DNA from: Corallochytrium limacisporum Hawaii
Lineage: Eukaryota > Protista > Pluriformea
NCBI GenBank assembly: GCA_002811645.1
Contig: PDIP01000050.1
Location: forward strand, 1 to 59,911
Length of the DNA stretch: 59,911 bases
Direction of reading: 5' to 3'
Shown: one piece after another, positions 1 to 59,911 of the stretch
How the letters are laid out: every line of letters begins with the position of its first letter
Position numbering within the stretch: position 1 is the stretch's first letter
The notes under the pieces: generated by a model
The model's input: only the letters and a program-made list of their open reading frames with translations
The model's database searches: none
Told to the model about the DNA's origin: nothing
Made by a program: the position numbers and the translations under genes

Positions 1-1268
1 GGGGGGGGTGGGGAGAGAGAGCGCAGAACAAAGCGTTTCTAAAGTACTCCGGATATGACTATTTTCTCGAACTCATATAAATAACCCGTAATGACAACAT
101 GATTTTAAATTATGTTCGCCGGATATTAAATTAAGACAGGGTAGAGGATTTTAGCTTCGGGCTTCGCTGTTATTCACTGTGCATACTGTTCTTTTCTCAG
201 TTTACAGAGGGTTCAACGTATTCTCGATCGTTGGGGTGATGTGAACAATGTCATCGTGGGTGTGAAAGTGGCGGTCTCAAAGTACTGTCGAAAAACTGAA
301 TGTTATAGTATTTGGGGCAAGGAGGGTAAGCGGAGCCGTCTGGCTTCACTACTCCAGTAGAATTTGTGTGGGGATTGTGAGTCAATCTGCAGAGATCGAA
401 AGGGCCCTGTGCGAAGGAATGGTCTTACACCCGGTTGCGAAATAAGTAGGTTGCGGTTGCAAATATTCACGACTGCCATTAGATATGTATGACAGGCCAA
501 ATCTTCGTGTTCGTGGACCTGTCCTGCAGGTGGTCCGGTCTGATTTGTTTCAACTGGACCTCACACCTGGCAAATAACCCACCAACATAGTTTGGAAGCG
601 CGCATACTTTGCATACGTGTTGTGTGCAGGGAATTCTGCAGAGGAAACATCAGTCTCCAGGCACCGGCAGGGTTGCTTGTGATTAAGCTGCTGACGTCTG
701 ACACATGAATATGACTTCCATTTGCTTCCTTCCCTGGCTTACTGCTGCTGAATATTCTATGCTTCGAAGAAAAGCTCAAGTGGGTTGGCGGCAGCAAATC
801 GCTTGTGAATATCTTGGAACCAAGACAGTTCCGCCCGTGAAACAGGATCATTCAAAGGATCGTAGCCGTTGAGTATGCTATGGGTTCGCTTTAGTGTTTA
901 CAAGGCTGTGCAGACCTAATGACGGGGATCGGGAAGGCAGAGCAGCAGAAGAAAAACAAAAAGGGAGGAATTTCATGGCTTTACAGCCGCGACATTGGCA
1001 CAAGGACGCAAAATTGGACAATACCCGACTATAGGGTAGCCAATACTGGTCTTCAGCCGAGTCATTGAGCGCGAACTTTTGCAAACATGTGTACAGCACT
1101 GCATAATACTTTACATTTGTGGACAGTTATTAGAAGGGTACCAAGTTGCTGGTCTAGTTCTTTGCCAAATTGTATTTTTTTTCATTCGAACAGGATTTGA
1201 TCTGCAGTCAAGCCAGAGTTTGAAAAGGCCACAGGCTGAGAATAAGAACACGAAATGATTTAGGGTTT

Positions 1269-3071
1269 ATGACAGTGCTTAATACAAATTCAAAGATGAA
1301 TTTCGGTGCTGCAAATAGTCCTCCGGTTGATGATGATTTTTATCTTCAAATGATCAATGAAGGTCAGAGTGGTAGTCAAGCACCGCCAGGAACGGACTTT
1401 GCCATGGACGTTGCTTCGTTCTTGAACGATGTTCTACTCCCGGCAGATATCCCTGACAATGCTTTGTATCCGAACTCCCAGTTCCACCAGAATACTGAGG
1501 GTGGTGTACATTTTGGCAGTGGAAGTGAGGGTGGCTTCGATTTTAACTCTCCGTCATTCCAACAATCTGAGTTTTCTCCGGGAAGCATGCCACAACCTGA
1601 TCAGCGACCATTTTTCCAGGACCAGCGACACTTCAATCAAATGAAACCTGAAATGATGGGGCATCCTGGGATGCACACGGGTGCTCAACAGGACGAAATT
1701 TCTGCCGAGGACAGGAAGCGTCTTAACCACGTTGCGTCGGAGCAGAAGCGCCGCGACAACATCAAGGATGGATTTAAATGTCTGGCAGACGCCCTTCCTC
1801 ACTTGAAAGAGGGAACGAGTCGCTCTGTTATGTTGAAGAAGGCTGTGGAGTACATTGACCATGTGAAGAAGCAAAACAGGGAAATTGCACAGCTGTTGTA
1901 TCAGCAACAAGGGGCTGGAGCCTCTGTGAAGGGCCCGCAACGGCAAATTGGCATTGGTTCCCCCGGCTCTGACCTAGTCGAAGGTGACGAAGTCTCATAC
2001 GCGGCGTTGATGGAAGCCATTGAAAGACGTTTAAACATTCACAACACGCAAGACCAGCGCAATATTTTCCTCATGTTCAAGGATGAGAAAGTATACGATG
2101 ACATTACGAGTCAGGAGGACTTGTATGAAAAGTTCCGCAAGGTTGCTGCGGAGGGTAAAGAAGAAATGAAGATCGGGGTCTATGTCAGAAAGGAGGGGGC
2201 ACCAAAGGACGCAATGCCAACCTTGGACCACACAGCTGTAGATGCAGAATTGCTGATGGAGAGCCATGTGCCAGAGGCAGAGTCGGAGGTTGAGGACTTC
2301 CCAGATGCTGCATTCAGCGATGTGAATGAAAAGGCATTGGAGATGCTCTTTGCCAAGTTTGAGAATGATCCGCGGAGTATGCTCGGCGGTAAGGCTTACC
2401 AGAACCCACTGTGGCGGAAGGGACGTGTCGCACGCTTCCTGAAGGTTTGCAGAAACGATGTAAAAAAGACCGCGAAGATGATGAATGCTCACTTTGATTG
2501 GCTGCAGGCGTACAACCCAGAGGCTGTGTCTATCCACGACGTGGCCAATGAAGTCAGGGACAACAAAGCATTTTTCCATGGACGAGACCGTGAAGGCCGT
2601 CCGATAATCATCTTCCGGGCCAAGAAGCATTTCGTTAAGAACCGTGACAAATATGAATCCATTCGGATGTGGGTCTACATGGTGCAACAATTCATTGACC
2701 ACTACCAGCGAGATCCAGAACAGAACGTGGTGGTCATCTACGACCGACGGGAAGCCAGCAAGCCCAACAGTGACCCTGCTGTCTTCAAGAAACTCGCCCA
2801 GATTGTGCAGTACAACTATCCGAACATCATGCATCGCATGTACGTGATCGAACCAGACTACGTTTTCCAGTACTCATTCAGTATCGTTAAACTACTGACG
2901 GCAAAAACCTTCCACAAGCGGGTGCTCCTACTCGGAAAGAACTGGATGGAGACACTAAAGAAGTTCATCGACCCCACCAACTTGCCTAAGGACATGGGTG
3001 GTCTGTCAGAGTATGAGTATCGCTATGACCCGGACGACGAGAGCCACACTTTAGGCATTGTGGATGGATAG
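1269..3071 (+). CDS. bHLH transcription factor (Ino4/Mlx/Max-like) fused to a PB1-like domain and a C-terminal CRAL-TRIO (Sec14) lipid-binding domain, 600 aa
   Basis: Single uninterrupted ORF. bHLH RKRLNHVASEQKRRDNIKDGFKCLADALP...SRSVMLKKAVEYID (~1713-1870). PB1-like SYAALMEAIERRL...IFLMFKDEKVYDDITSQEDL...MKIGVYV (~1990-2190). CRAL-TRIO_N VARFLKVCRNDVKKTAKMM and CRAL-TRIO FFHGRDREGRPIIIFRAKKH...QYNYPNIMHRMYVIEP...IDPTNLPKDMGG (~2420-3010). The start may be ATG 1269 or 1296. Confidence 0.9.
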   Translation: MTVLNTNSKMNFGAANSPPVDDDFYLQMINEGQSGSQAPPGTDFAMDVASFLNDVLLPADIPDNALYPNSQFHQNTEGGVHFGSGSEGGFDFNSPSFQQSEFSPGSMPQPDQRPFFQDQRHFNQMKPEMMGHPGMHTGAQQDEISAEDRKRLNHVASEQKRRDNIKDGFKCLADALPHLKEGTSRSVMLKKAVEYIDHVKKQNREIAQLLYQQQGAGASVKGPQRQIGIGSPGSDLVEGDEVSYAALMEAIERRLNIHNTQDQRNIFLMFKDEKVYDDITSQEDLYEKFRKVAAEGKEEMKIGVYVRKEGAPKDAMPTLDHTAVDAELLMESHVPEAESEVEDFPDAAFSDVNEKALEMLFAKFENDPRSMLGGKAYQNPLWRKGRVARFLKVCRNDVKKTAKMMNAHFDWLQAYNPEAVSIHDVANEVRDNKAFFHGRDREGRPIIIFRAKKHFVKNRDKYESIRMWVYMVQQFIDHYQRDPEQNVVVIYDRREASKPNSDPAVFKKLAQIVQYNYPNIMHRMYVIEPDYVFQYSFSIVKLLTAKTFHKRVLLLGKNWMETLKKFIDPTNLPKDMGGLSEYEYRYDPDDESHTLGIVDG

Positions 3072-3255
3072 GTGCCTGCGATTCATTCCCGAAGTCGAGT
3101 ATCAAAAAGAAGGCTATGAATATGAATACAATTCTTGTAATTTTGATCAATTTGGAAGGACTAGATGTGATGTTTAAGAACTGGTTTTCAGGCAGGCTGC
3201 GCATGAACAAGTCTGTTGAAATTAGTGGTTCAGATGGTTCGACGTCAAGAACTCT

Positions 3256-5865
3256 TCAAAGTTCCTGTTGTTGACCGTGCCCAAGAGAGCGTCGTCTGCG
3301 GAAGTCATCAATGGTTGGGAACTCTTCCAATGCCTTTCGTATAGGTTCAAGAATTTCCAGTTCATTGGTTGTTTTCCGATATTTTAGATATGCCCAGAAC
3401 TTCTCCAAACCGTAAAGCTTTCCGTTCTGGATATCCTCAAGAACCTCTGTCTGAAAGTCCGCATACATGTCTGTGCGGTGGCGTTTCTCCAGTCCGTAGC
3501 TGTAGAATCGGAAAAGACATTCAAGTCCGTACCGATAATTTGTAGCGGCATCCGACTTCGCCAGTTCCCTGAATTTCTTGTACATGGTCTGGTTAAAATT
3601 ATCTCTAAGGAAGAAGGACCAGAAACGATACAGTGTGTTCATGTGCTGAGACTTGCCTGAACCCATTGTATCTCTCTCTACGATGCATCGGTCCACGAAC
3701 TTAGAGTACGGCATTTGGATAAACCCTTGCTCACGCAAGAAACTGTTGGCTGCTTTTTCGAATGTACTGCCAAATTGGGCATCACTGTCTGCTGTAAGTG
3801 ATGACGGATTCACCTTCAGGCGTGACCAACTGCTGCGGTTGCCGCGTTTGTCTCGACTGTTGGTCTTGAACCAACCAACGTTACTTTCCACCACACTCTC
3901 TGTCCTGGACGAAGTTAATCCTCCACGATTATTGGACAAACTTTCTTTGCTGTTGTGCTTGTCACCAGTTCCAATCGAAGGAGTACCAGAAGGAACGACG
4001 TGTGTCTGCTCCCCTGCCAAATCTGCACCAGAGGATGTCCTTAGCGAGTCCTTGTCTCCGAGGGTCGTAACTTCGAAGACATCCTTCAAGGGATAGAAAC
4101 GAGCCGTTTTCTCGTTCTTGGCTCTTCGTCCATTTCTGCCACTACCACGGGTGTGGCGACGGCTCTTCCTACCGCGTCGGGCAAAGGTAGATCCATCGCT
4201 CATGGTCGATTGGCCATCCTCTGCCACTGTCGCCCCGGTCTTTTCGCTACTACCCACACTGCCAGTGCGTCGCTCTCGTGAACCTGCTCGACTATGCTCA
4301 CGTGAAGGATTTTGAGAGGTGTTCCGGGAGGTGTTACGCGAAGTGTTTTGGGACACAGCCATAGAAGATGCACTGCTTGAGTTAGTTGTAGATGATGTCC
4401 CACGGCGGAAGTCGCTGTCGTTCTCCTCGAAGCTCTTCACAAGCTGAATCTTACTCGTTGATTGCACATCACCAGATCCACTGTGAGTTTGACTAATACT
4501 CACATCCAACGAATGGTAATCATCGTCGATAAATTCCTGCTCATAGTAGTACAATCCATCGTTGATCATTTGCGCCCACTCCTTTGTCTTTTCTCTCCGC
4601 TGCATAAAGTCGCCAGTGCGGTCATATCCCATATGTTTCCGATGATCCTGGACTGGCTGAGTCACAACCACAAGATCCTCAATTTCATCATCATACATAT
4701 CGTTATTGCCCAGTTGGCTTGAGCTAGCGCTGTGACGGTGCGATGATCGCCGCTCGTCATCTGTTGAGGACAGAGATCTAATATCACATTCTGTTGTTTC
4801 ATCTTCGGCCTCATCTTCTTCGTCTTCAATGTCTCCAGGGCTCGTGTCTTCAACATGGGCCAGTCCCTCCTCATCGTAGGCATGGACCTTGCCAGGGTGC
4901 TCGAGGGTCTGTTGAACATCGGAGAGATCTTCATCTTCGTCGAAAAGGAACTGCTGCAGCTGGTTGGCCTGCCTTGGTTTTTGTTGTTGCATTTGGTGCT
5001 GATACGACTGCTCTCCCTGGTGCCGCATCTGATGCTGGTATTCTTTCCGCTGTGTACACAGTTGTCGTGTGTGCTGATCTCGGCGCAATTGTTGAGCAGA
5101 AGCGCGTACGCCAGGCAATCCCGCATTGGTGTTGGTAGAGGTGGCATAAGAATTGTGACGCTTGCGCCTTCTGATTTGTTGCCATTCACCTGCATCTTCA
5201 GCATCATCAGCTGAAGGATGCTCCTGGCCCGCATCGTCTGGAGCCCACATGTACTCCAATTCCGTGTCCTCAACCTCACTTACACAGCCCTCTAGAGTAT
5301 ACTCATCATCACTCTGTGCTGGAGTGGGACGCACAGTTGTGGCCGGTGTCGTAGTTTGACTCGCAGAATTACTATGATGACCGCTCTGCGAACTGTGCTG
5401 GGAGCCCGTTTTGCTGACAAAATGGTCCCAACCGCTCCGCTTCCGCAGACGATCTCCACGAATCTCAACTGCTTGACTGCCAGTGATTGCACGTCGCACT
5501 AAATCGGTATCTGTAGTCAGGGAGCTCAAGTCCGCGAACCGCATGACCGTTTCAAGACTGACAAAGCCTTTATCGTCCATGTGTGCTCGAAGGATTCGAT
5601 CTGTTTCCAAATTGGCAACACTGAAATAATGCTCCACTTGGTTTCGTACCGCACTGAACAGAGCTGCTTCTCCCGCTGTCCGAGGCAAGAAGACAGGATC
5701 ATTCACTACACCGGCATACCGCGTACTGCGTCTACCCTTGCGAATCAAACTCTCATGCAAGTCTGGCCAGTTTCTTTCGTCAAGGTCATTGCGTACTGAA
5801 GGTTCATGGCCGGCACTTCGCCCCAACCACGCAGAGCTGGGTCTACTCGTTCCCGAAGAGGCCAT
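3256..5865 (-). CDS. LARP1: La-related protein 1 (La motif plus C-terminal DM15 repeats)
   Basis: La motif [30 protein letters not shown]; LARP1 block DRTGDF...[11 protein letters not shown]; DM15 [21 protein letters not shown]...[18 protein letters not shown]...[13 protein letters not shown]. Confidence 0.95.
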
Positions 5866-8171
5866 ATGTCGAGGATTAGGACATGACTTTCAAATTTCAG
5901 ATGTTGGCGGGTGAAACCCGTGCATGAGTATGGTTGTTCATTCTGGAGTTCCTTTGGATGTGTACAATGTCAGCAAAGTCTGTGTTGATTTGTGTCATCA
6001 GAATCTAGCATCAATACTTTCCAAATTTGTTTTTTCTGTCTTTGGTCTTCCTCGGGGTTTTCGACATAGCTTAAAATTTACTGTGGTATGCCTTTGAGTA
6101 CGTTTGTGGGTTTGGGAGAGGACAGGAAGTCTCAAAGAGTTAGAGTTCGGCCAGAGGCAAAGGCCCCGGCACGCAAACCCCGACCCTCGAAGTGAATCAC
6201 CTCAGCCGCAACCCTCCCTCCCTGCCGAGCTGCAGAATATAAATGTCTTTGGAAACACATACGCAAAAATCAATTGAGCAATATTTCCTCTCTCGCTCTC
6301 ACAGCCGTAGAGGGTGAGGGGTAGAGTGCGGAAGCTCACAGTCGACATAGAATAATTCATTGACCGAGTCACAGGTACCGCATACACGAAATCTAGTTCA
6401 GAGCAACAGGTCTATTGGCTTCAGAACTTCCTAAAACCAGAGGTCTCAACATCAAATATCAGAAAGAGAAACCTGACGAGAATTTTCATGTGGGAGGTAC
6501 CGTGCAGGCATGAAATATACTTTTGTTAACAATGTATTACTCTACTCCTTGGTTTATGAACATGGAGGCACCCTCTACTCTCGACTTGTAATGCATTGAA
6601 ATGAATTTATTAAATTGAAATCCGGATGTTCCTTGTTTCCTGAATTGAATTGAACTGAATTTTTGATAGTATTGGCATTACTTCGTATGAAAAGGACAAG
6701 CCAGCGATGATGAACTGATTATGATCTTACAACCGCGTGAGGACTGTGTTTCGCAGGCTGGACCCTTGGGCGAAGTGTTTATTTATGTGCTAAGCAATGG
6801 TCTATTGCATACATGTATGTCCTGGAAGCACCGACCATCCACATCTAGGAGAATCGTCGGTGAGACCACTGTGCTGTTCATGGAGTATTACTATGACAAA
6901 ATGCTTAAAATTATTGATAACTGTCATACACTATATATACGATTAAAAATCTGCATCGGAAAGTGCAATTGGATCTCAATGGAGTTTATGGAGTCACTTA
7001 ATTGGAAACTGAATGACTTCTGAAATGGCACAGTCTATTTGTTTAGACTCCTTGATCGGAAAGGCTGCTTTTGTAATGTTAATTGTGTTCACATTTTGGT
7101 TGTTCCACACCTTGCTTGGGTATGCATTTTCGAATTTTTGAGCTACTGATCTTCTTCCTTGCTCCTCCGCATACTATGGCTGCTGTTCTGTCGCAAGAAG
7201 CTTAGAGTGTTTTCGGGTTTATAAGCCCCACACAGTGGGTATGCCAGTACGATTCCTTTTGTGACCAAAAACGATTTTCAGTACATTAGATACTGGAAGG
7301 GGCCGGATTTGCTGTATTTATTGATCAGTTACTATCTGTTGCCGTGATCCAGCCGGTTGCAAACTCCCTACGTCGAAGAACGTTCCATAGAGTACACCTG
7401 GACAGATTAAGTATGGTGAACATATGGAGTTGTGACCGGGAAGGACCCGCTCGTTCAGCGCACAGAAGCGCACCATTTCAGAGTGGTTGTGGAGGCATCT
7501 CCATATGTACAGGCATTGAGGTGAGCTCGACCCAGACTACAAAGAAATGCTATGGAAGGCCCAATTTTGAACGAGTTATTAACTCGATTGAGACATCAAT
7601 TTTACACATTATGTTTCACACCTCTACCACACTCTACTAAACCTGGTCCAACTGCAATCCCAAAAGGAGATCTATATATCCTGAATTTCTCGTCCATTCC
7701 GAGTGCCTTCAAATGCCATACTAGCTCACATGCCCCTTTCTGTGGCATGGGCCGAGTGGAAGTTCAACTTGAGAGACCCTGCCACAGATCTTCCCCAGCC
7801 TAATCACTTTCCTGAGCAGAGAGCCGACGCGGCTGAAAAAGGTCCGTGGAGAGGAGTGCCATTGGTGCTCTTCCGGCATTGCATTTGGGCTCTTAAGCGA
7901 CTTCGTTCCCATTTAACCGAATTGTGTTTACGTGCCATATTGTTCTTGTCGTGAACAGTAAACTGCGAACCAGGTACATGGGGCTGATAACAAATTCGCC
8001 AGTTTTGGGAATTACAGATCCATTGTCCGAAACAAAAGGAGTGACTAATGGGATATCTCTATCTCAATCTGGAGCAGTTTGGCGGGTTACATTTTTAACA
8101 TTGTTGAAATTCCGTATGGATTAGTGCAAAACCAGGCTCCAACACGAGAAGAAATTTGCAAAGGGCCATCT

Positions 8172-9074
8172 ATGTTTGGTACGTATTTCTTCTACGATCT
8201 AAGCATTGGCTTAGCAATTTCCGCAGCAGCGTTCACAGCAGTCAATCTTCAGGAAAATGGCAAAACTACTCAAGGAGATTCTCTCCTATACTGGAAAGGA
8301 ACGGATTTTGAAGACAATAACGGAAGTGCGAACGCTGCCTTTGGCGTGGCAATCACAATGCTAGTATTCGGGATTCTAAGTCTTGCTGTTCGCTTGGCCC
8401 AGTTTGAACAATTCTATCTCGAGTTTGCAACCTTGAGCGTATTTGTAATTTTTAGCGCTACGAATGGTGCTTTGCTGGTGGATGGTATCGAGTCGACCTG
8501 CGACAGTCTTCTTCTTGATCTATGTGATCGGGAGCTCTGGGCGTATTACGATGATGTTAGAGTCATTCGAATGTGGGGCTACTTGAATTTGGTAGCCCTT
8601 GCCATCTTCGTTATTGCTCTCATCATCAGAGGCTGGTCATTCTACAAACAATTCAGACTTGCCCACAAGACGGGTCGTAATGAGCGGGTTGTGGACCAGG
8701 CTTCCCAACATATGCGGACCATGGTCAAGAAGCGTATGAATGTTCGCAAGCGAGTCTGGGGAAGCATAAGAAACCCATTCGTTCGCGGTTCCAATAGTCC
8801 AGAAGAGTTTGCCATGCAAGAAGGAGACTCTATGCATCCAACGTCAACGGGATCATCTATTTACCGCACTGAAGATTCCGTGAGTCGGGGTTCACTGGAC
8901 CATGGCAAGGACGGAGCGCCTGCGATACCCCCGAAAGATGACGCCTTCGACAGAATCATGGGAGAGACTGCAGAGAATGGCACAGTAAAGGCCAAGAATT
9001 CACCCCGGCCTAGCATGTTGTCAGAGAATGATGAAGTAGATTTGAATGTGTCTGGACAAAATTCTAATCAGTAG
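8172..9074 (+). CDS. TMEM179: TMEM179-like four-pass membrane protein with a low-complexity cytoplasmic tail
   Basis: Four hydrophobic segments. LQENGKTTQGDSLLY, VDGIESTCDS...LC and AYYDDVRVIRMWGYLNL resemble remembered TMEM179 blocks (LSENGHDFRGRCLLF, VGFTMWCD, AFYDQFAIAQFGLW). First ATG is 8172; the ORF track start 8079 is a TTG. Confidence 0.7.
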   Translation: MFGTYFFYDLSIGLAISAAAFTAVNLQENGKTTQGDSLLYWKGTDFEDNNGSANAAFGVAITMLVFGILSLAVRLAQFEQFYLEFATLSVFVIFSATNGALLVDGIESTCDSLLLDLCDRELWAYYDDVRVIRMWGYLNLVALAIFVIALIIRGWSFYKQFRLAHKTGRNERVVDQASQHMRTMVKKRMNVRKRVWGSIRNPFVRGSNSPEEFAMQEGDSMHPTSTGSSIYRTEDSVSRGSLDHGKDGAPAIPPKDDAFDRIMGETAENGTVKAKNSPRPSMLSENDEVDLNVSGQNSNQ

Positions 9075-10815
9075 ATCTACCATAGACACGGGTATACCCA
9101 AGAAAGTACATGAATGGTCCCTTTTTGAGTGATGAAAGCGTAGTGGGTATTCATCACCTTGGGCAGGAATTTGCAGGCATTGGGTTCTCAAAGGATCCTA
9201 TCGTAAACCTTGCCTGCCATTGACGTGCTTTAGACACATGAGCGTGGGGCAGTCGTGCGCAAGAGTGGCCAACCTCAGCCACTGACTGAGGAGAGCGTGA
9301 TCTCTCTGTCCAAGTACACTCACATCTGTCTTGTATCATTAAACGGACATTGTGTTCAACATATGTATATGTGTGTGTGCTTTTATTGTCGACCGGTTCA
9401 GAAATATTCGTGAAACTGTCCGATGCCCGAGTCAGGTGCAGTTCCCTACTGAGGTACTAGGCAATGTCAACTCTTCCCTCCGATTATATACGAGGCCCGG
9501 TGCAGAATCACCGACGTTCACCGGTTCACACTCTTTTCTTTGCCAAATCAGTCTGTTGACGAGGTTTTCCAATTAACAATGTTTGATCCTCTACGAAACA
9601 GCCCTGTGGAACGTTCTTTTTTTTGGCACCCCCCCCCATGACAAACCAGCGGGGGGACGCCACTCAACAATACTGTGAAGTAAACTGTGGATCAAGGGCA
9701 AGCGCAGAGCACGAAGTAGCCCAGAGAAAACGACCGGCCAATTGTACTGCGAAAAAAAAAACACGCCTTGAAGAAGGGCATACTCGTTTAAGAAGTCCAC
9801 GATCAAGAATACAGAAGCTTCCTCTTCCACCTTGTCACAGCGAACGAATTCTTATATCTCGTGAGTGTGAGTTTGAGACAAGGATGGGACACACATACAT
9901 TACGCTCACTGTGGTAGGCCCAAACCCTTCTGTCGACGATCAATGTCGGTACCCACCTGGTGGTGGTGGTAAGGGAATAGGGAACGATGGGGCGGGTGGA
10001 ACGGGAGACAATAAGACTCCCTTTAATCCAAGGGGTTGAAATAGCCTTCAAACTACTGCCGGTACCACCAACAAGATGGTAGATCCGGCTTGTGCTGCGT
10101 GTTGCAGAGGGTTCCCTGTTTGAGAGACTCTGGGATTGATTCGAGTGACTTTTTGAAAATTTGGCAAACAAAGAGCAGGACGGTGTCGAGATAATATTCT
10201 GTTTGGCATCTCCCTCGTCACATCGCCTCTACACTTCGGTATAAACTTTTTGTATTGGCTCATCCGACCCAGTTGATTGATGGACGGTTTTGAAGGAAGC
10301 GAGTAGTTGGGGACTCCTAAGCACTCGATGTATTGTGGAGTTGGAAGCAAGTCCAAAGCCCGAGAAATTGTGCAGGCTTTCCTGTAATGAAGATTGAGGC
10401 GAGTAGAATGCGCTTTGATTCGCACTTCCAAGTTTTCTGATAAGACGATGTTCGAACCACGCATTTTGTGCCACTCTTCAGCTCGCCCGATACACCATAT
10501 GACATGGGCAGGTGATGTTATCCGACTGCTTCCTTGTAGTGTAATGCTACAGACAACGCAGATGCAAAGTGTCAATCTATTTAAAACTTGTATTTGCGTA
10601 ATACGGTACGGAACATCATCCGAAGTACAAGATACAGAGTCGAAAGAGGCCATACACATGGTGCTTTGTTCGTTTGCGTCTATGCATCTTTCGACAACAT
10701 AGGTGTAGTAGAGTATCACTCTTAGTGTCGATATTAAATCCTGAATGGTATATATGACAATGGTATAAAGATATCGAATCAGACACTGGGGGTTGGCTAT
10801 TAATGCAACCAAAAT

Positions 10816-12996
10816 ATGGCACAAGCCAACATACAGATATCCGTGCCGCCGGCGCACAACCATCTGGCCCCACAACATAGTAATGTCTTCGTGTGCAGAG
10901 CAACAGTCGGGCTATGGGAATTTTATAAGTCCTGTAATCCACAGATACATTACGGAGGAAGTGCAAAGCTTCGCAAGTATCTAACCCAGCCAGGGAAACC
11001 GGCAAATGACAATCAGTACGACAACGAAGAAGCAAACCTAATTGTCAGTGTTAACGACTGCCTCACACCGGATGGAACTAGTTTTCCAAAATACAGAGTG
11101 GCTGCATTGCTGGGACAAGGTACCTTTGGGCAAGTGGTACGGTGTAGAGTTCAAGACCGGGAAGACGAAGCTCATCAACCAAAGGATGTTGCAGTGAAGG
11201 TTATCAAGAACAAACCGGCGTATTACAACCAATCCCTTACAGAGGTCAAGATTCTTCAGGAACTGTCGCAGATATATGATCCGGAAAATCAACATCACCT
11301 TGTGCGACTGCTGAACCATTTTATTCACAGAGAACACTTGTGCTTAGTGTTTGAATTGCTGGACATGAATTTGTTTGAGCTGTTGAAGCAGAATGATTTC
11401 AAAGGGGTTAGTGTAAATTTGATCAAATACTTCATGACTCAAATGCTTGATGCGCTAATAGTCATGAAGAAAGCAGGCATAATCCACTGTGATCTGAAGC
11501 CAGAAAATGTGCTGCTGACTGGTCTGGGGAGCCCTTCTATCAAGGTGGTCGATTTCGGATCAGCTTGCTATGAAGGCCATACCGTTTACTCATACATTCA
11601 GTCACGTTTCTATCGTTCACCAGAGGTTATCATCGGCGTACCCTACTCCAGTGCGATTGATATCTGGAGTCTCGGTTGCATTGCAGCAGAACTATACTTA
11701 GGATTGCCAATCTTCCCCGGGTCATCGGAATATGATCAGCTGTACAGAATCCTTGAGGTTACAGGTCCCCTGCCCGATCATATGTTATCACAAGGAATGC
11801 AAACACCTAAGTATTACCATATTTCGCAGGGATACAGCTGCCCAGTATATACCCTGAAGAGTGCAGACGAGTACTACCAGGAATCACGCGAACAGCAGCG
11901 GGTCTGGAAACGGTACTTTGAGATTCATCAGCTTTGGGACATTGAGAGTCCGAAGATCCGACCCTATGAAAACGAGGAAGATATCGACAAGCAAGTCGAG
12001 GATCGTCAAGTGTTTGCAGATTTTCTGTCCCAAATGCTAGTTTTGGACTCCCACCAGCGCTGGACGCCGAATCAGCTCATTGGCCATCCGTTCATCACGG
12101 GCCAATCAATGGCACCGCGGCAGCAGCAACAGCAAGAGACACACACAACCGCCATGGACACTTCAATGAATGCACAGCAACAGCCTCATCAACAGCTACC
12201 CGTGCAGTATCCCAACACTGCATACCACCAGCATCAGAACCCACAGCAACCCCAGCATGCAACATACCACACGGACCAGCCGCCGCCACAGCAGCAGCAG
12301 CATGCCGGTTATGCCATACAGGCAGGCCACGGGCACCACCAGGAACCAGGCTACGCGTATGGGTCTCAACCGCATGGATACACAAATTTACATGCTGTGG
12401 CTGGCAATGGGCAACCACAGCCACAACAGCAACCACAGCAACAGCAACCGCCGCAACAAATGGAGTACTATCCGCCGCAAGCACAGACCCAAACCGCACC
12501 TCCAGCTACGCACACAGCCGCGCCGCCGAACATTTCGTTTGTCCCCATGCCTCCACAACATTGGTACCCAGCACAATACGAGAACGGTAAGTCTGGTGAA
12601 TTCCACCAGCAACAGACTGTGAACTACCCGTACGAGCGGCCACCACCTCCCATGCATGTGCCTCAGGATTCATCTCAACCGCAGCAACAGCAACATGTCC
12701 CAAGGCATCCAGAGGATTACTACCAACCATCATATTCCACTGCGCCGCAAAATCAGTACAGCCAAGCCGTGTTTGGCCCAGGACAGATTGCACCACCGTC
12801 GCAGCAGCACGTCATGCAAATGAACACAGGTGCGCCAATGCACCCTGACTACACAGCACAACAGCATGTTCAGCAGCAGTCGCAGCCGCAGCCACAGCCA
12901 CAGTCGCAGTCGCAGCCACAGCCGCAGCCACAGTCGCGGCAAGCATCGCAGCAGCCTCCTCCTCCGCAGCAGTACATGGCACCCACATATCAATGA
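10816..12996 (+). CDS. YAK1: Yak1/YakA-type DYRK-family dual-specificity kinase with a Q/P/H/Y-rich C-terminal tail
   Basis: LGQGTFGQV, VAVKVIK, HCDLKPEN, DFGSAC and activation loop HTVYSYIQSRFYRSPEV. Yak1-type N-terminal block (LWEFYKSCNP...YLTQP...NDNQYDNEEANLIVSVND). Confidence 0.92.
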   Translation: MAQANIQISVPPAHNHLAPQHSNVFVCRATVGLWEFYKSCNPQIHYGGSAKLRKYLTQPGKPANDNQYDNEEANLIVSVNDCLTPDGTSFPKYRVAALLGQGTFGQVVRCRVQDREDEAHQPKDVAVKVIKNKPAYYNQSLTEVKILQELSQIYDPENQHHLVRLLNHFIHREHLCLVFELLDMNLFELLKQNDFKGVSVNLIKYFMTQMLDALIVMKKAGIIHCDLKPENVLLTGLGSPSIKVVDFGSACYEGHTVYSYIQSRFYRSPEVIIGVPYSSAIDIWSLGCIAAELYLGLPIFPGSSEYDQLYRILEVTGPLPDHMLSQGMQTPKYYHISQGYSCPVYTLKSADEYYQESREQQRVWKRYFEIHQLWDIESPKIRPYENEEDIDKQVEDRQVFADFLSQMLVLDSHQRWTPNQLIGHPFITGQSMAPRQQQQQETHTTAMDTSMNAQQQPHQQLPVQYPNTAYHQHQNPQQPQHATYHTDQPPPQQQQHAGYAIQAGHGHHQEPGYAYGSQPHGYTNLHAVAGNGQPQPQQQPQQQQPPQQMEYYPPQAQTQTAPPATHTAAPPNISFVPMPPQHWYPAQYENGKSGEFHQQQTVNYPYERPPPPMHVPQDSSQPQQQQHVPRHPEDYYQPSYSTAPQNQYSQAVFGPGQIAPPSQQHVMQMNTGAPMHPDYTAQQHVQQQSQPQPQPQSQSQPQPQPQSRQASQQPPPPQQYMAPTYQ
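12871..12945 (+). repeat. Coding (CAG-CCR/CAG-TCG)n hexamer repeat encoding QQQSQPQPQPQSQSQPQPQPQS
   Basis: cagcagcagtcgcagccgcagccacagccacagtcgcagtcgcagccacagccgcagccacagtcg is read directly in the kinase tail. Confidence 0.8.
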
Positions 12997-13204
12997 TCGC
13001 ATGACACACATGAGATAATGTTTCATACTAATGACGTGTACCATATCAATCACATCATAAATAAACTACGGCGAGCAGTATTATAAAGTGCGCACAAGCC
13101 CTTTATTTGAGCCAAACAACTAGGACGGCCTCTACGTGTTTGCTTTTTGCAATTTCAACAAAGAGAGGCGACGACGTCATTGAAAGGGCGGGATTTCGAT
13201 GCCT

Positions 13205-14764
13205 TTACTTGTAGATCTTGCCCTGGTTGAAGGCAGGCAGGGTGGAGGGGAAGTTCTCCCATTTCAGGAACGCATTGACGTACTCCTTCGCGGCCTGATC
13301 ATCAGGGTTTAGCTTGGTAAATTCGTAAGACTCGTAGTCGACCTGCCAGTCAGGAGAAAGAGGGAAGGGCAGCTCCTGACCACGGACAACCCAGATTCCG
13401 TGAATCTCGTTTTTGTTGTTTTCACCGAACACACACACGGATCCGAAAGCATACTTGCGCATGGAATCCAGGCGCTGGAACATACCAGTGATCAGGTTAC
13501 AGCTCATGAAGACCAGGGCCAATTCTTCGTTGTACTTGTAGTCGGCCTTCCAAATGGCGTAGCCCTCCTTGTCAAAGTTTTCCCAGAACCAGGCAATCGA
13601 CTTGTCTTCATCCTCGTTGGAATAAACGCGCTTGAACTCCTCAATGTTAAAGGTGGACTTAGGCAGATGACCAAACACGTCCTTTTTCTTCGGCTTCTCC
13701 TCGGCTGCGGGGGCGGCTGCGGCAGCGGGCTTGTCCGCCTTGGGCTTGGTAACCTCTTTCTTCTTGGGCTGGTAGGTGGCCATCTTGCTAGCCAGAGTGA
13801 CCTCGCCGAGGACAGATTTGAACTCGGGTTGGTTGCGGCAGGTGGTGAACCAGCGATTGGTGTGCTTGTAGGCAGCCCGGAACTCAGGGTCGAGGAGATT
13901 CTTGTAGAGAACGTCGAGGTGACAGACGATGGCAATATCGGCGATTGAGATGCGCTCACCAATCAGGTAGGTACGGGAACGGAGGTGGGAGTTCAGGACA
14001 GATAGGGCCTTCTTGATGTCCTCCTTGGCTTTGGTCTCGGCACCCTTGTTGTAAGGCGTATTGCCTTCGATAGGGAACCACCAGACATCGGCAGCGGGGC
14101 GCACTACAGTCGTCTCGAAGGACAGCCATTGCTGGATCAGGGCACGCTCAAGATCAGTAGATCCGGTCAAGGCAGGCGCACCAGCTATGTTTTGTGAAGT
14201 TAGTATGAAGAAAAAAGACTGACGTTAGTGGTCACAAATTCATGAGCGAGAGAAAATAATGGCAATAAGAGCGGTCAGACAATGACTTTGGTGATCAAGG
14301 TGGGAAAAATGACTTCGAGAGAGCATGCGACATTGATGAATGACGGTGTCAGATGTATCCGTATCAACTGCTTGTATCGACGCGATATTTAAAGTTACCG
14401 GTGCGCCTTCTGCCAGGGATAAATGTCATCAGTTAACCGAAGGAATCAAAGTCAACGATGCCGCAGTGCGCCCCAAACTTTCCGCAATTGTTCATTCAAT
14501 TGTTTTCCCGATCACCATTGTTGATCACAGCCGCACGAAATACTTACCGTAGCTTAGCAGAGCGTCGGACTCAAAGATGTTCTGGCCCTCAGCTGTCATG
14601 ACAGGGACCTTACCAAGTGGAAATTTCTCAAGGAAATTAGCGGTGGTGTTGTCCTTACCCAAAACAATGGACTCCTCAACCTTGAGGTCTTTGCCAGTGT
14701 ACTTGGCAGCCACTTGCACCTTAGGGAGGCAGCGGCAGTTCTTAATGGTCTTGATCTCAGCCAT
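13205..14764 (-). CDS. EEF1G: Translation elongation factor 1B-gamma; two exons, join(14764..14548, 14184..13205), 398 aa
   Basis: Exon 1 is a GST-N domain (FLEKFPLGKVPV...IFESDALLSY). Exon 2 is GST-C (RTYLIGERISIADI) plus the EF1G domain (FKRVYSNED, WKADYKYNEEL, FMSCNLITGMFQRLD, DWQVDYESY, FNQGKIYK). Splicing gives in-frame ...SY-AGAPALTGS... and the 1197-nt total is divisible by 3. Confidence 0.96.
14185..14547 (-). other. Spliceosomal intron (363 nt, phase 1) of eEF1B-gamma; snoRNA host
   Basis: Donor G|GTAAGT at 14547, branch point TACTAAC at 14205-14199, acceptor CATAG| ending at 14185; removal restores the reading frame. Confidence 0.95.
14344..14439 (-). ncRNA. snR38: Intronic box C/D snoRNA, snR38/SNORD1 orthologue (LSU rRNA Gm2815-equivalent, yeast numbering)
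   Basis: Minus strand: CGGT-taac-TGATGA (box C, 14431-14426), guide TTATCCCTG (14422-14414), D' CAGA (14412-14409), GGTAACTTT (14399-14391), box D CTGA (14352-14349), then c-ACCG closing a terminal CGGT/ACCG stem. The guide is complementary to the conserved LSU CAGGGAUAA, and the +5 rule selects the middle G. Confidence 0.9.
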
Positions 14765-15591
14765 GTTTGCTGTTTAAGTGAAAAGTTTTGCGATATGCAA
14801 CTATAGTGGAGAAAAACTGGATCGTAAGCTTCTGAAAAGTCAATTTGAGATCCTGAATAGCTGGCTTTCTACAGTGGGCCTGCCGTATCCCACAGCCAAT
14901 AGAGTGTCGAACAAAGAATGCTAACTTCTGTTACCGAATCTCCCGGTGAATCCACCGTTTCGCTCATGCTACTGTGCTATTCTTTTACTTTTTCCCGCAT
15001 GGAAAAAAATGAAAGGTAACATTCACTTCCCTTGCAAGTCTCCAGCTCACTCTTAGATCATGCAAAGTGTGTTGGGTGGTCTCTGGGTCTCTTGACAGTT
15101 TGGCTTGTCAACCTACTAAGCGTCAGCAACTGAACTTATGGAGCTGTTGTTAACAACGGAGGGCCTTGGTGAGAGTTTGGAGAGTGGGGATGTCCCGCTC
15201 TCTAGACTTGGCCAGTTGGAGAGGAAGGTAGAGTGTGACCCACGAGGTTGTGACGGAGGGGGGCAGTTTAGTCGATTGTGGGGGGAGGAGCGCAGTTCTA
15301 ACTGCCAGGTGAAATGTCCCCCACTCACAGAAACTCCAGGTGGGTGGGTTACCATTATTTTGAGACCTTGTTCTCTTCCACTGCTATGTTCAGCACTACT
15401 AGGACATTAAGGGATGTTACATGTTGAGTTATGCAGCGTAAAAAGTATTGCAAGAGCCATTCTTACCACTAAGAGCGGATTCTCGTGCTCGTGTAGGTCA
15501 ACGTTGGGTCCATTGGGCAATTAGTACAATGGAGCTATTCTTTATATGTACTATGTGTTTGATTTTCCTATCAATGAGTAGAGGTAGGTTT

Positions 15592-16212
15592 TCAGCCTGA
15601 ATGCTCATCTTCTGTGTCTTCCTGTATACCGTGTTTCTGCTTGACGAAGGTGTTGGCCTTGATCATCTCCACTTCCTTTTCGAATTTCTCAACTTTCTTC
15701 TTGATTTGATTCGGCGTCAACTGGTTGTAGTTCAGCTTAATATCTCGGGATGCTTTAGAAAAATTCTTGCCATATTTTTTTACTACAGCCTCGGCGAACC
15801 TAAAGTCACCCTCGCTCATATGGTAGTACCAAACACGGTCGGAATCTTCCTTTGCTCTCCGTTCCAGTTCTTCCACAATTTCTGACTGTACTGTTACACC
15901 TTTTGATAGTTTACTCTTGTCGTTTACAATGTGAACTTCACCATCCTCACCGAGAGTTCCCACTGCGTCCTCCTGCGGTACGCTGAGGACCTGCTGGGCA
16001 CCACCCTTGCGGAGGAAGGAATCATTGGGATTTGCTGCCAGTCCCATGGCACGGAAGTTCTCTCGAATGGATTTCTTGCGATCCCACGCTTTGGCAATGG
16101 TAGGGTCCGCAACTGTGACCTTCTTTAGTTTGCGAGTCTGTGTGTGCTTCCGCTTGCTCGTAGTCTTGGGGGTCGCGGCCCGCCGTGAGGCACGTCTCCG
16201 AATGTTCGCCAT
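15592..16212 (-). CDS. NOP16: Nucleolar protein 16 (60S biogenesis)
   Basis: IAKAWDRKKSIRENFRAMGLAANPN and MSEGDFRFAEAVVKKYGKNFSKASRDIKLNYNQLTPNQIKK match the Nop16 family. Confidence 0.93.
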   Translation of the reverse strand: MANIRRRASRRAATPKTTSKRKHTQTRKLKKVTVADPTIAKAWDRKKSIRENFRAMGLAANPNDSFLRKGGAQQVLSVPQEDAVGTLGEDGEVHIVNDKSKLSKGVTVQSEIVEELERRAKEDSDRVWYYHMSEGDFRFAEAVVKKYGKNFSKASRDIKLNYNQLTPNQIKKKVEKFEKEVEMIKANTFVKQKHGIQEDTEDEHSG

Positions 16213-16780
16213 AGCTTAGTTGTTTAAACTGAAGACAAACCACCTAAGGAGCAACAGGCATTGTTTCGCGTACGCGACTAAGTTTGAATAACTTCATATT
16301 ATATATTCGATCAGATTCGAAATACCATGTGATCTCTACGGAATGGACAGAACTAAAGTCATTGATAATGAGCCGTTCACTTGTTAAATCCGCTCAAACC
16401 CGGCACCCTCCCTAGACCGCTGGGGACACGAGGTGTCACCAGCTCGGACCCCTCCCCTTTCCCCTCCCGGAAAAGGTGAGGAGGGGCAGGGCGTTTGGTT
16501 TCGAGGGGATCATGAAACAAGTGCAGGAGTAGAGCAGAAGACCATGACCATGTCTACAGAGCTCCACTTTCACTCATTGCTTTGTTCTCTACACCACTGG
16601 GTTCAAACAGTGTGTGCCAGCGGACATACTGCTACCATCGCTGGCACTATGCCGCGCCTGATCTAACGAGATTTCTTAGCCGTCCGCAGCGAATGCTGTA
16701 GCCTGTACTCATATCTGGCTCTAAGTGCAACCGAACGTCTGTCTATTAGTAGTAGTCTAATGGAACTGCCATTGATGTGG

Positions 16781-17671
16781 CTAGGGCGGCGGTGGCGTTG
16801 CTTGCTGCGGCTGATTCGGTTGCGGGTACGGTTTTGGTCCCATGGGATACTGTGACACTCCGTAGGCGTCCCGATGCCGCCTTCGCAATTCCTGGAAGGT
16901 CATTCGCGACTGTCGCTGAGTATGCTCATTGTCATCGTCATGGTCCCCTAGGTTGTCAGCATAATACTCTGTCTCTTGGTCCTGGTAACCGATACTGTTG
17001 TCGTCTTCAGAGCCTCCCTGGTCGCTAGACACCTGATGGAGGTCTTGGTTCCGTCTGCTGCCCGGGGGCCCCTTCCACGTCGACTGCGATCTCGACCAGA
17101 CGGTCTCAGTGGGTTGCCTGTCTCCCCATGCCTTGGGCTCTGCGGAGTGGTCCTCTTGTTGTTGGCGACTTATGTCCATCAAGTCATCAAAAGCAGTATC
17201 ACTCTGTCTATTTTCTGTCCTGTGGTGGTGATCTATTGACTGATAGCTACTGTCCCTTGTATCCTCTTCCATGGAGAAACCAATGTCCTCTACCTTTTGC
17301 ATGTTGCCGCCTACAGTGGTCGTCTGGGGCTGAGCGGAAGGTAACTTCAGGCCTTGAATTTCCAGGTGCTTACGCACATGCTCTGCCAAGGGACTATTCT
17401 CCAGTTCCAGCACCCTCGACACAGCCGTGGGCCCGTAGCTCACGATGCCTACGTAGAACCCGAGCATGTATGATGTACCAATGGCAAAACCTTTCAGGCG
17501 GTTGTTGGTCCTGAATTTTGTCGACTGCACAACGCGCCAGGTTAGGAGCATGGATCCCAGGCTCCATACCATACCTCGTACCGCAGCTTGACGACTGCAG
17601 CTTTTCAATACTTCCTTCTCTTCCGGCGTTGGGTTATACCCTCGCCCCATGGCCTTACCAATAATATCCAT
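16781..17671 (-). CDS. OCIAD1: OCIA-domain protein (OCIAD1/asrij-like)
   Basis: YNPTPEEKEVLKSC, two hydrophobic helices, GFYVGIVSY...LENSPLAEHVRK, and C-terminal MTFQELRRRHR. Confidence 0.8.
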   Translation of the reverse strand: MDIIGKAMGRGYNPTPEEKEVLKSCSRQAAVRGMVWSLGSMLLTWRVVQSTKFRTNNRLKGFAIGTSYMLGFYVGIVSYGPTAVSRVLELENSPLAEHVRKHLEIQGLKLPSAQPQTTTVGGNMQKVEDIGFSMEEDTRDSSYQSIDHHHRTENRQSDTAFDDLMDISRQQQEDHSAEPKAWGDRQPTETVWSRSQSTWKGPPGSRRNQDLHQVSSDQGGSEDDNSIGYQDQETEYYADNLGDHDDDNEHTQRQSRMTFQELRRRHRDAYGVSQYPMGPKPYPQPNQPQQATPPPP

Positions 17672-18203
17672 CGTTGCCTTTTGTATAGGTGCTCCGAGAA
17701 AGCTGTTGTGTGCAGAGAGATCCAGTACTGTTCACATTTGAAGCTCTCCATTGTTCACCGACGCCTTTTTTCTCAGCTATGGCTCCTTCTGATACCTTCG
17801 CGAGTTGACTTCGACTGAAAACAGAGATGGTGCCATCCGCCAACAAGCCAGCAGTCGGTGTACGACAGTGCCGATGACGAGCGGGTTCTCTTGTTCCCCA
17901 TTCTTTAGGCAGAGGTGACATGCAGGAACGGAACGTTCTCAGCAACAAAACGGGACAGAATATGTCAGTGTCCTCAAACGTCAAAACTCTCTATGTGCAG
18001 TTGGGGGCGGGACGGAGAGGGAGAGCACCCATTCTCTGCGTGCGGCCACTGAAACAAAATTCCTATCACGAGTGACGATGTCACTTGTGGTTGCAGGTGT
18101 TCCTAAGATCAAGCAGGAAAACTAGGGTATTTCACTGGATCGAAATGGTTTTTGTGATTCCATAATGACACATCAATCCGTAGTGGTGTCTTAGACGTCT
18201 ACA

Positions 18204-18935
18204 ATGGGGAATCAACAAACAAAGCCGGACCAACTGTCCAACTCGGCGAAGACTGGGGTCCTGACAATATCGGGAAAGAAGCTAAAGTCAGTCAAGACGG
18301 AACTGGTGGCACAAATTAAGGACAATCTGCGAGTATTAGACGTTTCAAATAATGCTTTAGAGTCTATTGAGCGCTTGATGCTATGCACAAAACTGCAGAG
18401 GTTAGATGCAGGTTACAACAAGATTGTCAGCATCCCGCAGAACATCGGCAGTCTCTCATCGTTGACAAAGTTGGTGTTGGATTCAAATCAGATCTCTGTG
18501 ATCCCTTCGGAATTGGGGAAATTGAGTAAGCTCAAGCATTTATCACTGAAAGCAAATCGCATTGAGACACTGCCAACAGAACTGGGGGAGTTGAAAGAGC
18601 TGGAGTTTTTGGGACTCAAGCAGAACCGACTGACCTCCGTGCCGGACTCTCTGGCGGGCCTGGACTTCCTGTTAGAATTGGATCTCAGTTTGAACCAGAT
18701 GTCGCACATCAACTCTAGCCTGGCTCAATGTAGTCGACTGAAAGTGTTGCGTATGGACGGGAACAAACTAACACACACACCCGATTCAATACCTGATCTA
18801 ATCCTCGCTCGGTCCAAAATTTCCACTCTCGGGATCGATGGTAACAGTGGTATTGACCATAAGGCGCTACGCAACCGGGATGCCCATGACGTATATTTGC
18901 AAAGGTTTACGAAGGCACAGAATAAGGCACTGTAG
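18204..18935 (+). CDS. LRRC57: Leucine-rich repeat protein, LRRC57-like
   Basis: MGN start (possible myristoylation), SAKTGVL, about 7 LxxLxLxxNxI repeats, C-terminal YLQRFTKAQNK. Confidence 0.85.
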   Translation: MGNQQTKPDQLSNSAKTGVLTISGKKLKSVKTELVAQIKDNLRVLDVSNNALESIERLMLCTKLQRLDAGYNKIVSIPQNIGSLSSLTKLVLDSNQISVIPSELGKLSKLKHLSLKANRIETLPTELGELKELEFLGLKQNRLTSVPDSLAGLDFLLELDLSLNQMSHINSSLAQCSRLKVLRMDGNKLTHTPDSIPDLILARSKISTLGIDGNSGIDHKALRNRDAHDVYLQRFTKAQNKAL

Positions 18936-19017
18936 AGATAAACCAGCAATCTAGCCGATACATGCTACGACTCAAGACAATTCTTCATTTACATAGTTTG
19001 TTCTTCGTATTTGCATT

Positions 19018-21009
19018 TTATTGGGCCTTGAGGTACTCAATGAACGCTTTTAAATTTGTAGCCACATTCATCGCATCCTCGTCATTTTGCAGACTCTGAA
19101 GACACAGAAGACCACTGGCCAGGCGCTCGCCACAACCGTATGTCTGGGCTAGAATCGGTGTGAATTCGTCACGCCCGTAAACTGTAAAGATCGCCTCCGC
19201 GGCCGTCACAGCGAGCTCAAGACTGCGCTTCTGGTCAAGACACGCTAAAACGTGAGGAGCGAGCAGAGCAGCTGTGTCCACGTCAGTGATGAACGCATCT
19301 GTGAAGAAATCGATTGCTCGACACAGATCGGCGGCATACCAATCCAAAAGCTTGCGGTCTTGCTCTGATTTGGCACTCGCATCCAAAGCGATCAGTATTT
19401 CCACACAGAGCTCCACTAGACGCTTACCACTCCCACTATTGCGCAAGTTGGCCCCGAAGCGGTGACCCAGAACTTCTGCTACAGATTCATCCTCGGATCT
19501 TCGCCAGCTCTCTCCCAGGGCACCAATCTGCTGCAATAAACCAAAGAGCACCGGAGCGCGGTGCTGATCGAGAGGGAGAGTTGTACTACTGATTACACGT
19601 TGTGCAATAATAGAGAACAGTTCACTGAGCAGGGCCTCTGGGCATGGCTCGGCAGCAACATCTGCAGCACCAATCGTCACTAGTTCACCACAGTTCGCTG
19701 ATAGCGTGTCCAGTTCCTCCATGATCGTTTCCTTGACCTCAGTTTTCGTGGACCGCAGGCGTTGATCCGCACAGACAGCCTGCAGACGGATCAATTCGGA
19801 CATCATTGCTGTTCCCGGGAACTCCGTGCCGGCATCGTCGTCGTCGTTTGCTGTCGTCAGCTCGAGGGTAAAGAGATAGTTCACACAAGCCATGAGCAGG
19901 TCAAAGTGTGCCTGCAACTGCCTCTCCATAAGGTCCTCGTTTCCTGCGCCGCCGCTCTTTTTAGTCTCTGATGGCGGCTTCGCAACAATGGCCTCCACTC
20001 TGCACCGCAGCAGCCGCTCCTGCAGAGCATAGCGCACCACCGGCTCCAGGGTCCTGGCGAACCGTGTGGGCGCCCGCTCTGGTTTCAATTGGGCCTCAAT
20101 CTCCCCTGCACGGAGCGCCATGGTCACTATCCCAACCTGGGACAGTGGCATTTCGCCTGTATCGTGGACAGATGCGCTGCCTTGGATAGTTTGCACTAGG
20201 GCGTAGCCCAGTTCTGTACAAGACTGGAGCGTTGCTGTGAATTCCGCACTGTAGGGCTGGATCCACCTTTCGGCCAGCTCCTGACTGTCTGCAGCCATAG
20301 CCAATGCATACATTACAGCGGATAGGTGATTCATTCCCGTGTGCCAATTGCTTTTCTGGTCCATGGAGACTACAGACAGATATTGTGCCACAAGCCCGCA
20401 GCTGGGAAGCAGATCATAGCCACCGTCTTCGAAATAAATCACAGCTGCAACCGCCGAGAACCCAGAGCTGATCATGGTCATCACGTAGACACGCTCCACA
20501 GTGCTGGTGGCAGATCCGTCCACAACAGCCTGCAGTGCAGAGGACAGTGTGCCGGAGATGGCCTCTGTTTGCTCTGTATTATTAACGAGAGATTGGGCAA
20601 CGTTCTCGGCCACTGCACTGCCCAGAATCACCTGCAGAGCCATCATGGCCTCGGCACGGATCCCGAAAGAAGTGTCGTTCTTCAGAATGTGCAGCAGTCC
20701 GCCAAGCATATTCCTTTGCATGAACTGCAAAGCTGCGGAATCTCGGGTCAGCAAGTACGTCAATGCACCGCACGCTGATTCTCGAGCATCCTTATCTGTA
20801 CTTGAAAGTTTGGCAGCAACGTCTTCGAGGCGGATCAAGGATCCAAGTCCACTATTGGTCGCATCACCAGAAATTGTGACGTGTTGGTTATTCTCGGACC
20901 GATCGCAGTCTTCTCGCCTGTTTCCTCCGAGCAGTTCACGCTGCCTGCCTCTATACTGCTCGCTCCGATTTCTCCGGGAGTGAGCTTTACTATTCTTCCG
21001 GCGAACCAT
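19018..21009 (-). CDS. HEATR3: HEATR3/Syo1 (symportin; ARM/HEAT adaptor for uL5/uL18 import)
   Basis: Basic N-terminus MVRRKNSK...RRNR; ARM start KLSSTDKDARESACGAL; C-terminal AAEAIFTVYGRDE and NLKAFIEYLK. Confidence 0.75.
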   Translation of the reverse strand: MVRRKNSKAHSRRNRSEQYRGRQRELLGGNRREDCDRSENNQHVTISGDATNSGLGSLIRLEDVAAKLSSTDKDARESACGALTYLLTRDSAALQFMQRNMLGGLLHILKNDTSFGIRAEAMMALQVILGSAVAENVAQSLVNNTEQTEAISGTLSSALQAVVDGSATSTVERVYVMTMISSGFSAVAAVIYFEDGGYDLLPSCGLVAQYLSVVSMDQKSNWHTGMNHLSAVMYALAMAADSQELAERWIQPYSAEFTATLQSCTELGYALVQTIQGSASVHDTGEMPLSQVGIVTMALRAGEIEAQLKPERAPTRFARTLEPVVRYALQERLLRCRVEAIVAKPPSETKKSGGAGNEDLMERQLQAHFDLLMACVNYLFTLELTTANDDDDAGTEFPGTAMMSELIRLQAVCADQRLRSTKTEVKETIMEELDTLSANCGELVTIGAADVAAEPCPEALLSELFSIIAQRVISSTTLPLDQHRAPVLFGLLQQIGALGESWRRSEDESVAEVLGHRFGANLRNSGSGKRLVELCVEILIALDASAKSEQDRKLLDWYAADLCRAIDFFTDAFITDVDTAALLAPHVLACLDQKRSLELAVTAAEAIFTVYGRDEFTPILAQTYGCGERLASGLLCLQSLQNDEDAMNVATNLKAFIEYLKAQ

Positions 21010-21639
21010 TCTGACTGTTGTTTAAGGGACGCAGGTGAAACAATCTCAAGTGAACTGCATGTGCGCGGAGATCGACCGACGGTCCTCAGTGTAACCCGTG
21101 TGAAAGACTTTTGTGCGCATAACCATTAACCTGTCTACAATTATGATCGTGTACAAACTGAAATAGCTCATAGAAAGAAAACATGCAAAGCGACAGCTAC
21201 CAGTGTGTTTGGTTTATGATTGGGATCCATGGGGGTGGGCAGACCCGCACTTCGTCCACGCGACCCCTGGGCACCTACTTCGATTCCCCTACTTCTCTCT
21301 CCATACTCTTCCCATACGAGGTGGGGGGACGCACTGGGGAGTGACAGATCTTGCTGCTTCTTGTCCCCCTAAGCCCTCCTGCTCAAGAATACTTGCCAGC
21401 TGCGGGACTGATTCAACTCTAAGCCACACTATTACTGCCCAAGACTGGTTTTTAGGATCATGGGCTGAAACATCCCCGAGCAAGTGACCTCTGTGCAGAG
21501 ACCGGATATAACGACAATAGATGGAAATCAAATGGAACTGGACTGAACAAGTAACCACTTTCCTGTTTGAAACAACAGTGTTCTAAGGTAGATACCGAAT
21601 TGAACAGTTGCACAAGCGGCACAAAACCGGGCAACACTG

Positions 21640-22923
21640 ATGGATAGACTCCTACCTGCAGAACTTACTGCAGGACGCAGACCACATCTGCTTGATTACG
21701 AGGATGAAGTTCGGGTGCAGAGCTCTGTTGGAGTCTACGACGGGGACTCCAAGTCCGATCTAGACCAGGGCGACGTTTACCTCACAAATTGCAGTATATA
21801 TTGGGTAAACAAAAATTCAGAGTTTGCTGTCCGCCTGCCCCTCTCTCGTGTTACTGAGATCGGCTACAGTATGCCCTTTCTCAAGAGTAGCGCGAAGGTC
21901 AAGCTGTCCCTGACACCGCTAAGCAAAGAACAGCGACGCGAGAGCATGATGGAATCCAAGACGGGAGCTCACCACATCAAACTGAGTTTCCGGGAGGGGG
22001 GATCTACTGCCTTCCATGAAGAGATCCTCAAAGCTATGCGCAAAAAGCACTGGCTCCAGGCCGAACAGCACAAACCCGGTTTAGCGCCCGTGCCATCCGC
22101 AGACGGCGGCGCCTCTCCCCGTCTGTCCGCAATGGAGGCAGCATTCAAAGCGCCGAGTATCACTCCCACCGAACCCGGCGCTGCTGCATCTCAGGCTCCG
22201 CGCTCCTTCACGACCTCTCGCGCGGGTATTGGAGGCATTCGGCGCAATGTAGACATGGCTTCCATCAATCAGGCCCGGGCAGTGGACACCGCATTCTCGG
22301 ACCTCGACTCACTGATGGAGCAGGCTAAGGATATGGTGGCGCTCGCAGACCGATTTGCAAAGCGACTTCAGGAGCCAGACAGTAGCATTACTGACAAGGA
22401 AACGTCTGAATTTAAGGAGTGGATGCAGAACCTCGGAATCGACAAACCGGTTACTCGGGAAGCCTATGGTAACGACCGATCCTTCTATCAGAACCTGTCC
22501 CGCCAATTGGCGGAGTTTCTGGTCAGCGGGCCTCTGGAACGGAACGGTGGCAGCATGACCCTGATCGATGTGTACTGTCTATACAACCGCGCACGAGGTA
22601 TGGCGATGATCAGTCCGGAGGACCTGCTGGCTGCGTGTCGGGAGTTTGAGACGCTTCATCTCCCTGTGCAACTGAAACAGTACGCGTCCGGAGTGATGAT
22701 CGTTACAGACACTAATCTAATGGAGGAGAAGGCGTTGCAGGAGATATCTGATCTTGTGGTGCAAAAGACTTGTATGACTGCCGGCGATCTGGCTTCTATC
22801 AATCGAGCATCTGTCACGATTGCCACGCAGCAGCTGCTGAATGCGGAGCAGCAAGGGTTGCTGTGCAGGGACGACACATTCGAGGGTCTGTATTTTTACC
22901 CGAACCTCTTCTTAGGCTTCTGA
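21640..22923 (+). CDS. VPS36: ESCRT-II subunit Vps36/EAP45 (GLUE domain plus winged helices)
   Basis: VGVYDGD...GDVYLTN, HIKLSFREGG, AGIGGI, AFSDLDSLMEQAKDMV, LIDVYCLYNRARG..ISPEDL, LCRDDTFEGLYFYPNLF. Confidence 0.95.
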   Translation: MDRLLPAELTAGRRPHLLDYEDEVRVQSSVGVYDGDSKSDLDQGDVYLTNCSIYWVNKNSEFAVRLPLSRVTEIGYSMPFLKSSAKVKLSLTPLSKEQRRESMMESKTGAHHIKLSFREGGSTAFHEEILKAMRKKHWLQAEQHKPGLAPVPSADGGASPRLSAMEAAFKAPSITPTEPGAAASQAPRSFTTSRAGIGGIRRNVDMASINQARAVDTAFSDLDSLMEQAKDMVALADRFAKRLQEPDSSITDKETSEFKEWMQNLGIDKPVTREAYGNDRSFYQNLSRQLAEFLVSGPLERNGGSMTLIDVYCLYNRARGMAMISPEDLLAACREFETLHLPVQLKQYASGVMIVTDTNLMEEKALQEISDLVVQKTCMTAGDLASINRASVTIATQQLLNAEQQGLLCRDDTFEGLYFYPNLFLGF

Positions 22924-23006
22924 ATGGACAAAGAGGATTCAATTTATGAAGTCATTAAATGTACTGTACATAGCTATATTTAGGTCCTCATATGCTGCAT
23001 TGAATA

Positions 23007-25124
23007 TCAAACGTAAGCCCACACTACGTTTGGGAACTTGGACCGAAATTGAGCCAGAACATTGGATTCCATTGGCACAGATAGCGACATGTCATATCTC
23101 TGGCCATGGATGCTCGCCTCGTCCAGGAATTTCACCGCCCCCGAGTTCTTGTAGACCCAGGCGATAATATCCTGACTCTGATGTGCATCAACATATATCT
23201 TGATGTCTCGCATCCCACTCACATGCCGAAGGCTCTTGTCCAGGAGCTGCTTGAGCACGTCTGACCCCCAGCCGGTCTTCGCGCTCATTACAACCACGTT
23301 CTTGTCGTCTGCCGCAAACTCAACAAGCTTGTCCGGGTTCTCAACTAAATCGGCCTTGTTCCAGACCTCAATGATACTGTCCATGCGTTCCTGAGGCAGC
23401 TTCAGCTGCCGACGAAGGACACGCTCAACGTCGTTCTTCTGTGCCTCATCGTCCGGAGAGGTAATGTCACGAACATGTACAATCATATCCGCCTCCTTGA
23501 CATGGTGCAGGGTACTGGCAAACGCAGCAACCAGGTCGTGAGGCAGGTCTGCCACAAAACCAACTGTGTCCACTAGAGAAGCTTTGAGGCCTGACGGCAA
23601 ACGCAACCTTCCCTTTTTTCGGTCTAGAGTCGCAAACAGCCTTGACTCGGCCTCAAACTTCTTCTCACCCGTTAGCTGTCGGGAAAGCTCTGTTTTGCCG
23701 ACGTTAGTGTATCCAACGAGAGCGACCATGGGGGTCTTGGAAATGGATCCTTGCAGGCCTGCGTTCGAAGAGTTGCTACGGTGGTCACGTACTGACTGTG
23801 GCATCTTGACGATCTTCTCCAGTTTGTTCTTCAGAGTCATGATCTCACGTTGGATCGTCCGTCGGCGGGTTTCCAGCAACTTCTCACCGGCGCCACCAAT
23901 GAATGCATGGCCACCCCCTTGTTGATCCAGGTTCTGGGCGGCATCCACAATGCGGCTCTTTTCGTACTGCAGTTTAGCGAGTTGCACTTGAATCTTAGCC
24001 TCCTTGGTCTCTGCCCGAGTGACAAAAATATTCAGAATCACACCGTAGCGGTCCATTATTTCTATGTCCAAACCGGCCTCATCGAATTGCGCCTGCAGAT
24101 GGTCCACCTGCGTCACACTCAGTCGGTTCACATTGACGAACAGTTTGTCTACTGGCACTTCGTTCATCTCGTTATATTCCTGGACCTCTCTGATGAGATC
24201 TTTTACCTGTCCTTTACCGAAGAACCGCAGCGGATGAGGCTTTTTGGACAGATTTTTAGTCGAACTCCCTGCGGGTTTGTGGTAGTCCATAGCATCGATC
24301 AGACCTTCTGCTTCAGTCAGAAGGCTTTTTGGTGTGCGATTTGTCAAGGCCTGCGCCTTTCCTTGTTTGTCCCGGAGAATAGGCTGGACCGTAAAGACCT
24401 TGTATGGGTGCTCCCTCATACCGGCCATCGCAGCCAATTGTTTCCTTCGTTTCTGTTTTGCGCGAGGGTCACTGATCAGGCGATAGTAAGCCAATGTTTG
24501 CATTTCATCCATGCCGGTCAGCGGCTTGAATGGCGCTTCCGGAGGTGGTGCATTCCATTCCAAAAGTGCCTTCTCCGGGTCTTGTATTACCTTTGTAAAC
24601 GTCAAATGCCGAGCGGCATCCGCTCCTTTGTCACCGTCGTAAGCTTCAGAGTCTAATTCTGCGTCTTCTTGGACATCAATCTCCTGTTCTTCCGGGTACC
24701 TATCGTAATCCTCTTCAAGGTCTTCATCGCCCGCAAACATTTGGACCTTTCCTGGTCCCGGTTCTTCGTTCAAGGTGATTCCGTAGTGCCCCCGCTGTTG
24801 CATTCCGGCCTCCCTGTACATATCTAAGACGTCAAACAAGTCCTCATCAATTTCGAACCCTGCCGCGTCCTTGGCCTCGACCTCTTTCAGTTTTTCATAA
24901 ACAGCGGCACCGAAGAATTTCTTCATGTGCGCTTCCTCTATACTGGTGAGTTTGTCATGCTCCAGGGGCGGCTTCTTCGATCGAGGAACGTATGTTCGGA
25001 CATGTGACCTTGCCAGAAAAGTCCATAATATTGGTTTGATTCGTGTCAAGGGTCGAGGCCTCACTGTACGTCGCAGCAGTACATGACGGGAGTTCGAGCC
25101 CAGGTGTCTGAACATTGTCGTCAT
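23007..25124 (-). CDS. GTPBP6: Mitochondrial HflX-family GTPase
   Basis: Arg-rich presequence; HflX N-domain FFGKGQV, DRYGVILNIFVTRAETKEAKIQVQLA, GAGEKLLE; G1 GYTNVGKT, LFATLD, G3 DTVGF, G4 NKAD. Confidence 0.92.
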   Translation of the reverse strand: MTTMFRHLGSNSRHVLLRRTVRPRPLTRIKPILWTFLARSHVRTYVPRSKKPPLEHDKLTSIEEAHMKKFFGAAVYEKLKEVEAKDAAGFEIDEDLFDVLDMYREAGMQQRGHYGITLNEEPGPGKVQMFAGDEDLEEDYDRYPEEQEIDVQEDAELDSEAYDGDKGADAARHLTFTKVIQDPEKALLEWNAPPPEAPFKPLTGMDEMQTLAYYRLISDPRAKQKRRKQLAAMAGMREHPYKVFTVQPILRDKQGKAQALTNRTPKSLLTEAEGLIDAMDYHKPAGSSTKNLSKKPHPLRFFGKGQVKDLIREVQEYNEMNEVPVDKLFVNVNRLSVTQVDHLQAQFDEAGLDIEIMDRYGVILNIFVTRAETKEAKIQVQLAKLQYEKSRIVDAAQNLDQQGGGHAFIGGAGEKLLETRRRTIQREIMTLKNKLEKIVKMPQSVRDHRSNSSNAGLQGSISKTPMVALVGYTNVGKTELSRQLTGEKKFEAESRLFATLDRKKGRLRLPSGLKASLVDTVGFVADLPHDLVAAFASTLHHVKEADMIVHVRDITSPDDEAQKNDVERVLRRQLKLPQERMDSIIEVWNKADLVENPDKLVEFAADDKNVVVMSAKTGWGSDVLKQLLDKSLRHVSGMRDIKIYVDAHQSQDIIAWVYKNSGAVKFLDEASIHGQRYDMSLSVPMESNVLAQFRSKFPNVVWAYV

Positions 25125-25414
25125 GGGCGACTTCCTATGTGTACACCTGGCAGATAGTCCCTATAGCTCGTAACCGCACCGAATAGTCACATATTGCAGA
25201 GTCAATGTAGAGCATATGGTATATGGCTATCGAAGATGTCGTGCACCCCTTGCACCGATTCTGATATACCACCCATGTGTGTCAGACCCGCCCGCCGTGT
25301 CGCTGAGTGTGCCACCGGGCTGGAGTCTAGACGGACACAACCTCTCCGTGTGAAAGGAGAGGGTCTCCCGTTGATGACAGTGGATTCTCCTCTCTGCGCA
25401 GTTTGAGGGGACAG

Positions 25415-25425
25415 TGGCGCGAAAA
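25415..25425 (-). promoter_or_regulatory. Candidate E2F site (TTTTCGCGCCA)
   Basis: Plus-strand TGGCGCGAAAA, about 165 nt upstream of ATG 25589; matches the TTTSSCGC consensus. Confidence 0.35.
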
Positions 25426-25588
25426 GAGGTCCTCAGAAGCTGTGATTCCGGCATTGAGGTGTGGATTCTCCATACTGCGTGTATGAAGGTAGTTGAGGTG
25501 AGCGTTAGTGCATTAGACTCATAACTCACCCAACTGGATTATTGTTCAGAGTATAGCTGTAGTGGTTCTTGCTGAATCCGAACCAAAC

Positions 25589-26671
25589 ATGCCGGGTAGT
25601 ACTAGAGTGAAGTTGGAAGCAGCTTATGAAACGGAGCGTAATGAGAATATTCGCAAGAACAGAGAGGTTCTCCGTAAACTGGGCCTGGAGACGGCGGTGC
25701 CAGTAAGACCAACGGTCGAAAAGTCTCATAAAGTGACCCGTCCGAAGCGGAAAGTGGCGCCAAAGGCCGTCGAAGAGCCGATCCGCCGATCCCGCAGGGT
25801 CCGAGCCATGAAGCTGGATCCAGAGGAGCGCAAGATAGAGTCCGAGAAGTTGATGGCTGAGGCAAAGGAGAAGTTGGAAGAGCTTCAGACCATGGGACTA
25901 GAAGAGCTGGGATGGATGACACAGGTTGTACGCAAGCCTAAACCAGGTGTGAGCGCCACCTCAATCAGTGCCACGTCAAGTCGTGGAAAGCGATGTCGAT
26001 GGCAGTATTTGCTCGACAATTGGCTCGGAAAGGAAGTTCCTTATGGCCCTGGCACACCGGGAGGGAACTCACCAAAGAAAGCAGTGATGCAGGAAGCTAG
26101 CGAAGACCAAGGAGAGCGCGTGACATTCAACAAATATCTGAGCTTACAGCCCTGGCAGAATGCATTCTGTGTATTTATCAATTTCGACCGGATTGGTGGG
26201 GGCAAGTACTCGAACGTGCTCTTTCACAGGCGGAGTGATGACCATCGCAATGCACCCGAGCATTTGATCTGGTGGGGCAGCAGCACACAGAATTTGGCCA
26301 CTCCGGTCATCAAACGCTACATTCACTCAGGGCGGTTGGCGTACGCGAAACATGTGCAGGAGCTCGGTCTGGAGTACTCCACCGACGAAAACGAGGATCC
26401 AGACCAGAAGCTTTACAGTCTGCAAGACTTCAACGAGGAGCTGGAATACGATGAAAACTACGTCGCGGAGACCATCTTGCTATTCATTCGTCAAGTCGAT
26501 TCAGCTTACGTCTGCATGGGGCGTATGGGACTGGAACACGTCAGCATCAAGTACGGGAGCGTGAGAACGGAATGGAAACTATTTGACATACAAAGCGATC
26601 TAGTCAAGGACAGTGCACGGGCTCAGGAACTGATTGCATATGGGACAGACAATGAGTATGCAACTAGATAA
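25589..26671 (+). CDS. Predicted nuclear protein: chromatin-protein-type N-terminal helix and basic region, plus a C-terminal PUA-superfamily (DUF3427-like) domain
   Basis: YETERNENIRKNREVLRKLGL and PIRRSRR; C-terminal FNKYLSLQPWQNAFCVFINF..GKYSNVLF..LIWWGSSTQ..TPVIKR..ILLFIRQ..AYVCMGRM..TEWKL. First ATG is 25589 (track start 25562 is GTG). The ORF is solid; the domain call is tentative. Confidence 0.7.
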   Translation: MPGSTRVKLEAAYETERNENIRKNREVLRKLGLETAVPVRPTVEKSHKVTRPKRKVAPKAVEEPIRRSRRVRAMKLDPEERKIESEKLMAEAKEKLEELQTMGLEELGWMTQVVRKPKPGVSATSISATSSRGKRCRWQYLLDNWLGKEVPYGPGTPGGNSPKKAVMQEASEDQGERVTFNKYLSLQPWQNAFCVFINFDRIGGGKYSNVLFHRRSDDHRNAPEHLIWWGSSTQNLATPVIKRYIHSGRLAYAKHVQELGLEYSTDENEDPDQKLYSLQDFNEELEYDENYVAETILLFIRQVDSAYVCMGRMGLEHVSIKYGSVRTEWKLFDIQSDLVKDSARAQELIAYGTDNEYATR

Positions 26672-26696
26672 TTATCAATGCATTAGAAAAGCTTCC

Positions 26697-27512
26697 TTAC
26701 ATGCGGGGATCAGCGCCACCCCCTCCGGAAGTAAACATTGGTTCCTTGTAAGGGCGTAGATCAATTTCGAAGGTCCAACAATCATTGCTCTGGTTGTGGA
26801 GATACCAGTACATTTCTGCCACACTGTCGGGCTTCACCACGCGTCCTTCAGTGTACTGATTATAGGCCATCTCAAGCTCCTGCTCTCCCAGGTTACCACC
26901 CATCTTCTTTTGAATGCTTTTCTTTATCAGATCCTGAGTGAATTCAGTCTCTACAGCAGAATCAATTACAACGTGAGCGATGTGGATGCCTTGGGGTCCC
27001 AGTTCGCGCGCCATGCTCTGGGCTAGAGCGCGCACGGCAAACTTGCCACCTGCAAAAGCGGCATACCCCGGGTTACCAAGCATGGAGGCAGTGGCACCGG
27101 TAAATATGATAGTACCCTTCCTTCGGGGAAGCATAGCTTTTGCTGCAGCCCGACCAAAGAGGAACCCTCCCATTGCCTGCTGCTCCCAGCTCTTGAAGTA
27201 CTTTTGAGAGGTGGTCTCGGCGATAGGGAAACGAATGTTACCACCAATGTTGTAGACTGCACAGTCAATTGGTCCCAGCTCGGTCTCAACACGATCAAAT
27301 GCCTTTTGAACTTCTTCCTCCTTGCGACCATCAAGACTCATGCCCAGAAAGGTGCCCTCTCCATATTTTCCGTTGATCTCGTCGCTGAGGTCGTTCAAGA
27401 GCTCACCGCGGCGGCGGGCAGCGCAGACCTTGTAGCCCTCTTTGGCGAAACGACGAACCAGTGAGGTACCGATGTAGTCACCGGCACCAATAACAAACAT
27501 AGTCCTGGACAT
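26697..27512 (-). CDS. Short-chain dehydrogenase/reductase, bacterial-like atypical subgroup (FxxxK in place of YxxxK)
   Basis: VIGAGDYIG Rossmann motif, VYNIG, GTIIFTGATAS, AAFAGGKFAVRALAQSMARELGPQGIHIAHVVID, WTFEIDLRP. Likely start is ATG 27512 (MSRTMFVIG). Confidence 0.92.
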   Translation of the reverse strand: MSRTMFVIGAGDYIGTSLVRRFAKEGYKVCAARRRGELLNDLSDEINGKYGEGTFLGMSLDGRKEEEVQKAFDRVETELGPIDCAVYNIGGNIRFPIAETTSQKYFKSWEQQAMGGFLFGRAAAKAMLPRRKGTIIFTGATASMLGNPGYAAFAGGKFAVRALAQSMARELGPQGIHIAHVVIDSAVETEFTQDLIKKSIQKKMGGNLGEQELEMAYNQYTEGRVVKPDSVAEMYWYLHNQSNDCWTFEIDLRPYKEPMFTSGGGGADPRM

Positions 27513-28667
27513 GATTAAGAGAAGATTGAAGCGTAGACATGAGTCATTTAAAATTTCCACACAGTGACTTTGCTGAAGTGACAAAGGCCTTACGATTTGT
27601 CCGCATAAATACATGCAAAGCCTTCAGTCGTTCCATATTTGCTGGTTCGTCTGCGGAAGCCATTGCTGTGTCGAAGCATTATTGGGCCACACCTAATCCG
27701 CCGTCGGAACCGCGGTCTTCCCTTGCCACAGGCAGCTGCGCAGGCGACAGTGAGCCGGTGTCTCGTATTACTCGATGATTTCCACGACGGTTCATACATA
27801 TATTCTAATCCAACCACTACTCAGGCCAGCACCAGCCGCACTGCCTACCATTTCGCCCGCTCGTCAGCTGATCTATCCTGTTTGGGTTAACACTTGTGTT
27901 TTTTCTGCAGTTTCCAGTTCTATACCGAAGAGATCACCAAGATATTTCCAGATCTTCAAAATTTAAAGGATGGTCTGCGCAGTATTGAAAAGGCTTTTTC
28001 CCGGGGTTGTAGACCAGGTCTGGAAATTCAGACGTGCGAGGATCAGCACAACCATTAAGGGAAGACCCTGCGCACTTGTTTATTCACTGGGGACTGCCCT
28101 ATTGTTCTGCCAAGGCGCCCTGAAGCACACAGGTCGAGTTCACCGTCAGCTGAGGATTCAATGTCCACGAGCCCCAACGAAAGGCAGCACCTCTTTGATT
28201 CCACTTTGTCCACCACGCAAGGCCACATCCTGGTACGTAAGAAATACAACGATTAGATTGGATTTGACCACTTTCATTCCATTGCTAAACCCCGCTGTCG
28301 CTGAATCGCATCGGATTGTTGATTTCGACCCACCCAGCAATTGGCTGACTGTCTGAGCACTCGACCCTCCCTTGGCAACGACTGACAATTGCCATAGACA
28401 ATGTATGCGCAGTGCTGCCGAAATCTATGGCACCTCCCTCCCTTGCGCGCCTAAGACTCTTGTCTGTTTCTTACCGAGGGGGGAGGGGATCTACACAAAG
28501 GCGGAATCCTGGTTGAGTCTGTGTAAAGTCGGTCAGCTGCAACAGGGGCCATCCTTCGGTGTTCAGATGGGCGGGTCTTTCCCATCTACAATGAGCGTAG
28601 GGCCTTGATCACATGTATAGCTGAACTTTTGGGTCCCGGTGCTGCACTGGACCGATTCCATATTGAA

Positions 28668-30243
28668 ATGACTAGGCTTCAAGAGAGTCACGACCGCGAG
28701 GTCTCAGATGGAGCCGGTGAGCACCAGCTCGAGCTAACTGCCTTGTTGACAAAGCTCGAAACGGCACGCAAGGAACCTGAGACTCGGGACTTGGAGTTTC
28801 CGCGGCAGCTGAAGACGCTAGAAGACGGAAAACATGTGGCAGAGGTGTTGGCTTTGCGCAGAACGGAGAACGAGGAAGTGACTGCCCATCCCGAAGCTAT
28901 TCTGGCTCGAAGGAGACAGGAGTGTGATTATCTGACTGAAGAAATCCAACAGCTTAAGAGCGCTATGGAAGTGGCTCAAGAGCACATGGCAGCTGCGGAT
29001 CAGGCCGTCAAAGATTCACATGAGATGATGAGACTGATTGAAGGCCAGGTTAAGGCCAAGAACCGAGAGATCAATGTGCTGAAGACGCATTTGGGAGAGC
29101 TTGGAGACACACTCTCCGGCAATGAAGACAAGGAAAAGCAATTTGAGCACAAGCTGGCTATGCTGGCAAAATGTGCCTCAGAACGAGAGGCTGATCTGCG
29201 GGACAAGATTGAACTATATCAAAAGCAGCTAGAGCAGATCGACCAGGAGCATGAAACAGTCATTACGAAGGTCCGGGGCAAGCACACAGCCGATACTGCA
29301 ATCCTGATAAGCGAGCACAGTGCCCAGCTGGATGAGGTGAAGCTTGTCTTAGACCGCGCCATGGAAGTTGCCGTGGGGGAAAAGGAAGAGGAATTGCTGA
29401 CGGAGATGAAACACTCGCTACGCCGGAAGGACAGTGAGCTCAAGACCATGAAAGCTCAGTATGAAGATAGGCAAAGAATTGTCGAGAACAAGAACAGCCA
29501 GATAAGTGAGACTCAAATTGAGCGGTACTCGACCCTTAAACAGGTGAAGGATCTGAACAAAAAAAGTTGCCAAGTACCGCTCAGACATTGATTGCCTCCA
29601 GTGTAAAGATGATGACATTACCATAGCGTTCAATCTAGTCACTAAGATGCTGAAATTGGCGAACATGACCATTATGGACAGGGACAAGGAAAGACAGGAC
29701 GTGCAGGCTGACCACAAGAAGGTGATCACGCAGGCTCGAGACATCATGGAATTGCAGGCTGACCTACAGCGTCTGAAGGACAAGGAGACAGCAGCTAGTA
29801 CAGAAATGGAACAAATTTTCAGTGAGAAGTCACAGATGATAATAGCACTTCAAGAGAAACAGATCTTGCACCACCAGGACCAGATGCTCCACGATTTCCG
29901 TCAGGTGCAATTCAAGAAGAAGGCGCGTCTACAGGAAGTTACCTCTCGCTTAGTAGAAGTCACGGACAAGTACAACCGTCAAGAATCGAGACCTAACGAC
30001 ATTCAACGCATCGACGATCTCACCCACGCACTTGAAGGGCTACGTGCCCGTCTCATGAAGTCCGAAGAGCTATGGGGGATGTACGAGCAGAAATTGCAGA
30101 CCCAAGAACAGAGCCTGAACCTCATTTTCAAGAGCAAGTCAGTGTTTTCTTTTCCAGAGCCTTTGCTGGGTGGGAACAGTAGCGTGAAACGTGGGCCACG
30201 CGCATCCAGCCGGACGCTCGGTTTGCCACCATTGCAAACTTGA
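28668..30243 (+). pseudogene. FAM184: FAM184-like coiled-coil protein split by a +1 frameshift at an A7 run (pseudogene or assembly indel)
   Basis: Removing one A from 29559-29565 joins ORFs 28605-29591 and 29647-30243 without stops (...DLNKK-VAKYRSDIDCLQCKDDDITIAFNLVTKMLK...). C-terminus YNRQESRPNDIQRI...YEQKLQTQEQSLNLIF resembles the FAM184 R-ESR-ED...YxLELxNRExNFNKVF block. The FAM184 N-terminal domain was not found. Confidence 0.65.
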
Positions 30244-30373
30244 AGCAACCGATGCGGCGAATTCTGAAACTTTACAATGTGTGGTGTCTAATGGCGCACG
30301 GTACCCACTATCCCCTTGGTCCGTCATGCTTCCATAACTATCGTCCTTGAATTCGACTACACATTTATTGTTT

Positions 30374-31309
30374 TCACGCCAGCGCTGGTAACTGCTTCAT
30401 GCGCCATTCCCAATACTTCTTTCTCACTGGGTCCAGAGTGCTGGACAGGGATTCAAGAATTTCCCTTGCACTGCTCACGGCAGCCTTCCTGGCTGCCGTA
30501 TCCGAGGTCTTTGCTGCCTCCGCTCCGTAAGTCAGCGCCACAAAATCGGCAAGGTACGGACTTGGAATGTGCTTCTCATGCCACCAACTGCGGGTCGTCT
30601 CCACAAGCGACGGATACTTAGTTAAATCGCCCGCAATACCTCGGAGGTAATTCCACGCACTCTCGTTGTTAGGGGTTTTGGCAAGCTTACGGATGGCATA
30701 GTCTATTTCTCGCTGGGCTACATCGGGCTTCTCCCAACTCTCAGTAGCGTTGATCACAAAGTACCGATGATTCCATGCACTGTTATTTCGCACATCGTCT
30801 TCCAGTAATTCATCACAATATTCTAATTCACCGTCCCACAATTCGAAAGTGCTGACTGCCCATTGCCGGTGCTGCCAGGCATGGTAATTCTTGGCGTCTG
30901 CGTTCAGGGCTCGCCGGCAGAATGCCTTTTCCAAAGAAGCATCCTTGGTCCATTCAATAATCACTCTGCGGTGATGCCAGATTTGATAGTTTTTCGGGTT
31001 CTCACTGGCCATGTCAGCTATGTATTCAAGTTCTGCAGTTAGATTCGGCTGGACCGCCTGCAAACAGTCCCTTCGCACTTGCCACGCGGTGTAGTTGGCC
31101 GGATTGAAGTCGATCAGTTCGGTGGTGAGGTCAAATACGCGCTGACTGCACTCCTCTGATTTGACCACCGCACGAAAGTAATTCATGACGTCTACATAGT
31201 CTGGATCGTAGTTGATTGCTACAATGCTGCCATCGTCCGGCTGTTCCATAGGCTGCACATCACTCCATACTGGGCGATCTGCCATTGGTGTGTAGGCGTC
31301 GCTAGACAT
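30374..31309 (-). CDS. FNTA: Protein farnesyltransferase/geranylgeranyltransferase type-1 alpha subunit
   Basis: WSDVQP..Q.D, IVAINY; PPTA repeats NPANYTAWQVRR, NPKNYQIWHHRR, DAKNYHAWQHRQW, DVRNNSAWNHRYF, PNNESAWNYLRG; DPVRKKYW. Confidence 0.97.
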   Translation of the reverse strand: MSSDAYTPMADRPVWSDVQPMEQPDDGSIVAINYDPDYVDVMNYFRAVVKSEECSQRVFDLTTELIDFNPANYTAWQVRRDCLQAVQPNLTAELEYIADMASENPKNYQIWHHRRVIIEWTKDASLEKAFCRRALNADAKNYHAWQHRQWAVSTFELWDGELEYCDELLEDDVRNNSAWNHRYFVINATESWEKPDVAQREIDYAIRKLAKTPNNESAWNYLRGIAGDLTKYPSLVETTRSWWHEKHIPSPYLADFVALTYGAEAAKTSDTAARKAAVSSAREILESLSSTLDPVRKKYWEWRMKQLPALA

Positions 31310-31558
31310 GGGTGCTCTCTAAAGATTTCAGGGTGTAATGATTGACTTTAAAATGAATGAACACTGCACACAGTCCAGTTTCACTTCCCTTTGCAAAATT
31401 TAGCTGCTAATGAGAGACAATATGAGAGTAATCGTACAGTATCGTGTTGTTCATTCTTGTACCCAGGCTGTGATTCTCTGCAACCAATGCTCAGTCCTTG
31501 GCATCCATAAATATTTCGGCGCCGAGAAAATTGGCATCAAGTATCTTCCCCTCGCCAA

Positions 31559-31589
31559 TCCCCCCCCCCCCCCGGGGGGGCGGGAGGAG
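31559..31589. promoter_or_regulatory. C-tract/G-tract dyad in the divergent FNTA/BLTP2 spacer (candidate bidirectional promoter core)
   Basis: A run of about 14 C is followed directly by 7 G and GCGGGAGGAG. Similar elements sit upstream of most genes in the window. Confidence 0.45.
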
Positions 31590-32072
31590 CCAAAAAGCCA
31601 CTGATTACCAGCCTCCAGTGCTCCGTGCCAGGGCGCTCATCTGCTGCTTCTGTACCTTCGTCGGGACGAATTAAACAGCCCTCACCACTTGGGCATGAGA
31701 AGGTCAGCCTCACTCAGATACAAACTGAGTTCGTGTGCCTTGTAAGCCCAGGAGAAAGTGAGGTCGGGTCCAGAATCGAGCCGCGGCCTATCCAGCTCTG
31801 GACTGTGTGACACGCCCATCGTACCAGTGAATGGTACTTCAAATAATTCCTACCTGTGAGGATGAACATTTTCCAAGCCCATCTTTCTTTAATAAGGGCA
31901 CAATACAGTCTTGCGATATCATTACGACAACGACGTTATTGCATCTAATATGCATTTCGGCAGGATAGTAGAAATCGTCAAGTGGATGATGTGATAAGGC
32001 CCGCTTTTCTTGGGTAACAAATCATCAGAAATGATAGGGAGACTTTACCATTAACCACTTACTAAGGCAGCA

Positions 32073-35000
32073 ATGGTCTTGTGGTATTACGTCCTTGCGT
32101 CTCTCGTGGTCCTGGTGACCATCCTTTTGGAAGGTACCTTTGTTGGATACGCAGTCAGTCAAGGATTACGGCTCAGTGGCCTCATGAAACACAGCACTAT
32201 ATCGATATCTCGCTTACAGCCATGGGCGATTTCGGATGTGCATATGAAGATCACACGACCGACCGGGTTGTGTATTGAACTTCGTATTGGATCCATTGCG
32301 CTGCGACCAACAAAGGCCGTGGCACGGGAATTCAGCGGCGTCCCAGATTTGCCGTCGTGGGCTGGCACAGATGTTCTGGAGTTCTTTGCTCAGCCCAAGT
32401 ACGCTTTCAAGCCATTGATGGGCATGCTTGGGCGTGTGTGGCGGGGTCTACTACAATTCGTTGCGTGCGAAATGAGAGATGTTAAGGCCAAGTTATCACA
32501 TCCGGATACAAACGTCAAAGTGATTATGGACGGTCGAATAGAGATTGACGGGGCAGCCTCAGATAAGCACGAACAGTCACAGGTTGTGCTCCAGGGAGTC
32601 AGCATCATTATCAAAGGTACGATTGATTGCGGTGTGCAGGTTGACGACATTTCCTTAATGGAATCGACTCTGTCATGGACGATGATGGCAAATGTGTCGC
32701 CTGCACGGTTCCGGGATTCACAGATTGTATTCGAGCTGGAAATGTTCCGGTGCAAGCGGCCGTTCAGCATTGGTTTGCTGAACATAGCAGTTCGTAGTCT
32801 GCTTTCGGTTGGAACCAAGGAAGAACGTCAACTATCGACGTCACCCACAGGTGAACAGGAAACCAGTTTCTCACAGCGGATGCCACACAGAGCTACGACC
32901 CAAGAGATTGCCGCTTCGGTGCGTCGAATCATTGAGAAACTACCGGTGCTGGTCTCCATCAAGATCAAGGATGTGGTCCTGCCGTGTGTTTTGGAAGTCG
33001 ATGCTCTGTCATTCACGGTCACACCACGCATTGGCAGTATCAGTTTGCAATGCCATCGGAGTCAAACCGACAGTAGACAGTCAGCGGATGAGAGTCATTA
33101 TGATGCAAAGCTTCGCATGACACTGCGGAACCTGAGCCTGACCATTGTCGAAGAAGGAGAGACCTCTCTCGGCCTCCAAGAAATCGACTGTTACGTAGTG
33201 GTCAAGACTGAAAGTGTGGAGACAGCCGCGCCGTTGACGGTGATCGCTGGCATGGAAGTGCGGAAGCCCCGTTTGAGTGTGTACTTGGAGCAGGTACCGG
33301 ATCTTCGTCGGGCCTTGCAGAATCTGACCTTGCCGGATGGTGAAATAAATCGCAAGCGGGACTTGCGTAAGCTATCCTTCGGCTCACAGATGTACCATCG
33401 CATGGGTGAATCGGAGAGATTGGCTGCGGAACGCGTACGACGTCGGATCAAATTCCGAATCTCAGCGGCCGTCTACGACACCGAGGTAGTGGCATCGTAT
33501 GTGGATACTCGACAGCGTAAATCTTACGATTTTAATTTGCAGATTGCGCAACTGTCCAGCCAGCTGAGCACTCTGGATCTAAAAGAAAGAATACTCGTAC
33601 CGTGCAATTGGAGCACTGAACTATCGAAAATTCTTGTCTATATCAAGACACCGTTGCGACAAGACAAGGTGCACCCGATGGCTAAAGATTGGGCCACTTT
33701 ACATCCAACGCTGCTAGTTAACGATGTCAATGTAAAACTGCAGTTTATTGCTCACTCTCCCCGGCCCTCACAGATGGAGTGTGTGATCTGTTGTGTTGGT
33801 TCTGTGCAGGCTTTCGGAGATATTGCGCAATTGGGCATTATAGAGACGTTGAAGTCCATCTCGATTTTGCTGCAGGAGCCATACACAATCGCCACGGCGG
33901 GCGAGTCTGATGCAAATGAACCATCAACCGCAGCAGATGAGGTTGAACAGAGTCTGCGAGGATCCACACGGAATGTGCGAGTATCTGTGACCCTGGATCG
34001 CTTTGAGATAACGGTCTCTCTTGTGCACATTGCTGCGTTTTGTTGCTTGGTGTCCAAGGGAGCATCCCTGGAATGGTCATCGCCATACCTAAATGTTTCC
34101 TGGTCGCCTATGGCGGTCTCAAGACGATACCAAAAGGAAGAGCTACACAAGAGGGCGGTACTAGCAGAAGGCACTGCTAAGCTCTACAGAGACGAAGAGG
34201 GAATTGTGGTGAATGTGGATGTCGAAGATGTTGGAGCTGCCATAACGGTCGGGGACTTACTGCTCATGATCGCATTCGCGGACGCGATTCGAGCAGAAGG
34301 AAAGCGACCAAAGTTATCCCGTTTCAAACGAGGTCGTGCATTTTCCTACGGCACAGCTTCGAATGAAAGTCTAAACCGGATGATCAGTGCGGGTTCCGAC
34401 AGTAGTAATCTGGGTTCTCCTGCGATCAAGGTGTCTACTGTGCAGGCCTCTGTTCGTTCCGTGAGCTTCAAGTACCTATCCCACCACAACCGCAAGATTG
34501 AGGTTTGCCTGGACGAGATTGTCTCGAATGCAAAGACCAGCAACGCGACTTTGGATATTCAACTGAACAGCATGAACATACTGTCCAATAACAACAATTT
34601 GCTGCACGCTGCCTGGCTGCGCTGTGAGATACCTTTCCAGAACCGACCAATCAATGAAGAACGGCTTGCGGGACTGGCCATGGATAACATGGCAAACCAT
34701 GGACAATCCGCAGAGGAGGACATGCAGAACCCGGTCTACGTCACCAGTGACCCACTGGTGAAAAAGAAGGCTCCCAGAGTCATTTTGATAGATGCGGAAA
34801 TGCTGGAAATCACTATTCCGCATGAATATCCGCTGAAGTACGAGATAGAATCTATAAGCGGAGGATGGAAAATGGTCAAGGCACTAATCAACGACAAGGA
34901 GACCTCCCATCCTGAACCACATCGCAGATTCAGTGCGCTACTAACCCACTTCCGCATCAAACGCACGCGCGTGGTGATGGAAGACGATTCCTTTGAAGTT

Positions 35001-38000
35001 CGCCTGAACTTGAATTACCAACTCATGCGTGAAGAGCAACTGCAGCAGCAAGAGCGGCAATACTGGATCGAGTCCATGCTCAGTGCTGGTGGTTTCGCCA
35101 TCGACAATGAGAAGGTCTGGGCAGAGTTGCAGAAATTGTGCTCTGCGGTGTACATTCAACGCGCCCGAGCAATGCATGCACAATTCGAGAACAGTGAGGG
35201 TCCCCAAACCGGTGAGTCTGAGGACGAACAGCCAAGTCAAGATCTTGCCCCACTGATTTCCTTGCGAATCGATGACTTGTCACTTGCCGTCGGATCGCAC
35301 CGCAACATGCGAACGGACGAGGACATTCTCACAGAAATGCAGCGTATTGACGAGGAACCTCTGCCGTACGGCATTCGCATGCAGACACTGTTGGCATGTA
35401 ATGTGAGCCTGAAGGCGGCACGTGTCTCCGCTCAAATTCGTGATTACGCACGTCCCCTGATCCTCGGCCGGCATGTAACAGTTTCCTCTCCATTAGTTAT
35501 TGCAGAACGGTCGGCTGACAAGCGATCCATGTACAACGTTCCCGTTGAGGACCAAGGACTATCGTTTACAATCCACAAAACGACCACAACCGTCAAGATC
35601 TACGTCGACCCAGTTGTGGATGCGAAAGAGCTGAAGATCACACACGGTCCATGCTATGAACATGGTCTAGCCGAGGTCAGTCGATGTGCAGATCTCTTCA
35701 CATTCCCCTCAATTGATGACAGTCCTCTATTGCCGTTTTGGGACAAATTAAGACTGATGATCCGAGGTTCCACGCAGATATACGCGAACGATCTCAGAGT
35801 TATTCTCACCCTTGACCGAATTCCACACGAAAAGAATCGCGCTCTGGAGCTGAAGGCAAAGCATGCACGCGTCGATGCGAACGGAAACATGGTGATTGAG
35901 ACTGAGCTTTTGGAGGCGTTAATGCGGGATCCGAGCCAGTACAATCGGTCCAAGATCCTGAGCATTCCTAGGGCACGGTTGAATATGATCTTTCAATGGA
36001 CGATCGAAACCAATGTAGTGCACCACATGGACGTAATCCCCGTCAACCCTGCCTTCCGACAGAACTTTTCATCATGGATTAGTCGACAAAACAATCGGTC
36101 CGGTGACGTGGTAGATAGTTTCGAGGGCTTCCGAACAGACCGCTTGGATCTGGTCTTTGAGCTGAGCAGCGCCAAGCCACAGAATGTGACGGTGGAAGAA
36201 TTAGAGAAAGAGGACTGGCCTACGGGCACTGTCTATGGTCAGACTCTGACCTTCATCAGCGATCTCGTGAAGGCATACTCGAATCCAAGGCACCCCATCC
36301 GCGAAGGGAAGATCTTTGACGCAGTCCCCAAAAAGCGCAAGAGTCTGGGAGACCATATCAGGAGCATAACTACGGAGGTCGACTTTCGGCCTGTGTGTGT
36401 ATACATGTGGGAGACGCGGGACCACCTGGCGGGGGCGAAACTGACTTGCAATCGTGGCAGTACCACTGTGGTCAATCGCCAGGTTAACCTGCCCAGCCTG
36501 GGTACAGAGTCTGGAAGACGAGTGCGCCAGGGAGGGCGCTGGGTAACTTCATCGGTGAACATGGCTACCGAGTCCATCGAAATCCACACCATTGCACGGG
36601 ATCCGGACCACACCAGCCAGCTTTTGATGAGCAGTGCGGTAGTTTACCAGTCGGCAATCTACAAGAGCCGACCACGCGCCCCTAAAGATAGCAATTCTTT
36701 GGAACCAGCCCATTTCTTACACCAAGTGAAGGGAACCACTGTGTGGATGACGTGGTCCGTGTTTAACAGCACAATTGTCTTCCGTTTGTGGGACAAGTTT
36801 ATTTCACTACCCGCATTGCAGCAGTTTCTGAAGGCCGACGCAGTGCAAGATATGATCAAGGCAACATTGGACCACCACACGGGGAATAGCTTCTCTGATG
36901 TTCGGCAGGGCTTAGAGATCAACGTCGGCCAGGGCGAACGTGTGGTTGCGTATGACCAAGCCAAGCGGCGTTTGAATATTTACTTAGATGAGTATGACAA
37001 CTTGGACGTGTCCTCGCATCATCTGAACGTCACTGTTGACACAATGCAACTCAAAGTTATGAGCGAGGAAGACAACGACTGTGTAATCGTTACTAGTCCA
37101 AAACTAACTCTGTACGAGGTACATGAGGATCTCAGAGAGGTTGGTGAATTCATTTTGGTACGCAAGGTGCTAATCGGTGATGTAGAGAATCTACAGGCGT
37201 TCATGCCCATCGAATCAATGGTGGACAAAATCGAGCATCTTTGGATGCCTGATGCCCTGGTCAGGGGTGTTTCACAGAAAGAATTTGACCTCATCTCCTC
37301 GTTCTGCCAACGCATCATTCGCGAATGTCGGCTGACATTCTCATATCGCTACCACTCGCAGGTGCTGAAAGAGCAGGCTGTTCTTGACCGAGGTCTGCGG
37401 GGTTCGATCCTGGACCTATCAGCTACTTCGGGAGGCACTAAGAATTCATTCAATATGATAGACGATGGCAATCTGGAACAACAGCGGGCGCAGGATTCCA
37501 CGGTTGGGCAGGTGCTATCCCTCCTGATACACGGCATGGACATTGAGTGCGACCGTCGCCAGTTTTACACGGTGATTGATGCCATTCGCTACACATTGCT
37601 CGAGTCTCATTCATTTCGACATACAGTCACCAGCGAATTGGAGACAATGAACCTTATGAGTTCGTTCGAGACCGCTGATGATCTCTATGAGCGCATCAAA
37701 CTCCTGCAGATGGAACTGAAGGGTCTTCGCAAACAACGTCAGGCAGTCCGATTTCAGAGTTACATTCTACAGATTGAGGAGCGGCACAACCGCAAAATGA
37801 CCATCGGAGACGAGGAGCCAGACGCGGGCGCCGATACTGGCGAAGGTGCGGTGCTTCTCCAGCTTGATAATGACCTGGAGGACAAGATCTTCATCAAATT
37901 GCTCCAGCTCGAGTTAATCCTACGTCTCTACGGTGATGTCGTGAGCCCGACTTCAGACCGGCAGATTTCCGAGACCGAAGGTGTCTTAAAGCGCACTGAG

Positions 38001-40211
38001 ATCTGCCTTGAGAATGCGACGTGGTGCCTGCTCAACAACACAGACAAGAAAGACGGAGGGTTTGCCAATATTTCTCTCGGCGCCTTTTCTTACCTGCAGA
38101 CAAACAATCGCGACAATAGTGTGACGTCCTTGTACGAATGTTATGACCTGAATGCATTCAATATCATGAAGAACGCCAAACTCTTGAAGGTGCTGGCGCC
38201 GAAAGCTAAAGGCAATCGCCGGGACGAGACTATGGCACGAGTGTACATGCGCAATTGTCCACCAGTCGGTGGGATTCCTGTAATTATGCACTTTGAAGTG
38301 AACATAGTGCCCCTGGATGTTGCCGTAACTTACCACCTCTACCAGGAAGTCTACCGCTATTTCTTTGTCGAGTCTGTGGACGAAGCGGGCAAGTCTGCGA
38401 ACAAGGGCAAAGGACATCATCACCACGGATACAGCTATGGACATCAGCATCCCTCAGTTCCCACACAGAGCAGTCCTTCGCGCAGTCGATACCACGCGCG
38501 CAGTGCATCCCAGTCGAACCTGGTCCACAGCACCCTGAGCTACACCCAAAGCCAGGGTGCCTCTTCTGAAAAGGCTTCAGTTTCTCCTCCGCTACAAGGT
38601 ACTGACACCGACCTCAACGATAGTTCATCAGAGACTGCCAGCCGTGGCTTTCTCGCTCGAACGTACAGCGAAATTTCTGATGACGCACCGTTGGGTTTTG
38701 ACGGCCCGACGTTACCTCAGATGATGTTGCACCGTAGTACCGACAGTGGCGGCACGGGCGCAGACGGTGGCATGGGCACACTTGGAGGAAGTGGGGGCTT
38801 GGGCCCTGTCGACGCAAACTACCTTACCGGTGCTCTTGAGCCGACAATCCAGAACGTCGCACCGTCGTCCGAACCCCGCCTCAGGGCCAGACCACGCGTA
38901 ATCCAAGAGACCATCGCCGAACATGGCGTGAGCCACCCTAGGAGCACTTCGGACACTGCTGCCGAGCTTTCGTTGAGGGGAGTGCATAAGGATCGTGGTC
39001 ATAGAGATGGCGGAGCTAAAAAAGCTACTGACGCCGACACGGTGAGCACACACTCACAGGCTTCCGCGGGCACTTCGGGGTCAACAAACCAGGCTCAGGG
39101 CAGTGGGGGTCTCCGCAAGCCACATTTCGCACACCGCCGAGGCAAGTCACTCGCCGCCGTTGCTGCGGGGAGAAAAGCACCGCCCTCGTCGTCTGCGGAT
39201 GGTCTCATTGGCGGCAGTTCAAACGGAGGCAGTGCCATTGTCAACTTCTCTGGTGGCACTGGTCCGGACTCGGATACGCGGTCTGTCACTTCGAGCGCCC
39301 AAGCTGCCGGTCAACTCAACGCCGACTCAACATCTCAGGTCAGTGCAGAAAAACGGTCGCATCTCGGTCTGCCCATACCGAGCGGGACGGGCATAAACGC
39401 GAGTTCGTATTCCGAGGAACTTGGACGCATGCGAACGACTGCAGCGCTAGTGAAATCGTTTGTGTACATCAAGATCACTGATATTCGCATGGGATTGAGT
39501 TACCGTGGCACAAAGGAACGCAACATTGAAGACTTTGACGACTTGGAACTCACTACACCGGTGATTGAGTACCACGACCACGTATGGAGCTGGAAACAAT
39601 TTGCGGACCAATTTATGCGTGATGGCATCAAGGCCGTTTTGGCTGCTCGTGCGGCGCAGGCATTCAACCCTTTTCGCAAGAAGGAGGAACAAAGCAGTCG
39701 CATTGGCGATGCAGAAGAAAACGAGAGCACTGCGAACGGAGGTGACGCTAGCAGCGGCGGTGGTAGAGGCAATGGTCATCCGCCGCTGGCTGACGAAGGC
39801 ATCATCCATGGAGGCGACCTTATCGCGGGCAGTGTGCTTATGCGTGAATTTAGCGGTGGCCTAAGTGGACACAGCAATAACGTCGGAGCTGCCGCTGACC
39901 ATGATAGTCTGCTCACACCCCGCAGTGCGGCGCAGACCACAGGAATGGGTTCCACGGAGTCTGTCTCCGGTACTGAGAAGAGTGGCCTCGGCCACCAACG
40001 CAGCAATCCCTCGGGACTGCACCTCCTCGGCATGGCCAGCGGAGAGAATGTGTCGGCGCTGCAGCGCACGAGCGAACGAGACCAGCGGATTGCTCAGCTT
40101 TTAGGACTGGGAAGAGACGGTGGGCCGAACACCGAAGCAGAGGAACGTGCAGTTCGCAAGGGACAGCAATTGCTTTCTGACCTGGCCAAACTACAGAGGA
40201 ATCGTATGTGA
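32073..40211 (+). CDS. BLTP2: Bridge-like lipid transfer protein 2 (KIAA0100/Hobbit/Fmp27), 2712 aa, single exon
   Basis: N-terminal TM anchor; MEDDSFEVRLNLNYQL; QIRDYARPL; Fmp27 GFWDK-type DDSPLLPFWDKLRLMIRG; FEGFRT; Apt1 region PPVGGIPVIMHFEVNIVPL and SFVYIKI...SYRG...EYHDHVWSW. Confidence 0.93.
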   Translation: MVLWYYVLASLVVLVTILLEGTFVGYAVSQGLRLSGLMKHSTISISRLQPWAISDVHMKITRPTGLCIELRIGSIALRPTKAVAREFSGVPDLPSWAGTDVLEFFAQPKYAFKPLMGMLGRVWRGLLQFVACEMRDVKAKLSHPDTNVKVIMDGRIEIDGAASDKHEQSQVVLQGVSIIIKGTIDCGVQVDDISLMESTLSWTMMANVSPARFRDSQIVFELEMFRCKRPFSIGLLNIAVRSLLSVGTKEERQLSTSPTGEQETSFSQRMPHRATTQEIAASVRRIIEKLPVLVSIKIKDVVLPCVLEVDALSFTVTPRIGSISLQCHRSQTDSRQSADESHYDAKLRMTLRNLSLTIVEEGETSLGLQEIDCYVVVKTESVETAAPLTVIAGMEVRKPRLSVYLEQVPDLRRALQNLTLPDGEINRKRDLRKLSFGSQMYHRMGESERLAAERVRRRIKFRISAAVYDTEVVASYVDTRQRKSYDFNLQIAQLSSQLSTLDLKERILVPCNWSTELSKILVYIKTPLRQDKVHPMAKDWATLHPTLLVNDVNVKLQFIAHSPRPSQMECVICCVGSVQAFGDIAQLGIIETLKSISILLQEPYTIATAGESDANEPSTAADEVEQSLRGSTRNVRVSVTLDRFEITVSLVHIAAFCCLVSKGASLEWSSPYLNVSWSPMAVSRRYQKEELHKRAVLAEGTAKLYRDEEGIVVNVDVEDVGAAITVGDLLLMIAFADAIRAEGKRPKLSRFKRGRAFSYGTASNESLNRMISAGSDSSNLGSPAIKVSTVQASVRSVSFKYLSHHNRKIEVCLDEIVSNAKTSNATLDIQLNSMNILSNNNNLLHAAWLRCEIPFQNRPINEERLAGLAMDNMANHGQSAEEDMQNPVYVTSDPLVKKKAPRVILIDAEMLEITIPHEYPLKYEIESISGGWKMVKALINDKETSHPEPHRRFSALLTHFRIKRTRVVMEDDSFEVRLNLNYQLMREEQLQQQERQYWIESMLSAGGFAIDNEKVWAELQKLCSAVYIQRARAMHAQFENSEGPQTGESEDEQPSQDLAPLISLRIDDLSLAVGSHRNMRTDEDILTEMQRIDEEPLPYGIRMQTLLACNVSLKAARVSAQIRDYARPLILGRHVTVSSPLVIAERSADKRSMYNVPVEDQGLSFTIHKTTTTVKIYVDPVVDAKELKITHGPCYEHGLAEVSRCADLFTFPSIDDSPLLPFWDKLRLMIRGSTQIYANDLRVILTLDRIPHEKNRALELKAKHARVDANGNMVIETELLEALMRDPSQYNRSKILSIPRARLNMIFQWTIETNVVHHMDVIPVNPAFRQNFSSWISRQNNRSGDVVDSFEGFRTDRLDLVFELSSAKPQNVTVEELEKEDWPTGTVYGQTLTFISDLVKAYSNPRHPIREGKIFDAVPKKRKSLGDHIRSITTEVDFRPVCVYMWETRDHLAGAKLTCNRGSTTVVNRQVNLPSLGTESGRRVRQGGRWVTSSVNMATESIEIHTIARDPDHTSQLLMSSAVVYQSAIYKSRPRAPKDSNSLEPAHFLHQVKGTTVWMTWSVFNSTIVFRLWDKFISLPALQQFLKADAVQDMIKATLDHHTGNSFSDVRQGLEINVGQGERVVAYDQAKRRLNIYLDEYDNLDVSSHHLNVTVDTMQLKVMSEEDNDCVIVTSPKLTLYEVHEDLREVGEFILVRKVLIGDVENLQAFMPIESMVDKIEHLWMPDALVRGVSQKEFDLISSFCQRIIRECRLTFSYRYHSQVLKEQAVLDRGLRGSILDLSATSGGTKNSFNMIDDGNLEQQRAQDSTVGQVLSLLIHGMDIECDRRQFYTVIDAIRYTLLESHSFRHTVTSELETMNLMSSFETADDLYERIKLLQMELKGLRKQRQAVRFQSYILQIEERHNRKMTIGDEEPDAGADTGEGAVLLQLDNDLEDKIFIKLLQLELILRLYGDVVSPTSDRQISETEGVLKRTEICLENATWCLLNNTDKKDGGFANISLGAFSYLQTNNRDNSVTSLYECYDLNAFNIMKNAKLLKVLAPKAKGNRRDETMARVYMRNCPPVGGIPVIMHFEVNIVPLDVAVTYHLYQEVYRYFFVESVDEAGKSANKGKGHHHHGYSYGHQHPSVPTQSSPSRSRYHARSASQSNLVHSTLSYTQSQGASSEKASVSPPLQGTDTDLNDSSSETASRGFLARTYSEISDDAPLGFDGPTLPQMMLHRSTDSGGTGADGGMGTLGGSGGLGPVDANYLTGALEPTIQNVAPSSEPRLRARPRVIQETIAEHGVSHPRSTSDTAAELSLRGVHKDRGHRDGGAKKATDADTVSTHSQASAGTSGSTNQAQGSGGLRKPHFAHRRGKSLAAVAAGRKAPPSSSADGLIGGSSNGGSAIVNFSGGTGPDSDTRSVTSSAQAAGQLNADSTSQVSAEKRSHLGLPIPSGTGINASSYSEELGRMRTTAALVKSFVYIKITDIRMGLSYRGTKERNIEDFDDLELTTPVIEYHDHVWSWKQFADQFMRDGIKAVLAARAAQAFNPFRKKEEQSSRIGDAEENESTANGGDASSGGGRGNGHPPLADEGIIHGGDLIAGSVLMREFSGGLSGHSNNVGAAADHDSLLTPRSAAQTTGMGSTESVSGTEKSGLGHQRSNPSGLHLLGMASGENVSALQRTSERDQRIAQLLGLGRDGGPNTEAEERAVRKGQQLLSDLAKLQRNRM

Positions 40212-40455
40212 AACGTTGGTTACGTGCCTGTTTGCGCCTCCTGTCATTCATTTCTGTCCAAGATCCTTAAGTTTACCTACGTGAATACAAAGGGCATTTT
40301 GAACATTGCATAATTTAATTACCAGATTACGAGTCATATGCATCATACGATTTAGCTGATCATGATGGCTTTATAATGACGACATACACCGAAAGGGGGG
40401 TTCTCCACAAATGAACTGCGTGGTGGCGAAGAGGCGGGGTAGTTCAGCGGACAAT

Positions 40456-41730
40456 TCACTGCTGCTTTAGCAGGTCGGCAACCTCAGCTCTACGCTGCGC
40501 CTTCCAAGCATCCCAGTCCATTCCCTCCGGCTTTGCCTGGGGCTCTGGAATTCGCCCTTGCTTAAAGAGGGACCATTCCCTAGCCAGCACTCCTTGGGGG
40601 GCAGATTTCGGTCTTTCCGACAGCTTACCTGCGACGTACAATTTCCACTCCCGCCAACTCACGCCTGGAGGCTTCGGTTCTGGCTCCCGAGAGTGACCAT
40701 CGAGGAAGCGCCTCCAGTCCCGTGCAGTCACGCCCGGAGGTGCGGACGGCTGCTCCAGTGCCTTTCCTTCCAGTTCATCGACGACAGCCGAAACCTCTCG
40801 CTGGAGATTGCGGTATTTACGGCGAGTGCTGGCGTTGAGCGCGCGCATGGCCTGGCTGTGGTCGGTGCGCAGCTTCCAACGCTGGCCGCGCTGTTGTTGG
40901 GCTTCCTTGGTGACAGCTGCCTTGGCGTCCTTTAGCTTGCTCTCGCTCTTCCGAAGCTCCTCCTCGACCAAAGGATCGCGCCAAGTAGCTGACGAGTTAG
41001 TCTCCGCGACATACACCATCCGATCCGCTCGGAGCAGGCGATTAACACGATCCAGATGCCTAGCCGCGACTCGCGCCCGCGAGCTCCTGAATCCTTTCTC
41101 CACAAAAAGATCTCGTAACGTAAGGTCCGGCACCGCAGGCCTCGCGGGGCCGTAGACTACGCGAGCATCCGAGGTCAATACATCATGGATGTGTTGTTTC
41201 CGATTCTGCTCAGTAAGAAACTGATCAACATTTTGGGTATGCAAGTTTACCTGCTCTAGGCGATCCCAGATCTGCGTGCCGCGCGTGTTTTGCCAATTTT
41301 CGAGCTGGGATGCGGCGGCATGCTGTCTTTCAGTGTACTGTTGCGCCCTGCGTGCGTCCTGTGCGGCTTTTTCCAGCATTGACCGCGCGAGAGGCGACTG
41401 ACCCCAGGCCAAATTACGTGCTGTGCGCTTCGCCATGCGTTCCTGTTCCTGCATCCGCAGAATTCGGGCATCCACATCCGCGTCCGTCTGTGACTGAAGG
41501 TAGAATTTCTTGCGCAAGTCCTTCATGGCGCGTTTGTATGCCAGCTTTTCCTCCTCAAAAGGAGTGACGATATGCCGCCTGAAGGTGTTGGTAGGCGCAC
41601 GGCGGTAACGGCGTTCCTGGACAGCACTAACAACCACCGTTGAAGGTCTCACATTGAGCAGTATTGGATGGAGAACATCAGCGACTGCGGCCCTCCTGAC
41701 TGCGATGGCAGAGGTGAGCGACAGACTCAT
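40456..41730 (-). CDS. Probable mitochondrial basic helical protein (possibly mitoribosomal mS26-like) with C-terminal PxG-x5-W tandem repeats
   Basis: Presequence-like N-terminus; EEEKLAYKRAMKDLRKKF followed by Arg/Gln-rich helices; 424-aa ORF. The family assignment is tentative. Confidence 0.6.
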   Translation of the reverse strand: MSLSLTSAIAVRRAAVADVLHPILLNVRPSTVVVSAVQERRYRRAPTNTFRRHIVTPFEEEKLAYKRAMKDLRKKFYLQSQTDADVDARILRMQEQERMAKRTARNLAWGQSPLARSMLEKAAQDARRAQQYTERQHAAASQLENWQNTRGTQIWDRLEQVNLHTQNVDQFLTEQNRKQHIHDVLTSDARVVYGPARPAVPDLTLRDLFVEKGFRSSRARVAARHLDRVNRLLRADRMVYVAETNSSATWRDPLVEEELRKSESKLKDAKAAVTKEAQQQRGQRWKLRTDHSQAMRALNASTRRKYRNLQREVSAVVDELEGKALEQPSAPPGVTARDWRRFLDGHSREPEPKPPGVSWREWKLYVAGKLSERPKSAPQGVLAREWSLFKQGRIPEPQAKPEGMDWDAWKAQRRAEVADLLKQQ

Positions 41731-42445
41731 ATTGTGCCAATCTCTCTAGTCTACTTAGTGAGGTCCTGTTCTGTGCCGTATTGAAGTACAAACTATTGTT
41801 TGAAGGTTTCGCGCTAATTCCGCCTTATTTGCTCAGTCAGTTGTTTTCTTGTTCACACATCATGCACATACTCCCCAAGATTTCTCCATTTATCAGAGTT
41901 TGCTTGGTACGTTTCTCTGCAGGTTATATGAGGATACCACAGACTTTCACATTTATTACCTTGCCATATGTAATACACCACAATCAAACGCATGAACAAT
42001 TGGCAATGGCTACAACGGTGTGTGTGATCACTGTTGCGTCCGGCCGCATCAGACGACAATCCCCAATATTCGCTCAGATCAAGTCCACGCGTGGAACACC
42101 CCCCCTCCGCCCGGAAAAAGGGGAAGAAAGGGGGGAGAGGGGCCGGGCGCATAGGAGCCAGCAAGGGCACATCCCTCTTCCCGTTCCCCCACGCTGAAGG
42201 GACAAAAATCGGGTGTGTGTTTTAGTGCGGCCCAGTAGAGAAACCGATGTTTGAGTCTGCAGATAAATAGGCCCCCATACAACGGCCAAACCAATGGTAG
42301 GTGGAAGGTTTCTAATCGTGGCCATGTTATCTAGGAACCCGTTTCATTTGACCTATGCGGTTGATGATCTAGTGCATGCAATATTTCAATACCAGAAACA
42401 CCAAAGGTGTGTGAATTTATGACTGTCCATGCAGTGGCTACAATT

Positions 42446-43258
42446 TCACTTTTTCGCAAAGAAAGCAGTAAGTTTTGTTTTCTGTTTCGGACCCTTGGCC
42501 AGCTGCTGTGCCAATCGTGATTTGGTCTGCATCCTTTTCATCTCTGTTGGCACACTGTCGAGCTTTGAATAGTCATCCAAAGGCCCTTCCGCGCTGATAA
42601 TCGCTGCAGATTCTTCCTGCGTAGCTGCTTCTGCGAAGGTATCAGTGGCAGTCGCCTCCGTGTCAGTCCCCACTGCCAGAGCAACGATCTCAGGGGGCAT
42701 AAACTCTGCCATCAGCGCAAGGGCTAGCCCATCAACTTCCTTTTCGTTGACCAATCCCTTGAGTTCCGCCTTTACTGTTTCCTGGAAGTGTGCATACCGA
42801 CAGTCCGCCCAAGCTTTCACCTTTTCTTCGTTCAACCGGCAAACAACGTCCCCCGCGTGTTCTTGCACATCCGTAAGCAGCCCCAATTCCGTTTCGGATA
42901 GCAATTTACTCAATCTGATCGCTTGGCTGGGACATGATGCGCAGTACAGAATCTCCCGGATATCACGATACTGTTTGCATACTGCACTGTTCGTCTCCCG
43001 CAAGAGACAGCCCAGGAAAATGTACAGTGCAGACGACTCTAGCGCGCAGTACAAAGATCCATCTGAGGCAACGGTGTTGCCGCTGAACCAACATCCATGT
43101 TTGATGTTCACGCTGCGAAGCTCGTAGACATGCGGTTCTTGAATCAGAAACTGTGCCGGCATGCCAGTGGCTGGGTGTTGCAGTGTGATGAACTGAATGT
43201 CATCTCCACCTGCGTTCACGCCCGAGGGCAAGATGATGTGGCGTCTCTGAAGGTTCAT
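42446..43258 (-). CDS. RNASEH2B: Ribonuclease H2 subunit B
   Basis: FITLQHPATGMPAQF, VYEL, GCWFSGNTVASDGSLY, RLNEEKVKAW, PLDDYS, and a C-terminal PIP-box-like QKTKLTAFF. Start is ATG 43258 (track start is GTG). Confidence 0.88.
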   Translation of the reverse strand: MNLQRRHIILPSGVNAGGDDIQFITLQHPATGMPAQFLIQEPHVYELRSVNIKHGCWFSGNTVASDGSLYCALESSALYIFLGCLLRETNSAVCKQYRDIREILYCASCPSQAIRLSKLLSETELGLLTDVQEHAGDVVCRLNEEKVKAWADCRYAHFQETVKAELKGLVNEKEVDGLALALMAEFMPPEIVALAVGTDTEATATDTFAEAATQEESAAIISAEGPLDDYSKLDSVPTEMKRMQTKSRLAQQLAKGPKQKTKLTAFFAKK

Positions 43259-43574
43259 ATAGTGTTCAAATGGTCTGTTTCCGAGACGGTTTAAGTCTGT
43301 GTTTACACATACGCTGTGAAGAATGTCAGTGATCTGTCCACCAACCGTCGCATTTCCCTCCACACCACTACCGAAAACTCGCTGATGTCTTATCCCCAGG
43401 GCTGGCTTAATACTTCAAGTAGATAAAATGAGTATGGTTAAGAAGTAAATAAGGAAGCTTTCAGTTTGCACCCTAGACATCTATTCATCTCCTGCCAGAT
43501 ACCGGAAAGTTATGCTGAGCACCCCCCTCCGAGGGTTCTCCCGGCACCCCCTGCCGTACGTACGCTGCAAGGAA

Positions 43575-43586
43575 TTTGGCGCGAAA
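43575..43586. promoter_or_regulatory. Overlapping double E2F site TTTGGCGCGAAA (a further TTTGGCGC at 43891-43898)
   Basis: The reverse complement TTTCGCGCCAAA is the classical DHFR-type double E2F element; it lies about 320 nt upstream of RNASEH2B. Confidence 0.5.
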
Positions 43587-44370
43587 GCCTTAGAACGCAA
43601 GGGCGCATCCCTCCCCACCAATCCGCACAAAGTCGGCTTCAACTACACAGTGGGTATCCCCACTTCTATCCTCACTCAGGCGACAACACTTGTTTCCTCT
43701 CTGGAGGAGTCCATTTTTCTTTCCTGCCAAGTGAGCCGGCTCTCCATGTTTCGTGCCCCCGTCGCTCATCTCCCACTCCCCCCCCCCTCCGGGCCGGCGG
43801 TCCAAGTGAATCCTCCACCTCACCCACTCTGTTCGGCGGGTGGTTCTCTAACTCAAAGGCTTCGCCACCCCTCCCGTTATGTTTTGACTATTTGGCGCGC
43901 CGGGAGAACCTCAGTTGGTGTATGTTTGGCCCTCACGGCACCCAACTTCGGTGTCAGTGTCGGTGGTGTTGGATCATCCGGTAATGAAAACACGAGGGAT
44001 TCGCTCATCATTTTGCGCCATGGTGGCCCCAAATTTCTGTTTCCCTTTGGATTTTTGTTTTGTAACGTTTCGCTGCTGAGTGGTTTACTTTACGAATCGT
44101 ATCCCAAAGGAAAGGAAGCCATTCGGGTCGATGTCGAATTGTTTAGAGGAATGAGGTGGCTTAGTAGTTTGGTATTTCAATCACTTGTTTACGAGGGGGC
44201 TCGATGGACTCCTGTGATGCACATGTAAGCATATGCCCATGAAGAAACAATGGCAATGTAAAATGAACGATAGCTTCGGGATCAAGGACAAGATGATGTG
44301 AACCAAACAATTGTACCAATAGTAATCGAAGAGTTAGTATCAATTTAAAACTAAGAACACGGGGTAAGCC

Positions 44371-47300
44371 ATGGCAGATGATGCTGACAGGGCGGCAAAA
44401 TTGGCCGCAGGGAAAGCCCGGTTGAACAAATACAAGAAGAAGAAGAAGAAACCAGGGTCATCAGCACCAGCGGATGCAGTATCCGCACCAGCGAATGCAC
44501 TGACAGATGGATCCGCTGCTGGTGTTCCCGAGATCCTGCCACCTACCAATGGACAGGCAATATCGGAAGAAGAGCCGCATGTCCCCATGGCAGTACACGA
44601 CACGGTTTCCGCCTCTGAACCCGAACCGGTTGAGCAGAAATCCTACCCCACACCAGCAGATTACTTCAATGCTGCCCCACAGCAACAATCCGATGGCAGC
44701 GCGAATCCATTTTCTACCATCCAACAGAACCTACCGGCAGCAGCGCCATCCACGGAACAATCAACAGCCAGTCTCTTTGATCAGCCGCCGTCACCATCCA
44801 CTACAGCGCCGGTAGAAGTCCTGCCGCAAACAACGATCGAGCAGCAAGCGCCTGCGCCCATACCACCGATGGCGGTAGCTCCACCAATGGCAACAGCTCC
44901 ACCAATGATTGACAGTACGGCTGGATACGAAGAGGCTGAGCTGTTGCGTATGGAAAACCAGCAACTCCGGGACGATATTGAAAGCAAAGCATCGAAAATG
45001 ACCGCCCTTCTCGACTCGCTCGACGCTGAGAAGGATGCTTTGGAGGAGCAATTGCGGCGTGAGCAAGGATATCGGCAGGAGAATGATATGAAGCTGCGTG
45101 AGATGCTGGAGACATTGGAAGAGACGCGGCGAGAACACATGCAGATCAAGAGCGTCCTCGACAAGAGAGAAAGTGAGGTGAGCCTGCTCAAGGCGCAGCT
45201 GCAGAGTGTGGAACAGTCGACTGCAGCGAATAGAGGCAATCAAAGTGAAGAACTAAGCCAATTGCGCGAGGCAAAGGAAGAAGCAGAGTATCAGGTTAGT
45301 CGGATGGCTGCGGAGATTCAACGGTTGCAAGGACTAAAGCAGGAGTTATTCGACACAACTGAGGCCAAGAACGCAATCGAGAACGAAATAGCACAGCTGC
45401 GGCTGAGGATAGATGCCGCAGCCATAGCAGAGAAGTCCGTCAGGGAATTGAAACAGCAGAATGAACGTCTCATTGGACAGATCACTACACAGGATCAGAC
45501 CTCCGACGAACAGCATCGGCTCATTGTACAGCAGCTGTCCGAAGAGAAGGACCAGGCTCAACACCAGATCGCTGCCCTGGCCAGCCAGTACGAGGCCATC
45601 CAACAGTCTCTAGCGGCCGAAAAGGAAGAGAGCGAGCGCCTGCGATCGGTTCTGGAGCAACACAATAGCAGAGGCACCGGGCAGCCGGCGTACGATAATG
45701 CTATGGCCAGCAAGGACCAGACCATTGCGGACCTTACCAAGGAACTAGCGGAATCCAAGAGCCAGCTCGTGGCGCTGAGCATGGAGCTGGATGGTTACCA
45801 GGCCAGCAGCCCAGTACCGCAAACCGGCGATGAGCGAGAGATCCAGGAACTACGGATGAAGTGCGAGCAGCTAACCCACGAGAATGACACCCTCGTGCTC
45901 GAAGTGGAGCACAAGAAGCGCCAGGTAGATGCCCTACAGCAAAAGAGCGGAACCGGTGCATCCGACCGAGACATGGAAATGCAGCACTACGAGAAGCTCC
46001 TGGAGGATGAACGCACAAAGGTCAGGGAATTGAATACGAGCTTAGAGGAGATCCGCAGCCACACCATGTACGGCGATAATCAGCACGATGACGATCATGC
46101 CAGACAGAACGAACAGGTCTACCTCGAACAAATCGAAGACTTGCGGAGACAGAATGCAGAATTGCGGTCTAGCCTTGGCCAGCTTGAATTGTCCCACAAT
46201 GATTTGCGCACGCAACTCAATCTTGCGCAGGCCGCCAATAACACTACGGAGGACGTCACGGCGCTCAAAGATGAGCTGGGGCTTAAACGGCACCGCCTTG
46301 AACAGTTGGAGGAGGAAGTACGCCAACACGACCATTTGGTGGCGACCATGGGTCGAGAGGCGCAGTCGCAGATGGAGGAACTGGAGGAGCACTTCAATGC
46401 CGAAATCGCCAAGATCAAGGCGCAGCGCACCGACGAGACGGCTGCCGAAGTGGAAAAGCTGCAGAAAAACATCCGAGAGCAAGAAGAAAGTCTCATCCTA
46501 AAGAACAAGGCCATCGCCAAAATGGAATCTATTATCAGCGAGCAGAACACACGCTTGCAACACATCGACGAAAAGTTGGCCCAGGCTGTACATCAGCACG
46601 CCCTCACCGGTACGGAGAAGGATCAGCGCATCAGTGTGCTGGAGCAGGAGATACACAACTTACAGGAACTCAACGACAATTTGCGGGGCCAGGTAACGGA
46701 ACAAATCGAGCAGAACCGTGTTTTGCTGGCGGGAAGCGACTCGCTGAAACTGGAGGTGCGTTCTCTGCAAGAGAAGGGCACTGTCGCACAGACGAAACAG
46801 TCTGAGCTGGGACAGGAAAACAACACCTTGCGCGATAGAGTGGGAGAACTTGAATCACAACTCCGTGGTGACCATGCGCAGTCCGAGCAGCTGATCTCAA
46901 CGCTTCAGCAGGAGAAACAGCAGCTCAAGTCACGCGCCAAAGGTTTGCAGGAAGACCTCAGTGCCTCGATGGCTGACAAAGACGCACAGGTTGAGAGCCT
47001 ACGCAACCAGATCCGTGGCCTGCAGGATCGAGAGACACTGGTCCCGCAGCTTGAACAGGAAGTTGTGGAGTTGCGTCAAGCCGTGGCAATTGCGCAGCGT
47101 CAGGCCCTGGATGCCAACGAGCAGGTCTCCACGACCAGTGTCATTGCAGACAATGAGCACAACCGGCTGGAGCAAGATGTCCAAACCCTTAGGGCGCAGA
47201 TACAAAATCTCGAAGCGAACTACAAGGACTCTACTGCCGAAGTGAAGGTAAGAGAAGGCGTCATTTATGGACTTGAGGGCACGGTGGCGATCCTCCGCGA

Positions 47301-49143
47301 GGAGAGAGACCAAGAAAAGGACGCAGCCGGCAAACTCCGACACGAGGTTGATTCTCTGCGTCGCATAAATAATGCTCTCAAAGCCGCCGGTGACCCGCAC
47401 CAGCAGCATAGCAAGCAAGAACAGGAGCACATGGTCGATGCGGGTGTGCAGCGGAACGGGACCCCGGAGTTTGGCAACCGTCAGCACATTCTAGCGCTCG
47501 AGGAGGAGTTGGGCCAGAGTCGGCTGGAGACAGAGTCCATGCGAGACCGCATAGCGGGCGTTCAGGCGGATGCAGAAAAGTACCGCTCCCAGGCGACAGA
47601 ATTCCGTGAGCGGATCGAAGAGCTGGAACGGCAACTGGCCTCCTCGGCCGTGCTCCAACACTCTAGCGAAAGGGAACGCCAGCTCGGTGAGAAATTTGTA
47701 GCTCTCGAGTCAGAGAACCAGGAAATGAGCCAACAATTAGTGCAGCTCAGCAAGGAGAACGATGCGCTGCGCCAGTCAAACAGCTCTGCAGCTGCACCAC
47801 CAGCACCAGCCATTCCTCCAACCGCAGAAGCTGTGCTCGTCGAAGTTGACTACGATGATGGTAAGGGATTGCACCGCTTCACGGTCCAGGAGGCCGCCAA
47901 CCAGCTTCGGAACTTGCATCTTGAGCACACCATGGCCCATAACAGACTCCGCATTCTGAAGGAAGAGCAGGAAGCATTGAGAGAGCACATGATGCACTCT
48001 GCCCTTGAACACAGTGGTGACAGTGAACTGTTGAATGAGTCTGGGGTAGACCGATCCAGTACCACTGACACTATGCACCAGGACCCCCACAGCCTCTTCC
48101 TGCACCTCAAGCGCAGTTATGAGGAGAACAAAGAGATCATCATTAGTTCGGGACGCATTGCCATGAGGATGTATTCCCAGCTGTTGAGTGCGTTAAGCCA
48201 TGGTAGCAATGTAACAGTGCCACCACATCTCGAGTTGACGGACTCTGATGGCCTCTTTGAGCTCATGCGGAAAAGCCAGGGCCTCATAGAACCTTTCTTA
48301 AGCGTCCTCCGACAGCACAAGTCAAGTTCGGGGATGGTATCTTCTTTCAGTGTCACATCAAAGTCTTCGGGAGGCGCCGATTCTCTGCGCGACCCTACTA
48401 TCGGACGCTTGTCAGCTCTTCTCCGCGACCAGGAATTTGCTGTGCAGCAGATCCGGCAAAAACTCGCAACGGTTCAGCAAAAGTACGATGATCTGCTGTT
48501 GCAAAATGCTCGTTTCTCTGGATCGAGCCCCGCTGGCCTGAAACCTCCCAAACAACCCCAGACGCCAACACAGGCGCAAACTGCAGCCAGCCTCAGTCGC
48601 AATTCTGCCACCGCCGATGTTACCGCTGGAACGCTTCAACAGCAGCCGTCCAATGCAGGGGCCAGTAACTTTCCGAGCAACGGCTCAACTCCAATAGCTA
48701 CGCGTTTCGCAGAAGCGGGTGGTATGACTTCGTCCGCAACGATGGCCATGGCGGCGGTACGGGCCTACGATGCCAATCGCCCGCACTACAGCAGCCGGGC
48801 AACTTCCGCCTATGGCCACGCTGCGGGAGCGGATGATACAAACGACACACTCGGAGCAGGCACCAGCCCGGACATGAAGTCAATGCCCCGTCTTGGGGAC
48901 GTCCCCCTGCACGCGACCGTATACCTCCGCGACGGACGCGCTGGTTCGGTGCGCTACGTCGGCCGCACGGACTTTGCGCCGGGGTTGTGGTTCGGTCTCG
49001 AATTATTCAGCAGGGATGGCCGCAATGACGGCGAGGTCCAGGGACGGCGCTATTTCCACTGTCGCCCGGGATATGGGTTGTTCGTGAAACGGTCGAGCAT
49101 CAATTCTGTTTACCCCTCGACGTCTCCGACAGTAAAATATTGA
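44371..49143 (+). CDS. Large coiled-coil protein with a golgin/AKAP9-like basic N-terminal motif and a C-terminal CAP-Gly domain, 1590 aa
   Basis: RAAKLAAGKARLNKYKKKKKK, about 1100 aa of coiled coil, and CAP-Gly GSVRYVGRTDFAPGLWFGLELFSRDGRNDGEVQGRRYFHCRPGYGLFV (~48901-49100). Confidence 0.88.
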   Translation: MADDADRAAKLAAGKARLNKYKKKKKKPGSSAPADAVSAPANALTDGSAAGVPEILPPTNGQAISEEEPHVPMAVHDTVSASEPEPVEQKSYPTPADYFNAAPQQQSDGSANPFSTIQQNLPAAAPSTEQSTASLFDQPPSPSTTAPVEVLPQTTIEQQAPAPIPPMAVAPPMATAPPMIDSTAGYEEAELLRMENQQLRDDIESKASKMTALLDSLDAEKDALEEQLRREQGYRQENDMKLREMLETLEETRREHMQIKSVLDKRESEVSLLKAQLQSVEQSTAANRGNQSEELSQLREAKEEAEYQVSRMAAEIQRLQGLKQELFDTTEAKNAIENEIAQLRLRIDAAAIAEKSVRELKQQNERLIGQITTQDQTSDEQHRLIVQQLSEEKDQAQHQIAALASQYEAIQQSLAAEKEESERLRSVLEQHNSRGTGQPAYDNAMASKDQTIADLTKELAESKSQLVALSMELDGYQASSPVPQTGDEREIQELRMKCEQLTHENDTLVLEVEHKKRQVDALQQKSGTGASDRDMEMQHYEKLLEDERTKVRELNTSLEEIRSHTMYGDNQHDDDHARQNEQVYLEQIEDLRRQNAELRSSLGQLELSHNDLRTQLNLAQAANNTTEDVTALKDELGLKRHRLEQLEEEVRQHDHLVATMGREAQSQMEELEEHFNAEIAKIKAQRTDETAAEVEKLQKNIREQEESLILKNKAIAKMESIISEQNTRLQHIDEKLAQAVHQHALTGTEKDQRISVLEQEIHNLQELNDNLRGQVTEQIEQNRVLLAGSDSLKLEVRSLQEKGTVAQTKQSELGQENNTLRDRVGELESQLRGDHAQSEQLISTLQQEKQQLKSRAKGLQEDLSASMADKDAQVESLRNQIRGLQDRETLVPQLEQEVVELRQAVAIAQRQALDANEQVSTTSVIADNEHNRLEQDVQTLRAQIQNLEANYKDSTAEVKVREGVIYGLEGTVAILREERDQEKDAAGKLRHEVDSLRRINNALKAAGDPHQQHSKQEQEHMVDAGVQRNGTPEFGNRQHILALEEELGQSRLETESMRDRIAGVQADAEKYRSQATEFRERIEELERQLASSAVLQHSSERERQLGEKFVALESENQEMSQQLVQLSKENDALRQSNSSAAAPPAPAIPPTAEAVLVEVDYDDGKGLHRFTVQEAANQLRNLHLEHTMAHNRLRILKEEQEALREHMMHSALEHSGDSELLNESGVDRSSTTDTMHQDPHSLFLHLKRSYEENKEIIISSGRIAMRMYSQLLSALSHGSNVTVPPHLELTDSDGLFELMRKSQGLIEPFLSVLRQHKSSSGMVSSFSVTSKSSGGADSLRDPTIGRLSALLRDQEFAVQQIRQKLATVQQKYDDLLLQNARFSGSSPAGLKPPKQPQTPTQAQTAASLSRNSATADVTAGTLQQQPSNAGASNFPSNGSTPIATRFAEAGGMTSSATMAMAAVRAYDANRPHYSSRATSAYGHAAGADDTNDTLGAGTSPDMKSMPRLGDVPLHATVYLRDGRAGSVRYVGRTDFAPGLWFGLELFSRDGRNDGEVQGRRYFHCRPGYGLFVKRSSINSVYPSTSPTVKY

Positions 49144-49338
49144 AGAACGGAAGTGAAGGAGTCAAAGTGAGAAATAGAGGAATTCAGGTTAAAATGAGCT
49201 ACCACATTCATTTTCTTTTCGCGGGAGTTTGGACATGAATGCTTTTCTATTTCTACATGACAACGCCGGTGAAACACAAGGGAAATTATCACAATGAAAT
49301 GATTGTATCGCACATCGGTAGCGCAATTCCCTTCTACT

Positions 49339-50139
49339 CTAGAAAAGGCGAAAACGACGGAAAAGCGAGATCATCGCAAGACCGAGGATGATGACAACAG
49401 TGAAACCAATCAGTACCCTACCGCGCTTCCAGAGGATGTACAAACAGACACTGAGAAAGAAAGTAGTGGCCAGACCCAGCAAGACGCGGTCTGTAAATTC
49501 TCGTCTCCTGAACCTATCAATGACATCCTTTGACTGCGCCGTGGTCTGTGTAAAATTGAGCATCTCATCGTATGTGTCGTTCAGTGTCTTGCTACTCTCC
49601 CCGAGCAGTTGGGTGGTCTGTGAACTCTGCTGCACTTGTGCGGCCAGTACGCGACTGGATTCCTGCAGCTGGCGTGTGATCCGATGCGTCTCGTCCAGCA
49701 TTGACGTTTGTTTAATTCGCTGCCTGACCGCAGCTGCATCTGACTTAGGACCTCTTTTGCGGTAGTCCCCGAGCAAGTGCGCCTTATCGACTTCGGCCTG
49801 TCTGCTAATTGCAGTGTACACGACCTTGGCCGCGGCCTGACTGTTCCGCTTTAGAGCACACAGGTTCTGTTCGTGCTCTTCGACTCGCATACCAACATTG
49901 TGGACCTGAGAGGGATCGCTGACTGCATGCTTTGCACCAGCAAAATCCGCGATCATGCCCTCCATGTTTTGAAATTCGCGCCCGAGACTGCGTTGGTTAC
50001 GCTGCAGGTCGAGGATGTTGTGTACCGAAGTTTTCATTGCGTCAATCTTTTCGCTGATAAAGAGGCCTTGCTGCATGATCTTCGAGTCCAGTGACCGAAC
50101 CTGGACTGGCAGTGTATCTGATTTGATTTTATACACCAT
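49339..50139 (-). CDS. BNIP1: ER SNARE Sec20/BNIP1
   Basis: Sec20 domain ITRQLQESSRVLAAQVQQS..TTQLLGESSKTL...RREFTDRVLLGLATTFFLSVCLYILWKR with a C-terminal TM region. Confidence 0.88.
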   Translation of the reverse strand: MVYKIKSDTLPVQVRSLDSKIMQQGLFISEKIDAMKTSVHNILDLQRNQRSLGREFQNMEGMIADFAGAKHAVSDPSQVHNVGMRVEEHEQNLCALKRNSQAAAKVVYTAISRQAEVDKAHLLGDYRKRGPKSDAAAVRQRIKQTSMLDETHRITRQLQESSRVLAAQVQQSSQTTQLLGESSKTLNDTYDEMLNFTQTTAQSKDVIDRFRRREFTDRVLLGLATTFFLSVCLYILWKRGRVLIGFTVVIILGLAMISLFRRFRLF

Positions 50140-52509
50140 AGTCCTTGTTCGAGGTATTCGCTGTGCTACTATGGGTCTTACACTATTGGATCTATGTTTC
50201 CGGGCGCTCCTGCGCTCTCACACGTTGGCCCTTTCACAAAATTCTTGCCTTCGATTAGCGTACCATAGTAAGGGAATACTCCGCATGTTCAATTGTCGTT
50301 GTCACTATGGAACATAAGGAATGGCTTGTGACTACTGAATTTGCTCTGCCTTGAATGCAGAAGTACCAAAAGGACGTACACTAAGAACACCAGAGCATCC
50401 GAGGTAAAGGTAAGGTACTGCCAAAAGCTCGCAGCCAATGGGACGGTGAAAATAGACTCCCGAATTTTGGGTCAGTTGTCCCCTCGGGACTACTCTTCTG
50501 CCGGATGGAGCAACGAACACAATAGCGGATCCGTGGGCTCGCTACGCGGCGCAACCAAGACCTGACGAAGGAGGCAACACAGCAGTCGACTGATGATGTC
50601 GTGGCTCATCTGGGTCAGAATGATGGCTGTCTGATACAGTTGACGTTGTTGTGATGTCATTCTGTTTGGGATATCGGCGATGGATTTGTACTTTGGAGCC
50701 ATCCTCAAGAGCTCGAGGGTCTTCATCCCGAGCAGACCGTGAATGCTTCAGCATGCCACAGGGGTAAACGCAGGGACTGATCAAATGAAGAGTGATATAA
50801 TCTCCCTGACGATAAATGTTTTGTGTTGCTTCACCACGTTTGGAGACGTTGATCAGCAATTGCTTCTATATCCGGTCTCAGCTTTTGGACCCTCGTTCTA
50901 TTTGCACGCTCGTCAGAACCAACTTCGTCCCGGATGCCGTATCATACATGGACTATGTACATGTAGTCCTCGTGGACTGTGTATGCGCATATCCATTGTG
51001 TTCATACGATCCTGATGCTCATGTCAAGTGCCGAGGCAGCGCGGACCGACAGTTTGAGTCGGATGTTGGGAAACGGATATGCCTCTTGTCCGTACGTATC
51101 GCTTCCCCCGCCCTCCTCCCCTGGTGCCTTTATCCGTACTCCAGCCACAGTGTAAAAGACATTGCGGCGCTTCATTTTTTTTTTCAAACAGTGCCGCCCA
51201 AACTGCACTGAGGTCCCCCTCCCCCCTTTCTCCTTTGTCCGTTTCAGTTCCCCGGAGTTGGCAAGTCTGGCCTGGTACTAATTCTTCCTTCCCAAGAACG
51301 CGTGTTTTCGTTTTTTCTTCCGCTTTCTGCGGGTTTGGTGCCGCGGGTGGGCCATGTATGTATGGCCCCACAATTGAGCAAACGCAATGGCAACGAGCGT
51401 AGATCTCTACTATAGAATGTGTACCGGACAAAGGTCCGTCCCAGTCCCCTCTACCCGGCCCCGTGCCTTCGAATACAATTTCTCGCAATCGGCGGGGTAA
51501 CCCGTTTAAAGCTCCATTTAAATAGGCCCCCTTATACATTCTACTTCTTTCTTTGGTACAAGGTGAGCCAAAAGAAAAAAAAACATGGGCCCTTGCTTCT
51601 TGTCCACGAGCCAAGCATATGCATTTTTTTTTTCTTCGTTCCCGTCCGTCCCCTTCGGAACAAAACACCCCCCCCCCCCCACCAGGAAGAGATTTCTGAA
51701 CGTAACTCCGGAGGGGGTGGAGAGTAGCTTGGAACGCCCGTCATCACCTGCGGAGGGATGTGTCTTAGCTTGTGCTGTAGTTCCTCGTTTCGTTCTGCTT
51801 CGCATCGTGTAACCTCAGTCTTCAAGAGGGTAAATGAACACTTGCGCCTGCAAGATTCGATGAAAACTTGGCCTGTGGTTGTTGCGCAGGCTGGGCACGG
51901 CACCCAAAGATTGTCTCGAGCAAGCCCGCCACCACCGGTTAACATTTTTCGGCGTTACGCGCGTCCTAATATTATACCGATTCTTTATAACATCAAAAAA
52001 TAGAATATAAAAATTCAAATAAAAATATACGGATATTGTTTAAATATAGTCCACTCCGGGCTGAGGAAACAAGGAGTGTGCAAACCTTGGCCCCCCCCCT
52101 CCCTCCACCCTCACGTCCCTTCTCCCCCCCCTCCCCCGGGGGTTCGACCCCTGGCTCTTGCGCCGGCCTGTGAGTGACTGTGGTGTTCTGGGGTTTCCCT
52201 CTTCTGTGCCCGTCAGCAGTGCAGTGCAAGCCAAGGAAACCATCGCCGCCCATATTCCCTTAAGATAGCACACTTGGTGAAACGGAACCCAACAGTCGCT
52301 TTACCTCAGTAGACTCAAATGAGCGAAAACAACTAACGGGGTGGCGCAAAACCGGGGGAAGGGTAGTCATCAACAATAAGGCAATTGGAAAACTATAAAA
52401 AACGAGGGCGTGACTAAAGGTTCTCCTCGTAAGCTGCTTTCACCTGCTGCTGGCGGTGGTTTTTTTTTCTTTTGTTCTCCTTCTGTTTGAGAGTGAACAA
52501 CGGACGAGC

Positions 52510-52512
<3 letters not shown>

Positions 52513-52562
<50 letters not shown>

Positions 52563-52704
52563 GANNNNNNNNNNNNNNNNNNNNNNNNNNNNNNNNNNNN
52601 NNNNNNNNNNNNNNNNNNNNNNNNNNNNNNNNNNNNNNNNNNNNNNNNNNNNNNNNNNNNNNNNNNNNNNNNNNNNNNNNNNNNNNNNNNNNNNNNNNNN
52701 NNNN

Positions 52705-52752
<48 letters not shown>
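52513..52752 (+). repeat. (GA)n microsatellite interrupted by an assembly gap (140 N, 52565-52704)
   Basis: GA repeats on both sides of the N-run; the true length is unknown. Confidence 0.95.
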
Positions 52753-52756
<4 letters not shown>

Positions 52757-54002
52757 CGCCAACCGGGCGGGAGGTCTCGTGTTTTGGTACAGGTTCTTGC
52801 CGCGTCATGAATTCTTACACCATCAGCCCAGCGAGCAAGACGGGAGGGTCCTTGGGCCCGGGAGACCGGAAATGGCGTCAAAGGCGGGAATTGTCCCCCG
52901 TTGCTGTCTCTTGTGTGTACTCTTCGTCCCTGCTGCGCGCTCCGACACATTCTTGCCTTTGGATAGAATACCTCCTGCGAATGAACTGCCTGCGGACGGA
53001 CAAAATATTTTCGGATCGATCATTTTTCTTCCAATGTTCACGAACGGACAAACACAGGGAGAAAGCAAGAAATGTGAATGTTAGAACAAATCGAATACGT
53101 CAGGCATAGGGAGACGCGGGTGTGAAACTCCCCTTTTCCTGCTCCCCCCGGGAGGGAAGGGGGAGTGGGCGGAGCTGGGCAGTCACTCAGGACGCAGGGA
53201 GAGGAAAGAAAGAAAAGCACAAAAAAACTTAAGAACGAGCGCAGTTTGTGTACCGGACGAGAGAAGGACCTAAAAGTGACACCCTTGCAAAAACCTTGAT
53301 TGCAGGCGATGCTGTTGGGTGTATTCTGGTGTATTTCTCCGTCCGGCCCTGTATTATTTTTTGGTCGGGCCTTGCCGTAGTACGCGCTCCCCACCCCACT
53401 CTGAACACCCCCACCTAACCCCAGAGGGGGGGGTTGTGTTCTGTTTGGTATTTGATTTTTTTTTTTGGGTTCTAGTACTCTAGTACTCCCGCGAGAGATG
53501 GAGGCGTGGTTGGGTGGACCAGCCCGGTATTTCTCATTCTCTCAGTGTTTTTTTTTGTCTCCAGCAAAGGACAGACTCGGGGGCCGCCGTAGCATGCGTA
53601 CTACCGTTTCCTCTTCGTTCATTTTCCCTTGTCCTTTTTGTTTCTCCTCTCTCCTCCCCCCCCCAACCCCCACCCCCCGTTATAGTTTTTTCATTCCCTC
53701 TTTTCTGTTTGCTTCTCTGTTTCCCTCACCAAGCTGCCGCTACTGGGGTCCGGTCTCGATGGTTATCGTCGTATCCCCCGTTGGCATTGGGTTGGTGTTC
53801 TGGGCTGCAAGAAAATATGTATTCCCTTCATGTCTGAAGATAACGGAACTGTGTTCGGGTGCTGTTGTGTTCGCGTACTGTTCTTTTTGGACAAGTTCCC
53901 AAGTTTGTCCCTGCAAGCTGAATACGGTTTACTGGGGAGCGTGGTGGATCTTTGAGGACCGTTGGATAATGTGATACTTAAGGGTCCTTGAGCAATCATT
54001 AG

Positions 54003-54210
54003 GTAAGAATGGGTAGGAGACCCGTTAACTTAAACCGTTTTCATCGTACCCGTGCATACCTAAGGAAACTGTCGTGGAATGACCAAAGCGGCGGTGGCAC
54101 GGATCCATTTTGAGAAAAAAAGAGTAACGAATACCCCGGGAACGGGAGAACAAGCATCAGAGTCGCAAAGAAGCAATCATTTAAGGCTATCACTCTGACT
54201 CATTTTGTAG
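54003..54210 (+). other. Probable 5'-UTR intron (208 nt) of the bHLH-PAS gene
   Basis: AG|GTAAGA donor at 54003; CTCTGAC branch-like element followed by TCATTTTGTAG| acceptor ending at 54210, 43 nt before the ATG. Confidence 0.6.
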
Positions 54211-54253
54211 GACCAGACCACCAACACACACCGACAAAATCACCTGAGCAACC

Positions 54254-55678
54254 ATGGATGACCGCATTTACATTGTACTGTACCCAAACAGCAACATCGA
54301 GCCACAGAGTGGCAAACCCTTCGTTGTGTCTCCTTCCGCGAACTGGGCAGAGACCAAATCCGCTTGCTACAACCGCCTCTATGGGGTTCCGAACGCAGGA
54401 GCGGCCCTTTTTGACGTCATGGGGAAACCTGTCCTCACTGCCTACGACCTTGTACAAGGCCAGCCGATTGTAGTCACAGACGGGCAGAGCGCCGGAGCTA
54501 ATGTCCAGGAGGACTTTGACAGCGAGCTCATGAACGTGCTGGGCGGCCAATCGTTCCAGAGTGAGGTCACAAACTCTGTCGGCAACGTTGGTGATCTACT
54601 GCAAGAGGGTCTTGGTGGTGTCTACGGTAAGGTTGATCCAGAGGGCACCCACAACTTGGCCCATCTTCAAGTCTGGCTCGGTGATGTGGACAACCAGATC
54701 GGAGACGTGGGCAATGGCTTTGACAATGGCAACGGTGCCGCTGCAGCAGCTGCACTGGCCGACGCCAACAACCCGGCCAAGCGTAGGGCTCTGGGTAAGC
54801 CGGACATTCCCTCAATTGACCTCAACGGTGTAATTCAGCAGGCTAAGGGCTTTGGAAACACTGCCAGCAGCCAGAACAGTGCTCGCAGCGACACGGGTGC
54901 TGCCCCGGGACAGAAACCAAAGCGCAAGACCGTGCGCCTGAGCTCACACAAGCAAGCTGAACAGCGCAGCCGCGACAAGCTTCGCAACAGCATGAAGACA
55001 CTCATGCTCGAAATTCCGAGTCTGGGCAAAGAGGAAAAGATGCCCAGCAAGGCTGCTATCCTGGAGATGGCTGCAGAGTACATTCGCAAGAAGAACATTG
55101 AGACCCGGGAGCTTGTTGAACAGCTGCGGAAGACCGCCGCCGAAGCCGAAGAAAAGAAGAATCGCGTGAACGCGATCAACCAAGACCTGAAGGCCAGCTC
55201 TTTCACCACCCTGGAGATTACTGATCAGAACGGCATGTATACCTACGTGAACGAGAACTGGTGCCGAATCTTTGGCTTCGTGCGGGAGGAGGTCATTGGC
55301 AAGCTCTACCGTGAGAACACGGACTGCAGCAGTTGCAAGATCATGGACGCTAAGCAACAGCAGATTGATGCGCAACTGAAACGTGGCGAGGACTGGCGTG
55401 GCATGGTGCTTAGCCGAAGCAAGGACGGTGTGGCGCTTAGTTCTTTCTGCGTGATAAACCCCGTGCTCGGACCAAACGGCGAGGTATTCCAGTACGTTTG
55501 CGTTCGAAGCCGCTTCCAGGCGATCGATGAGGACGACGTCACCGAGAAGTGTTCCGTCAAGTACGGCTTGAGCGAAGACGATGCCGTGGACAACTCTGCA
55601 TTGCTGGCCTACATGATCAAGGCGAACATTCGCCGCCAGAGCCAGTCAACTGCAGCGGTCGACGGAACGGCAGCTTAA
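54254..55678 (+). CDS. bHLH-ZIP transcription factor with an N-terminal DCX/KHA-like beta-grasp domain and a single C-terminal PAS/PAC domain, 474 aa
   Basis: N-terminus IYIVLYPNSN...GKPFVV...LFDVMGKPVLTAYDLVQGQPIVVTDGQ. bHLH SHKQAEQRSRDKLRNSMKTLMLEIP...PSKAAILEMAAEYIR plus coiled coil (~54930-55190). PAS LEITDQNGMYTYVNENWCRIFGFVREEVIGK...GEDWRG..RSKDG...INPVLGPNGEVFQYVCVR (~55200-55515). Confidence 0.9.
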   Translation: MDDRIYIVLYPNSNIEPQSGKPFVVSPSANWAETKSACYNRLYGVPNAGAALFDVMGKPVLTAYDLVQGQPIVVTDGQSAGANVQEDFDSELMNVLGGQSFQSEVTNSVGNVGDLLQEGLGGVYGKVDPEGTHNLAHLQVWLGDVDNQIGDVGNGFDNGNGAAAAAALADANNPAKRRALGKPDIPSIDLNGVIQQAKGFGNTASSQNSARSDTGAAPGQKPKRKTVRLSSHKQAEQRSRDKLRNSMKTLMLEIPSLGKEEKMPSKAAILEMAAEYIRKKNIETRELVEQLRKTAAEAEEKKNRVNAINQDLKASSFTTLEITDQNGMYTYVNENWCRIFGFVREEVIGKLYRENTDCSSCKIMDAKQQQIDAQLKRGEDWRGMVLSRSKDGVALSSFCVINPVLGPNGEVFQYVCVRSRFQAIDEDDVTEKCSVKYGLSEDDAVDNSALLAYMIKANIRRQSQSTAAVDGTAA

Positions 55679-57237
55679 AGCACCAAAAACCGTTCATTCT
55701 TCCATCATCATCCAAAGCATCATCCACTCACTCATTCCCATTTGAGATTTTTTGTTTTTGCCAAGGCTATCCATCCAGTCCAATGAATCCCCAATCAAAC
55801 AAAACAAGAAACCACCAAACCTAAAAGCAACAAAAAAAAGAACATATTCATAATACACAGTATACCAAGATGTAACAAGGTGATGTTGAAACGAAACCGG
55901 CCCTTCGCGCGGGAAGACGGCGGGGAAGAAGTATGGATGAGGATGGCAGTATATATAAAATGAATCTTTAAATAATGTACTACATGAATGTTCTATTTTT
56001 ATATAAAGTCCGTATATATTTTCCTCAGAGCCCAACCGCCGGTTTGCTCAGTTCCACCTCCTCCGGGGAAAAACCCTCCCACCACTCATCACCCGAACGA
56101 CCAGGAAGCCCCCCCTGGTGACGAGCTCAGTTCTCGTTTCTCGCCGTCGACTGCCCTCTTCCTCCCCCCTTGAAGGGGGGGGGGGTTTGTTCTCACCCGA
56201 CAGTTTCCCACTTCCTCCCCCCTTTCCTTCGTTCGCCTTTGGGGGCCGGCCCACAGCTGTCCGTCCAACTTGGCCCGCCTTTCCGCCGCCCCCTCCCTTT
56301 TCCTTCCGTTGATCTCCCTCTCCTCCCCTGCCTCCTGGTCCCTTTGCACCGGCCCCCTCCCCGTCCCCCCCCCCACAAACCCCAACTGCCGCCAGCACTG
56401 TCATTTCCCGATTTTTGTTTGCAACATTTCGCCCGGTTTTTTTTTTTCGCTTTGGGTGCGCCACGAAGGGAGACGAAGGAAAAAAAGTTTTCGACTTTTC
56501 GTATTCATTGCAATACCCTGCGATTTTTTAATAACACTGCCTCCCGTCCCCTGCCTTCCAAGGGGTTAGGGGGCCGACGGGTCTCGGGGAAGGAAAAGGC
56601 GAGGGAGGGAAGGGGGGGGGGAGTTTGGTGGCGTTTGGATTCACTGGGTGTGCCGTCCGAGAGCTGGCGCAACCCGGGGTGTGGATGGCTTGTATTCGGC
56701 TCGAAGATCGATTCAAATGCAGGACTATTGTGGTATAAAAGGGAAAGAAATATTAAGTTTATGGTGGGAACGAATTTTTGGTCAGGGGTAACTGCTTGTA
56801 CACTCACCGATCAGTACCGACAAGAAAGTCCGGTGGGCATATCGGTCTCGGAGTTGTACCCGGTCACGTGGCAAGGGTAGTTGGAGAACGAGAATGGTAT
56901 GGAACTCAAGTAGCCACCACAATCGTAGCCAATTGTATTTTTTTTGTAAAATTTAAGAAACGTAGATAGATGAATACCAAAAAACGATGAGCACAGCCAC
57001 GACGTCTGCGTGTCCGGCCACAGTACTCGCGACCGATCTACGCGGCAGTTTTTGTACGGGAGCGAGAGTAGTCGTCGAATTAGACCAATGCAAGGGACGC
57101 TGGGAGGCAATTTGTCGATGTTTCTTCTTCACAGAATGCACCACGTGCCAAACAACACTCGAGCTTGTGGAAATGATAAATGAAGACATTGATGAAGGCT
57201 GTTGGGTCATTCCCTGGGACCAGACGTCGCTCATTCC

Positions 57238-57993
57238 ATGCTGGTGGTTGACAATTTGAGAAGCATTGGCATCGTCGACGGTACTTTGGCGATGCCTGCA
57301 TTAAGGCCTCAACTTTCGACAATTAAAAACAGCGCGCGTCGAGCATATCACCGGAACCAGGCGGAGATGCTGAGCCAACTGCTGGAGGATACCATGGCCT
57401 CCTGCGACTCACAGTCTATGGCCAAAACTGAGGAGCTCATGTACGGTAACAGATGGCGCCGGAAGTGGGTCCGTGACTTTGTACAGAACCACAAGGCCAA
57501 TATCGGTGTCCACCCATTCTTGCGTGGCGTGATTGAGTTGTGTAAATTGATGAAGCGCGCTCAGACACTGCCCCAAACGATTGTTGTTTGGTCCATCAAC
57601 GACGCAGTCCTCTCGCAGGCTGGCACTGCCTTCCTCAAAGATTCGGTCACCCTCCTGTGCGGTGTCTTTGGTGCGGTTGCAGAGATCCTCGACGGGGGTG
57701 AGACTATCATTGACTCTGAAGAGGACTGCTCGTACCAGCGGGACTGGTACTTTGCACCGCAGACGGATAAGACCCATCTCGCTGAGATTGCCAGCGCTCT
57801 GCCGTCTCCATGTCGGTTGGAGGGTCTGCCCTCAGGAGACTTTCGGACAGAGAGTTTGGAGCTCCTGGACAGCAACATGCAGTCTCTACTCACGCATAAG
57901 GCGCAGACCGCAGAGATACAGCAAAGAATGGGTCTACTGAGTTGCTTTGGCGCACTGTCGTTGATACATGACCAGAAACCTTATAGTAGATAG
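57238..57993 (+). CDS. Uncharacterised protein; start uncertain (57238, 57292 or 57367)
   Basis: About 250 codons with protein-like blocks WRRKWVRDFV..GVHPFLRG, VWSINDAVLSQAG..FLKDSVTLL and WYFAP. No family I can name. Confidence 0.7.
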   Translation: MLVVDNLRSIGIVDGTLAMPALRPQLSTIKNSARRAYHRNQAEMLSQLLEDTMASCDSQSMAKTEELMYGNRWRRKWVRDFVQNHKANIGVHPFLRGVIELCKLMKRAQTLPQTIVVWSINDAVLSQAGTAFLKDSVTLLCGVFGAVAEILDGGETIIDSEEDCSYQRDWYFAPQTDKTHLAEIASALPSPCRLEGLPSGDFRTESLELLDSNMQSLLTHKAQTAEIQQRMGLLSCFGALSLIHDQKPYSR

Positions 57994-58262
57994 ATATGTA
58001 ACAGTAATGTCTGTATTTTCTCATGAGCTAGACCGTCTGATTTGATATGAACAACTTGGTGTTCGAGTCTCGAGCCTAACCCGTGGACGTCTTTGATTCT
58101 AACGTCAGGGTCTGGTTGTGTACTCTCTCTGTGTAACACTCCGTACATAGAACTCGTTTTGTGGAAATTGCGGGACTACATGAAACAGTGATAATGTGAA
58201 ATGCTGAGAATGTTGGCCCGGAGAAGGGTGAGAACCAAATGATGGTGCGATGGAACGTTGTC

Positions 58263-58583
58263 CTATGCGACGTTGTTCGAGTCGTCATCGTCACCGTCGT
58301 GTGGCCGTGTTGTTGACGATACGAGATTATTGACGGCCTTGGGTGCTTCGATTGCTCTGTCTCGCGTCTGAGCCGATAGGGCAAAAAAGACGACAAATAG
58401 ACCAGCTAGGGTGAGGTAGTAGAGCATATCTTCGTTGGAGACTTCAGAAGATCCACCGTTCGGGTTCTGGAGGTTAACAATCTGTTCCATATGGTCAGGG
58501 GGACTCAATCGCCCATTCCGGTAGGCAATAAGAAAATTGATAAGACCGGCAATGCGGTCACAAATGCACTCGCACCCGCTCAT
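58263..58583 (-). CDS. SMIM14: Small integral membrane protein 14-like (DUF2615)
   Basis: N-terminal CECIC...GLINFL (compare SMIM14 CECVC...RLINLL), one TM segment YLTLAGLFVVFFAL, and a short polar tail. Confidence 0.7.
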   Translation of the reverse strand: MSGCECICDRIAGLINFLIAYRNGRLSPPDHMEQIVNLQNPNGGSSEVSNEDMLYYLTLAGLFVVFFALSAQTRDRAIEAPKAVNNLVSSTTRPHDGDDDDSNNVA

Positions 58584-59527
58584 GTTTCGGAAATTCGTTT
58601 GCAGACTCGCCCAGCTTCAAAAACTTATTTAAGAGAGACTAAATATATCGCTCTCTTGACTGAGAACACAGCGCTAGAAAGAACAATGTCAAACTAGTTG
58701 TGGATCATTGCGATAAGACTTATAGTGAGAGAAACTCGCCCTTACTATGTTATCACCCCTATCATAGTGGACTCAACTCTGTTCTACAAATACCAAGGTC
58801 CAAAACTTAGTAGTAGGATGAGCGACCCGCCGTTGGAACCATAGACTTCGAAGTGTACACCTACGCAGAGAACAAAAAGGCCAAACTGAAGTGCAAAGCT
58901 TACAAAGACGTAAAGGGTTCGGAAACCCGTCTGGACTGAAAGCAAGTGCTTTCGCGCTCTGCTCTTCTGTCACCCAACCGCGTAGGTTGCGCCCCGGGAG
59001 CGGGCTGTGCCAGGCCAGCTGGTATGCAAAACACCCGCCCACTTTCATCGCTGATCAGAGAAGATCGCAGAGCAGCATTCCCTTCCCTTGCCTCCCCTGC
59101 CTCCCCTCCCTCCTGCGTTTCCCGCAGCGGCTCTAATCTACCGCGCAGGCCCCCCCCCCCCGCCTTCCCTCTCCTGCGATGGTCTAGCCAGCCCGGCTGG
59201 TAGCGCTCCGATAGGAAGAGCCACAAAAATAAATAAAAAAAAAACCCCCATCACCCAAAACACCCCCCATCCCCGCTTCACCGAGGGGCTGGGGTTCGGC
59301 GTTTATATTAATTCCATTTCTTTCGGCTTCAGAGACCAGAAGAGTAGGTTGAATTTGCAGGGCCATGGCCTCGTCCTGTGAGACGTATTCGTCAAATGAC
59401 CTATCCTGTCTCCCTCGTCCCTCCTCCAGGGCGCGGGGCCCCACAACCTCAACCCTTCCAGAACCCCCCCCCACCCCCGTTCACCTTTGGCGTGCTCGCG
59501 GTAGAGAAGAGATAAGAGTGCCTTCTG

Positions 59528-59593
59528 CACACAGACAGACACAGAGAGAGAGAGAGAGTGTGTGTGTGTGTGGGTGTGTGGGTGTGTGGGTGT
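59528..59593 (+). repeat. Compound microsatellite (CA/CAGA)-(GA)n-(GT)n-(GGGTGTGT)n
   Basis: cacacagacagacacagagagagagagagagtgtgtgtgtgtgtgggtgtgtgggtgtgtgggtgt is read directly. Confidence 0.9.
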
Positions 59594-59911
59594 CCGTTCT
59601 TTTTGGAAACCGAAACCAACGATCGGAACAACACATCAGCGACCTAGCTGCGAACCCATATTACCACCACCGCCTCCGGCGGACAAAACAAGTTAGAATG
59701 TTACAGGACCCGGGGATTGCCTACGGGTCAAACCGAAGGAAATAGAAAACGGTTTCAATTTTTTGTTTCTTAATTTTTTCTTGTTGCTTTGGACGTCCAT
59801 ACGCTACGTGTGTTGGAAAATTATCGTGTGAGGTATCACCCAAAATACACGGACCCTTTTTGTTGGATATTCTGCCAAAGATCAAAAGTTCGCCCGTTGG
59901 AGATTCCCCCC

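What the first reader, a model, noticed from the sequence alone, without database searches (positions are those of the whole stretch)
1269..3071. bHLH-PB1-Sec14 fusion: candidate one-component lipid-sensing transcription factor
Seen: one stop-free ORF joins an acidic/Gln-rich N-terminus, a bHLH with the H-E-R E-box residues (NHVASEQKRR), a PB1-like segment with an acidic OPCA-like motif (FKDEKVYDDITSQEDL), and a complete CRAL-TRIO_N plus CRAL-TRIO domain. Established: CRAL-TRIO domains bind phospholipids and other hydrophobic ligands; NHxxSEQKRR is typical of Ino4/Mlx-type bHLHs; yeast Ino2/Ino4 control phospholipid genes through a separate sensor, Opi1. Inference: sensor and DNA-binding domain are fused into a nuclear-receptor-like lipid regulator. 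I do not know this architecture from model organisms.
Basis: partly seen in the sequence, partly recalled or inferred. Interest (0 to 1): 0.85.

Follow-up and report, generated by a model that had tools for sequence, protein, structure and literature searches.

The report
Lipid-pocket transcription factor of animal relatives
Single-celled relatives of animals share an apparently undescribed gene that joins a DNA-binding domain to a remodelled lipid-binding pocket, so it may switch genes on or off in response to a lipid, as hormone receptors do in animals.

Summary
The fusion is real. It is one intronless ORF (1269-3071, probable start 1296) covered by one gap-free, probably RNA, contig. It has Pfam HLH and CRAL_TRIO domains and a confident model (pLDDT 85). 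The genome is Corallochytrium limacisporum.

The architecture is an old family: whole genes occur in Capsaspora, Pigoraptor, Chromosphaera, Ichthyophonus, Amoebidium and a Corallochytrium paralogue (noted earlier, s1-559830). None appeared from animals, choanoflagellates or fungi among the top 150 hits.

Corrections and additions:
1. The PB1 is a half domain (no beta1/beta2, no basic Lys, degenerate OPCA).
2. The bHLH is its own group-B clade, not Max, Mlx or Ino4.
3. The Sec14 PtdIns barcode, kept in stand-alone relatives, is lost family-wide (R65 to C, T236 to F), and bulky aromatics probably line the pocket. So it is probably not a PtdIns transfer protein.
4. A short acidic amphipathic N-terminal motif is conserved.
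5. The INO1 promoter carries three yeast ICRE cores (p~0.001); the binder is unknown.

Best reading (0.5): a dimeric E-box activator gated by a non-PtdIns hydrophobic ligand. Ligand, targets and gating are untested. I found no paper describing it, but could not read the 2011 Capsaspora transcription-factor survey.

The parts
1269..3071 (+). Whole intronless ORF, 600 aa (591 aa from the likely start at 1296)
   Evidence: contig X1/1 covers 1193-3018 without gap
1407..1448 (+). Conserved acidic amphipathic motif, aa 47-60 (DVASFLNDVLLPAD); candidate activation or cofactor-binding helix
   Evidence: 3-way match with Pigoraptor and Capsaspora p=0.001; out-of-sample match in the upstream exon of L064 p=0.002; absent from Ichthyophonus, Amoebidium and the paralogue
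1716..1865 (+). Group-B bHLH, aa 150-199; basic motif NHVASEQKRR at 1725-1754 with H154/E158/R162 and S157 (position of Ino4 S53)
   Evidence: Pfam HLH 35.2 bits; Max best PDB match; Ino4 residues from PMC9315497 and PMC11739200
1866..1913 (+). Short helix-2 extension (about two heptads), no full leucine zipper
   Evidence: helix to model residue 76; alignment A5
1986..2195 (+). Half-PB1 domain, aa 240-309 (alpha1-beta3-beta4-alpha2-beta5; beta1/beta2 and the basic Lys missing; OPCA degenerate)
   Evidence: DSSP; VIA-align to 4mjs_A 32-100, 2o2v_B 61-123, 2g4s_A 21-85, 1oey_J; Pfam PB1 profile positions 19/20-81 only; hhalign to complete PB1s, columns 20-77
2196..2318 (+). Disordered acidic linker (D+E 21-33% in all seven full members; length 42-103 aa)
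   Evidence: pLDDT <50
2319..2558 (+). N-terminal helical lobe of the Sec14 fold (CRAL_TRIO_N equivalent), with family-specific W382, R386, C394 (= Sec14 R65) and H408
   Evidence: structure alignments; column counts
2559..3068 (+). CRAL-TRIO pocket domain and tail; PtdIns barcode T236 replaced by F548, PtdCho barcode S173/T175 replaced by V487/V489; W468 and F475 where relatives most often have Gly/Ala
   Evidence: Pfam 101.5 bits; mapping on 1aua; counts; barcode definition PMC4945147

Best explanation
A holozoan family of one-component, ligand-gated transcription factors. Shown: a group-B bHLH with intact E-box residues, a half-PB1 domain and a complete Sec14 fold sit in one expressed protein. 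They were inherited together (each domain forms one clade) in Filasterea, Ichthyosporea and Pluriformea. Inferred mechanism: (1) the protein dimerises through the bHLH, with itself or with its paralogue. With only a short zipper, the half-PB1 completes its sheet against the partner's half-PB1 or packs on the CRAL-TRIO lobe, and so couples the pocket to the DNA-binding end. (2) The CRAL-TRIO domain no longer exchanges PtdIns. It holds a smaller or differently shaped hydrophobic ligand in an aromatic-lined pocket, and closure of the helical gate changes dimer state, DNA binding or nuclear entry, as START does for HD-ZIPIII. (3) The N-terminal acidic amphipathic helix recruits coactivators at T-flanked E-boxes. 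Lipid-synthesis genes, INO1 first, are the most likely targets.
For: Full-length homologues at 30-41% identity in six species. bHLH clade 86/89. CRAL-TRIO clade 94, grouping Capsaspora with Pigoraptor and Ichthyophonus with Amoebidium. The model has pLDDT 85 and aligns best to ligand-bound Sec14-family structures (Z 21-23), less well to 1aua (rmsd 3.9). PtdIns barcode R/T/K occurs in 42/56, 49/53 and 55/56 stand-alone relatives, against C 9/9, F 9/10 and K/R 8/10 in the family. About a dozen family-only invariant residues, several polar (R386, H408, N432, K461, H522, Y535), point to a new, selected function. pTM 0.69 exceeds the 0.46-0.54 expected if only CRAL-TRIO were placed, hinting at a predicted interdomain contact (arithmetic; indirect). 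The N-terminal motif is conserved. The INO1 promoter (L065) has 3 TTCAYRTG cores in 555 bp: 18/20000 shuffles reach that number, and 0 of 74 other promoters have two. S157 sits where Ino4 S53 reads the flanking T bases (PMC11739200). Precedent: START in HD-ZIPIII (PMC10226595).
Against: No ligand, localisation or target has been measured. W468, F475, Y535 and F548 replace small residues and could fill the pocket; its volume could not be computed because model coordinates are not exposed. The genome has at least 26 bHLH loci, including SREBP-like, Mlx/Mondo-like and another HIASEQKRR protein (L046), any of which could bind the INO1 sites. Other phospholipid promoters tested (PSS-like, PIS-like, CPT/EPT-like, cytidylyltransferases, two PEMT-family) show no ICRE core. 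The N-terminal motif is missing from three members. No nuclear-receptor-like coactivator helix was identified.
Confidence: 0.5

Rival explanations
1. Membrane-sequestered transcription factor. The CRAL-TRIO domain binds a membrane surface or membrane protein (no exchangeable pocket ligand) and keeps the factor out of the nucleus until lipid composition changes. This is the Opi1/Scs2, SREBP or Mondo logic in one chain.
For: Basic gate region conserved (R549 in 9/10, K/R550-551); conserved acidic linker; family-specific residues cluster in the N-terminal lobe (W382, R386, H408); no Opi1 hit in this genome (control uninformative).
Against: No transmembrane segment. No conserved FFAT core: the EDFPDAAF look-alike occurs only in this protein. 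The phosphoinositide-contacting Arg (Sec14 R65) is lost.
Confidence: 0.2
2. Ligand-independent scaffold. The pocket has been filled by bulky aromatics, and the CRAL-TRIO domain works as a protein-interaction or dimer platform, like an orphan receptor or a BCH-type Sec14 fold. The protein is an ordinary E-box factor with an unusual tail.
For: Small-to-aromatic changes at W468 and F475 (same helix face as Sec14 Y151, inferred from register) and at F548; loss of both barcodes and of Sec14 R208; the same CRAL-TRIO subfamily also occurs behind a PHD-like finger in Pigoraptor (P0033).
Against: The whole fold, including gate, hinge GG and N-lobe, is kept over deep time. Alpha-TTP- and CRALBP-type ligand binders also use aromatic pockets (own knowledge). 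The invariant polar residues suit a ligand head group.
Confidence: 0.2
3. Sensor of a non-lipid cofactor (heme-like, as Sfh5) or of redox state through the invariant Cys394.
For: Sfh5 shows that the fold can bind heme (PMC7462610). C394 is invariant (9/9), H408 occurs in 8/9 and H522 in 8/10 family members.
Against: The positions matching Sec14 S173/T175 are hydrophobic here (V487/V489), whereas Sfh5 binds heme through His173 and Tyr175; the equivalence of these positions is inferred. Sfh5 is a weaker match (Z 19.5).
Confidence: 0.07
4. Artefact: two genes or an assembly chimera read as one ORF.
For: None beyond the oddity of the architecture.
Against: Gap-free contig across both domains; the same architecture in a paralogue and five other species, two of them from transcriptomes.
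Confidence: 0.01

Closest known systems
Plant HD-ZIPIII/IV (homeodomain-zipper + START)
   Same: DNA-binding dimer module fused to a lipid-transfer fold. In HD-ZIPIII, START binds phospholipids, promotes dimerisation and is needed for DNA binding (PMC10226595).
   Different: Unrelated DNA-binding and pocket folds; plant lineage; ligand binding shown there, not here.
Yeast Ino2/Ino4 with Opi1
   Same: Group-B bHLH; basic region matches Ino4 N-H-V-x-S-E-x-x-R-R; ICRE cores in the INO1 promoter of this genome; N-terminal acidic motif is reminiscent of Ino2 TAD2/RID (from memory, not tested).
   Different: The sensor is a separate PA-binding repressor in yeast (PMC6962311). Pfam bHLH_INO4 and bHLH_INO2 scores are below cut-off for this protein. 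Orthology is not shown.
Max / Mlx / Mondo bHLH-ZIP network
   Same: Max is the best structural-database match of the family bHLH profile (69.9 bits against 36.2 for Ino4).
   Different: No full zipper and no DCD-like tail. The genome has separate Max-like (L050, L054) and Mlx/Mondo-like (L044, L045, L047) genes, and the family is its own clade.
Sec14/Sfh PITPs and multidomain Sec14 proteins (SEC14L2/SPF, alpha-TTP, CRALBP, NF1, Kalirin)
   Same: Complete Sec14 fold, Z 19-23 to the stand-alone and SPF-type proteins, 13-15 to NF1 and Kalirin.
   Different: PtdIns and PtdCho barcodes lost; fused to a DNA-binding domain, which I did not find reported.
Animal nuclear receptors and bHLH-PAS sensors
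   Same: One-component logic of DNA-binding domain plus hydrophobic pocket.
   Different: No homology; no Hormone_recep hit in this genome (control uninformative).
PB1 domains (aPKC, MEKK2/3, NBR1, p40phox; TFG-like and PB1-SAM in this genome)
   Same: alpha1-beta3-beta4-alpha2-beta5 superposes at 1.7-3.0 A.
   Different: beta1/beta2 and the basic Lys are absent, and the D-x-E-G-D cluster seen in the genome's complete PB1s is reduced to KDE/REE/KSD with the last Asp lost.

Membership tests
bHLH group B (E-box CACGTG binders) | HLH domain above Pfam cut-off | tested here: met
   35.2 bits vs 20.7; 7/7 full members
bHLH group B (E-box CACGTG binders) | His5-Glu9-Arg13 in the basic region | tested here: met
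   H154/E158/R162; kept in 6 of 7 members, His replaced by Thr in the paralogue
bHLH group B (E-box CACGTG binders) | Measured E-box binding | not testable with these tools
   needs EMSA or DAP-seq
Max | Short bHLH-ZIP with a full leucine zipper, orthologous to Max | tested here: not met
   only about two heptads after helix 2; separate Max-like genes L050/L054; separate clade
Mlx/Mondo | bHLH-ZIP followed by the DCD helical domain | tested here: not met
   a half-PB1 follows instead; DCD-like tails are seen on L044, L045 and L047 (DCD recognised from memory)
Ino2/Ino4 | Pfam bHLH_INO4 or bHLH_INO2 above cut-off | tested here: not met
   26.0 < 27.5 and 19.7 < 23.4 for the excised domain; only Amoebidium P0008 passes bHLH_INO2 (25.5)
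Ino2/Ino4 | Orthology in a tree with fungal Ino2/Ino4; Opi1-binding RID | tested here: inconclusive
   yeast sequences not available by reference; two mucoralean bHLHs are unresolved relative to the family; N-terminal motif vs Rhizopus p=0.08
CRAL-TRIO/Sec14 superfamily | CRAL_TRIO domain and Sec14 fold with N-terminal lobe | tested here: met
   Pfam 101.5 bits; Z 22 over 230-242 residues
Sec14-like PtdIns transfer proteins | PtdIns barcode R65, T236, K66, K239 | tested here: not met
   C394, F548, R395, R551; family C 9/9 and F 9/10
Sec14-like PtdIns/PtdCho exchangers | PtdCho barcode Y151, S173, T175 | tested here: not met
   V472, V487, V489; also mostly absent from the stand-alone relatives
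PB1 domain | Ubiquitin-like beta-grasp fold with five strands and two helices | tested here: not met
   three strands and two helices only; matches start at PB1 alpha1
PB1 domain | Homology to PF00564 | tested here: met
   4/8 members hit, best E 2.8e-9; Capsaspora 26.8 bits > 23.6
PB1 type I (OPCA) | D-x-(D/E)-G-D ... (D/E)-x-D acidic clusters | tested here: not met
   second cluster (SQEDL) kept; the G-D Asp of the first cluster is absent in all 8
One-component ligand-gated transcription factors (functional class) | Ligand binding changes transcriptional output | not testable with these tools
   needs lipidomics, pocket mutants and reporters

The most novel reading that the evidence does not exclude
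An ancestral holozoan lipid receptor: one chain does the jobs that yeast splits between Ino2/Ino4 and Opi1. It senses a specific lipid in a re-purposed Sec14 pocket, signals through an obligately paired half-PB1, and controls INO1 through ICRE-like boxes. It existed before nuclear receptors and was lost in the choanoflagellate-animal line.
Probability: 0.25. Interest if true: 0.9.

Novelty: new variant of a known kind. Interest (0 to 1): 0.72.

Why it matters
How animals' single-celled ancestors sensed lipids before nuclear receptors is an open question. This family offers a concrete, soluble candidate, present in two species that (from my own knowledge) can be transfected, Capsaspora (CAOG_06016) and Corallochytrium. 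It makes sharp predictions: no PtdIns exchange, a distinct ligand, T-flanked E-boxes, and the INO1 promoter as first test. If confirmed, it would be an independent invention of the 'DNA-binding domain plus lipid-transfer fold' design beside plant HD-ZIP-START, and, to my knowledge, the first use of a Sec14 domain inside a sequence-specific transcription factor. It would also be a natural example of a half-PB1 fold. Even if the pocket is dead, it is an undescribed transcription-factor family of the holozoan ancestor.

Tried and rejected
Uninformative searches and models: the single-sequence AlphaFold model was useless (pLDDT 39). The word-indexed homologue search missed even known family members, so its blanks mean nothing. 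The ESM Atlas feature searches gave no hit for the middle domain or for bHLH plus middle domain, and the Atlas shape search gave only CRAL-TRIO clusters without HLH. The JGI metagenome scan found no member. The middle-domain profile found no significant PDB sequence.

Ideas considered and dropped: (a) orthology to Max or Mlx. (b) A conserved FFAT motif in the acidic linker, seen in this protein only. (c) The DDDFY match to Zychaea P0002: p=0.08 and selected by the word search itself. (d) Homology of the N-terminal motif to fungal Ino2 RID: p=0.08 with Rhizopus, and the yeast sequence is only remembered. (e) beta1/beta2 supplied by the C-terminal tail: no such strands in the monomer model. (f) General E-box enrichment in phospholipid promoters: only INO1 stands out; CACRTG is under-represented in the window (39 vs 75 expected).

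Literature: no paper with bHLH + CRAL-TRIO/Sec14 + Capsaspora/holozoa, or with CAOG_06016; no mention in PMC5560861, PMC3753549, PMC4877666 or the supplements checked (some files are cut). Sebe-Pedros 2011 (PMC4342549) and de Mendoza 2013 (PMC3864300) are not held and might show this architecture.

The exons and frameshifted pieces in L064 and L031 were read separately and not joined.
Full report
Observation. Window 1269-3071 (+) is a stop-free ORF of 600 codons. The EukProt protein P0001 is the same sequence from the second ATG at 1296. Pfam finds HLH at aa 150-199 (35.2 bits, cut-off 20.7) and CRAL_TRIO at aa 431-578 (101.5 bits), but neither PB1 nor CRAL_TRIO_N in this protein. One assembled contig from a probable RNA run lies on 1193-3018 with no mismatch, gap or joint, and nothing lies on 300-1190. 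A second run covers 1455-3700 and runs on into the convergent LARP1 gene. The tool only guesses that the runs are RNA, and a contig is not a molecule, but the pattern is that of an unspliced mRNA holding both domains.

Organism. The assembly is 24.1 Mb in 286 contigs. The paralogue found on contig C172 is EukProt 'Clim_evm14s143', and Corallochytrium limacisporum is 24.1 Mb (PMC5560861).

Family. phmmer over 1.84 billion representatives gave eight hits better than 1e-30: this protein, Pigoraptor chileana P0003, Capsaspora CAOG_06016 P0004, a metagenomic Chromosphaera-like protein P0005 (90% cluster with Chromosphaera Nk52_evm81s223, P0153), Ichthyophonus P0006, the paralogue P0007, Amoebidium P0008 and a C-terminal fragment from Syssomonas P0009. 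All full-length ones carry HLH and CRAL_TRIO. A second Amoebidium fragment (P0012) belongs too. So does a member on a 71%-GC eukaryotic contig of ERZ2606016, where a bHLH piece lies just upstream in another frame. The seven bHLH domains form one clade (86/89), apart from this genome's Max-like, Mlx/Mondo-like and bHLH-PAS genes. The CRAL-TRIO domains form one clade (94; 98 with a Pigoraptor protein that has a PHD-like finger instead), with Capsaspora next to Pigoraptor and Ichthyophonus next to Amoebidium. This fits one fusion before Filasterea, Ichthyosporea and Pluriformea split. Family-type CRAL-TRIO domains scored 80 bits or more, the list was cut at 62 bits, and no further listed protein had both domains.

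Structure. With a 77-row alignment the model of aa 140-600 reached pLDDT 85 and pTM 0.69. It shows a bHLH with a helix-2 extension of about two heptads, a helix-strand-strand-helix-strand domain at aa 240-309, a disordered acidic linker, and a complete Sec14 fold (Z 22 to Sfh2, SPF and Sec14-PtdCho). The middle domain superposes on PB1 domains (4mjs_A Z 8.1, rmsd 1.7 A, chain residues 32-100; also 2o2v_B, 2g4s_A, 1oey_J), and four of eight members hit Pfam PB1 (best E 2.8e-9). Every match starts at PB1 helix alpha1, and in Capsaspora only 13 residues separate the end of bHLH helix 2 from that helix. So strands beta1/beta2 with the basic lysine are truly absent. The first OPCA cluster lacks its G-D aspartate in all members, unlike the genome's two complete PB1 proteins. 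Canonical front-to-back PB1 binding is therefore doubtful. A three-stranded half domain needs a partner surface. The pTM is higher than CRAL-TRIO alone would give (0.46-0.54), which hints, indirectly, that about 70 more residues are docked.

The pocket. Mapped on Sec14 through the 1aua alignment, the PtdIns barcode (R65, T236, K66, K239; PMC4945147; called the cardinal signature of the superfamily in PMC7462610) is kept in the 56 nearest stand-alone relatives (R 42/56, T 49/53, K 55/56). In the family it is replaced by Cys (9/9), Phe (9/10) and Lys/Arg (8/10). The PtdCho barcode positions are hydrophobic, and R208 is lost. The family has instead gained near-invariant W382, R386, C394, H408, N432, K461, W468, F475, H522, Y535 and F548. 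W468 and F475 lie, by helical register, on the face of Sec14 Y151, where relatives most often have Gly or Ala. The domain has thus been re-purposed together with the fusion: probably not a PtdIns transfer protein, and either a pocket for a smaller ligand or a filled one. I could not measure the cavity.

DNA side. H154, E158 and R162 are intact. The family profile matches Max best (69.9 bits; Myc 50.7, USF2 45.9, Ino4 36.2), but the basic region agrees with Ino4 at N, H, V, S, E, R, R (PMC9315497). S157 occupies the position of Ino4 S53, which reads the flanking T bases of the ICRE and is Leu in Max (PMC11739200); six of seven members have Ser. The N-terminus carries a 14-residue acidic amphipathic motif shared with Pigoraptor and Capsaspora (p=0.001) and recovered out of sample in an upstream exon of the Chromosphaera-like contig L064 (p=0.002). 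It is missing from Ichthyophonus, Amoebidium and the paralogue. It looks like an activation helix; its likeness to Ino2 TAD2/RID is from memory only.

Targets. I took the yeast ICRE core TTCAYRTG and scanned ten candidate lipid-gene promoters and two PEMT-family promoters. The INO1 promoter (L065; Pfam PF01658) has three cores within 250 bp of the ATG, one a perfect WYTTCAYRTG. 18 of 20000 dinucleotide shuffles reach three, and none of 74 other upstream segments has two. Allowing for four patterns and ten promoters, the worst-case p is about 0.04. This suggests that INO1 is under bHLH control here as in yeast, but it does not name the binder: the genome has at least 26 bHLH loci, including an SREBP-like gene and another HIASEQKRR protein. 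The other lipid promoters had no core.

Mechanism. Most likely (0.5) is a dimeric E-box activator whose dimer state, DNA binding or nuclear entry is gated by a non-PtdIns hydrophobic ligand in the Sec14 pocket, with the half-PB1 as coupling and dimer module. The architecture, inheritance, fold and barcode loss are shown; ligand, gating and targets are inferred. Rivals are membrane sequestration without a pocket ligand (0.2), a filled pocket serving as scaffold (0.2), a heme or redox sensor (0.07) and artefact (0.01).

Novelty. The logic has precedents: START in HD-ZIPIII binds phospholipids and licenses DNA binding (PMC10226595), and nuclear receptors and bHLH-PAS proteins work alike. The combination of bHLH, half-PB1 and CRAL-TRIO was not found in any searchable paper. 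Databases call the Capsaspora protein only 'BHLH domain-containing protein'. The 2011 survey of Capsaspora transcription factors could not be read and may show it. I rate it a new variant of a known kind, interest 0.72.

Limits. The homologue search by words was insensitive. Exons and frameshifted pieces of L064 and L031 were examined apart and not joined.

Noticed in passing
L065:310-494 (G000:C182, upstream of INO1): Three yeast-type ICRE cores (TTCAYRTG) plus a TCACATG within 250 bp of the INO1 start; p about 0.001 by shuffling and unique among 75 promoters. Suggests Ino2/Ino4-like control of INO1 in a holozoan, whichever bHLH binds it.
   Followed up: partly
window 702-709: One ICRE-like core (CACATGAA) 567 bp upstream of this gene's first ATG; could be autoregulation but is within chance.
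   Followed up: partly
window 54254-55678 (+): HLH plus PAS_9 above cut-off, with an unassigned N-terminal domain. It belongs to a six-gene clade in this genome (L052, L058, L059, L060, L062, L063; support 98/97): a second set of candidate one-component sensors.
   Followed up: partly
P0033 (Pigoraptor chileana EukProt): The same CRAL-TRIO subfamily behind a PHD-like finger (Pfam PHD E 0.012, below cut-off) and a coiled coil; a second possible nuclear use of this pocket. Prey contamination not excluded.
   Followed up: partly
L031:7890-9425 (ENA ERZ2606016): Frameshifted family member in an unidentified 71%-GC eukaryote; might extend the family's range.
   Followed up: partly
L022:1471-3186 (-), G000:C172: Paralogue Clim_evm14s143 has Thr for the basic-region His and lacks the N-terminal motif; possible heterodimer partner or modulator.
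   Followed up: partly
L002 (G000:C234:72900-73064): bHLH with Tyr in the basic region (EKRYR) in a 1623-codon frame: SREBP-like (signature from memory).
   Followed up: no
window 3256-5865 (-): LARP1 with La and DM15/HEAT domains converges on the finding; a transcript contig joins both 3' ends.
   Followed up: no
L066/L067 (G000:C251:21084-21575 + and 28316-28807 -): Two equal-scoring inverted copies of a CDP-alcohol phosphatidyltransferase gene 7 kb apart; recent duplication or assembly artefact.
   Followed up: no
L039/L069 (G000:C132:81944-83860): A CRAL-TRIO match with one internal stop or intron lies just upstream of a PIS-like CDP-alcohol phosphatidyltransferase gene.
   Followed up: no

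Follow-up and report, generated by a model that had tools for sequence, protein, structure and literature searches.

A holozoan bHLH-zipper-PAS protein in Corallochytrium limacisporum with a conserved CxxC motif in a PAS domain of the flavin-sensor clade

Introduction

An open reading frame of Corallochytrium limacisporum Hawaii raises the question of whether a unicellular relative of animals has joined a bHLH domain to a PAS domain independently of the animal bHLH-PAS proteins, and whether the PAS domain of its product senses oxygen, redox state or a metal. The reading frame occupies positions 54254-55678 of the window, by which we mean the whole stretch of 59,911 nucleotides (contig PDIP01000050.1) that was analysed. 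An initial annotation made from the letters of this stretch had described the product as a bHLH-PAS factor of non-animal type and had proposed a convergent fusion that acts as a direct, cofactor-based sensor.

Oxygen, xenobiotic and clock responses of animals are under the control of bHLH-PAS factors, the origin of which is unsettled. The animal proteins ARNT, BMAL1, CLOCK, HIF and AhR likewise have a bHLH followed by PAS and are dimeric transcription factors. Non-animal bHLH-PAS proteins with a single PAS domain have already been published, namely diatom RITMO1 and a protein of Capsaspora, and proteins of this kind occur widely among algae (PMC6600994). We have used sequence profiles, family alignments, structure models and fold comparisons to describe the Corallochytrium protein and its relatives, and we compare it with animal class-C factors, with RITMO1, with bHLH-zipper proteins, with bacterial flavin sensors and with the Fe-S sensor NreB.

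Gene structure and domain layout

The frame at 54254..55678 on the + strand is an intact gene for a transcription-factor-type bHLH-PAS protein, which confirms what had first been observed. It is a single reading frame of 474 codons plus stop and is predicted to be intronless. An in-frame TGA lies two codons 5' of its start, the start context has A at -3 and G at +4, and the gene model combines the reading frame with a EukProt record that holds an identical protein of 474 amino acids. Five segments follow one another along the protein, all on the + strand. Residues 4-79 (54263..54490) form a doublecortin-like beta-grasp (ubiquitin-like) domain, as judged by AF2 and Foldseek, and are followed by a low-complexity linker of residues 80-225 (54491..54928) that is delimited by the family alignment and has no Pfam match; inside the linker, at 54800-54823, the alignment reveals the remnant of a short family-conserved motif, PDIPSIDL. 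The basic region and helix-loop-helix comprise residues 226-278 (54929..55087) and are defined by Pfam HLH, by invariant columns and by a profile match to Max. A zipper-like helix of residues 279-314 (55088..55195), placed by profile alignment and AF2, runs from helix 2 to the helix preceding the PAS, and a single PAS spans residues 319-424 from A-beta to I-beta (55208..55525), as supported by Pfam, AF2 and Foldseek. Pfam reports HLH at residues 230-278 with 28.9 bits (curated cut-off 20.7), PAS_9 at residues 322-417 with 34.3 bits (cut-off 27) and PAS PF00989 with 26.8 bits (cut-off 22.6). The PAS matches form a single stretch (322-417), and about 50 residues lie C-terminal to the PAS core.

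The N-terminal domain is predicted to be a beta-grasp of the doublecortin type, a fold call that rests on the family alignment. Its AF2 model (pLDDT 80.5) has the order beta-beta-alpha-beta-beta, and the best Foldseek match is a Toxoplasma DCX domain (E 7.9e-5, TM 0.63-0.65), followed by the Ubl domain of TBCE and by ubiquitin/ISG15. The sequence signal is weak, since of 12 members five match Pfam Ubiquitin_DCDC1 and one matches DCX; for this copy alone Pfam gives no DCX-type match.

The bHLH-zipper

The initial assignment of the bHLH to the Max/Pho4 kind, followed by a zipper, is upheld by profile comparison. The two motifs on which it was founded, SHKQAEQRSR and PSKAAIL, correspond to residues 231-240 and 264-270, and the basic region contains H232, E236 and R240, the His-x3-Glu-x3-Arg E-box residues, which are invariant in the family. 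A search with the single sequence matches Myc, Max, USF2, Pho4 and Cbf1, and reaches BMAL1 only at E = 0.23. When a profile of the family bHLH is compared with the PDB, Max is matched at 1e-15, Myc at 2.7e-10 and USF2 at 1.3e-9, whereas the animal class-C proteins follow at 3.7e-5 (BMAL1), 4.2e-4 (CLOCK) and 2e-3 (ARNT). This comparison of Max with ARNT is a similarity ranking and not a tree, and it puts the animal class-C bHLH at a much greater distance from the Corallochytrium bHLH than Max, Myc and USF. The profile alignment extends through the Max zipper (query 5-85, chain 3-82) and residues 301-314 are helical in the AF2 model; the heptad register L270-I277-T284-L291-A298-V305-L312 is of weak hydrophobicity.

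By its sequence, then, the bHLH is classed as group B (Max/Myc/USF/Pho4-like). It has in common with the group-B bHLH-zippers Max, Myc, USF and Pho4 the His-x3-Glu-x3-Arg pattern and an alignment that continues from helix 2 into the Max zipper. In contrast to the Corallochytrium protein, these proteins are without a PAS and without a DCX-like domain, and it is in the Corallochytrium protein that the heptads are weak.

The PAS domain

That the bHLH is followed by one PAS of the PDE8/bacterial-sensor pattern, as originally noted, agrees both with the single Pfam stretch and with the relatives of the domain. A family PAS profile searched against the PDB matches MmoS at 2.5e-17 and NifL at 1.4e-13, followed by LOV domains, and none of its best 60 matches (E up to 9.3e-6) is a PAS of ARNT, HIF or CLOCK. 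The AF2 model that includes the PAS (pLDDT 85.5, and >90 across the PAS core) has Aer, NifL, MmoS and LOV as its best Foldseek matches, with no animal PAS-A or PAS-B among the 50 best. Profile and model alike place the domain with the flavin sensors MmoS, NifL, Aer and LOV and not with ARNT, HIF or CLOCK; this is also the clade in which Xing et al. 2023 placed PDE8-PAS (PMC10468136). While animal class-C proteins have PAS-A and PAS-B in tandem, the Corallochytrium protein has one PAS and no PAS-B.

The PAS core, W-x-G, K-D-G and the I-beta Arg are common to this domain and to MmoS (3ewk), NifL (2gj3), Aer (8dik) and LOV. It differs from them in that the flavin triad is gone and that the E-alpha/F-alpha junction is three residues longer and carries the CxxC. 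The output differs as well, being a eukaryotic bHLH here versus a kinase, chemoreceptor or NifA control in the flavin PAS sensors. Flavin binding has been tied to the presence of at least two of three cofactor residues, Trp/His/Asn for FAD or Arg/Cys/Asn for FMN (PMC10468136). The triad of His (E-alpha), Trp/Tyr (F-alpha) and Asn (G-beta) is kept in 0 of 13 core family members, whereas a majority of the 30 bacterial PAS domains that lie closest retain it.

Cysteines and the CxxC motif

Seven cysteines are present in the protein (residues 38, 337, 358, 361, 399, 416 and 433), six of which fall within residues 319-434, a stretch that makes up 24% of the protein (binomial P = 0.0012). The initial annotation had counted a CSSC and three further cysteines in the PAS, and this count is borne out: the CSSC, C358-x-x-C361, is encoded at 55325..55336, and the others are C337 in helix C-alpha (55262..55264), C399 in strand H-beta (55448..55450) and C416 in strand I-beta, two residues before the invariant R418 (55499..55501). 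C433 (55550..55552) sits just after the PAS, at the end of a short helix (426-434) of lower AF2 confidence. The family alignment places all of these residues and, for all save C337, the AF2 model is used as well. In that model the CxxC lies in the loop that leads into helix F-alpha and caps the N-terminus of this helix, which begins at residue 362 (model residue 63).

Conservation of the CxxC in relatives, which had been suggested as a check, proved high, and the motif is not one of scattered or unconserved cysteines. C358 is Cys in 13/13 core family members and the C361 position in 12/13. Among these 13 proteins, which come from at least 8 genera and have about 22-30% full-length identity to this protein, only 11 columns are invariant; they include H232, E236, R240, C358, W381, G383 and R418. 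Alignment and model together indicate that the CxxC is a family hallmark at the loop entry into helix F-alpha.

The cysteines outside the CxxC follow other patterns. Residue 397, which aligns with the flavin-binding Asn of LOV H-beta, is Cys in 10/13 core members and Ser in the Corallochytrium copy, in Capsaspora and in the metagenome member P0053; C399 of the Corallochytrium copy stands two residues after this usual H-beta position and, by antiparallel pairing after the two-residue shift, should lie opposite C416 on the pocket face. Residue 416 is Cys in 5/13 core members and residue 433 in 8/13. Strict conservation is confined to the CxxC pair, and the variation at the third and fourth Cys positions speaks against a single fixed site of four cysteines. 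The remaining cysteine, C337, is replaced by Glu in the other 12 core members, and its counterpart is Cys in the CxxC-less paralogs L008, L004 and L005 and in many bacterial neighbours.

A holozoan protein family

The relatives of this protein constitute an unnamed family of unicellular holozoans, represented in Corallochytrium, Syssomonas, five ichthyosporean genera and Capsaspora, in whose proteins a doublecortin-like beta-grasp at the N-terminus is joined by a disordered linker to a bHLH-zipper of Max/Myc/USF type and a single PAS at the C-terminus. Members are Capsaspora CAOG_08129, Sphaeroforma SARC_01821 and SARC_00488, Creolimax CFRG2580T1, Chromosphaera Nk52_evm29s2309, models from Syssomonas, Ichthyophonus and Amoebidium, and Clim_evm49s235, a consensus-like paralog from Corallochytrium. 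A literature search found no published function for these holozoan proteins. The initial annotation had overlooked both that the gene belongs to a family of several species whose proteins begin with a doublecortin-like domain and that this copy is a diverged member on a long branch.

Among the best 150 matches of an exhaustive representative search, 12 library proteins match the bHLH and PAS in one continuous stretch (30-41% identity, from query positions ~1-14 to 202-222), and the own-genome paralog L002 matches at 4e-25. These 150 matches are mostly bacterial multi-PAS proteins and weaker choanoflagellate, animal or algal kin may rank lower, so we make no claim that the family is absent from animals. 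Word-index searches were swamped by low-complexity words; besides the query they brought up a single family member and PAS proteins of bacteria, and are uninformative on range. Within the Corallochytrium genome we found eight paralogs, the 54254-55678 gene included, and the CxxC is kept in two of these. Since the other six are without it, the family scaffold evidently works without a CxxC.

This copy has the same domain order as its holozoan relatives, the invariant His/Glu/Arg, the CxxC column and W381/G383/R418, but it differs from them in that NSN replaces NDG in the DCX-like domain, the CxxC is followed by Lys instead of Pro, the Cys of H-beta is found at 399 and not at 397, and its branch is long. 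A tree of the bHLH plus PAS from 17 sequences leaves 9 of its 14 inner branches open, and the branch of this protein measures 1.55 versus a median of 0.7; consequently, orthology assignment is not possible. On the strength of the alignment, the copy is regarded as a diverged family member.

Discussion

The initial annotation had named grouping of both domains with ARNT/class C as the outcome that would speak against an independent fusion. Neither the bHLH nor the PAS ranks there, whether in sequence profiles or in Foldseek. A fusion that is homologous to animal class C (through an ARNT-like stem) and/or to algal RITMO1-like proteins nevertheless has arguments behind it. The bHLH-PAS protein of Capsaspora has been treated as related to the animal family or as its outgroup (PMC5064789, PMC5800844), and a common single-PAS ancestor has been argued by Annunziata et al. 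(PMC6600994). Compared by description, RITMO1 (bHLH1a) and RITMO1-like proteins have in common with the Corallochytrium protein a bHLH and single PAS that are preceded by an N-terminal extension and followed by a short C-terminus (PMC6600994). However, a DCX-like domain and a cysteine motif are not reported for RITMO1 as described, and its role is in circadian regulation of a phototroph; no cofactor or ligand for it is discussed in the RITMO1 papers. By language-model features the nearest ESM Atlas cluster is one of diatom HLH+PAS proteins (score 0.94), which is a lead only. Weighing against shared origin are the bHLH profile, with 60.8 bits for Max versus 20-27 for ARNT, BMAL1 and CLOCK, the lack of any animal bHLH-PAS PAS among the best 60 PDB matches of the PAS profile, and a layout that has a DCX-like domain at its N-terminus and only one PAS, PAS-B being absent; this evidence is a similarity ranking and not a phylogeny. 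We consider common descent of the fusions the less probable course, though one to be taken seriously.

The best joint explanation, which we hold with moderate confidence, is a holozoan bHLH-zipper-PAS factor with a flavin-free PAS in which the CxxC is predicted to serve as a thiol-based sensor. Because the residues of the flavin pocket are lost and an invariant Cys pair is present instead, the protein may sense oxygen, redox state or a metal. It would bind CACGTG-type E-boxes as a dimer via the bHLH-zipper, and its PAS pocket would no longer hold flavin. The CxxC could operate as a dithiol/disulfide switch or as two ligands of a metal or Fe-S centre, for which C399 with C416, C433 or the CxxC of the partner subunit are further candidate ligands, and its state would be relayed through PAS packing or dimerisation to transcriptional output. 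In this reading the protein most likely acts on E-boxes as a dimer under the control of a thiol or metal site, perhaps an Fe-S centre, with a postulated cofactor. A complex prediction for two copies of residues 222-445 with Zn scored 0.14 and 0.10 (mark 0.32), which speaks neither for nor against dimerisation.

NreB offers a precedent for the metal variant. In this protein a CX2C in the helical part of the PAS ligates, with a third Cys, an Fe-S cluster; NreB of Bacillus licheniformis has CX2CX11C and a [2Fe-2S] cluster, while that of Staphylococcus carnosus has CX2CX11CX2C and a [4Fe-4S] cluster (PMC13478379). The Corallochytrium CX2C is likewise located in the helical segment between B-beta and G-beta, the segment in which the CX2C of NreB supplies cluster ligands and for which three-Cys coordination is documented (PMC13478379). 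From the CX2C to the following Cys the distance is unlike that in NreB, at 37 residues to C399 and 35 to the family H-beta Cys, and three family members have CX2CX6C (6 intervening residues) versus the CX2CX11C of NreB. The output of NreB is a histidine kinase and that of the Corallochytrium protein a bHLH. Sequence kinship with NreB is undetectable, as no NreB-named family occurs among NCBIfam matches with E up to 1. That the CxxC, with C399/C416/C433 or the partner CxxC, ligates an Fe-S or other thiolate metal centre in a formerly flavin-binding PAS, yielding a one-component bHLH factor that senses O2, redox state or sulfide, is a tentative proposal that we think could be right but do not expect to be.

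Other readings of the cysteines have to be weighed against a thiol-based sensor. The PAS might serve solely for dimerisation or the choice of partner, which is largely the function of PAS-A in animal bHLH-PAS proteins, and its cysteines might play a structural part, such as that of a Zn knuckle on F-alpha, or be incidental. Ligand-free PAS domains are common, six of the eight paralogs in the genome keep the DCX-bHLH-PAS scaffold without a CxxC, and the third and fourth Cys positions are variable. Yet C358 is among the few invariant columns of a widely diverged family and the family H-beta Cys replaces a cofactor-contacting residue of the parent clade, so that the pattern looks like cofactor replacement and not decay; we judge a PAS with no sensory role to be unlikely, although it is the most credible of these other readings. 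Considerably more doubtful is a PAS that binds heme, through a Cys-Pro like that of heme-regulatory motifs, or a small organic ligand or metabolite in the pocket freed of flavin. A CxxC-Pro is found in 7/13 members, the pocket residues are unlike those of the flavin clade and PAS domains have repeatedly acquired the ability to bind heme (PMC10468136), but Lys and not Pro follows the CxxC in the Corallochytrium copy, no conserved His occurs at known heme-ligand positions (the PAS invariant columns are without His) and the reading is purely motif-based. As no family member has His after the CxxC, a c-type heme (CxxCH) is ruled out. A PAS that is still an FAD or FMN sensor of redox state or light, like NifL, MmoS, Aer or LOV, would be expected from its nearest relatives by sequence and fold, all of which bind flavin. 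In the Corallochytrium copy, however, Tyr352, Asp372 and Ser387 replace all three flavin-contacting positions, the triad is likewise replaced throughout the family but not in the bacterial neighbours, and the LOV adduct position has no Cys. We have rejected this identity because the flavin triad is lost, and we regard it as highly improbable.

Implications

The closest unicellular relatives of animals possess a bHLH-PAS factor of a different build, with a Max-like bHLH, one sensor PAS of the flavin clade and a doublecortin-like head, and in its sensor pocket the flavin-binding residues have been exchanged for conserved cysteines. Corallochytrium is described as stably transfectable in a bioRxiv preprint (10.1101/2020.11.12.379420), and its genomic paralogs with the CxxC (2) and without it (6) provide built-in comparisons. 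If the cysteines do form a metal/Fe-S site or a redox switch, a single protein would directly connect O2 or redox state with transcription in a pre-animal lineage, and would provide a natural example of a PAS scaffold in which the cofactor has been exchanged. The HIF pathway is not ancestral to animals according to Mills et al. 2018 (PMC5800844). Should the Fe-S/metal reading be true, the family to which the Corallochytrium protein belongs would represent the counterpart of NreB among eukaryotes and a sensing route alternative to that of HIF.

Identity and architecture of the bHLH-PAS protein

The segment 54254-55678 on the forward strand comprises one uninterrupted, unspliced ORF of 474 codons with a favourable start context and an in-frame TGA two codons 5' of it, and EukProt holds a protein identical to its 474-aa product. 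Pfam assigns residues 230-278 to an HLH domain (28.9 bits against a cut-off of 20.7) and residues 322-417 to a single PAS domain (PAS_9, 34.3 bits, cut-off 27; PAS, 26.8 bits, cut-off 22.6), with the CSSC sequence at residues 358-361 (55325-55336). The bHLH and lone CSSC-bearing PAS domain described in the initial annotation are thus borne out, including the positions of the motifs that it quoted. Residues 319-434 represent 24% of the protein but hold 6 of its 7 cysteines (binomial P = 0.0012). The product is almost certainly a bHLH-PAS protein of an unnamed holozoan family with the architecture described below. Upstream of the gene there is a 4.1-kb ORF-poor stretch (50140-54253), interrupted at ~52560-52700 by an assembly gap filled with N, and long (GA)n/(CT)n repeats border this gap on either side. 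Part of the seemingly gene-free block is therefore unsequenced.

An exhaustive representative search, whose best 150 matches were mostly bacterial multi-PAS proteins, returned at least 12 proteins that align in one stretch over bHLH and PAS with 30-41% identity. These derive from Sphaeroforma arctica (SARC_01821 and SARC_00488), Chromosphaera perkinsii (two proteins), Capsaspora owczarzaki (CAOG_08129), Syssomonas multiformis, Ichthyophonus hoferi, Creolimax fragrantissima, Amoebidium parasiticum, one metagenome contig and one Logan contig, together with P0099, a paralog from Corallochytrium itself. Among the matches listed, all named sources, Corallochytrium included, are unicellular holozoans. 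In the Corallochytrium genome, 8 family members were identified, counting the gene studied here, with the paralogs located on contigs C267 (L002), C185 (L003), C238 (L004 and L005), C111 (L008), C45 and C212; the closest of them exactly matches EukProt Clim_evm49s235. Only the query gene and L002 have the CxxC motif. The family tree is unresolved and places the query gene on a long branch. The CxxC-less close paralogs L004 and L005 lie ~14 kb apart on opposite strands of C238 (44.6 kb, minus; 58.8 kb, plus), and pair with 100/100 support; in both, a large insertion interrupts the H-beta/I-beta hairpin of the PAS domain. Two further bHLH-zipper genes in the genome, L006 (C284) and L007 (C190), match Pfam INO2/INO4-type bHLH models and have a conserved C-terminal region in common, are devoid of PAS and fall outside the family.

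The family alignment reveals a common order of an N-terminal domain of ~80 residues, a linker, a bHLH with a zipper-like helix, one PAS domain and a short tail. The N-terminal domain is conserved, while the linker is long and of low complexity with a short conserved motif. With the family alignment as input, the query N-terminal domain was modelled as a beta-grasp fold (pLDDT 80.5) whose best matches among solved structures are Toxoplasma DCX doublecortin domains (E 7.9e-5, TM 0.63-0.65), followed by the ubiquitin-like domain of tubulin cofactor E and then by ubiquitin/ISG15. Sequence comparisons agree weakly with a doublecortin-like domain, as Pfam reports Ubiquitin_DCDC1 in 5 of 12 members and DCX in one, and doublecortins head a PDB profile list that is non-significant. 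A cysteine in the helix of this domain, C38 (54365-54367), is present in 8 of 17 aligned family members. The motif in this otherwise disordered linker, roughly F-x-N-[IM]-x-[LF]-P-x-[ILM]-[DN] (columns ~385-400 of the family alignment A1), occurs in most members, CxxC-less paralogs among them, and is degenerate in the query copy, where it reads PDIPSIDL (54800-54823). It might serve in activation, docking or transport.

A Max-like bHLH

The His-x3-Glu-x3-Arg pattern is that of group-B binders of the E-box CACGTG, as known from the Max, USF and Pho4 complexes, and the family keeps the corresponding residues, H232, E236 and R240, without exception. When the family bHLH profile was compared with solved structures, the best match was Max (E 1e-15), with an alignment that covers the Max zipper, followed by Myc (2.7e-10), USF2 (1.3e-9), Pho4 (3.7e-8) and MITF (2.9e-7), and only then by BMAL1 (3.7e-5), CLOCK (4.2e-4) and ARNT (2e-3). 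The heptad pattern of the query copy is weak. A second unusual bHLH is encoded in the window by a 600-aa ORF at 1269-3071 (plus strand), in which an HLH spans residues 150-199 (35.2 bits) and residues 431-578, towards the C-terminus, match CRAL/TRIO, a Sec14-type lipid-binding domain (E 5.1e-29); judged from these domain matches, its product joins a bHLH to a domain that binds lipids or small molecules.

A bacterial-type PAS domain with conserved cysteines

Against solved structures, the family PAS profile matches MmoS best (2.5e-17), followed by NifL (1.4e-13) and a long series of LOV domains, with no PAS domain of an animal bHLH-PAS protein in the best 60 matches. An AF2 model of residues 300-474 (mean pLDDT 85.5, core >90), built with the family and 30 bacterial neighbours as input, has Aer, NifL, MmoS and LOV domains as its best Foldseek matches; in ESM Atlas, its neighbours by shape are PAS sensors of bacteria, and NCBIfam matches are DibA, NifL and a sensory-box domain. 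Flavin PAS clusters have been described as one clade with three conserved cofactor residues (Xing et al. 2023, PMC10468136): FAD binders have Trp, His and Asn, FMN binders Arg, Cys and Asn. In our alignment, most of the 30 nearest bacterial PAS domains have a His in E-alpha, Trp/Tyr in F-alpha and an Asn in G-beta. This triad is kept in none of the 13 core family members, with Tyr352, Asp372 and Ser387 at these positions in the query, which is strong evidence against a retained flavin and makes flavin binding by the family PAS unlikely as judged by residue content.

What the family has conserved instead are cysteines. Cys is found at position 358, in the loop before F-alpha, in 13/13 core members and at position 361 in 12/13. 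As F-alpha begins at residue 362 in the AF2 model, the CxxC is predicted to make up the loop leading into that helix and its N-cap, the usual setting for redox-active and for metal-binding CxxC motifs. It stands where the bacterial N-S-G-x-H segment has Ser and His, and the junction is three residues longer. Cys is also frequent at positions 397 in H-beta (10/13; Ser in the query, which has Cys at 399), 416 in I-beta (5/13; Cys in the query) and 433 in the helix after the PAS domain (8/13; Cys in the query). Position 397 aligns in HMMER with the H-beta Asn of Adagio-protein LOV domains; since the LOV Asn hydrogen-bonds flavin, this position should face the pocket, as should C399, two residues further along the same strand. 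A gapless extension of the LOV alignment pairs the invariant R418 with the I-beta Gln of LOV domains and puts C416 two positions before it; antiparallel pairing would then place C399 next to C416 on the adjacent strand, both facing the pocket. With the C-terminally truncated Ichthyophonus model left out of tail scoring, every member without the H-beta Cys has the tail Cys and vice versa. Three members, P0028 (Chromosphaera), P0042 (Syssomonas) and P0102 (Amoebidium), have an extra F-alpha Cys that is separated by six residues from the second Cys of the CxxC (CX2CX6C). It lies ~two turns further on the same face of the helix and may be an alternative third ligand position.

Origin of the fusion and possible function

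A Capsaspora bHLH-PAS protein has been counted with animal group C (PMC5064789; PMC5800844), and ~90 single-PAS bHLH-PAS proteins have been described from algae (PMC6600994). In the literature searched, no paper was found that deals with bHLH-PAS proteins from Corallochytrium or ichthyosporeans, with CAOG_08129, or with proteins that combine doublecortin, bHLH and PAS domains. By features, the closest cluster in ESM Atlas is one of diatom HLH+PAS proteins, which we treat as a lead only. Papers on RITMO1 discuss neither a cofactor nor cysteines. The convergent bHLH-PAS fusion proposed in the initial annotation is a plausible but tentative reading of the similarity rankings.

The PAS domain may be a purely structural or dimerising module, a reading favored by the absence of CxxC from 6 of the 8 own-genome paralogs. 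Binding of heme or a small ligand is suggested by the Cys-Pro with which the CxxC ends in 7 of 13 members, though not in the query copy.

We favor a dimeric E-box factor that would have a thiol-based site in its PAS domain. C358 and C361 may constitute a dithiol/disulfide switch, or they may supply two ligands to Zn, Cu or an Fe-S cluster, with remaining ligands that could come from the pocket Cys, the tail Cys or the CxxC of the partner subunit. A precedent is NreB, where CX2C and a third Cys hold an Fe-S cluster within the helical region of the PAS domain (PMC13478379). The query has a CX2C but differs in Cys spacing and has no sequence kinship with NreB, so that it would work like NreB without being a member of its group. 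An Fe-S cluster or another metal specifically is rather unlikely at this site, while the chances that the PAS domain of this Corallochytrium factor senses through its cysteines in some way are about even.
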